NCBI RefSeq assembly: GCF_000017305.1
Contig: NC_009664.2
Span: forward strand, 4,170,001-4,202,000
DNA: 32,000 nucleotides
DNA from: Kineococcus radiotolerans SRS30216 = ATCC BAA-149
GTDB taxonomy: Bacteria; Actinomycetota; Actinomycetes; Actinomycetales; Kineococcaceae
Direction: 5' to 3'
Shown here: in pieces, positions 1-32,000 of the stretch
How the letters are laid out: the number at the start of each line of letters is the position of its first letter
Position numbering within the stretch: the first letter of the stretch is position 1
The notes under the pieces: model-generated
What the model was told of the DNA's origin: nothing
Database searches by the model: none
The model's input: the letters and a program-made list of their open reading frames with translations, nothing else
Program-made: the position numbers and the translations under genes

Positions 1-1
1 C

Positions 2-619
2 GAACCCTTCGTCCGCACGCCCCTGCTGGATCGGGCCACCGTCCAGGTCCTCACCGCCCTGGGCGCCCGCATCGACGTGCACACCGAGGACGTGTGCCGC
101 CTCTTCGTCGGGCCGCAGGTGTGGACGGTCCAGCGTTCGCACCCGGTGACCTGGATCCTCACACCCGGCGGTGTGCGCGGCGAGCTGCACGTGCGCGAGC
201 TGCTGCCGCAGTGGCTCACCGCCCTGATCGGCTCGACCCTGGTGGGCACCTGCGCGCTGCCCGACCCCGTCACCGGGACCGAGGTGGAGCACCGCTACGG
301 GCGGGTGGGGGTGTGGCGCGCGACGGGCGAGGAGCCCGGGCGCCAGGAGCTGGCCGAGTTCGGCGCGGACCGCGAGGCCGACGTGGCGCTGTTCCAGCGG
401 ACGGTGGGTCGCACGGTGAAGGAGGTCGCGGCCGCCTACGGCATCGGGCCGCGCCCCGCCCTGACGCTGGAGCTGCTCGTGGCACGCGAGGCCGAGGCGG
501 TGGCGCGGGCGGAGACGCAGACACGAACCGCCGGCGGGCGCCAGGGGCCGTCGCGTCCACTCAGCTGGTGGACACGGACACGGACACGGGCACGGGCACG
601 GGCCCGCGGCCGACGCTGA
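2..619 (+). CDS. hypothetical protein, 5'-truncated by window edge
   Basis: Frame 2 is open from base 2 (EPFVRTPLLDRATVQVLTALGARIDVHTED...) and runs into the listed 77..619 ORF, so the gene starts upstream of the window. Strong G/C at codon position 3. No family recognised. The C-terminus is a TR/AR run encoded by the 571-606 hexamer repeat. Stop TGA 617-619. Confidence 0.6.
   Translation, partial: EPFVRTPLLDRATVQVLTALGARIDVHTEDVCRLFVGPQVWTVQRSHPVTWILTPGGVRGELHVRELLPQWLTALIGSTLVGTCALPDPVTGTEVEHRYGRVGVWRATGEEPGRQELAEFGADREADVALFQRTVGRTVKEVAAAYGIGPRPALTLELLVAREAEAVARAETQTRTAGGRQGPSRPLSWWTRTRTRARARARGRR
571..606. repeat. hexanucleotide tandem repeat (GACACG)x3 (GGCACG)x2 GGCCCG
   Basis: Read directly: gacacg gacacg gacacg ggcacg ggcacg ggcccg. 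It is in frame within the 3' end of the 2..619 CDS (TRTRTRARARAR). Confidence 0.9.
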
Positions 620-901
620 CAGCGCGCCGCTGGTGCTGCCGGTCGGGTACGGGGGTACAGCCCCGGCTGATCCTGCGCTCGGCGCTCGGCACCTCCACGT
701 CCTGGGGCTCTCCGAACCCACAGGTGGGTAGCCCACCCTGACCCGCGTCGCCGCCTCCACCAAGGCCGGGTGCGCCGCCCCTCCAGGCGCGCTCCTGGAC
801 GCCAGCCGCCCCGACGAGGGCTCCACGCCGGGACGACGCACCAGCGAGCGCACCGCGGCGACGGCTCCAGCACCTGGTAGCCATCGCTCGCTGTCCTAGG
901 G

Positions 902-919
902 ACCGGTGGGCTCACCGGT
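902..919 (-). terminator. candidate intrinsic terminator hairpin
   Basis: ACCGGTG-GGCT-CACCGGT: perfect 7-bp stem, 4-nt loop, 13 nt 3' of the stop (932-934) of the minus-strand gene. No U-tract, as is common in high-GC actinobacteria. Confidence 0.4.
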
Positions 920-931
920 GTGGGCGCGGCG

Positions 932-1468
932 TCAGGCGCTCGTGTTCCCCAGCGCTGCAGCCACTCCGCCCACGCGCAGTTCAGCGTCGAGGGCGCCCTC
1001 GTTGAAGCGCTCGTTGCGCAGCAGACCCACGAGGTAGCGCACCGCGTCGGCTACCGGCGCCCGCCGCAGTGAGTCCGCATCGGTGTGCGTGCTGCGCCCG
1101 TGCCAGTGCACCCAGTCGTAGGGCAGCAGCACCCCCGAGCGGTCGAGCTGGGTGCGCAGCAGTTCGACCCCGGGGCTGTACTGGATGTAGGGGAAGTGGT
1201 GCACGCCCGGCCGGGTCTCGTGCCCGCCCTTCCACTCGTTGCCGGCGGTGGAGGCCGGCAGCACCGCCAGAGAATCCTCGATCTCGCGCCACAGTTGCTC
1301 GGGCACCGCGACCAGCGCCGCCTCGTAGCCCGCATCGCTGGGCTGCTGCACCACCCCAGCGTAGGAGCGGAACTGACACGACGGACCGGTGACGGTGCGC
1401 TGCTCGGGTGATCCCCGCCGCCGTGGCCACCCGGACGGCCCAGCAGCGCCTCGACGCACCCACCGCAC
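932..1468 (-). CDS. DUF6508-like hypothetical protein
   Basis: 178-aa ORF with strong G/C3 below about 1410. The C-terminal two thirds (WKGGHETRPGVHHFPYIQYSPGVELLRTQLDRSGVLLPYDWVHWHG...APVADAVRYLVGLLRNERFNEGALDAEL) matches my memory of the DUF6508 family. Start uncertain: ATG 1468, an internal GTG, or upstream in another frame (see finding). Confidence 0.6.
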   Translation of the reverse strand: MRWVRRGAAGPSGWPRRRGSPEQRTVTGPSCQFRSYAGVVQQPSDAGYEAALVAVPEQLWREIEDSLAVLPASTAGNEWKGGHETRPGVHHFPYIQYSPGVELLRTQLDRSGVLLPYDWVHWHGRSTHTDADSLRRAPVADAVRYLVGLLRNERFNEGALDAELRVGGVAAALGNTSA

Positions 1469-1615
1469 CTGCCGTCATGGCCCGCTCCAGCACCGACCCC
1501 GCCGTGCTGCCGGCCGTCGCGCTGGCCGCGGCCACGTTGGCCGGCACCGCGGTCGTCGACGTCACGGTCCTGTCGAAGTTCGGATGATCACAGGCCAGCC
1601 TTCTAAGCTGCTGGT

Positions 1616-1883
1616 GTGCCCGTCGTGATCGAGGTCGTGGTCGACTTCAACGCCGCGCCCGCGGTGGTCTCCGACGTGGAGCTTGACATCGACGAGCACA
1701 TCAACTTCCTTCAGGGCAGCAGCGAGCGAGGCCAGCACCGCCAGCGACCGACACCACCCGCAGCTCAGCGACGAGGCCACTTTCCGCGGCCGCTGCTGCG
1801 AGCTGGTCCAGCAGATGATCAGCCGCACCACCTCGCACCAGCGACCGCGCCGCCTCGTCGATGCGGAGGCAGCGAGACGCTAG
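1616..1883 (+). pseudogene. possible frameshifted small ORF (about 89 aa if joined)
   Basis: G/C3 bias is near-perfect in the frame of ORF 1616.. (MPVVIEVVVDFNAAPAVVSDVELDIDEHINFLQGSSE) up to about 1735. It then moves to the frame of ORF 1683..1883 (...ASTASDRHHPQLSDEATFRGRCCELVQQMISRTTSHQRPRRLVDAEAARR, stop TAG 1881-1883). No family recognised. Confidence 0.25.
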
Positions 1884-1935
1884 GCAGGCCCGGGTCCTTC
1901 CATGTCCGCGGGTTCGCCCAACAAGCGGTGGACCG

Positions 1936-2547
1936 ATGAACCGGTACACCACGAGCAAGCTGCCAGGCGGGCGAGTGGACGCCAAGCGTTTGACGAGCGC
2001 CCTGGCACGCCTCGAACACCACCTCACGACCCAGGCACCCCAGATCGCGCGAGGACTCCGGCCTCCGATCGAGGTGGAGACCCTGCCCGCGAACGACTAC
2101 CGGCCAGAGCTGCCTCTGCCCGAGGAGGTGCGGATCTGGTTCGCCTGGCACGACGGCATGACCGACGATCCCGCGTTCCGGCTGCCCAGCGGCTACTCGC
2201 CACTGCCGTGGAAGTACGCGGTGAAGTTGACCGACATGCTGACTGAGCCAAACCGCCCGGACGGTCTCGCGCAGCCAGGGCCGTCGATGTTGACGCTGAT
2301 GAACGTCGCGACGAGCTACCTGATGGTCGACTGCAACGTCTCGCCCGGGACAGTCACTCCCGTCCGGCACTGGAACACCCACGAGATGGCCACCTGGCCT
2401 GGAGTCTTCGCCCCGTCCCTGACCGAAACGGTTGAACTGTGGAACAGACTCTTGGTGCGAGGGGCCTACCGGTGGGATGCAGATGGGGACGACTGGGCCG
2501 CCGACGTTCCAGTACACCTCACCACCTACGGCCTCACCCAGATCTGA
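1936..2547 (+). CDS. SMI1/KNR4 (SUKH-1) family protein, immunity-type
   Basis: ATG 1936 (MNRYTTSKL, GGTGGA 4 nt upstream) lies inside the listed 1861..2547 ORF; 203 aa. The LPEEVRIWFAWHDG motif and the overall size and pattern are typical of the SMI1/KNR4 family. Confidence 0.8.
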   Translation: MNRYTTSKLPGGRVDAKRLTSALARLEHHLTTQAPQIARGLRPPIEVETLPANDYRPELPLPEEVRIWFAWHDGMTDDPAFRLPSGYSPLPWKYAVKLTDMLTEPNRPDGLAQPGPSMLTLMNVATSYLMVDCNVSPGTVTPVRHWNTHEMATWPGVFAPSLTETVELWNRLLVRGAYRWDADGDDWAADVPVHLTTYGLTQI

Positions 2548-2568
2548 AGCGCCGCCGGCGTCACCGCT

Positions 2569-2598
2569 GACGTTACGGTCATCCCGCGTTGTGCGCGC
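2569..2598 (+). repeat. motif copy 1: GACGTTACGGTCATCCCGCGTTGTGCGCGC
   Basis: Core GGTCATCCCGCGTTGTGCG at 2577-2595. 27/30 identical to copy 4. Lies between the SUKH stop (2547) and the stop of the minus-strand 72-aa gene (2644). Confidence 0.85.
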
Positions 2599-2643
2599 TC
2601 CTGCGTGACGTCGCTCCTCGCTGCACCGACCCCCACCACCGGG

Positions 2644-2862
2644 TCACAGCACAGCGATGCTCACGACGACCAGGGTCACCCCCACCGTGAGGAGCACCGT
2701 CCTCACCACTCGCACCGCACGGCCGCTCCGCTCCGCCCGAGGCAGCATCAGCTCCGCCCCCACCACGAGGAGCACGCAGCTCGACACCACCTCACGCGGA
2801 CTGCTCTCCTTCACGAGCAACACGACCGCGAGGAACACGAGCACGGCGCCGAGGCAGGCCAC
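2644..2862 (-). CDS. small membrane protein (72 aa)
   Basis: GTG start. Three hydrophobic stretches (ACLGAVLVFLAVVLLV, VVSSCVLLVVGAELML, VLLTVGVTLVVVSIAVL). G/C3 is clearly higher than in the codon-aligned His-rich mirror ORF 2605..3414 on the + strand. Confidence 0.6.
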   Translation of the reverse strand: MACLGAVLVFLAVVLLVKESSPREVVSSCVLLVVGAELMLPRAERSGRAVRVVRTVLLTVGVTLVVVSIAVL

Positions 2863-2962
2863 GAAGCTGAAGCGCTCTTGCTCGGCAGGGGATGCCTTGT
2901 GCTCCTGCTCGGTCCTCGTCCCCGGGTGCTTGCAGACCTCGACGGCGGTGACGACGACTTCC

Positions 2963-2974
2963 GGTCATCCCGCG
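2963..2974 (+). repeat. motif copy 2: GGTCATCCCGCG
   Basis: Exact 12-mer core between the stop of the 227-aa gene (3026) and the start of the 72-aa gene (2862). The upstream flank CGACTTCC resembles the flank of the other copies. Confidence 0.8.
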
Positions 2975-3025
2975 ATCTGGGCGTCTCGTCTGCCGGTGAC
3001 CGGCCCAGCAGGCCAGGCTCTCCGT

Positions 3026-3709
3026 TCAGGTCAGCAGCCCCGCCTCCTGAACCAACCGCAGCGCCTCCCCCGGCTCACGCCGCAGGTGCAGCTCCACGTC
3101 CCAGCGACGGTCAGCTCCCCGCACCTCACGGCGCAGAGACCACCCCAAGGCCACGGCTCCGCTGGTGTCGACCTGGACACCCACCGCGGTACCGGCGACC
3201 TCCACGATCGCGAAGTCCGACGCCGTCGGTAGGGGAAGCAACGAACCGTCAGCGTCGAACTCCTGCCACCGCCGCCCCATCTGCCTCGGCCACTCCTGCT
3301 CATCAGCCTCACGGACGTAGAGAGCCATGGTGTCGCTGCTCAGCACCGAGGACCTCCTCACAGTGCGCCACGTCGAGGACGCCGGCAGGTAGAAGACCGC
3401 GAACGACGAAGTGAAGGGCCTGCCCGACTCCTCGCGCTGGAGACGGGGCTTGCCGTGGCGCCCAGGCACGGCGAACACCTCGCACAAGCCTCCTACCGCC
3501 GTCGGTACCCGTGGTGGGGAGAAGCCCGCCACGGCGGCCAGCTCCTCCTCGCTCACCACCGCCCACGCGTAGGACAGGTGCCCCGGATTGCGTGACGCTG
3601 GCCGCAGCGCCCAGGCCAGGGCATCGGTCGGCGTCAACGCCCGCAGGACAGCACTGACGCCATCGGGCGCCGTGCCGGGCGCCGTGCCGGGCCCCGGCTG
3701 CTCAGACAT
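3026..3709 (-). CDS. hypothetical protein (227 aa)
   Basis: ATG 3709 with GGAGGG 3-4 nt upstream. Coding-type codon bias, weaker than in core genes. A 12-bp tandem duplication at 3665-3688 gives GTAPGTAP near the N-terminus. No family recognised. Confidence 0.7.
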   Translation of the reverse strand: MSEQPGPGTAPGTAPDGVSAVLRALTPTDALAWALRPASRNPGHLSYAWAVVSEEELAAVAGFSPPRVPTAVGGLCEVFAVPGRHGKPRLQREESGRPFTSSFAVFYLPASSTWRTVRRSSVLSSDTMALYVREADEQEWPRQMGRRWQEFDADGSLLPLPTASDFAIVEVAGTAVGVQVDTSGAVALGWSLRREVRGADRRWDVELHLRREPGEALRLVQEAGLLT

Positions 3710-3811
3710 GCACCCTCCAGGTCAACGACCCACGCCTCCATCGACACGCTGCGAATGACGAGCCCTCGCTGAGGGTCTCGTGACACCACTATGGGTCGGA
3801 AACGATTTCAC

Positions 3812-3822
3812 GGTCATCCCGC
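3812..3822 (+). repeat. motif copy 3: GGTCATCCCGC (11/12)
   Basis: In the intergenic region between the divergent 227-aa gene (start 3709) and the 99-aa gene (start 3919). Upstream flank CGATTTCAC. Confidence 0.75.
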
Positions 3823-3918
3823 CACCAGGAAGTCGTCGATCGCCCGCACCTGTCGATCTGCGGTAAGTCGTCCAACCTCTCCACCGCGGGACTCAGGTGG
3901 AAGAGCAGAAGGCTGCCG

Positions 3919-4218
3919 ATGATCGTCCCTAGGGTGGAGAACGTGGACGCACCGCACAACGATCGACGACGGCGGCTCGGTCGGGTCATCGCCATCACCG
4001 GAGTCCTCGTCATGGTCGTGCCGGCGGGCTGGTGCGTGTTGTGCGCCTACTGGTCCTTCACCGGGTGCTTCATGACCTGTGGGCCGGGCGACCCACTGGT
4101 CGGGACGTTCTGGGGTGGGGTCGCAGTCGTTCTGCTGGGCGCCCCCGTGCTGGGTGGCCGGATGATCGCCCGGGGGCCTCGTCGGCCACGGGGGTCAGAC
4201 GAAGGGGCGAGCCCCTGA
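3919..4218 (+). CDS. small membrane protein (99 aa)
   Basis: ATG 3919 with GAAGG about 8 nt upstream. G/C3 is high by eye. Basic N-terminus, then two hydrophobic helices rich in Cys/Trp (VIAITGVLVMVVPAGWCVLCAYW; TFWGGVAVVLLGAPVLGG). Confidence 0.6.
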   Translation: MIVPRVENVDAPHNDRRRRLGRVIAITGVLVMVVPAGWCVLCAYWSFTGCFMTCGPGDPLVGTFWGGVAVVLLGAPVLGGRMIARGPRRPRGSDEGASP

Positions 4219-4277
4219 GCAAGCAGGGTCGGGTTCACGTCGCTCAGCTGGACGAGCACGTCGAAGCTCTGCGGGCG

Positions 4278-4307
4278 GACGTCATGGTCATCCCGCGTTG
4301 TGCGTGC
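4278..4307 (+). repeat. motif copy 4: GACGTCATGGTCATCCCGCGTTGTGCGTGC
   Basis: Core GGTCATCCCGCGTTGTGCG at 4286-4304. 27/30 identical to copy 1. Lies 43 nt 3' of the stop (4348) of a minus-strand ORF remnant. Confidence 0.85.
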
Positions 4308-4347
4308 AGATGCCGCCACCTCACACCGCCGGTCTCCGGTACGGCAG

Positions 4348-4585
4348 TCACACGTCGAGGACACCATCTCGAGCTCGCGCCGCAGGGGGGATCCGATCGG
4401 TGTCCAAGTCCTCCATCGACCCCACGTCGGCGTACTCCGGGTACTCGATCCGCCCCACCTCATCGAACAAGCCCACCCGCCGGCGCAGGATCAACCCCGG
4501 ATGCGAGGAACGCCCGAACGTTCACTCCAAGCGCGCGTCGGGTCACCTCCACGACTGTCACCGGTGTCTCGATGCAAACCGTCAC
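4348..4585 (-). pseudogene. frame-split small gene remnant (about 85 aa if joined)
   Basis: Two overlapping minus-strand ORFs in different frames. 4460..4585 (GTG) reads MTVCIETPVTVVEVTRRALGVNVRAFLASG.... 4348..4494 (TTG/GTG) reads ...LILRRRVGLFDEVGRIEYPEYADVGSMEDLDTDRIPPAARARDGVLDV. Each looks protein-like only over its own part, as expected for a 1-nt indel near 4490-4500. Family unknown. Confidence 0.25.
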
Positions 4586-4619
4586 CGAGGACCTGAGGGA
4601 TCACACCACCGGCGCCCGT

Positions 4620-5315
4620 CTACGGCTCGCTCACGTGCGCGGCGAGCTGGAGCAGGGAGGTGATCCGGACCTCCTCCTCCACCGTCGCGGTGCCGGCGCG
4701 GTCCAGGTGCACCGCGCGCAGGCCCGCTGCCCGTGCACCGAGGACGTCGACGCTGTGGTCGTCGCCGACGTACAGCGTCTGCTCGGGTGCCACCCCCAGG
4801 TGCTCGCACACGCGCAGGAACGCCTGCGGCCGGGGTTTGGCCACGCCGAGCTCCTCGGCGGTGAAGACCGGGCCCAGGCGCCCGCTCAGGCCGATGGCCT
4901 CGATCTTGGCGTTCTGCTGCTGCCGGGTGCCGTTGGTGAGCACGGCGGTGCGCAGCCCCGCCGCCTGCACGGCCCGCAGGGCGGCGTCGACGTCGTCGAA
5001 CCCCGTCCACGCCTGCTGGTAGGCGGTCAGGAAGCCGGTGGTGAAGAGGTCGTCGAGTTCGGCGTCATCACCGACGGGCAGTCGCAGCAGGGGCAGCACG
5101 TCGCGCAACCGGCGGCGGCGCTGTTCGGCGAAGCTGATCCGCCCGTCGCGCCAGGAGGCGAAGTGGCGTTGCTCGGCGGCTCGCCACGCCTCCTCCAGCT
5201 CGGGGGTGCTGGTCCGGCCCAGGGCCTGCGCCCAGGTGCGCAGGCCGCTGCGCGTCGCGGTGGAGTGGTCGAAGAGGGTGTCGTCGAGGTCGAAGACCAC
5301 GGCTGCCAGCGGCAC
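4620..5315 (-). CDS. HAD-superfamily hydrolase (subfamily IA type)
   Basis: Motif I VVFDLDDTL, motif II VLTNG, motif III K in GVAKPRP, motif IV YVGDDHSVDVLGARAAG. GTG start 5315, TAG stop. Confidence 0.9.
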   Translation of the reverse strand: MPLAAVVFDLDDTLFDHSTATRSGLRTWAQALGRTSTPELEEAWRAAEQRHFASWRDGRISFAEQRRRRLRDVLPLLRLPVGDDAELDDLFTTGFLTAYQQAWTGFDDVDAALRAVQAAGLRTAVLTNGTRQQQNAKIEAIGLSGRLGPVFTAEELGVAKPRPQAFLRVCEHLGVAPEQTLYVGDDHSVDVLGARAAGLRAVHLDRAGTATVEEEVRITSLLQLAAHVSEP

Positions 5316-5475
5316 GCCCGCAGCTTAGTGAGCCCTGGAGACGCCCGCGAGGTGGCCGGCTCGCCCGCCCGGGGCCAGCGGGCGGACCGCTTGGTCGCTG
5401 CCCGGCCGAACCCGGCCCCGCGGGGCGTCAGGTAGGGACGCCCGGATCGCGGACGGCCGCGGGGTGCGCTCCCGC

Positions 5476-5940
5476 TCAGGGGCCGTGCGGCCAGGCCCGG
5501 CCGAGGACCGCCGCGGCGTCCTGGTCGAGGATGAGGCCGTGCTCGACGAGCCGGGCGGCGAGGCGGGCGGGGGCGGGGTGGTGGCCCGCCTCGGCGGTGC
5601 GGCGCAGGTACGTGCTCCAGTAGGCGCGGTTCCAGGTCAGCGGGTCCGCGTCGTAGCGGGCGAGCTCGGCGCACCACTGCTCACGCCAGCGGGCGGCGAG
5701 TTCGTCGCGCCCGTGGTGTCCGCCGCTGATGACGGCGGCTTCGTCGAGGGGGGCGCGGCGCAGGTCGTGCAGGAGCAGCCACGCCTGGTGCAGCGGCTCG
5801 GGCCCGCTGGAGCAGTCCACCGCCCGGCCGGGGTCCGCGGCCCAGTCGGCGGCGGCCGCGCGGCTGAGGCGTCCGGCGGCGACGTCGTCCCAGGTGCGGT
5901 GCAGGTCAGATCGGAGACGGTCCGAGGTGGGGTCCGGCAC
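5476..5940 (-). CDS. hypothetical protein (154 aa)
   Basis: GTG start 5940. The frame looks coding and its composition is non-degenerate (MPDPTSDRLRSDLHRTWDDVAAGRL...). No family recognised. Confidence 0.6.
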   Translation of the reverse strand: MPDPTSDRLRSDLHRTWDDVAAGRLSRAAAADWAADPGRAVDCSSGPEPLHQAWLLLHDLRRAPLDEAAVISGGHHGRDELAARWREQWCAELARYDADPLTWNRAYWSTYLRRTAEAGHHPAPARLAARLVEHGLILDQDAAAVLGRAWPHGP

Positions 5941-6082
5941 GCGTTCCAGTGTGGTGCAACGCGGGGCGTTCCCCTTCGAGCTCGTCGGAGCCCCGGATCC
6001 CCGGAGACGACCGTTGGTGGTCGGCGTGCACCGGCCGTGGAGGAGCGCGCCTTCGTCGCGGCCACCTCGCGCACCGAGCCGG

Positions 6083-6421
6083 TCAGCCTTCGAACTGCAC
6101 GACCTGACGCACCTGGACCGTGCCGTAGGCGGCGGTCGGGATCTCGGCTGCGAGTCTCAGGGCCTCGTCCAGGTCGGGGACGTCCACGACGTAGAGACCG
6201 GCGACGGTGCTGCCCTGCCGAGGGGCGTCGGTGATCGAGACCCGGCCATCGCGAACGGTGACGTCCTTGGCCTCGTCGACGGGGTGGAAACCGGACTCGT
6301 GGACGGTCACCCCGGCCGCGGACAGTTCGGCGTCGAGCGCGAGCCACTGGTCGACCTCGACCTCGGCCTCGGCCGGGCCGTCGGTGCTCGGGTCGTAGGA
6401 GTAGATGAGGGCGAACTGCAC
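6083..6421 (-). CDS. YciI-like (YCII-related) protein
   Basis: GTG 6421 preceded by GGAGAGGAAG. 112 aa: MQFALIYSYDPSTDGP...GLYVVDVPDLDEALRLAAEIP...VQVRQVV, typical of the YCII family. The upstream part of the listed 219-aa ORF is Arg/Pro junk. Confidence 0.85.
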   Translation of the reverse strand: MQFALIYSYDPSTDGPAEAEVEVDQWLALDAELSAAGVTVHESGFHPVDEAKDVTVRDGRVSITDAPRQGSTVAGLYVVDVPDLDEALRLAAEIPTAAYGTVQVRQVVQFEG

Positions 6422-6813
6422 GGGACTTCCTCTCCAGGCGGTGGTCCGGACGTCTGCTGGGCGACGAGCTGCTGGTGCACGGTGACGATCACCTACTGCC
6501 CCCGACCCGCACCACCCTCTCGATCGGCAGGGAACGCGGCGGTTCGGGTGACCGGGCATCCCCGGGGGCCTCGCGGACGGACAGGCCGAGCAGCGCAGGG
6601 CCGGGCACCGGGACGCCGGCGCCGACCGGTGCGGTGGTGGGACCCCGACGCCGCGGCACGGCTCCACTCTGGCCGTGATCGAGTCGGAGGGCAACGCCCC
6701 GGCCCGTGCGGAGGTCGCCGACGCCGGGGGCTCCGAGGACACCGACTGCTCCGAACAGGGCCGACGTGACCGTCCGCGTCCTCGGCCCGCCGGTCATCGA
6801 GCAGACTCGGGGG

Positions 6814-7590
6814 GTGCATCGCGTCCTGCTCCTGACCGTCCTGGTGGTGGCGGTCACCGCTTGCGGCTCCCCGGGCGAGCCGGCCGGGACCGCCGCCGCG
6901 GGTCCGTCCGAGCACGAGACCCCGGCGGTGAGCGCCGACTCGGCCCCGGACGGGGGTTTCCCGCCGGGATGCCCACCTCCGGACCCCGGCGCGGAGGGCG
7001 ATGCGTGGTTGTGCGTGGTGGAGACCACCCCGGACCCGCAGGCCGAGCGGGAGCGGCTGGCGGCCCTGGCCAAGCAGCGGGGAGGGTGGTCGGAGGAGGA
7101 CGCTCAGCGCGCCGACGCCGAACGGTTGCGGGAGGTGATGGCCGGGCACCCGGAGCTGACGGCCGAGGACGACGCCGCAGCGGCCTCGGGGGAGCTGCCG
7201 GCGGACCGGGGATCGTTGCTGATCCGCACCGACTTCACCCACCCCGCGCAGTGGGAGGCGTTGCTGACCGCTGTGCGGACGCCGAGCCCAGAGGGGTTCG
7301 TGCCCTACCTGAGCACCGTGGACCACCAGCGGTGGGCGGGTGCCTCCGTCGCCGACATCGCGGCGGCCGCCCCTCCGCACGTGCTGCTCGTCATCGCCGA
7401 CGCGACGGCGCTCTCCTCGCCGCAGATGCCGTTGCTGGTCCTGGAAGTCCGCGAGGAGGGGACCCGGGAACTGCGGGTGGCGCCGGGAGCCCTGGCGTCG
7501 GTGGAGAACAACCTGTCCATCGCGAACGTGGACTGGGAGGAGTTCGCCGGTGCCGCCGATCCCGACGGCGTCTTCCGCGGCTTCGACTGA
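6814..7590 (+). CDS. lipoprotein with DUF6924-like C-terminal domain
   Basis: GTG 6814 gives MHRVLLLTVLVVAVTACGSPG (signal peptide plus lipobox VTAC). The C-terminal 130 aa (LLIRTDFTHPAQWEALLTAV...LLVIADATALSSPQMPLLVLEV...SVENNLSIANVDWEEFA...DPDGVFRGF) matches my memory of DUF6924. Confidence 0.75.
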   Translation: MHRVLLLTVLVVAVTACGSPGEPAGTAAAGPSEHETPAVSADSAPDGGFPPGCPPPDPGAEGDAWLCVVETTPDPQAERERLAALAKQRGGWSEEDAQRADAERLREVMAGHPELTAEDDAAAASGELPADRGSLLIRTDFTHPAQWEALLTAVRTPSPEGFVPYLSTVDHQRWAGASVADIAAAAPPHVLLVIADATALSSPQMPLLVLEVREEGTRELRVAPGALASVENNLSIANVDWEEFAGAADPDGVFRGFD

Positions 7591-7651
7591 TCTGCTGAGG
7601 GGGCCGGAGATCCGTCCGGTGACCAGCGGGGTGTCCCGTCGCGGAGTTCCC

Positions 7652-8162
7652 TCAGTCGTCGAAGACGGACCAGCAGATCGCGTTGCGCCTGGCCTGGTCC
7701 TCGAGCACCAGCGCCCGGATCCGTTCCGGGAGCCGTGCGCGCTGCCAGTCCCGCTCCAGCCGTCCGGCGGTGGAACCGGCCGTGCCCGCTGCTCGGGCCG
7801 CCTTGATGGCGTAGGCGGCGGCGCCGAGGTCGTGCTCGGGCACGTGGGGGACGCACGCGGCCTGGCCGGCGGCGTAGGCGGCGTGACGGGCGGCTGACCG
7901 CAGGGGACGGGCGGGCCCCCATCGCGTGCCCGCCGCAAGCGCGGGCGTCCATCATCGCCAGGCTGCCGTCGGCCCAGGCGCGTGCCGCCTCGACGGCCTC
8001 GCGCGGGCGGGTGTCGGAGGGTCGTTCGTCCTCGAAGAGGTGCAGGACGTGTTCGGCGCAGTCGGCGGCCCACAGGGCGAGGAGCCGGTGGTCGTCGTCG
8101 GTGAGGGTTCCGCCGCGGCGGATCGTGACCAGTCGCGGGTCGCGGACCTTCGGGAGGATCAC
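7652..8162 (-). pseudogene. Imm-5-like putative immunity protein, interrupted by a +1 frameshift
   Basis: The N-terminal 84 aa (GTG 8162: MILPKVRDPRLVTIRRGGTLTDDDHRLLALWAADCAEHVLHLFEDERPSDTRPREAVEAARAW...GGHAMGA) sit in one frame. The rest (ARPLRSAARHAAYAAGQAACVPHVPEHDLGAAAYAIKAARAAG...ICWSVFDD, stop 7652) sits in another. The switch is at the GGGCCCCC run 7913-7920. The 511-nt span is 3n+1. Confidence 0.75.
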
Positions 8163-8318
8163 GGGACCAGGGTGCCAGCCGGGCGGGGAGCGGGGTGGGG
8201 GTCCGCCGGCGCCGGCCGCGGTCGTCGGCGGGATCCCGCCATCATCGACGACCGCGACCGCGGAACGATCGAGCGGCCCCGGTGGCGTGCGCGCGGTGGA
8301 CGGGGGCCGCGCCGTCCC

Positions 8319-9224
8319 TCAGCCCCGAGGGGGCGTCGTCTCCACCATGGACGCGAGGGTGTCCACGACCAGGAGCGCCGGGGGCCACTGCGCGATGGTC
8401 TTGCGGACCACCACGTAGATGGTCCGGGTCGGCGTGGGACGGACGACGGGGACGGAGCGGACGCCGTCCGGCAGCGTGTGCGCGGCCAGGGCGGGCAGGA
8501 CCGTGATGCCGAGCCCGGCGCCCACGAAGGCGGCGGACATGGCGTAGTCGTGGGCCTGCACGTGGAACGCCGGTGCGAACCCGGCCGCCGTGCAGGCCTC
8601 GAGGAGGTTGCCGCGGCACCACCCGGCCCGGGGTTCGCTGTCGATCCACCTGTCGGTGGCCAGTTCCGCGAGTTCGACCTCGCGACGGCCGGACAGGGGG
8701 TGGGTGGCCGGCAGGAGCACCCGGTACGGGTCCTCGGCGAGGCGGTGCACGTCGAAGCCGGCGCCTGCCCGGACCGGCGTGCCGGGCCCGACGACGAGCT
8801 GGACGTCGGGCCGCTCGGTGCCTTCGAGCGTGGAGTCCTCCAGCAGCTGGAGGTCGAGGTCCACCTCGGGATGGGCCTGGGTGAGCCGGCGGGCCACCTC
8901 CGGGAGCCAGGTCGACCCGACCGAGGAGATGTACGCCAGCGAGAGGTGGGCCGTGCGCTCGGCCCTCATGCTCGCGATGGCCGTCTCGGCCTCCCCGAGG
9001 CGGGCGAGGACCGCGTCGGCCTGGGCCGCGACGGCCAGTCCGACGGGGGTGGGCACCAGGCCGCGACCGGCTCGTTCCAGCAGGACGAGACCGGTCTCGC
9101 GCTGCAGGGCGGCGACGTGCTGGCTGATCGCGGACGGGGTGTACCCGAGGTTCGCCGCCGCGGCGGCGATCGAGCCGCTGGCGACGACGGAGCGGAACAC
9201 GCGCAGGCGGTGCACGTCGAGCAT
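8319..9224 (-). CDS. LysR-family transcriptional regulator
   Basis: ATG 9224: MLDVHRLRVFRSVVASGSIAAAAANLGYTPSAISQHVAALQRETGLVLLER (LysR wHTH), followed by a LysR substrate-binding domain. Divergent from the DMT transporter gene. Confidence 0.92.
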   Translation of the reverse strand: MLDVHRLRVFRSVVASGSIAAAAANLGYTPSAISQHVAALQRETGLVLLERAGRGLVPTPVGLAVAAQADAVLARLGEAETAIASMRAERTAHLSLAYISSVGSTWLPEVARRLTQAHPEVDLDLQLLEDSTLEGTERPDVQLVVGPGTPVRAGAGFDVHRLAEDPYRVLLPATHPLSGRREVELAELATDRWIDSEPRAGWCRGNLLEACTAAGFAPAFHVQAHDYAMSAAFVGAGLGITVLPALAAHTLPDGVRSVPVVRPTPTRTIYVVVRKTIAQWPPALLVVDTLASMVETTPPRG

Positions 9225-9227
9225 GCC

Positions 9228-9258
9228 CCGGACAGTACAGTCCGACTGCACGGTCCGG
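9228..9258. promoter_or_regulatory. candidate LysR operator half-sites
   Basis: CCGGAC (9228-9233), GTCCGA (9240-9245), GTCCGG (9253-9258). The first and third form a perfect inverted repeat; the first and second form CGGAC-N6-GTCCG. Located in the 82-bp LysR/DMT divergent intergenic region. Function is inferred only. Confidence 0.25.
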
Positions 9259-9306
9259 TAGGAATCGGTGCTGGTGCTGGACCGGTGCTGTTGCCATGAT
9301 CGACCC

Positions 9307-10296
9307 GTGACTCAGCCCGGTGCGATCGATGTGCCCGTGAACACCCCGGCCCGACGCGACCGTGCCCTCGTCGTGGGCGCCGCCTCGGTGACCGTGGTCC
9401 TGTGGGCGTCCGCGTTCGTGGGCATCCGCGCCGCGGCCGAGGACTTCGACCCCGGACCGTTGACGCTCGCGCGCGCTGTCGTGGGGTCCCTCGGCCTGGC
9501 GCTCCTGCACTCGGTGCTGCGCGCACGGGGAGCCCGTGCCGGCGGGGCGACTCCGCAGCGCGGGCGGCTGCGCGACGCACCGCGGAAGGTCCTGGTCGGC
9601 ATCGTCCTCTGGGGGGTGGCCTGGTTCGGGGTCTACAACATCGCGCTCAACGCCGCGGAGCACCACGTCGACGCGGGGACCGCGGCCCTGCTGGTCAACC
9701 TCGCCCCGATGGTCACCGCCGTGCTCGCCGGCCTCGTCCTCGGTGAGGGCTTCCCCCGACGACTCATCGCGGGCATGGCCGTCGCCTTCCTCGGCGTCGT
9801 CGTCGTCGCCGCCGCGACGTCGACCGGCCGGTACGACGCGGTCGGTGTCCTGCTCGGGATCGCGGCCGCGGTGATCTACGGGACGGCCGCGACCTTCCAG
9901 AAGCGGCTGCTGCAGCACGTGGACGCACCGACGATGACCCTGGTCGGGTGCCTCGCCGGGACCGTCGCGTGCCTGCCCTTCGCGCCCGAGCTGGTGAGGG
10001 CCGTCGCGGCCGCGCCCGCCTCGTCCGTGCTCAGCGTCGTCTACCTCGGGGTGTTCCCCACCGCAGTGGCCTTCACGACCTGGGGCTACGTGCTGTCCCG
10101 CACCAGCGCCGGTCGCACCGCGGCGACGACGTACGCCGTCCCCGCGGTCGTGGTCGTCCTCTCCTGGCTCGTGCTCCGCGAGACGCCGCCGGCTCTGGCC
10201 CTGCTCGGGGGCGCGCTGGCGCTGGCCGGCGTCGCCGTCGCCACGACGCGACGGTCCTCACCCGCCCGCCCGGCCCCGCACCTCGAGACGCGGTGA
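9307..10296 (+). CDS. DMT-superfamily (EamA-type) transporter
   Basis: About 10 hydrophobic helices in two EamA-like halves (VLWASAFVGIRAA...; LSRTSAGRTAATTYAVPAVVVVLSWLVLRE). The start is ambiguous: GTG 9307 or 9331, or the listed 9268. Confidence 0.85.
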   Translation: MTQPGAIDVPVNTPARRDRALVVGAASVTVVLWASAFVGIRAAAEDFDPGPLTLARAVVGSLGLALLHSVLRARGARAGGATPQRGRLRDAPRKVLVGIVLWGVAWFGVYNIALNAAEHHVDAGTAALLVNLAPMVTAVLAGLVLGEGFPRRLIAGMAVAFLGVVVVAAATSTGRYDAVGVLLGIAAAVIYGTAATFQKRLLQHVDAPTMTLVGCLAGTVACLPFAPELVRAVAAAPASSVLSVVYLGVFPTAVAFTTWGYVLSRTSAGRTAATTYAVPAVVVVLSWLVLRETPPALALLGGALALAGVAVATTRRSSPARPAPHLETR

Positions 10297-10533
10297 GGCG
10301 CGGACCGCTCTCGACGCCCTCCGCGTCGTGACACCCACCGGTGTCCCCGACGTTCACCACGATCCGCGTCTCGACGACCACCTCCTCCTGCGGCTCACTC
10401 CCGGGCGGGTGCAGCCGCTGCCGCACCAGGTTCCCGTCCCCCCACGGCTGCGGCGGGGGTCCCGCCTCCGGCGGCGACCGCGCTTCCCCGCGATCGAGCC
10501 CACCGCGCCCCGAGCGCGGCACGGCCGAGGTGT

Positions 10534-10566
10534 CCGGAGCGGGTCCTCGACGAGGACCCGCTCCGG
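10534..10566. terminator. perfect 33-bp palindrome, probable bidirectional terminator
   Basis: CCGGAGCGGGTCCTCG-A-CGAGGACCCGCTCCGG, 28 nt 3' of the RidA stop (10595), between convergent genes. Confidence 0.6.
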
Positions 10567-10594
10567 GCCGCGGGGCGACGTCGCTCGTCCGTGC

Positions 10595-11032
10595 TCAGTC
10601 GGTGACGGCGGTGGCCTCGACCTCCACGAGCACGTCGGGCTCGAACAGGTGGTCGACTCCGATCAGCGAGGACGGCGGCATCGGCTGGGGCAGGCCCAGT
10701 TCCTCGCCGACCTCCTGGACGCCGGCCATGAAGGCCTCGATCTTCTCCGGGCTCCAGTCGGTGACGTAGAAGGTCAACCGGACGACGTCGCCGAAACCGG
10801 CGCCGGCGGAGCGCAGGCCCGCGCCGGTGTTGCGCAGGGCGTGGGCGACCTGCCCCGCGAGGTCGCCCGGGGCCAGGGCCCGCCCCCGGGCGTCGCGGGA
10901 GATCTGGCCGGCGACGTGGACGTGGCGGGTGCCGGTGCCGATCGCGACGTGGGCGTAGGGGACGGGCTGCATGAGGCTCTCGGGGCTGGACAACTGCACG
11001 GTCACGGACGGCTCCCTGGGTTGGACGGGCAT
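10595..11032 (-). CDS. RidA/YjgF-family protein
   Basis: ATG 11032, 145 aa: ...PYAHVAIGTGTRHVHVAGQISRDARGRALAPGDLAGQVAHALRNTGAGLRSAGAGFGDVVRLTFYV...VEVEATAV, typical of the endoribonuclease L-PSP/RidA fold. The rest of the listed 466-aa ORF is junk. Confidence 0.85.
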   Translation of the reverse strand: MPVQPREPSVTVQLSSPESLMQPVPYAHVAIGTGTRHVHVAGQISRDARGRALAPGDLAGQVAHALRNTGAGLRSAGAGFGDVVRLTFYVTDWSPEKIEAFMAGVQEVGEELGLPQPMPPSSLIGVDHLFEPDVLVEVEATAVTD

Positions 11033-11171
11033 CGGGTGGGGCGGGCGTCGAGCGGGCCGGGTGTCGGGTCCGGTTCGACGACCGGGCTGAGGGGCCCGGT
11101 CCGCCGACTCCTCCCGCTGGTGTCTCATTGCTACCTGGTATCTGTCGGGAACTTCAACGAGACTAGGTGTC

Positions 11172-11552
11172 GTGCCGGATACCACCCACCCCCGTTCCCG
11201 TCCCCGCTCCGAGGTCCTCGAGATCGCCGCCCCGCACCGGGAGCTGCTCGACCAGGTCCTGGACAAGTGGTCGCTGCAGGTGATGGAGCAGCTGTGCGAA
11301 CGGCCCTCGAGGTTCAGCGAACTCCGACGCGCGATCCCGGCGGTGACGGGGAAGTCGCTGACCGCGACCCTGCGCCGACTGGAGCGCAACGGTGTCGTGG
11401 AGCGCACGGTCGTGACCTCGCGGCCGGTGGCGGTGGAGTACCGCATCACCGCGCTGGGCAAGACCCTGCGCGAGCCGGTCGATGCGCTGCTGCGCTGGAC
11501 CACCGTGCACCTGCCGCAGGTGGAGGCGGCCCGGGCCCGCTTCGAGGAGTGA
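11172..11552 (+). CDS. HxlR-family winged-helix transcriptional regulator
   Basis: DKWSLQVMEQLCERPSRFSELRRAIPAVTGKSLTATLRRLERNGVVERTVVTSRPVAVEYRITALG is a classic HxlR signature. Divergent from the RidA gene. Confidence 0.92.
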   Translation: MPDTTHPRSRPRSEVLEIAAPHRELLDQVLDKWSLQVMEQLCERPSRFSELRRAIPAVTGKSLTATLRRLERNGVVERTVVTSRPVAVEYRITALGKTLREPVDALLRWTTVHLPQVEAARARFEE

Positions 11553-11744
11553 GTCCGCTCGCGCGGCCTCGTCCGTTCCAGCGGCCAGCCGGCCCCGATC
11601 ACCCGTGCGCCGAGCAGGACCGCGACGTCGCCGGCCGCTGACGTCCGGCCCGGATCGCGGGGTGACCGCGAACCCGGGTCCGTCGTCGAGCCCCGCCCTC
11701 CACCCCAGGGATGAGGGACCGTGAGCCGATGATCCGCCCACGCG

Positions 11745-12506
11745 GTGATGCCCCGGCCACCTCCGTCGCGGCACCCTCGGGTCATGAGCCGACCCGCCGC
11801 CCCGCCGACCTCGCCGCGCACCCCGTGGGCCGGGCTCGGTCGGCGCACCGAGCGGAGCGGTGAACCGGACGGTGGTCCGGGCGGCCTGGGGGCGGCGCCG
11901 GTGCTCGGGGCGGCGGTGCTGATCGGTGTGGGCTGGGGGGCGGCGACGTCCGGCTTGCAGACGGTGCTGCCCTGGCCCTTCGCCGGGTTGGCCAACGCCG
12001 TGGGCCCCTGGGTCGCTCCCGCGTTCCTGGTCGGGGCCTGGAGCAGGCGGCCCTGGGCCGCGGTGCTGGCGGGTGTCCTGGTGTGCTTCGGGGAGGTCGC
12101 CGGCTACTACGCCGTGTCCGCGGCGCGCGGCTTCGGCGTCAACCCCGCCACGGTCGTGATGTGGACCGCGACCGGTGTCCTCGGTGGGCCGGTCCTGGGG
12201 ATGGCCGGGTGGTGCTGGCGGCGGGCACGTCCGTTGCGCGTGGCCGCGCTGGGGGCGGCGCTGCTCGGTGGGGTCTTCCTCGCGGAGGGTGTGGTCACCT
12301 ACGGCGTCTACCTGCGCTACACGGGCGACGCCGTCGTCTTCTGCGTCCTCGGCGCCGTCCTCGTGGCGGTGCTCGGCGCCACCGCGTCTGCGGCGCGGGC
12401 GAGCGGTGCGCGTGCCCGGGGCGTCGGTGCGGCCGCGGCGTGGCTGCTGCTGGTGCTGCCGCTGGGTGCGGCCGGCGAAGTGCTGTTGCACCTCGTCGTG
12501 ACCTGA
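11745..12506 (+). CDS. multi-pass membrane protein (DUF6518-like)
   Basis: Six or so hydrophobic helices. LQTVLPWPFAGLANAVGPWVAPAFLVGAW resembles my memory of DUF6518. Start uncertain (GTG 11745, ATG 11748 or ATG 11784); the N-terminus is Pro/Arg-rich. Confidence 0.6.
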   Translation: MMPRPPPSRHPRVMSRPAAPPTSPRTPWAGLGRRTERSGEPDGGPGGLGAAPVLGAAVLIGVGWGAATSGLQTVLPWPFAGLANAVGPWVAPAFLVGAWSRRPWAAVLAGVLVCFGEVAGYYAVSAARGFGVNPATVVMWTATGVLGGPVLGMAGWCWRRARPLRVAALGAALLGGVFLAEGVVTYGVYLRYTGDAVVFCVLGAVLVAVLGATASAARASGARARGVGAAAAWLLLVLPLGAAGEVLLHLVVT

Positions 12507-12652
12507 ACCGGGCTGCGGCCGGCGTTGCTCCGGGTACCCGGTGGGGTGCGGCGCCGCCCCGGCGGCGAGGTCGACCCGGAGGTCGATGCCCGCCGGGCGC
12601 TACCGGCGGGGAACGCCCACGACGTGGACGTCGCCCCGCTCGTGGTCCGGCT

Positions 12653-13717
12653 TCAGGGCCGGGGCGCGCGGGCCCGCGCGAGGCGCACCCAGGAGGCCAC
12701 CGCCGCCCCGCACAGGAGGAGGGCGACGACGGTCCGCCACCACCCTCCCGTCTCGCCGTCGATCAGTGACCGCGCGAGGTTCGTCAGGGCGAGGACCCCG
12801 AACAGCGTGGCGGCCGCCGCTCGCCAGGCCGCCCGGCGCCGGCGCGGTGCGTCGTCCCCGTCGGTGAGGACGACGGCGTACGCCTGCGGCGTCCCGAACT
12901 CCACCTGCGGGTGCTCGGTGCCGCCGGCCCGCCAGAACGCCCGGGCCTCGTCGACCTCCCGGCGGGTTCTCGCCGGGGCCATGAGGTGCCGTCCGCGCAG
13001 CAGGTGCTCGAGCCGGGTGAACCACTTGTCGGGGGTGGTGTCGTCAGGAACTCCCGCAGTTCCCGCGGCCGCTCGTCGCCTCCGCAGGAGGACCCCCGCC
13101 GCGACGATCGCGACGCAGGCGAGCAGGGGCGCCGACATGGGCACGTCGACGCGCGCCGGGTCGTCACGCAGCGCCCACGCCGCCCCGAGACCCGCGACCG
13201 CCACCGCGGCCGTTCCCACCCACGCGGAACGGCTGCTGCGCAGGCGCCCCGCGCCGCGTCGGCGCAGCGCCTCACCGCCCAGGAGGAACGTGGCGAGGAC
13301 GGCGGCGAGGAGCGCGGCGTGGGCGTAGCCGTGTTCCGCCGTCCACCCCTCGCGGGCGGTGGTGCCGATCGAGATGGCCAGCCCCACGACGCCGAGGCGC
13401 AGGACGACGGCGGAGGCGTCGAAACCCTCGGGCAGGCCGTCCCGGTCGTAGCGGGCCCGCAGTTCGGGGTCGAGGGACTCCTGCGGCCGCTGCCGCACGT
13501 ACTCCGAGGGTGTTCCGAACACCTCGGTGGCGGGCCGGCCGGAGTCCCGGCACGCCGCGCGGGCCTGTTCCAGGACGGCGTCGGCCAGCACCTGCGGGAC
13601 GTCGTCGCGCAGCAGGCCGGCGCGCACCCGGCGGGCCCAGTCCTCGTCGCCGGCGGTGGGCCGGTCCTGGTCGGGTCCCGTCACGGACCGGTCGTCCTCG
13701 CTCAGGTCGGCGTTCAT
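12653..13717 (-). CDS. PadR-associated membrane protein with two HAAS/DUF1700-like modules
   Basis: ATG 13717 overlaps the PadR stop (ATGA at 13714-13717). 354 aa. Module 1 (EDWARRVRAGLLRDDVPQVLADAVLEQARAACRDSGRPATEVFGTPSEYV) is followed by 4 TM helices. Module 2 (DKWFTRLEHLLRGRHLMAPARTRREVDEARAFWRAGGTEHPQVEFGTPQAYA) is followed by 2 TM helices. Confidence 0.7.
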   Translation of the reverse strand: MNADLSEDDRSVTGPDQDRPTAGDEDWARRVRAGLLRDDVPQVLADAVLEQARAACRDSGRPATEVFGTPSEYVRQRPQESLDPELRARYDRDGLPEGFDASAVVLRLGVVGLAISIGTTAREGWTAEHGYAHAALLAAVLATFLLGGEALRRRGAGRLRSSRSAWVGTAAVAVAGLGAAWALRDDPARVDVPMSAPLLACVAIVAAGVLLRRRRAAAGTAGVPDDTTPDKWFTRLEHLLRGRHLMAPARTRREVDEARAFWRAGGTEHPQVEFGTPQAYAVVLTDGDDAPRRRRAAWRAAAATLFGVLALTNLARSLIDGETGGWWRTVVALLLCGAAVASWVRLARARAPRP

Positions 13718-14079
13718 CTCTCCCCCTCGTCGACGGTCACGGGTGTCTCCAGCCGCACGCCGAGGACTCCGGCGACGGCGGCGGCGAAGGCGGGCCACCC
13801 GTCGCGGACCTGCTGCGTGCGTTCCCGGCCGGAGGCGGTGAGGCGGAAGACCTTCCGGCCCGGGCCCGCGGTCCCCTCCTGCCAGGTCGAGGTCAGCAGC
13901 CCGTCCTGCTCCAGCTTGTTCAGGACGGGGTAGAGGGCGCCGCCGCGCACGGCTCCGATGCCGGCGGCCTGCAGCCGCTGGGCGATCGCGTACCCGTGGG
14001 TCTCGCCGTCGGCGAGGACGGCCAGCGCGCAGGTCGCCAGGACCCCCCGCTGCCACTCGCCCGAACGAACCCCGTCCAC
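13714..14079 (-). CDS. PadR-family transcriptional regulator
   Basis: LAVLADGETHGYAIAQRLQAAGIGAVRGGALYPVLNKLEQDGLLTSTWQEG...GRKVFRLTASG is the canonical PadR wHTH. GTG start 14079. Confidence 0.92.
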   Translation of the reverse strand: MDGVRSGEWQRGVLATCALAVLADGETHGYAIAQRLQAAGIGAVRGGALYPVLNKLEQDGLLTSTWQEGTAGPGRKVFRLTASGRERTQQVRDGWPAFAAAVAGVLGVRLETPVTVDEGER

Positions 14080-14106
14080 GGGACCACTGTGGGCGTGGCT
14101 GGCCTG

Positions 14107-14139
14107 GAAGTCAACTAGTCCGACTTCAGACTAGGAAGT
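14107..14139. promoter_or_regulatory. candidate PadR operator (nested dyads in an AT-richer island)
   Basis: The sequence is GAAGTCAACTAGTCCGACTTCAGACTAGGAAGT. It contains CTAGTC(14115-14120)-N8-GACTAG(14129-14134), interleaved with GAAGTC(14107-14112)/GACTTC(14122-14127)/GGAAGT(14134-14139). It lies 28-60 bp upstream of the PadR start. Confidence 0.4.
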
Positions 14140-14266
14140 GGGTGCGCGGCCGTCTCGGAACCGCGACGTCGCCGGCCTCGACGCCCCGCCCGGATCGCGG
14201 TTCAGCCGTCGGTTCGCGGTGCCGCGGACCCCGGGGGCCCGGTGGCGCGGGCCGGACACCCCGGCC

Positions 14267-14458
14267 TCACAGCGGGTACCGGACCGCCACGTCGCGGTTG
14301 GGGTCCGTCCCCTCCGTCGGGTCCGGGGACGGCGGGAAGGGGGCCCGGCTCTCGGTCGTGTCCGCGATGCGGATCGGCGCAGGCAGGGTGCGGTACCGCG
14401 CTCTGGGGTCGGGGCTGGCCCCGGCGTTCGGCGGGGCCCCCGGGTCGTGCTCGCTCAT
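14267..14458 (-). CDS. small Pro/Asp-rich hypothetical protein (63 aa)
   Basis: Very high G/C3. ATG 14458 has GAGGGG 9 nt upstream (ATG 14467 is an alternative start). MSEHDPGAPPNAGASPDPRARYRTLPAPIRIADTTESRAPFPPSPDPTEGTDPNRDVAVRYPL. Family not recognised with certainty. Confidence 0.55.
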   Translation of the reverse strand: MSEHDPGAPPNAGASPDPRARYRTLPAPIRIADTTESRAPFPPSPDPTEGTDPNRDVAVRYPL

Positions 14459-14780
14459 GGTGCTCATCCCCTCGACCGTGGCGGTGACCGTCTTCCCAGC
14501 AGTCTGCTCGCGCTCAGGGAGGTGGGGCGAGGGGTTGGCGTGACCGGTGGCCCGCGAGGCCCGCGGCGGTGTGCGTGATCACCGGTACCAGTGCGGGTCA
14601 CCGGCGCCTGCCAGGACCTCGACGTGGCCGCGACGTCGTGGCCGCCCGCGAGCACGCGCTGCCCCCATGACGAGCGCTCGCCTCCTGGCGTGCGGCCCCC
14701 GGGGTGGGCGGGGTGGGTTTCGGGCAGTCGCGGTGAACCCCGGTCAGCGCGCGGAGCCGGTGATCGGCCGTCGGTGCAGA

Positions 14781-14804
14781 CCCACCACCCCACCACCCCA
14801 CCAC
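14781..14804. repeat. (CCCACCAC)x3 perfect tandem octamer
   Basis: Read directly: cccaccac cccaccac cccaccac, inside the gene-free gap 14468-14903. Confidence 0.9.
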
Positions 14805-14903
14805 CAGCAGCGCGCTCGCCCCGGCGAGGACGCCGGCTCTCGCGCTCTGGAGGTCACGCAGCCCGGAGCCCGACGCGGCGGCCTCGCGCTCGCCGCCGTC
14901 GGG

Positions 14904-15686
14904 TCAGGCCTTGTCGCGCATCATCCGCTCGGCCACCTGCAGCCGGAGGCGCCGGGGGAACAGGCGGCTGGACAGCGTGGCCATGACGCTGTTCGCGAGC
15001 CCGTCCACCACCGAGGGGGCCTTCCCCGCCAAGGCCGCGAAGGTCGTGTCGACGACCTGCACCGGTTGCCGCTTGTTCCGGGTGGGTCCCGGGTTCATCG
15101 GGGTTTCGGTGTCCCCGGGGGCCACCGACAGGATCCTCAGGCCGTGGGCGCGGTTCTCCTCCGACATCGCCTCGGTGAGCATGAGCACGTAGCTCTTGGT
15201 CGCCCCGTACGCCGCGAGGTGCGGGGTGGGCTGGTACGCGGCTGAGCTGGAGACGTTGACGATCGTGCCGCGGCCGGCGGTGCGCATCCGGACGATGGCC
15301 GCGCGCGTGAGCAGGGTCAGGGCGACGACGTTGAGCTCGACGAGGTGCCGGAAGGTGCTCTCGTCGGTGTCGGCGAGGTCCCCTCCGGGAGCGACGCCGG
15401 CGCAGTTGACGAGGTGGTCCAGGCGGGGGAGTCCGCTCACCAGCTCACCGGTCAGCTTCGTGAGGTCGGCGGGGTCGGCGAGGTCGGCGACGTGCACGTC
15501 GACGGTGGTGCCGTGCTCGTGGCTCAGTTCCGCGGCCAGGGCGTGCAGGACGGTGGCGGAGCGGGCGACCAGGAGCAGGTCGAACCCCTCGCGGGCGTAG
15601 CGGCGCGCGAACTGCTCACCGATGCCGGAACTGGCGCCGGTGATGACGGCGAGGGGGCGGGTCGAGGTGTTCGTCGGGGTGTTCAC
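14904..15686 (-). CDS. SDR-family oxidoreductase
   Basis: VITGASSGIG (TGxxxGxG), NCAG, catalytic YGATKSY (YxxxK). GTG 15686 with GGAAGGA upstream. Confidence 0.92.
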   Translation of the reverse strand: MNTPTNTSTRPLAVITGASSGIGEQFARRYAREGFDLLLVARSATVLHALAAELSHEHGTTVDVHVADLADPADLTKLTGELVSGLPRLDHLVNCAGVAPGGDLADTDESTFRHLVELNVVALTLLTRAAIVRMRTAGRGTIVNVSSSAAYQPTPHLAAYGATKSYVLMLTEAMSEENRAHGLRILSVAPGDTETPMNPGPTRNKRQPVQVVDTTFAALAGKAPSVVDGLANSVMATLSSRLFPRRLRLQVAERMMRDKA

Positions 15687-15697
15687 GGTGGTCCTTC

Positions 15698-15716
15698 CGG
15701 TGGGAGTTCCCCACCG
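15698..15716. promoter_or_regulatory. candidate TetR operator
   Basis: CGGTGGG-AGTTC-CCCACCG: perfect 7-bp inverted repeat in the 79-bp SDR/TetR divergent intergenic region, directly upstream of (overlapping by 1 nt) the SDR ribosome-binding region. Confidence 0.4.
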
Positions 15717-15765
15717 TATCGGATGACTTATCCACTTCGATAGGCCCTCCGATTAGACTGCTCCG

Positions 15766-16314
15766 ATGGAGGGACTCCGCAAGGACGCCGCACGCAACCG
15801 CGCCCGGATCGTCGACGCTGCGCGCGAGGTGGCCGCGCAGGGGGAACCGCTGGCCCTGAACGCGGTCGCCCGCGCCGCCGAGGTGGGCGTGGGCACGGTC
15901 TACCGGCACTTCGCCTCCGTGGAGGAACTCGAGGAGGTGCTCGTCTGGGACCGGTTCGAGGAGCTGGGCGAGATCCTCCGGACCCCGACCGGTCCGGTGC
16001 TGGAACCGGCGCTGCGAGCGCACTTCACCCTGCTGGCCGCGGACGAGGTGTTCGAGAAGGTGACCGCCCGGGCGACGCCGGCGCTGCCGCAGACCGCCGC
16101 GATGCGTCAGGACCTGATCGAGGAGTTGGCGGCCCTGCTGGAGCGGGCCCGGTCAGCGGGGGAGGTGCACCGCGGGATCGACGCGCCCACGGTCCTGCTG
16201 CTGATGTGCGGTCTGGCGCACGCGGTTCGCAGTGCGCGGCTCTCCCCGCAGAGCGCCCCGGCGCAAGAGCTGCTGCAGGTGGTGCTCCGCGGTCTGCGCA
16301 GCGCCGGTGCCTGA
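15766..16314 (+). CDS. TetR/AcrR-family transcriptional regulator
   Basis: RNRARIVDAAREVAAQGEPLALNAVARAAEVGVGTVYRHFAS is a TetR N-terminal HTH. Divergent from the SDR gene. Confidence 0.92.
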   Translation: MEGLRKDAARNRARIVDAAREVAAQGEPLALNAVARAAEVGVGTVYRHFASVEELEEVLVWDRFEELGEILRTPTGPVLEPALRAHFTLLAADEVFEKVTARATPALPQTAAMRQDLIEELAALLERARSAGEVHRGIDAPTVLLLMCGLAHAVRSARLSPQSAPAQELLQVVLRGLRSAGA

Positions 16315-16397
16315 GGGATCCGCTGCCCGCGGCGACCGTCCGGTCGTGGCCGGTCAGGACGTCCGCGGGTGACCGTGATCGTGCCCGGACCGCGAGA

Positions 16398-17459
16398 TCA
16401 CCGTGAGGTCGTCCCGCCGGCCAGGTCGAGGGCCTCGTCGCACCACCTGACCAGGTGGGACAGGGCCACGCCGCGCTGGTGGTGGAGGTGCACGGCGTCG
16501 GCGCGCTGGTGGTAGGCGTCGTGCTCGGTGTCGGCGGCCTTCTGCAGCAGCAGGGGCAGCAGCCAGGTGTACTTCACGCAGGAGGCGACGACCCCGAGGC
16601 GGGCGTCGCGGTCGGTGCCGTCCCAGCCGCCGGCCCGCAACCCCTCCAGGTACGCGGGGAAGCAGGCCGCTTCCAGTTCCGCGAGGCGTTCGGCGGGCCA
16701 GAACAGGTCGAAGACGGCGTCGGGCAGGTAGTTGCCGAGGTCCTCCCCGACGGCGCCGTCGCCGGCGAAGGCCCAGTCCAGCAGGACGACCTCACCGTTG
16801 GGGCGGCGGATGACGTTGGCGACCCAGGCGTCGAGGTGGCAGAGGGTGCGGGGCAGGGTCTCCACCACCCTCAGCAGGTCCTCGCGGTGGGCCAGCAGCC
16901 GCGCCCACCCCGACCGCAGGTCAGGGGGCCAGGTGCCGCGGATGAGGGGCTGCTCCCACGCCGCGTCGGCTTCGGCGGTGTCGTCGACGAGGGTGAGGTC
17001 GCCGGGGCGACTGGTGGAGTAGGCGCGCAGGAAGCCGTGCGAGGCCCACGCCGGGGTGGGCTGGAGGGGTCGGGCCTGCCAGCGCCCCAGCGCGGTGGCG
17101 GTGGCGACGTGGTCGTCGAGGGTGAAGTCGGCCCCGGCGGTACCGGGCACGTCCTCCAGCCACAGGTCGATGCCCTCCTCACCGGGGCGGACGTCGGCGG
17201 TGGGCAGGTCCAGGCCGGTACCGGTGAGGGAGGCCCGCAGTCGTGGGTCGGTGTAGACCTCGGCTTCGCGGGCCCAGTAGTTCCAGTCGCTGGGGGTGGC
17301 CGAGGAGGCCCAGTGCGCGGGGGCGGTGGCGACGGTTCCGGCGCGGCGCAGTTGCTTGTGGATGCGGGTGGTGCCGTCGGGGGCGAGGACGCGTTCGACG
17401 ACACCGGTGGTGGCGTTGTCCGGGTTGAACCTCAGCGTCCGGCGCTGCCGCGGGGGCAT
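16398..17459 (-). CDS. phosphotransferase (APH/choline-kinase-like) family protein
   Basis: Brenner motif LCHLDAWVANVI (HxDxxxxN) and metal-binding VVLLDWAFAGDG. 353 aa. Confidence 0.85.
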   Translation of the reverse strand: MPPRQRRTLRFNPDNATTGVVERVLAPDGTTRIHKQLRRAGTVATAPAHWASSATPSDWNYWAREAEVYTDPRLRASLTGTGLDLPTADVRPGEEGIDLWLEDVPGTAGADFTLDDHVATATALGRWQARPLQPTPAWASHGFLRAYSTSRPGDLTLVDDTAEADAAWEQPLIRGTWPPDLRSGWARLLAHREDLLRVVETLPRTLCHLDAWVANVIRRPNGEVVLLDWAFAGDGAVGEDLGNYLPDAVFDLFWPAERLAELEAACFPAYLEGLRAGGWDGTDRDARLGVVASCVKYTWLLPLLLQKAADTEHDAYHQRADAVHLHHQRGVALSHLVRWCDEALDLAGGTTSR

Positions 17460-17739
17460 GGCCGCGATCCTCGCAGGCGGAGCGACGGCCTGGTCGTCGG
17501 GCGGGGGGCACGACAGCGGGACGACCGGATCACCCGTTCACGGCCGAGGCGCTTCGGCGGGGGCAGGGTTCGGCGGAGGTTCGCCGCTGAGTCGTGCTGC
17601 GAGCGTGGGCGGAAGGCGGCGCGCGGGCCCTGCTCGTGCTGCTCGTCGGCACGTACCTGGGGGTTTCGGCGCCGAGCGGGCTGGTGATCCACCACCGGTG
17701 GGCGGGTGGCACCTGGCCACCCGCCCACCTCCGGCGGGA

Positions 17740-18120
17740 TCACGCTTCCGACGGGTCCTTCGCGACGTCGCACCACACCTGGGTGCACCCCGGCAACTGG
17801 CGCCAACCCCACTGGCTGCTCAGCCCGTTCAGCAGTCCTTCCGCCTCGTCGGACACGTCGACGACGACGGGTCCGGCCAGGTCGACCAGGACGCTGAGCT
17901 GGCCGGGTTCATCGCGCATGGCCACGCCGAGGACGTGGTGGGCGCGCCCACCCACGGCCATCAGTTCCCCCGCTGCTTGGACGACGTCGTCCGCGCGTTC
18001 CTCCGGCATCCCGCTCTGCTGGGCGTAGAGGTCGAGGAGGCGTCGCGCCTGGGCGAGGGCGTCCGGGTTCGGCGCCAGGGTGAGGTAAACCTCGTCGCTG
18101 GTGCCCGGGTCGAAACTCAC
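17740..18120 (-). CDS. hypothetical protein with distant SpoIIAB-like (HATPase_c_2) resemblance
   Basis: GTG 18120 with GAGAGG upstream; excellent G/C3. The C-terminal LSSQWGWRQLPGCTQVWCDV resembles the ...WG...GK.VW ending of actinobacterial anti-sigma-type ATPase domains. The N-box and G-box are not evident, so the function call is weak. Confidence 0.6.
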   Translation of the reverse strand: MSFDPGTSDEVYLTLAPNPDALAQARRLLDLYAQQSGMPEERADDVVQAAGELMAVGGRAHHVLGVAMRDEPGQLSVLVDLAGPVVVDVSDEAEGLLNGLSSQWGWRQLPGCTQVWCDVAKDPSEA

Positions 18121-18132
18121 GGTTCTGCCTCT

Positions 18133-18154
18133 CTGGGTGTTCTGGGTGTTCTGG
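18133..18154. repeat. (CTGGGTGTT)x2.4 tandem nonamer
   Basis: ctgggtgtt ctgggtgtt ctgg, 13 nt upstream of the GTG at 18120 (minus-strand gene). Confidence 0.85.
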
Positions 18155-18634
18155 ATCCCCGGCCCTGCGGTTGGGGGGAGGGGAGGAGGCGCCCACGGTC
18201 CCGGCGGCCGGACCGTCGGCGACCCGGCTGAGCCCGGTGGTGGCGCTCGGCGGCGGGTGCGTGCCGCGGCCCGTCCGGGGAGGACCTCAGGTGGGGAGGC
18301 GTCGCTCCTCGCCGGGTGGCCGCCGGGAGCGGGAGCGCCTCCTCAGGAGGACCCGGACCACCCCTGCCGTCGGCGGCGGTGACGGGGAGTCCCGGGCGCC
18401 ACGACACGTCGGTGCGGGCACGACGAGGTGGCGCGCGGGAGGCGGGGGGAGCAGGGCGTGGACGCCATGTCAGGTACTCCAGGTGCGGAGTGTCGTCAGG
18501 CCGTCGTTGGACCGTCATCGAAGGATATCGGTACACCGCGCCACGACAACCTGGAACCGGCGTCCGGCCGGCGTGGGCCGGCCCGCGAACCGGTGGCGAC
18601 GGGGGTCGGTGGTGAGGAACCTCGGGCCGGAGGC

Positions 18635-18658
18635 GTGAACCGGGCCCTCGCGGGGTAG
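18635..18658 (+). promoter_or_regulatory. candidate stress-sigma (SigB/SigF-type) promoter
   Basis: GTGAAC-N12-GGGTAG resembles GTTTNN-N12-15-GGGTAT. It lies about 35 nt upstream of ATG 18693, which has GGAGG at 18683-18687. Inference only. Confidence 0.25.
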
Positions 18659-18692
18659 GCCACCGTCGACACACCCGACGACGGAGGTAGCC

Positions 18693-19589
18693 ATGTCCCA
18701 GGACCAGACCCAGCCCCAGGACCCGCAGGAGCAGTTCTCCCAGCCCGACTCCGAGGGCGAGCAGATCCCCCACCCCGGACGCACCCGGGACATGGGTGAC
18801 CAGCCCGACCACGGCGAGGACTCCTACCGGGGCAGCAACCGCCTGGACGGCAAGAAGGCGATCATCACGGGTGGGGACTCCGGCATCGGACGCGCGGTCG
18901 CGATCGCGTTCGCCCGTGAGGGCGCCGACGTCCTCATCGCCTACCTGCCCGAGGAGGAGGAGGACGCGCAGACCACGATCCGCCACGTCGAGCAGGCCGG
19001 GCGCAAGGGCGTCGCGGTACCCGTGGACCTGCGCGAGGAGGACGCCTGCCAGCAGGTCGTCGACCGCGCTGTCGCGGAGTTCGGGCGCATCGACGTGCTG
19101 GTGAACAACGCGGCCTACCAGATGGCGCAGCCCGGTGGCATCGAGGACATCACCACCGAGCAGTTCGACCGGGTCCTCAAGACGAACCTGTACGCCATGT
19201 TCTGGCTGTGCAAGAAGGCCGTCCCGCACATGCAGCCCGGCGCCACCATCATCAACACCTCCTCCATCCAGGCGTACCAGCCCTCCCCGCCGCTGCTGGA
19301 CTACGCCACCACCAAGGCCGGCATCGTCAACTTCACCAAGGGACTCGGCCAGATGCTGGCCGAGAAGGGCATCCGGGTGAACTCCGTGGCCCCCGGCCCC
19401 ATCTGGACACCGCTGATCCCGGCGACGATGCCGGAGGAGAAGGTCGAGACCTTCGGCGAGGACGCTCCCCTGGGGCGTGCGGGGCAGCCGGCCGAGCTCG
19501 CCCCGGCGTACGTGTTCTTCGCCTCCCAGGAGTCCAGCTACATCACCGCCGAGGTCCTCGGCGTGACCGGCGGTTCGCCCCTCGCCTGA
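18693..19589 (+). CDS. SDR-family oxidoreductase (YhdF/YdaD general-stress-protein-39 type)
   Basis: GKKAIITGGDSGIGRAVAIAFAREGADVLIAYL, NNAA, catalytic YATTKAG. The N-terminal Gln/Pro/Asp-rich extension is typical of this subgroup. Confidence 0.9.
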   Translation: MSQDQTQPQDPQEQFSQPDSEGEQIPHPGRTRDMGDQPDHGEDSYRGSNRLDGKKAIITGGDSGIGRAVAIAFAREGADVLIAYLPEEEEDAQTTIRHVEQAGRKGVAVPVDLREEDACQQVVDRAVAEFGRIDVLVNNAAYQMAQPGGIEDITTEQFDRVLKTNLYAMFWLCKKAVPHMQPGATIINTSSIQAYQPSPPLLDYATTKAGIVNFTKGLGQMLAEKGIRVNSVAPGPIWTPLIPATMPEEKVETFGEDAPLGRAGQPAELAPAYVFFASQESSYITAEVLGVTGGSPLA

Positions 19590-19607
19590 ACCGCCCCCGA
19601 CCACGGG

Positions 19608-19637
19608 CCCGTCGGTGGCCGACGGGGGGTGCACCCC
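19608..19637 (+). terminator. candidate terminator (two overlapping GC hairpins)
   Basis: CCCGTCGG-TGG-CCGACGGG (19608-19626) and GGGGG-TGCA-CCCCC (19624-19637), 19 nt after the SDR stop. Confidence 0.45.
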
Positions 19638-19871
19638 CTCGCGGCCACCGGACGGGACCGCGAGGCCCGGCCGCCGCGGGCAGCCGGCCGGCCGGTGGTC
19701 CCGGGACCCGCGGTGAGCGTGTGCACCGTGCGCCCCACCGCCGGTGGGAGCGGCACCGGGTGAGCCTGCGGCAGCGACGAGGTGTGAGTCATCTCACGGG
19801 CCCGCACCCCGGGCCGGCCAGCCCCCCGTGCTCGCGTTGTGGAACGGCCCGGGCTGACGTCTGATGAGCCC

Positions 19872-21080
19872 ATGGCAGTCACCCTGCGGTCGATCGAGGT
19901 CGCCGTCCCACCCACCGTGCTCGTCCAGCACCAGTTGCGCGACCTCTTCACCGCCCAGCCCGGTCTGAGCCGGCTCGGGGCGCGGCTGGCGGCCGCGGCG
20001 TTCAACGCCTCCGGGATCGAACGCCGCCACACCGTGCTCGCCGAGCTCGCCCCCGACGCCGGCACCGGCGCGACCGCCTTCTTCGACCCCGCCACCGGCC
20101 GGCTGCTCGACCCGAGCACCGGCGTGCGCAACGCCGTCTACGCCCGCGAGGCCGACGCGCTGTTCGTCCGGGCGGCGGCCGCCGCCCTCGCCGGGTGCGA
20201 GGGGATCGACGCCCAGGACGTCACCCACGTCGTCACCGCCTCCTGCACGGGCTTCTACTCGCCCGGACCGGACTACCGGATCGTGCGCGCCCTCGGCCTG
20301 CAGCCGTCCGTGCAGCGCTCCCACGTGGGCTTCATGGGCTGCTACGCCGCCTTCCCCGCGCTGCGGCAGGCGAACGCGATCTGCCGCGCCGACCCCGACG
20401 CCGTCGTCCTCGTCGCCGCCGCCGAGCTGTGCACGCTGCACGTGCACGTGCGCGACGACCAGGACACCGTCGTGGGGGCCTCCCTGTTCGCCGACGGCGC
20501 CGCCGCCGCCGTCGTCACCGGCCGCGACCTCGGGCCCGCCCCGGCGCTGCAGTTGGACGACCTCGCCAGCGTCCTGACGCCGGTGGGCGAGGAGGCGATG
20601 GCGTGGAGCATCGGGGACAACGGCTTCGAGATGGTGCTCGGCTCCTACGTCCCGCACATCATCGACGAGCACGTCGAGTCCGCGCTGGCCCCGCTGATGG
20701 CCCGGGACGCCTCGCTGCGCGGCAGCGCCCACCACGAGATCGAGCACTGGGCCGTCCACCCGGGCGGGCGCAGCATCCTCGACAAGGTGGAGACGACGCT
20801 GGGGCTGTCGACCGAGCAGATGCGCCCCTCGCGCGAGGTGCTGCGCGACTTCGGCAACATGAGCAGCGCCACCGTCCTGTTCGTCCTGCGCGACGTCCTG
20901 GCCCGGGCCACGGCGGGCGAACGGGTGTGCGCCATGGCCTTCGGGCCCGGCCTGACCGTGGAGTCGGGGCTGTTCACCCGGGTCGGCTCCCCGGCCCCCG
21001 CGACCCTGCCCGCGAGCGAGGACGAGACCGAGCCGGCGGCGGTGGCGGGACCCCGGCGCGAACTGCTGGGCGCCCGGTGA
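19872..21080 (+). CDS. type III polyketide synthase (chalcone/stilbene synthase family; SrsA-like)
   Basis: ATG 19872 (MAVTLRSIEV). Catalytic Cys in VVTASCTGFYSPGPD, His in WAVHPGGRSIL, Asn in FGNMSSATVLF. Confidence 0.93.
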   Translation: MAVTLRSIEVAVPPTVLVQHQLRDLFTAQPGLSRLGARLAAAAFNASGIERRHTVLAELAPDAGTGATAFFDPATGRLLDPSTGVRNAVYAREADALFVRAAAAALAGCEGIDAQDVTHVVTASCTGFYSPGPDYRIVRALGLQPSVQRSHVGFMGCYAAFPALRQANAICRADPDAVVLVAAAELCTLHVHVRDDQDTVVGASLFADGAAAAVVTGRDLGPAPALQLDDLASVLTPVGEEAMAWSIGDNGFEMVLGSYVPHIIDEHVESALAPLMARDASLRGSAHHEIEHWAVHPGGRSILDKVETTLGLSTEQMRPSREVLRDFGNMSSATVLFVLRDVLARATAGERVCAMAFGPGLTVESGLFTRVGSPAPATLPASEDETEPAAVAGPRRELLGAR

Positions 21081-21823
21081 CCCTGCCCGACCTCCGCACG
21101 CGCGACCGCACCGCCGTCGAGCTCATGGACGACCCGGACTGCGACCTGCCCGCGCTGGAACGCACCTACGCGCAGTTCCGCGCCGTGAACGCCGTGGTCG
21201 CCGGCTGGCAGCTCGCCTACCGCCGGCACGTGCGGCCGCTGCTGCGCGAGGACCGGGTCACCACGATCCTCGACGTCGGCTGCGGCGGTGGCGACCTGGC
21301 GCGGGCGCTGGCCCGCTGGGCGCGCCGGGACGGGCGCCGCGCGCAGGTCACCGGCATCGACCCCGACCGTCGGGCGCACGCCTGGGCGGCGCGCCAGCCG
21401 CCGGTGCCGGGGGTGGACTTCCGGTGCGCCCACAGCAGCGACCTCGTGGCCGAGGGCCTGCGCTTCGACGTCGTCGTCTCCAACCACGTCCTGCACCACC
21501 TCGACGAGCCCGACCTGCGCACGCTGCTGGAGGACTCGCGCGCGCTGGCCCGCGCCCGGGTCGCGCACAGCGACATCGCCCGCGGCGCCTGGGCGTACCG
21601 GCTGTTCTCGTGGGGGACCCGGCCGCTGGCGGCCGGCTCGTTCATCCGCGAGGACGGGCTGACCTCGATCCGCCGCAGCTACACCCCCGCCGAGCTCGCG
21701 GCGGCGGCCGGACCGGGCTGGCGCGTCGAGCGGCCGTGGCCGGCCCGCAACCTGCTCCTCGACGACGAGCTGCCCGGCGACGCCCTCCCCGGCGACGCGC
21801 CCGCCGGCGACGGACCGCGCTGA
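21077..21823 (+). CDS. class I SAM-dependent methyltransferase (SrsB position)
   Basis: GTG 21077 overlaps the PKS stop (GTGA 21077-21080). SAM motif I ILDVGCGGGDL, then DVVVSNHVLHHL. Only the last third of the listed ORF 20195..21823 is real. Confidence 0.88.
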   Translation: MTLPDLRTRDRTAVELMDDPDCDLPALERTYAQFRAVNAVVAGWQLAYRRHVRPLLREDRVTTILDVGCGGGDLARALARWARRDGRRAQVTGIDPDRRAHAWAARQPPVPGVDFRCAHSSDLVAEGLRFDVVVSNHVLHHLDEPDLRTLLEDSRALARARVAHSDIARGAWAYRLFSWGTRPLAAGSFIREDGLTSIRRSYTPAELAAAAGPGWRVERPWPARNLLLDDELPGDALPGDAPAGDGPR

Positions 21824-21824
21824 C

Positions 21825-23078
21825 GTGCCCGACTGCGAGGTGCTCGTCGTCGGCGGCGGGCCCACGGGGCTCTTCCTCGGCGCGCTGCTGGCCCGGGACG
21901 GCGTCGACGTCGCCGTCCTCGAGCGCCGGTCCGGGCCCAGCACCCACTCGCGGGCCATCGGGCTGCACCCGCCCGCCCTGGAGGCGCTGGAGGAGCTGGA
22001 CGTGCGCGAGGCGGTGGTGGCGGCCGGCGTGCGGGTGCACACCGGCCAGGCGCGCAGCCGGGGCCGCCTGCTGGGCTCGCTGACGTTCGAGCGGGCGTGG
22101 CCGCAGAACCCGTTCGTGCTGACCCTGCCCCAGCAGCGGACCGAGGCGGTCCTGGAGCAGCGCCTGGCGGACCTGGCCCCCGGCGCGCTGCGGCGGGACC
22201 GGGAGGTGCTGGAGGTGCACGACGCGGGCCTGGGGCCGGTGCGCGTCCTGGTGCGGCCCACCGCACCGGCCGGGGCGGAGCCGGAGACCTGGACCGCCCG
22301 GGTCGTCGTCGTGGCCGGCGGCGCGCACGGGCGCACCCGCGAGCTGACCGGCATCACCGGGCGGGTCCGCGCCTACCCGGACACCTACCTCATGGGCGAC
22401 TTCGCCGACGCGACCTCCGACCCGGGGACCGCGGCGATCCACCTCGAGCCCGCGGGCGTCGTGGAGTCCTTCCCCCTGCCCGGCGGGGTGCGCCGCTGGG
22501 TCGTGCACACCGGGTGGGTCCCGGCGCCGGCGTCGGCGCCGCGGCTGGCCGAGCTCGTGGCCGAGCGCACCGGCGCGGTGCTCGACGTCGCCTCGAACTC
22601 CATGGTCAGCGCGTTCGCCGTCCGCCGCCGGATCGCCGAGCGCATGGTCCGCGGGCGCCGGGTCGTCCTCGGGGACGCCGCGCACGAGATCAGCCCCATC
22701 GGCGGCCAGGGCATGACGCTGGGCTGGCTGGACGCGGGCGAACTGGCCCCGCTGCTCGTGCGGGAGCTGCGCCGCGGTGCCGGCCGGGAGCTCGACGGCG
22801 TGCCCGAGCTGGTGGCCTTCCAGCGGCGCCGGCTGGCCGCGTCCCGCCGGGCGGCGTGGCAGGCGGGAGCCAACACGCGCCTCGGCCGGCCGGTGCCCGC
22901 CGGGGTGCGCGGGGCGCGCAACGGCCTCCTGCGGGCCGTGCTGGCGACCCCCGCGCGCCACGGGCTGGCGGGGGCCTTCTCGATGCGCTGGGCCGGCGCG
23001 GGCCAGCAGCCCCGGCGGGCGGGGGCAGCGCGATCGCGGGTCCCGGTTCCGCCCGCTCCGGCGGCCGGACGGCGCTGA
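21825..23078 (+). CDS. FAD-dependent aromatic monooxygenase (SrsC position)
   Basis: GTG 21825 lies 1 nt after the methyltransferase stop. It has VLVVGGGPTGLFLGALLARDG (GxGxxG) and VVLGDAAHEISPIGGQGMTLG (the GDAAH...GQG motif of PHBH-type hydroxylases). Confidence 0.9.
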   Translation: MPDCEVLVVGGGPTGLFLGALLARDGVDVAVLERRSGPSTHSRAIGLHPPALEALEELDVREAVVAAGVRVHTGQARSRGRLLGSLTFERAWPQNPFVLTLPQQRTEAVLEQRLADLAPGALRRDREVLEVHDAGLGPVRVLVRPTAPAGAEPETWTARVVVVAGGAHGRTRELTGITGRVRAYPDTYLMGDFADATSDPGTAAIHLEPAGVVESFPLPGGVRRWVVHTGWVPAPASAPRLAELVAERTGAVLDVASNSMVSAFAVRRRIAERMVRGRRVVLGDAAHEISPIGGQGMTLGWLDAGELAPLLVRELRRGAGRELDGVPELVAFQRRRLAASRRAAWQAGANTRLGRPVPAGVRGARNGLLRAVLATPARHGLAGAFSMRWAGAGQQPRRAGAARSRVPVPPAPAAGRR

Positions 23079-23163
23079 GCTCCGCACCGGTCGGTCGCCG
23101 CAGCGTGCGCGCCCGCTCCGCCCGGCTGAAGGTCCTCCGGGGAACCCGGGGACGGGGTGGCAC

Positions 23164-23188
23164 GCCGACCCCGCCCGGTGGGGTCGGC
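23164..23188. terminator. bidirectional terminator hairpin
   Basis: GCCGACCCC-GCCCGGT-GGGGTCGGC: perfect 9-bp stem between the convergent monooxygenase (stop 23078) and MFS (stop 23196) genes. Confidence 0.6.
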
Positions 23189-23195
23189 CCGCTCC

Positions 23196-24482
23196 TCAGC
23201 GCGCGGGCCGTGGAGCCCAGGTGTCCTCCAGCACCGCCGGCCGGCAGGCCACGGTGGACGCCACGGCCAGCACCCCCACGGTGACCAGCAGCACCGCCAA
23301 CGCGGGGGTCCAGCTGCCGGTGGCCTCGTGGACCACTCCGACCAGCACCGGCCCGGGAACCGCCACCGCGTACCCCACTCCCTGCACGAAACCGGACAGC
23401 GCCGTCGCCCCCTCCGCGGTGCGCGTGCGCAGGTTGATGAGGGCCAGCACGACGGGGAACACGCCCTGCGCCAACCCGAGCAGGACGATCCACACCGCGG
23501 TCCCCGGCACCGGGGACAGCGCGAGCCCCAGGTACCCGCTGACGTAGCACGCGGCCAGCAGGGCGACCAGCGGCCACGGGTTGCGCATGCGCGCGGCCAG
23601 CAACGGCCCGGCGAAGGACAGCGGCAGCCCGAGGATCGCCAGCAGCCCCACCCAGCGACCACCGGCCTCCACCGCGAGCCCGGCGTCGGTGAGGATCTGC
23701 GGCAGCCACGCGAACAACGCGTACGTGTTGAGCGAGTTCATCCCGAAGGTCACGGCCAGGCCCCAGGCCAGCGGGCTGCGCCACGCGCGACCGGCCCCGC
23801 CCCCTGCCCTCGCCGCGGGGACGGAGGAGGCGCGGGGCCGGCGGTCGGCGTCGAGCCCCCGACGGCGCGCCGCCGCCCGCCGCGCGAGGACGACGCACCA
23901 CGGCAGGACCGCGACCACCGCCAGGGCGGACCAGGAACCCACCGACACCCGCCACCCGAAGGCCCGGGCCAGCGGCACGGACAGCAGCGGGGGCGTGGTC
24001 GTGCTGAACGCCATGGTCATCGAGTAGGCCGCCGTCACCGCCCCGATGCGGTCGGGGAAGTAGCGCTTGACGAGCGGCGGGAGCAGGACGTTGCCCATCC
24101 CCATCCCGCCGAGCGCCACCACCGACCAGACGATGAAGGCCGCCGGTGCCTCCGTCGTCGACCGGGCGACCTCACCCGCGCCGGACAGCAGCATCGCCGC
24201 GACCAGCGTCGGTTCCAGCCCCCACTGGCGCGCCACCAGCGGTGCGAGGGAACCGAACACGGCGAAGGAGACCAGCGGCGCCGCACCCAGGAGCCCCGCC
24301 AGGGTGTCGTCGAAGGCGACGTCCCGGCGGACGATGTCGAGGATCGGGGAGACCGCCGCGATGGCGATGCGCAGGTTCAGGGCGACGAGCACGATCCCGA
24401 GGAGCACGACCCACCGCCCCCGCCGGGCAGCAGCAGGTTCAGCGACAGGCATGGGCACCGGATTCGTCGAGGGCGCGGTCAT
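23196..24482 (-). CDS. MFS transporter (CynX/NimT-like)
   Basis: 12 predicted helices. N-terminal RWVVLLGIVLVALNLRIAIAAVSPILDIVRRDV and the overall pattern are typical of CynX-type MFS. ATG 24482 (ATG 24452 is an alternative start). Confidence 0.88.
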   Translation of the reverse strand: MTAPSTNPVPMPVAEPAAARRGRWVVLLGIVLVALNLRIAIAAVSPILDIVRRDVAFDDTLAGLLGAAPLVSFAVFGSLAPLVARQWGLEPTLVAAMLLSGAGEVARSTTEAPAAFIVWSVVALGGMGMGNVLLPPLVKRYFPDRIGAVTAAYSMTMAFSTTTPPLLSVPLARAFGWRVSVGSWSALAVVAVLPWCVVLARRAAARRRGLDADRRPRASSVPAARAGGGAGRAWRSPLAWGLAVTFGMNSLNTYALFAWLPQILTDAGLAVEAGGRWVGLLAILGLPLSFAGPLLAARMRNPWPLVALLAACYVSGYLGLALSPVPGTAVWIVLLGLAQGVFPVVLALINLRTRTAEGATALSGFVQGVGYAVAVPGPVLVGVVHEATGSWTPALAVLLVTVGVLAVASTVACRPAVLEDTWAPRPAR

Positions 24483-24595
24483 CGTCAGCGGACGCCGCCA
24501 GCTCAGACGCGGGAGACGACGCCGGTCAGGCTATCCGGCACCGGGTGCCGGACCAGCACGGGACCACCCGCCGGGGGAGCACCGCTGGGGCAGTG

Positions 24596-24630
24596 CGAGG
24601 CCCCCGCACCGTGGAGGGGCGGGGGCCTCG
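24596..24630 (-). terminator. strong terminator hairpin after the HU gene
   Basis: CGAGGCCCCCGC-(11 nt)-GCGGGGGCCTCG: perfect 12-bp stem, 26 nt 3' of the HU stop (24657-24659). Confidence 0.65.
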
Positions 24631-24656
24631 GGCGGCCGGGACGAGGTCGTCGCGGG

Positions 24657-25220
24657 TCAGGCCTTCGTGGCGGTCCGGCGGGTGGTGGTCTTCTTCGCTG
24701 CGGTGGTCTTGGTCGCAGTGGTCTTGGCCGGGGTGGTCTTGGTCGCGGTGGTCTTGGTCGCGGTGGTGCGCGCCGGAGCGGTCTTGGCCGGAGCGGTCTT
24801 CGTCGCCGCCGTGCGGGCCGGGGTGGCCGTCTTCGCGGTGGCCGTCTTGCTGGCCGTCTTGGTGGTGGTCTTGCTGGCGGTCTTGGCGGTGGGTGCGGTG
24901 CCGGTGGTCTTGGCCTTCAGCTCGCCCTGGTAGGCGCGCAGGGCCTTGGTGTCGGAGACGATCTCCTTGAAGGCGGTGCCGGGGCGGAAGCGCGGCACGG
25001 AGGTCTTCTTGATCTTGACGGCTTCGCCGGTGCGGGGGTTGCGGCCGGTGCGGGCGTTGCGGGCCTGCTTCTCGAAGGTGCCGAAGCCGCTGATGGCGAT
25101 CTTGTCGCCCTTGGCGACGGTGAGCTGGATGAGTTCGATGACGGCTTCGACGGCGGCGGTGGCTTCCTTGCGTCCGCCGAGTCGGGTTTCGAGGGCGTCG
25201 ACCATCTCGGTCTTGTTCAC
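24657..25220 (-). CDS. hup: HU-family nucleoid protein with long Thr/Ala/Lys repeat tail
   Basis: GTG 25220 with GGAGGA upstream. The N-terminal 90 aa is a canonical HU fold (MNKTEMVDAL...GFGTFEKQARNARTGRNPRTGEAVKIKKTSVPRFRPGTAFKE). The C-terminal ~86 aa is built from TKT/AKT repeats. Confidence 0.92.
   Translation of the reverse strand: MNKTEMVDALETRLGGRKEATAAVEAVIELIQLTVAKGDKIAISGFGTFEKQARNARTGRNPRTGEAVKIKKTSVPRFRPGTAFKEIVSDTKALRAYQGELKAKTTGTAPTAKTASKTTTKTASKTATAKTATPARTAATKTAPAKTAPARTTATKTTATKTTPAKTTATKTTAAKKTTTRRTATKA
24700..24804 (-). repeat. seven consecutive 15-bp units (GCGGTGGTCTTGGTC-like) encoding the HU tail
   Basis: Units start at 24700, 24715, 24730, 24745, 24760, 24775 and 24790. 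More degenerate copies extend over about 24660-24917. This is an in-frame 5-aa period (TKTTA/AKTTP...). Confidence 0.85.
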
Positions 25221-25333
25221 GGGGTTCCTCCTGCGGGTGGGGTGTGACCGGGTCGTTCGGGTCGCCGGGGCCGTGCAGGAGCTCGACTGGGGATGACGGT
25301 ACGACTGGTGATCGCCCTCGCGCCACCGGAGGT

Positions 25334-25352
25334 GGGGGTGGGTGGGGTGGGG
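25334..25352 (+). other. G-quadruplex-type motif GGGGG-T-GGG-T-GGGG-T-GGGG
   Basis: Four G-runs of at least 3 with single-T loops, on the template strand 114-132 bp upstream of the HU start codon. Confidence 0.6.
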
Positions 25353-26149
25353 AGTCGTTGCGCCCCAACCCGCCTGGAACGCAGCGTCCGGCACGTCTGC
25401 TGCGGTGCAGTGGATCTCAGCTACGCGGTCGTCTCCGGCGGCCCGCGCACCGGGTCCTGCCTGGACCAGCCCGGTGGGCGGGTCGCGCTCCTGCGTCGAG
25501 GACGGGGGCCCGCGCCCCGCGCGGGGAGGGCGGGCGACCCGGGCGTCTCGCCGTTCGGCCGGCCACGGTCGTGACGCGGCGATCCGCCCGGTGGGTGACC
25601 GCGATCGCGGGGCAACCGGAGGGGCCTGACCGTCGTCTTCGCTGGTGGACCGTCATCGGTCCAGCCACCCGGCCTGGTGCGCGGGTGGTGTCGACGGGCT
25701 CCCACGGGGGCCCACGAACGGGTGAGGGAGCTGCGTGAGCGGGTTCGAACGGCGGGAGCGCCGGGCCGGGTGCTCGTCCCCGGTGCGGGACGTGTCGTCC
25801 CGTGCGGTGACCGGAGCGGTCGGCGGAGGGCGGCGGGCGCAGCGTGCGGTCGTGGCCCCGGCGGAGCAGGACCCACCGGTGCGCGTCGGCGATGCGCTCG
25901 ACTGAGATCGCCGTCTCCGTGGCTGAACCCACCGCGCACGTCGCTGCCGACCCCACCCCTCCACCCCGGGGAGAACGCGTGTCCCTCCGCCAGTCGCTGC
26001 CGTCGCCGTCCCCGGCCCCGGTCTCGCTGCCCCGCCCGCGAGGAGCCACCTCGCGCCCCGGCCCGGCGGTCGGCGGGGGGGCCGGCGCCGGCTCGTCCGC
26101 CCCGCGGAGCCCGGGGGCGTTCCCCGCGGCGGTCCGCGGGCTGGAAGCC

Positions 26150-27052
26150 GTGCGGACGGACCCGGTACCGGTCGAGGAGGCGTCGGGCGGCGCAGCCCTG
26201 GGGATGTTCCTCCGGGCCCTGCGCAACCGCTGCCAACCGCAGGAGGTGGGCCTGTCCGGTCGCGCGGGGCCGGCGGGTCTCTCCGGGTCGGGCGCCTACC
26301 GCCGGGTGCCGGGGCTGCGGCGCCAGGAGGTCGCCGACCTGGCCGGCGTGAGCCTGGACTACTACACCCGCATCGAACAGGGCCGGTGCGGTGAGGTGTC
26401 CGGCGCGGTGCTGACCTCCCTCGCCCGGGCCCTGCGGGCGACGGTGGAGGAGACCGCCCACCTGCACCGGCTCGCGGCGCCGCCCTCCCACCGGCGCCAC
26501 GCGCCGGCACCGGCTCCCCTGCGACCGTCGCTGCTGGCCCTGGCCGACGCCTTCGCGGTGCCGGCCGTCGTCATCGGTCCCAGCCTGGACGTGGTGAGCG
26601 CCAACCTGCTGTGGAGGTTGCTGGTCACCCCGCCGGGGGAGCCCCTCGTCCGCTCGGTGAACCTGGCCACCCACCACTTCCTGGACCCGCACGCGCACGT
26701 GCTGTTCCCCGACTGGCACGAGGCCGCCGACGCCACTGTCGCCCGCCTGCGTGTCCAGGCGGCGTTGCACCCCGACGACGAGCGCGTCCAGCAGGTGGTG
26801 CGGGAGCTGTCGGGCGCCAGCCCGGACTTCCGCCGCCGGTGGTCGGTGCCGCAGGTCCGCGGGGCCGCCCACGGCCGCGGTCGCGTGGTCCACCCCCGCG
26901 CGGGCACGTACACCTTCGACTACGAGACCCTGCAGACCCCCGGCGGGGAGGGGCTGGTCGTCGCGTCGTACTCCCCGGTGCCCGGCACCGGTGCTCAGGA
27001 CGTCCTGGACGCCCTGGTGGCCGGGCACCGCCGCGACCTCGGGGGAGCGTGA
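26150..27052 (+). CDS. XRE-HTH regulator with MmyB-like C-terminal domain
   Basis: LGMFLRALRNRCQPQEVGL...YRRVPGLRRQEVADLAGVSLDYYTRIEQGR is the MmyB-family N-terminal HTH, followed by a ligand-binding-type domain. The start is ambiguous: GTG 26150, ATG 26204, or GTG 25979 if the Pro/Ser-rich extension is translated. Confidence 0.85.
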   Translation: MRTDPVPVEEASGGAALGMFLRALRNRCQPQEVGLSGRAGPAGLSGSGAYRRVPGLRRQEVADLAGVSLDYYTRIEQGRCGEVSGAVLTSLARALRATVEETAHLHRLAAPPSHRRHAPAPAPLRPSLLALADAFAVPAVVIGPSLDVVSANLLWRLLVTPPGEPLVRSVNLATHHFLDPHAHVLFPDWHEAADATVARLRVQAALHPDDERVQQVVRELSGASPDFRRRWSVPQVRGAAHGRGRVVHPRAGTYTFDYETLQTPGGEGLVVASYSPVPGTGAQDVLDALVAGHRRDLGGA

Positions 27053-27372
27053 CCGTGGACGGCGCCGCGGGGTTGACCGCGCTGCTGGACTCGGTGAACG
27101 CCGAGGACACCGAGGGGTTCCTGGACGCCTTCACCGACGACGCCGTCGTCGACGACGACGGGCAGTTCTACCAGGGGCTGCTGCAGATCGCGGAGTGGAA
27201 CACCCGCCGGGTCATCGGGTTGCACGTGCGCCTGCGCCCGGTCCCGGCCCCAGGTGGGGGGCTGCTGGTCGAGGTGCGGGCGGCGGGGACGGTGGAACGC
27301 TCCCGGGTGACCGCCCACTGGCGCCTGGACCGGGTCGAGCACCTGGAGGTCCGCGCCGTCCCGGCGGAGTGA
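27049..27372 (+). CDS. NTF2/SnoaL-like small protein
   Basis: GTG 27049 overlaps the regulator stop (GTGA). 107 aa: LTALLDSVNAEDTEGFLDAFTDDAVVDDDGQFYQGLLQIAEWNTRR..., typical of SnoaL-like proteins. Confidence 0.75.
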   Translation: MTVDGAAGLTALLDSVNAEDTEGFLDAFTDDAVVDDDGQFYQGLLQIAEWNTRRVIGLHVRLRPVPAPGGGLLVEVRAAGTVERSRVTAHWRLDRVEHLEVRAVPAE

Positions 27373-27436
27373 CGGCCCCGGGTCCTCCTCGTCCCGGCGG
27401 CGACCTCCCGGCCTCGTCCTCCCCGAGGTGGCGTCG

Positions 27437-28099
27437 TCAGGTCGCGACGAGCCGGTAGCCCATGCCGCGGATCGTCTCGAAGCGGCCGGCCCCGAGCTTC
27501 TTGCGCAGGTACCGCACGTAGACGTCGACGACGTTGGAGCCGGGGTCGAAGTCGTAGCCCCACACCGAGCTGAGCAGCTGCTCGCGGGAGAGCACCTGGC
27601 CGGGGTGGCGCAGGAACGCCTCGGCGAGGGAGAACTCCCGGCTGGAGAGGGCGACGGAACGCCCCGCGACGGCGGCGGTCCGGCTGAGCAGGTCCAGCTG
27701 CAGCTCCCCGGCGGCCAGCACGGTGACCTCCGCGGCCCGGTCGTCGCGCAGCCGCAACCGGATCCGGGCCAGCAGCTCCTCGAACCGGAAGGGTTTCGTG
27801 ACGTAGTCGTCGGCCCCGCCGTCCAGGCCGGCGACGGTGTCGGCGACGGCGTCGCGGGCGGTGAGGATGATGACGGGCAGCGCGTGCCGCTCCGCCCGCA
27901 GCCGGCGCAGGACGGTGAAGCCGTCCACCACCGGCAGCCCGATGTCCAGGATCAGCAGGTCGAACAGGCCGGTGCCGGCCAGGTCGTGCGCGGTCCGGCC
28001 GTCGGTGGCGATGGTGGTGGCGTACCCGTTGGCGCGCAACCCCTTCTCCACGAACGCGGCGATCCGGGTCTCGTCCTCGGCGATGAGGATGCTGGTCAC
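27437..28099 (-). CDS. OmpR/PhoB-family response regulator
   Basis: Receiver domain (ILIAEDE, DLLILDIGLP, TKPF) plus a winged-helix C-terminus (LSSREFSLAEAFLRHPGQVLSREQLLSSVWGYDFDPGSNVVDVYVRYLRKKL...IRGMGYRL). GTG 28099 overlaps the kinase stop. Confidence 0.95.
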   Translation of the reverse strand: MTSILIAEDETRIAAFVEKGLRANGYATTIATDGRTAHDLAGTGLFDLLILDIGLPVVDGFTVLRRLRAERHALPVIILTARDAVADTVAGLDGGADDYVTKPFRFEELLARIRLRLRDDRAAEVTVLAAGELQLDLLSRTAAVAGRSVALSSREFSLAEAFLRHPGQVLSREQLLSSVWGYDFDPGSNVVDVYVRYLRKKLGAGRFETIRGMGYRLVAT

Positions 28100-29601
28100 G
28101 TCGTGGCCTCCGCGGCGGCGGGCAGGAGCTGGGTGGGGGGCGGGTGGTGCGGGCCGGGTCCGGGCACCAGGGGCAGGACCACGGCGAACGAGGAACCCAG
28201 GCCGGGGGCGCTGCTCACGTCCACCCGCCCGCCGTGCGCCTCGGCGATCGCCGTGACGATCGACAAGCCCAGGCCGGAACCCTCGACGCCGCGGCCGGTC
28301 TCGGCGCGCCCGAACCGCTCGAAGATGCGGTCGAGGTCCCCGGCGGCGATCCCGGGGCCGCTGTCGCGCACCCGCAGGTGCAGTTCACCGCCGCGCACCG
28401 CGCTGCCGAGGGCGATCAGGTCGCCGGGCCGGGTGAACTTCACCGCGTTGGAGACCAGCTGCAGCACCGCCTGGGTGAGGCGCTGCCCGTCGGCCTGCAC
28501 GGTGACCTCGGCGCGTTCCTCCACCCGCCACTGACGCTCGCCGAGGGGGACGACCTTGTCGTAGACGTCGTCCAGCAGCCGGCCGGCCTCGACGGCCTGG
28601 AGGGTGACGAAGTCGGGACGGCGGGCCTTGGCCAGCAGGGTGAGGTCGTCCACCAGCCGGGTCATCCGGGACAGCTCGTCGAGGACCAGGTCGCGGGTGT
28701 CGGTGACGTCGCGCGGGTCGTCCACGTCGAGGAGTTCCAGGTGCCCCTGCACGATCGTCAGCGGGGTGCGCAGCTCGTGCCCGGCGTCGTCGAGGAACTG
28801 CCGCTGCGTCTCGAAGGACGTCTCCAGCCGTTCCAGCATCCCGTTGAAACCCCGGGCGAGGTCGGCGACGTCGTCGTCGCCGTGGACGGGGACGCGGTGG
28901 GAGAGGTCGTCCACGCCCACGTCGACGGCGGCGGCGTGCAGGTGGTCCAGGGGGCGCAGCAGCCGCACGATGACGACGTAGCCGACGGCGGCGACCAGCA
29001 GCAGCGCGCCGAGGGCGACGACGGCGTAGCTGCGCGCGTTGTCGTGGACCACGGCGAACTCCGGGTCGAGGGCGTGGCCGACGACGTAGACCCCGGTGGC
29101 GGGCTGCGCGGGGTCGGCCGGGGTGAGCGTCACCGGAACGGCCGTCACCCGGGTCCTCCCGGCGTCGGTGCGCACGACCGTCGTGCCGGCCGGCGCGTCG
29201 GGCGCGAGCCGGGCGGCGAAGGCCCGCACGGCAGGGGTGTTGAGGTCGAAGGGCGGCACCGCGGAGGCGTAGGTCGGCCCGCCCGCGACGATCCCCAGGG
29301 CCGTCTCGTGGGTGTCGGGGACGTCGCTCTCGATCTTGGCGCGCAGGAGCTCGGCGACGGTGGGCAGGGGCCGCCCGGTGCGCGGGTCGACGCCCTCGGC
29401 GGCGAACGCGCGCAGCTCGTCGATCTCCTGGCGCACCGAGGCCTCCGCCCGGACCTCGGTGGCCCCGCGCTGCAGGACGACGGAGACCGTGCCGGTGAGG
29501 GCGAGGCCCAGACCGGAGGCGGCGAGGACGGCGGCGAGGACCTTGGAGCGGACGGTGCGCAGGGCCCGCCGGCGGTCGCGGGCGAGGGTGGTGAGCCTCA
29601 C
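28096..29601 (-). CDS. sensor histidine kinase (2 TM, about 170-aa extracytoplasmic domain, HAMP, HisKA, HATPase_c)
   Basis: H-box AGHELRTPLT, N-box LVSNAVKFT, G1 RDSGPGI, G2 GSGLGLSIV. TM1 VLAAVLAASGLGLALTGTVSVVL, TM2 YAVVALGALLLVAAVGYVVIV. GTG 29601 overlaps the upstream gene's stop. Confidence 0.95.
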   Translation of the reverse strand: MRLTTLARDRRRALRTVRSKVLAAVLAASGLGLALTGTVSVVLQRGATEVRAEASVRQEIDELRAFAAEGVDPRTGRPLPTVAELLRAKIESDVPDTHETALGIVAGGPTYASAVPPFDLNTPAVRAFAARLAPDAPAGTTVVRTDAGRTRVTAVPVTLTPADPAQPATGVYVVGHALDPEFAVVHDNARSYAVVALGALLLVAAVGYVVIVRLLRPLDHLHAAAVDVGVDDLSHRVPVHGDDDVADLARGFNGMLERLETSFETQRQFLDDAGHELRTPLTIVQGHLELLDVDDPRDVTDTRDLVLDELSRMTRLVDDLTLLAKARRPDFVTLQAVEAGRLLDDVYDKVVPLGERQWRVEERAEVTVQADGQRLTQAVLQLVSNAVKFTRPGDLIALGSAVRGGELHLRVRDSGPGIAAGDLDRIFERFGRAETGRGVEGSGLGLSIVTAIAEAHGGRVDVSSAPGLGSSFAVVLPLVPGPGPHHPPPTQLLPAAAEATT

Positions 29602-30095
29602 GCGTCGTCGTCACCCGAGCCGGAGTCGTCGTCGGAACCGTCGTCGGCGCTCTCGTCCTCCCCGTCGTCGTCGTCATCGTTGGCGCTCCCGGCGCCGTCG
29701 TCGCCGAGTTCGACGGCACCGGCCGGCGGCACGTGCACCACACCGCCGCCCCCGCCCGGGGCGGGCGGCGGGGGCGGCGCGGGGGACGCGGGGGACGCGG
29801 TCGTGGGCGGGGGCACCACCGGTGCGGGGGGCTCGGGGACCCCGGGGGGCGCGGCGGGACCGGCAGCGGGACCGGCGGGGTCGGGGGAGGGACCGGGGAC
29901 GGTCCCGGGGGAGGGGACCGGTGTCCCGGCCGACGCGGACGCCACGACCGGGCCGCCCAGGTCCCCGCCCGGCTCGTCCCCCCACGCGGTGGCGAGCCCG
30001 AGGGTGAGGACGCCGACGGCGGAGACGCCGAGCAGGCCCACGGCAACCGGAGTTCGCACGGCCCCAGTCTCGCAACGGGCAGGCCTCCCGGTCAT
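29598..30095 (-). CDS. secreted/anchored Pro-rich protein with poly-acidic C-terminus
   Basis: The N-terminal basic plus hydrophobic segment (RTPVAVGLLGVSAVGVLTLGLATAWG) looks like a signal peptide or anchor. Then comes a ~90-aa Pro/Gly/Ala tract, then NDDDDDGEDESADDGSDDDSGSGDDDA. Start is ATG 30095 or GTG 30059. The stop overlaps the kinase GTG (GTGA 29598-29601). Confidence 0.65.
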   Translation of the reverse strand: MTGRPARCETGAVRTPVAVGLLGVSAVGVLTLGLATAWGDEPGGDLGGPVVASASAGTPVPSPGTVPGPSPDPAGPAAGPAAPPGVPEPPAPVVPPPTTASPASPAPPPPPAPGGGGGVVHVPPAGAVELGDDGAGSANDDDDDGEDESADDGSDDDSGSGDDDA

Positions 30096-30115
30096 GAGGC
30101 GGGGATGAGAGACCT

Positions 30116-30143
30116 CTCACGATCAGCTCACGGTCTCCTCACG
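30116..30143. promoter_or_regulatory. three CTCACG direct repeats at exact 11-bp spacing
   Basis: CTCACG at 30116-30121, 30127-30132 and 30138-30143. These lie 21-48 bp upstream of ATG 30095, in the divergent region shared with the glycosyltransferase gene. The phasing fits OmpR-type tandem binding. Confidence 0.45.
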
Positions 30144-30234
30144 GGCCGTTCGTAGCGTCCCGTCACCAGCAGTTCACCGCCGGTCCACCGCCGGTCCCGC
30201 TGCCGACCGCGCCCGTCCGACCCCAGGAGCCACC

Positions 30235-31467
30235 GTGCCGACCCCCACCCCCGCCCGGCGCCCCCGGGTCGCCCTCTACGGCCACGACACCTGCGGCCTC
30301 GGGCACCTGCGGCGCAACCTCGCCCTCGCCGCCGCGCTGCGGGCCGCCGACGCCCGCCCGGACGTCCTGATCCTCACCGGGTCCCCGGCGGCGCAGCGCT
30401 TCCCCCGGCCCGACGGGGTGGAGATCGTCGTCCTGCCCACGGTCAGCAAGGACGCCGACGGCCGGTACGCGGCCGGTTCCCTCGACGTCCCCCTCGACGT
30501 CGTGGTGCAGCTGCGCGCGGCGACCGCCGAGGCCGTGCTGACCGCGTGGCAGCCGGACCTGCTCGTCGTCGACAAGGTGCCCACCGGCTTCCGCGGGGAA
30601 CTCGTCGGGGCGCTGGACGCCCTGCGCCGCAACGGGAGCACCCGCACCGTCCTCGGGCTGCGCGACGTCCTGGACGGCCCCGCCACCGCCCGGGCGGAGT
30701 GGTCGCGCGACGACGGGCCCGCGGCGCTGGACCGCTGGTACGACGAGGTCTGGGTCTACGGCGACGCCCGGGTGCACGACCTGCGCCACGACCTGCGGCT
30801 CACCCGCGACCAGCGCCTCGCCACCCGCTTCACCGGGTACCTCGCCGAGGGCCGCCGCACCACCGGCACCCGCCCGCTGCCGCGGCGCTGCCCCGCGGCG
30901 CGCACCGTCCTGGCCGGTGTCGGCGGCGGGGTCGACGGGGCGGACCTGACCCGGGCCCTGCTCGCCACCCCGCTGCCCGCCGGCACCGAGCTGGTGCTGC
31001 TGCCGGGACCGTTCGCCGACGCCGGCCTCCACGCCGAGCTGGACCGGGCCGCCGCCACCCGCACCGACCTGCACGTCGTGCCGTTCACCGACGGCTTCCC
31101 CGACTGGGCGCAGGCGGTCGACGCCGTCGTCTGCATGGGCGGCTACAACACCGTCGCCGAGGTGCTCGCCACCGACACCCCGGCCCTCGTCGTGCCGCGG
31201 ACCCGCCCCCGCCGCGAGCAGCTCGTCCGAGCCCGCTCCATGGCCCGCCGCGGGCTGCTCGACGTCCTCACGAGCCCCACCCCGCAGGCCCTGGGCCGCT
31301 GGGTCGAGCACGTGCTCGCCGAGCCCACCTCCCAGGCCGGCGCCCGCGCCCGGTGCGACCTCGCCGGGCTGGACGCCGTCCGCCGCCGCGCCGGGGAACT
31401 CCTCGGCGCGGCGCCCATCCCCCTCCACGTCCCCCTGAACGGAACGGAGTCCCGCCGTGCGAGCTGA
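30235..31467 (+). CDS. glycosyltransferase (GT28-C/MGT-like, COG4671-type)
   Basis: GTG 30235 with AGGAG 5 nt upstream. N-terminal VALYGHDTCGLGHLRRNLALAAAL and C-terminal VVCMGGYNTVAEVLATDTPALVVPR are typical of this GT-B group. Confidence 0.8.
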   Translation: MPTPTPARRPRVALYGHDTCGLGHLRRNLALAAALRAADARPDVLILTGSPAAQRFPRPDGVEIVVLPTVSKDADGRYAAGSLDVPLDVVVQLRAATAEAVLTAWQPDLLVVDKVPTGFRGELVGALDALRRNGSTRTVLGLRDVLDGPATARAEWSRDDGPAALDRWYDEVWVYGDARVHDLRHDLRLTRDQRLATRFTGYLAEGRRTTGTRPLPRRCPAARTVLAGVGGGVDGADLTRALLATPLPAGTELVLLPGPFADAGLHAELDRAAATRTDLHVVPFTDGFPDWAQAVDAVVCMGGYNTVAEVLATDTPALVVPRTRPRREQLVRARSMARRGLLDVLTSPTPQALGRWVEHVLAEPTSQAGARARCDLAGLDAVRRRAGELLGAAPIPLHVPLNGTESRRAS

Positions 31468-32000
31468 ACCCACCTGCCGCGACACCACCCGGGAAACCCC
31501 GCAGCCCCCCGCCGCGGGCCCCGCCGGCGACGTCGTCGGGTACGTCGTGAAGATGTACCCGCGGTTCTCCGAGACGTTCGTCGTCCGCGAGATCGCCGCC
31601 CGCGAGGCGCAGGGCGAACACGTCGCCGTCGCGAGCCTGCGCGCACCGACCGATCCGCGGTTCCACGCGCTGCTGGCCGGGGTCCGCGCGCCGGTGACCT
31701 GGATCGGTGAGAACGCCGGCCGTTCCAGCGCGGCGCTGTGGTCGTCGTTGCGCCTCGTCCGCGAACTGCCCGGTTTCGCCTCCACGCTGGAGGAGCTGCT
31801 CGCCGACGACGTCGACGTCGCCGCGCAGGCCGTGGGCGTGGCGCTGTGGGCGCGCGACGCCGGCGTCGGTCACCTGCACGCGCACTTCGCCTCGCTGCCC
31901 GGCCGCACGACCCGGCTGGCGGCCCGGCTGCTCGGCGTCGGGTACACCGTGACCGCCCACGCCAAGGACATCTACGTCGACGGCCCCGACGACGCTGCGC
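31457..32000 (+). CDS. GT4-family glycosyltransferase (WcaL-like N-terminus), 3'-truncated by window
   Basis: Not in the ORF track because it runs off the end. Translating from GTG 31457 gives ...GYVVKMYPRFSETFVVREIAAREAQGEHVAVASLRAPTDPRFH...HLHAHFASLPGRTTRLAARLLGVGYTVTAHAKDIY with very high G/C3. It overlaps the upstream stop by 11 nt. Confidence 0.75.
   Translation, partial: MRAEPTCRDTTRETPQPPAAGPAGDVVGYVVKMYPRFSETFVVREIAAREAQGEHVAVASLRAPTDPRFHALLAGVRAPVTWIGENAGRSSAALWSSLRLVRELPGFASTLEELLADDVDVAAQAVGVALWARDAGVGHLHAHFASLPGRTTRLAARLLGVGYTVTAHAKDIYVDGPDDAA

What the first reader, a model, noticed from the sequence alone, without database searches (positions are those of the whole stretch)
2569..4307. 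Four same-orientation GGTCATCCCGC(G) motifs split an accessory patch into single-gene units
The core GGTCATCCCGCG (11/12 in one copy) occurs at 2577, 2963, 3812 and 4286, always on the + strand. I saw no other copy by eye in the 32 kb. The outer copies share 27 of 30 bases (GACGTYAYGGTCATCCCGCGTTGTGCGYGC). The inner copies keep a weaker upstream flank (CGACTTCC, CGATTTCAC). All four lie between ORFs. They bracket three one-gene units: a 72-aa 3-TM protein (-), a 227-aa unknown (-) and a 99-aa 2-TM protein (+). For three copies the motif sits about 43-51 nt 3' of the stop of a minus-strand ORF (stops at 2644, 3026, 4348). No hairpin is conserved across the copies. Every reading frame through the motif is antisense to, or outside, a better ORF. 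I recognise no repeat family. The patch has visibly weaker G/C3 bias than flanking genes and abuts a SUKH immunity-type gene. Possible roles are recombination or attachment-type sites of a cassette array, a shared 3'-end or processing signal, or an operator for a regulator outside the window.
Basis: seen in the sequence. Interest (0 to 1): 0.7.

Follow-up and report, generated by a model that had tools for sequence, protein, structure and literature searches.

The report
Integron-like cassette sites in Kineococcus
The repeated 12-base motif is the centre of a 30-base recombination site that bounds small mobile gene cassettes in Kineococcus chromosomes; this looks like an undescribed integron-like gene-capture system in a phylum whose genomes lacked complete integrons in the 2016 survey.

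Summary
GGTCATCCCGC(G) occurs at 2577, 2963, 3812 and 4286, all on the + strand, far above chance. The window is from the Kineococcus radiotolerans SRS30216 chromosome.

The motif is the core of a 30-nt site, cGACyTCAC|GGTCATCCCGCG|gTGCGCGCG. Its shape is two 11-bp imperfectly inverted arms around an asymmetric 8-bp centre, TCATCCCG.

In about 20 Kineococcus species these sites form strand-consistent arrays. I found 339 cores in 504 kb, and the median spacing is 615 nt. Each interval usually holds one gene, in either orientation.

Synteny between strains breaks exactly at the sites. Homologous units recur in different arrays and species with different neighbours. Sequence identity switches inside the invariant 11-nt core.

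The cargo resembles that of integron cassettes: GNAT acetyltransferases, toxin-antitoxins, immunity-like proteins and many proteins of unknown function. Cassette GC is 69%, against 75% for the backbone.

A conserved Xer-like tyrosine recombinase sits inside the arrays on the motif strand. Its relatives in other Actinomycetota are flanked by variant sites that share TCATSCCGC (51 on its strand, 4 opposite).

I conclude these are site-specific recombination sites of a cassette array. It works like integrons or rAID-1, but it is not a member of either. The enzyme assignment and actual activity are inferred, not shown.

The parts
2568..2597 (+). Site c1: 30-nt recombination-type site (core 2577-2588). 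It is the left boundary of the 72-aa cassette. Synteny with the second K. radiotolerans strain and with a metagenome relative ends here.
   Evidence: matrix score 39.7. In one search, homology to L138 and L139 stops at window 2575.
2954..2983 (+). Site c2 (core 2963-2974)
   Evidence: score 27.7
3803..3832 (+). Site c3 (core 3812-3823, GGTCATCCCGCC)
   Evidence: score 28.5
4277..4306 (+). Site c4 (core 4286-4297), the last site of the array
   Evidence: score 36.1
2577..2962 (+). Cassette A, 386 nt, 69.2% GC. It holds one ORF, 2644-2862 (-), 72 aa, a small hydrophobic protein. The frame stays open up to 2964, and relatives are called at 91-103 aa.
   Evidence: The same unit occurs at 84-92% identity, core to core, in L163, L221, L241, L138 and L139; L163, L221 and L241 have different neighbours.
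2963..3811 (+). Cassette B, 849 nt. It holds one ORF, 3026-3709 (-), 227 aa, with a weak DUF6228 match.
   Evidence: It is 95-96% identical, core to core, in L138 and L139.
3812..4285 (+). Cassette C, 474 nt. It holds one ORF, 3919-4218 (+), 99 aa, a small hydrophobic protein.
   Evidence: It is 98-99% identical in L138 and L139.
4286..4600 (+). Truncated terminal cassette. The 48-aa ORF at 4348-4494 (-) is the C-terminal fragment of a larger cassette gene. The array ends here against the conserved HAD hydrolase gene (4620-5315, -).
   Evidence: In one search, window 4348-4471 matches the 3' end of the 505-aa gene L225 4126-5640 at 74% identity. Searches show the backbone is conserved to the right.
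1..2576 (+). Right-hand part of a 7.8-kb multi-gene unit that starts at a degenerate site 5204 nt left of the window. Within the window it holds a DUF6508 gene (932-1354, -) and a Knr4/Smi1-like (SUKH-type) gene (1936-2547, +). This unit is absent from the other K. radiotolerans strain.
11647..11676 (-). Solo degenerate site (core GGTCACCCCGCG) outside the array. It is conserved in the second strain.
   Evidence: L138 2041; score 21.5
16382..16411 (-). Solo degenerate site (GACCTCAC|GGTGATCTCGCG). It overlaps the stop codon of gene 16398-17537 (-).
   Evidence: score 26.0

Best explanation
The motif is the invariant centre of a roughly 30-bp double-stranded site for a site-specific tyrosine recombinase. 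Sites in direct repeat divide chromosomal arrays into small gene cassettes. Each cassette usually carries one gene, in either orientation.

A cassette consists of position 12 of the core, the right arm (gTGCGCGCG...), the cargo gene, and the left arm (...cGACyTCAC). Recombination between two flanking sites would excise it as a circle carrying one complete site. Recombination of that circle with any array site would insert it. Strand exchange takes place within the shared core. This explains why the core is 99-100% invariant while the arms drift.

The most likely enzyme is a conserved, roughly 308-aa Xer-like tyrosine recombinase. It is encoded inside the arrays on the same strand as the sites.

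What is shown here: site anatomy, array structure, cassette discreteness and mobility over evolutionary time, location of the exchange point, and co-occurrence with the recombinase. What is inferred: the circular intermediate, the identity of the enzyme, and present-day activity in strain SRS30216.
For: 1. Enrichment and polarity. A pattern scan of one genome per species returned 113 blocks. Seventy-two came from 18 Kineococcus species, and 41 were singletons from unrelated taxa, which is about chance level. The Kineococcus blocks hold 220 exact and 119 one-mismatch cores in 504 kb. All sites lie on one strand in 73 of 75 loci.

2. Site anatomy. The logo from 355 sites is conserved from -9 to +21. 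Seven of 11 arm positions are complementary at consensus level. The centre is an asymmetric 8 bp, TCATCCCG. There is no covariation beyond the consensus.

3. Cassette-like units. There are 313 inter-site units, with a median of 615 nt and an interquartile range of 387-952 nt. Of 267 units of at least 200 nt, 243 have one good ORF that covers about 76% of the unit.

4. Boundaries.
- Window-to-L138 and window-to-L139 homology ends at window 2575. L138-to-L139 homology ends at another site.
- Forty-six unit pairs are homologous over nearly their full length. Many have different neighbours on one or both sides. One pair is 99.6% identical between two species, and one is 99.8% identical within a single array.
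- At left junctions, identity is 26-53% at the non-consensus flank positions from -16 to -2. It is 87-100% across core positions +1 to +12 and 76-99% from +13 to +24.
- At right junctions, identity is 71-100% up to +11. It then falls to 41% at +12 and 25% at +13.

5. Cargo and composition. The cargo includes GNAT acetyltransferases, Phd/YefM antitoxins, nucleotidyltransferases, glyoxalase and many domains of unknown function. Cassette GC is 69.3%, against 75.4% for the backbone.

6. Recombinase.
- It was found in five motif-selected blocks from five species. It was also found in arrays reached through the protein itself, in K. endophyticus and K. sp. DHX-1. It is always on the motif strand.
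- In 80 metagenome loci carrying relatives, TCATSCCGC occurs 51 times on the recombinase strand and 4 times on the opposite strand. Permuted controls give about 5.
- Thirteen of those copies lie 33-87 nt upstream of the recombinase gene.
- Variant arrays occur around relatives in Cellulomonas, Jatrophihabitans and Motilibacter.
Against: - No recombinase gene lies in the 32-kb window or in the 7 kb to its left.
- No K. radiotolerans member of the recombinase family appeared in the clusters I read. The SRS30216 array may therefore be an orphan array, served in trans or inactive.
- No circular cassette or excision junction was observed. All evidence of mobility is comparative.
- The dyad symmetry of the arms is modest, at 7 of 11 positions.
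- The right-hand edge of the array is a truncated cassette with no terminal site.
- IS110-family transposases also sit in some arrays. A second enzyme class is therefore associated with them.
- Many left-junction pairs share only the first few tens of nucleotides. Some of that signal reflects site subfamilies rather than whole cassettes.
Confidence: 0.75

Rival explanations
1. The units are non-autonomous transposable elements (MITE-like or mobilised insertion cassettes). A transposase would insert them specifically into the 11-12-nt target and duplicate it. One candidate is the IS110-family enzyme seen in several arrays. Under this view the direct repeats are target duplications rather than recombinase sites.
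For: IS110-family transposase genes lie inside arrays in Cellulomonas (two copies) and in K. sp. DHX-1. From general knowledge, IS110/IS1111 elements target repeated sequences such as REP and attC. The unit ends show a weak inverted symmetry, GTGnGnnCG. Arrays of site-only units also exist.
Against: From general knowledge, IS110-family elements have no terminal inverted repeats and make no long target duplications. The transposase is present in only a few arrays and on the opposite strand. The tyrosine recombinase family co-varies in strand, and across genera, with the conserved centre TCATSCCGC. The 11+8+11 layout is the classical layout of tyrosine recombinase sites.
Confidence: 0.1
2. The motif is a passive intergenic repeat, like REP elements, with some DNA- or RNA-level housekeeping role. 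Cassette shuffling would then be a by-product of homologous or microhomology-mediated recombination between copies, with no dedicated enzyme.
For: No recombinase lies near the SRS30216 array. Outer copies share up to 33 nt. Some unit starts share longer stretches.
Against: - The 11-nt core is 98-100% invariant at every position across 355 sites in about 20 species, while the flanks vary.
- Strand polarity is strict within arrays.
- The exchange point always maps inside the core.
- Thirty base pairs is at or below the usual lower limit for RecA-dependent exchange (general knowledge).
- A specific recombinase family co-occurs with the site across orders.
Confidence: 0.08
3. The motif is a transcription- or RNA-level signal shared by the accessory genes. 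It could be a terminator or 3'-end processing site, or an operator for a regulator.
For: In the window three copies lie 51-56 nt past the stop codons of minus-strand ORFs. Genus-wide, the gap from a stop codon to the next site is typically 49-70 nt.
Against: - ORFs are on the motif strand in 127 units and on the opposite strand in 116. The same oriented sequence is therefore upstream, downstream, sense and antisense.
- There is no conserved hairpin and no covariation.
- No Rfam family matches.
- No terminator- or promoter-like hits were found.
- A signal of this kind does not explain homology that ends inside the core.
Confidence: 0.04

Closest known systems
Integrons (IntI integrase, attI and attC sites, gene cassettes; sedentary chromosomal integrons such as those of Vibrio)
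   Same: Both have long chromosomal arrays of small units, mostly one gene each, bounded by recombination sites in one orientation. Cassette size is similar (median about 0.6 kb). Cargo is similar: GNAT acetyltransferases, toxin-antitoxin pairs, glyoxalase-type proteins and many unknowns. Composition is atypical. The same cassette turns up in different arrays and species. A tyrosine recombinase is involved.
   Different: - The site here is a short, sequence-conserved, dif/lox-like 30-bp site. It is not a 57-141-nt structure-conserved attC hairpin; no hairpin or covariation was found.
- The recombinase scores 53 bits against the integron-integrase model, whose cut-off is 265.
- The recombinase gene sits mid-array on the same strand as the sites, not divergently at the head.
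- Cassette genes face either way (127 against 116). A single Pc promoter cannot serve them.
- The host phylum lacked complete integrons in the 2016 survey (PMC4889954).
rAID-1, the recombinase-associated acquired interbacterial defence clusters of Bacteroidales (Ross et al. 2019, bioRxiv 10.1101/471110)
   Same: Both combine a XerD-family tyrosine recombinase, repetitive intergenic sequences described as reminiscent of integrons, skewed GC content, and arrays of small genes that include orphan immunity genes. The Kineococcus arrays and their relatives hold SUKH/Smi1-Knr4, Imm8, Imm5-like, WapI and DUF6924-type genes.
   Different: The phylum is different. The repeat sequence is unrelated. The cargo here is broader than immunity genes. 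The recombinase is not fixed at the head of the array. I could not test homology between the two recombinases. For rAID-1, the text I read gives no site architecture or exchange point.
Xer/dif-type sites and the pdif (dif-module) cassettes of Acinetobacter plasmids
   Same: Both have short sites built from two roughly 11-bp imperfectly inverted arms around a short asymmetric centre. Small gene modules are bracketed by such sites. The recombinase is Xer-like by sequence; its best solved relative is XerD (1a0p, E 4e-20).
   Different: The centre here is 8 bp and the total 30 bp, against 6 and 28 for dif. There is no resemblance to the conserved XerD arm (general knowledge). The sites are in direct repeat, not alternating orientation. 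The arrays are chromosomal, and no close relative of the recombinase is on PLSDB plasmids (best 41.5% identity). The likely enzyme is a dedicated multi-copy recombinase. It falls below the XerC and XerD equivalog cut-offs (118 against 335 bits and 116 against 330 bits), so it is not the housekeeping XerC/XerD pair.
Small 'simple' actinophage integrases (Brujita-type; Arthrobacter and Gordonia phage integrases)
   Same: Both are tyrosine recombinases of about 300 aa without an arm-binding domain. They share about 46% identity. The Brujita Gp33 structure 5vfz is among the solved relatives.
   Different: Those enzymes integrate a whole phage at a single attB site. Here the enzyme family sits in arrays of many sites that bound single genes.

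Membership tests
Integron | IntI-type integrase (tyrosine recombinase with the IntI-specific extra domain) | tested here: not met
   NCBIfam integron integrase TIGR02249 scores 53 bits against a cut-off of 265, and NF011946 scores 29 against 435. No recombinase lies in the window.
Integron | attC sites: imperfect palindromes of about 57-141 nt, conserved in structure rather than sequence, that recombine as folded single strands | tested here: not met
   The site is a 30-nt conserved sequence. There is no consistent local hairpin around 300 isolated sites. Mirrored positions show no covariation beyond the consensus.
Integron | Array of discrete mobile cassettes bounded by same-orientation sites | tested here: met
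Integron | Cassette genes co-oriented and expressed from a common Pc promoter at the array head | tested here: not met
   The best ORF is on the motif strand in 127 units and on the opposite strand in 116.
rAID-1 (Bacteroidales) | XerD-family tyrosine recombinase conserved with the array | tested here: inconclusive
   A Xer-like recombinase is embedded in arrays in at least 7 Kineococcus loci. It is absent near the SRS30216 array. Homology to the rAID-1 recombinase was not tested because no sequence was at hand.
rAID-1 (Bacteroidales) | Repetitive intergenic sequences, skewed GC and orphan immunity genes | tested here: met
   Repeats. GC of 69.3% against 75.4%. Immunity-type genes are present but are a minority of the cargo.
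Xer/dif and pdif modules | 28-bp site with XerC and XerD arms (11+6+11), acted on by the host XerC/XerD pair | tested here: inconclusive
   The layout is similar at 11+8+11. The associated enzyme is below the XerC and XerD equivalog cut-offs. The Kineococcus chromosomal dif site and XerC/XerD action could not be examined.
Xer/dif and pdif modules | Modules flanked by sites in alternating (inverted) orientation, on plasmids | tested here: not met
   Sites are direct repeats in 73 of 75 loci. The arrays are chromosomal, and neither the cassettes nor close relatives of the recombinase were found on PLSDB plasmids.
REP/BIME or MITE-type intergenic repeats | Palindromic units or terminal inverted repeats, scattered genome-wide in both orientations | tested here: not met
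   There is no hairpin. Sites are strand-consistent and clustered. The genome-wide distribution in SRS30216 itself could not be tested because that genome is not in the scanned collection.
CRISPR array | Short repeats separated by unique spacers of about 25-50 nt | tested here: not met
   The intervals are genes of 0.2-3 kb. The 26-34-nt tandem stretches are site-only repeats with no unique spacers.

The most novel reading that the evidence does not exclude
A widespread gene-capture system in Actinomycetota that is analogous to integrons but evolved independently. In this reading a highly conserved Xer-like tyrosine recombinase family (75-100% identical across orders) recombines simple 30-bp dif/lox-like sites that share the 8-bp overlap TCATSCCG. 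It thereby builds and shuffles chromosomal super-arrays of single-gene cassettes, about 56 kb long in K. sp. DHX-1, and moves cassettes between species. The K. radiotolerans motif would be its first recognised trace.
Probability: 0.6. Interest if true: 0.9.

Novelty: new variant of a known kind. Interest (0 to 1): 0.85.

Why it matters
Integrons are the textbook platform for capturing and shuffling gene cassettes. They were reported absent as complete elements from all Actinobacteria genomes surveyed in 2016 (PMC4889954). A second platform that works the same way would matter for several reasons.

- It would show that cassette-array gene capture evolved more than once. This platform uses a different recombinase family and a simple double-stranded site, and it sits in the phylum that supplies most antibiotics and many resistance genes.
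- It would give a handle for finding accessory, defence, immunity and resistance genes in soil Actinomycetota. One could scan for the site or for the recombinase.
- It would make the mechanistic question directly testable, because the site is short and the recombinase is small.
- The 30-bp site and its roughly 308-aa enzyme could also serve as a new recombination tool for high-GC bacteria.

Tried and rejected
- **Coding readings.** The three frames through the motif on each strand give no conserved peptide. ORFs starting at the ATG on the minus strand are 15-58 aa long and unrelated.
- **Promoter or leaderless-start reading of CGCGGGATGACC.** No -10-like element lies at a fixed distance, and the promoter scan found none.
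- **Terminator or processing reading.** Rejected because ORF orientation is mixed and there is no hairpin.
- **Known RNA families.** None matched at E<=1.
- **Recombinase in or near the window.** None was found in 39 kb.
- **Fixed Logan contig breaks (window 2599/2626; L009 318).**
  - I first read them as possible transcript ends or excision junctions.
  - The geometry fits exact repeats of 30-32 nt elsewhere in the genome, that is, paralogous cassette starts.
  - I do not count them as evidence of excision.
- **K. radiotolerans itself.** It is not in the genome collection, so its genome-wide site count could not be obtained.
- **Plasmid search for the cassettes.** No match.
- **Literature searches** for the sequences and for the concept found nothing.
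Full report
**1.

GGTCATCCCGCG is present exactly at 2577, 2963 and 4286, and with one mismatch at 3812. All four copies are on the + strand. With up to one mismatch the window has 5 matches, against 0.9 expected from dinucleotide shuffles, and no shuffle reached 5. The outer copies share 33 nt at 88% identity.

The copies lie between the best ORFs. They bracket a 72-aa ORF (-), a 227-aa ORF (-) and a 99-aa ORF (+). The patch is 66-69% GC in a window of 74.6% GC.

Exact protein look-ups identify the source as the Kineococcus radiotolerans SRS30216 chromosome, around Krad_2830-2832.

**2. The array is longer than the window shows.**

A 13-kb public contig is identical to window 1-5779 and extends 7.2 kb to the left. 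It carries two more exact + strand copies and one degenerate copy (AATCATCCCGCG).

A position matrix built from all family members finds only six sites in the window. These are the four array sites plus two degenerate solo sites on the minus strand, at 11667 and 16402. Shuffled windows give 0.05 hits per window at a score of 14 or more.

**3. Strain comparison.**

I compared the window with a second K. radiotolerans strain (L138) and a related metagenome contig (L139). Both have the same three cassettes at 93-99% identity and the same conserved backbone to the right: the HAD hydrolase, YCII, DUF6924 and LysR genes.

Homology to the window stops at position 2575, the 5' edge of copy 1. Beyond it, the relatives carry other units, each bounded by the motif: a PadR+HAAS pair, a 105-aa gene and a DUF6924 gene. 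L138 and L139 in turn diverge from each other exactly at another copy.

**4. Genus-wide picture.**

I scanned one genome per bacterial species with GGTCATCCCGCGNTSWGNGCG. The scan returned 113 8-kb blocks. Seventy-two came from 18 Kineococcus species. The other 41 were singletons from unrelated taxa, about what chance predicts.

- The Kineococcus blocks (504 kb) contain 220 exact and 119 one-mismatch cores.
- In 73 of 75 loci, all sites lie on one strand.
- The logo of 355 sites is cGACyTCAC|GGTCATCCCGCG|gTGCGCGCG. It is conserved from -9 to +21, with core positions 1-11 at 98-100%.
- The 313 inter-site intervals have a median of 615 nt and an interquartile range of 387-952 nt.
- Thirty-nine intervals are under 40 nt. 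These are tandem site-only repeats of 26-29 nt.

**5. The intervals behave as discrete mobile cassettes.**

Of 267 intervals of at least 200 nt, 243 hold one good ORF that fills about 76% of the interval. These ORFs fall into 188 protein families among the 243.

An all-against-all comparison finds 46 interval pairs that are homologous over nearly their full length. Many have unrelated neighbours on one or both sides.
- The window's 72-aa unit recurs at 88-92% identity in three other contexts.
- One unit is 99.6% identical between two species.
- One unit is duplicated at 99.8% identity within a single array.

A per-position profile locates the exchange point.
- At cassette starts, identity is 26-53% at the non-consensus flank positions from -16 to -2. 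It is 87-100% across core positions +1 to +12 and 76-99% from +13 to +24.
- At cassette ends, identity is 71-100% up to +11. It then falls to 41% at +12 and 25% at +13.

Exchange therefore occurs inside the invariant 11-nt core. Position 12 and the right arm travel with the downstream cassette. The left arm travels with the upstream cassette.

**6. Site architecture.**

At consensus level, 7 of the 11 positions from -9 to +2 are complementary to positions +11 to +21. The central 8 bp, TCATCCCG, is asymmetric. Complementarity equals what the column frequencies predict, so there is no covariation. Isolated sites show no consistent hairpin.

This layout, 11+8+11, is that of classical double-stranded tyrosine recombinase sites such as dif, lox and FRT (general knowledge). 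It is not that of a folded attC. It also accounts for two features. The centre is invariant because partners must match across the overlap region. The tandem repeats are simply abutting complete sites.

**7. It is not a transcription or RNA signal.**

- ORFs lie on the motif strand in 127 units and on the opposite strand in 116.
- No Rfam family matches.
- No promoter- or terminator-like hits were found.

**8. Cargo.**

A Pfam census of 150 representative cassette proteins is led by GNAT acetyltransferases. It also includes Phd/YefM antitoxins, nucleotidyltransferases, MFS transporters, glyoxalase, DJ-1/PfpI, GrpB, TerD and many domains of unknown function.

Immunity-type genes occur in the arrays or beside them: Knr4/Smi1, Imm8, Imm5-like, WapI and DUF6924. 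Cassettes have a median GC of 69.3%, against 75.4% for the window backbone.

**9. Candidate enzyme.**

One cassette-ORF family is a roughly 308-aa tyrosine recombinase. It has the Phage_integrase and SAM-like N-terminal domains. It scores below the XerC, XerD and IntI thresholds. Its nearest solved relative is XerD.

Within Kineococcus:
- It occurs in five motif-selected blocks from five species.
- It occurs in arrays reached through the protein itself, in K. endophyticus and K. sp. DHX-1.
- It is always on the motif strand.
- In DHX-1 it sits in the middle of a region of about 56 kb (2.144-2.200 Mb) that is dense with sites.

Beyond Kineococcus:
- The family is 75-100% identical across Actinomycetota.
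- Relatives in Cellulomonas, Jatrophihabitans and Motilibacter are surrounded by variant sites that share TCATGCCGC. These include single-gene units in Jatrophihabitans and a 17-copy, 34-nt site-only array in Motilibacter.
- In 80 metagenome loci, TCATSCCGC occurs 51 times on the recombinase strand and 4 times on the opposite strand. Permuted controls give about 5, with a maximum of 11.
- Thirteen of those copies lie 33-87 nt upstream of the recombinase gene.
- The family is absent from PLSDB plasmids; the best match is 41.5% identical.
- It is about 46% identical to small actinophage integrases.

**10. Limits.**

- No recombinase lies within 39 kb of the SRS30216 array.
- I could not establish whether this strain has a member of the recombinase family.
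- The K. radiotolerans genome is not in the scanned collection, so its genome-wide site distribution is unknown.
- The array's right edge is a truncated cassette. Window 4348-4471 is a fragment of a 505-aa cassette gene.
- Circles, enzyme activity and the exact cleavage positions are inferred, not observed.

**11. Comparison with known systems.**

The system works like an integron. It fails the defining integron tests on the integrase (IntI), on the site (attC structure) and on co-oriented cassettes driven by a Pc promoter.

Its closest conceptual relative is rAID-1 of Bacteroidales. That system combines a XerD-family recombinase, repetitive intergenic sequences and skewed GC.

Its site layout resembles Xer/dif sites. 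However, the sites are direct repeats on chromosomes, not alternating sites on plasmids.

Complete integrons were reported absent from all Actinobacteria genomes surveyed in 2016. Literature searches for the sequences and for the concept found no description.

**12. Verdict.**

The finding is real and non-trivial. I rate it a new variant of a known kind, a site-specific-recombination cassette platform, with high interest.

Noticed in passing
window 11647-11676 (-) and 16382-16411 (-): Two solo, degenerate members of the site family lie outside the array on the opposite strand. The one at 16402 overlaps the stop codon of gene 16398-17537. It is followed 25 nt later by a second degenerate copy (CACGGTCACCCGCGG). 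The one at 11667 is conserved in the second K. radiotolerans strain.
   Followed up: partly
window 2597-2628; L009 318-347: Many independent Logan assemblies break at exactly window 2599/2626 and at L009 318. These points lie just inside cassette starts. The geometry implies exact repeats of 30-32 nt elsewhere in the K. radiotolerans genome, that is, paralogous cassette starts in other arrays.
   Followed up: partly
window 5476-5940 (-) and L009 2-304 (+) (about 7 kb left of the window): Two paralogues of a 154-aa protein of unknown function face each other in inverted orientation. They bracket the whole 12.4-kb array region. The second strain's copy of the right-hand gene is 87% identical to the left paralogue over 260 nt, and the two paralogues in SRS30216 share a 30-nt exact stretch. 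The left paralogue ends 18 nt before a site.
   Followed up: partly
window 4348-4494 (-): The 48-aa ORF is the C-terminal fragment of a roughly 505-aa cassette protein seen intact in K. sp. SYSU DK001 (L225 4126-5640). The last cassette of the array is truncated where it meets the backbone.
   Followed up: yes
L235 2856-2972, L242 1220-1320, L249 4288-4355 and 6027-6093, L178 5926-5994; L261 14965-15548: Tandem site-only arrays occur: 3-5 units of 26-29 nt in Kineococcus, and 17 units of 34 nt in Motilibacter. Between successive cores lies a perfect small inverted repeat, GTGCGC-n-GCGCAC in Kineococcus and CGCGCG-ggtagcat-CGCGCG in Motilibacter. Their origin is unexplained; unequal exchange or slippage are possibilities.
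   Followed up: partly
L258 2002-3240 and 6143-7213; L343 5505-6854: IS110-family transposase genes lie inside the arrays in Cellulomonas and K. sp. DHX-1, on the strand opposite to the sites. They may target the repeated site, as IS1111-type elements target attC.
   Followed up: no
L167 3586-3619: A head-to-head pair of sites shares a perfectly palindromic centre, GCGACGTCGC. This is one of only two loci with sites on both strands, and it may be an inversion junction. In Jatrophihabitans (L262 8745 and 9818), one gene is bracketed by two sites in reverse orientation.
   Followed up: no
L167 2801-2836; L259, L343, L262 just after the recombinase stop codon; metagenome loci L263-L342: A variant box lies 10-35 nt after the recombinase stop codon (CTTCAC-TCATCTGCCGA in K. 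vitellinus). In many metagenome relatives a strong hairpin (GCGTCTCCCGCGG...CCGCGGGAGACGC) is followed by GGCATTGCCGA(T/A)GAG. This may be the recombinase cassette's own end site or a terminator.
   Followed up: partly
L167 1029-1723; L258 11055-11578; L261 11028-11542; L343 11078-11532: Toxin-antitoxin-type gene pairs sit directly beside the recombinase gene in several genera: VapBC, Phd/ParE, and an RHH protein with a small partner protein.
   Followed up: no
window 13714-14130 (-) and 11745-12506 (+): The backbone PadR gene is a distant paralogue (65% nucleotide identity over 240 nt) of the PadR found in a PadR+HAAS cassette of the other strain. DUF6518, encoded at 11745-12506 next to the solo site, is also a cassette family elsewhere (2 of 150 cassette representatives).
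   Followed up: no
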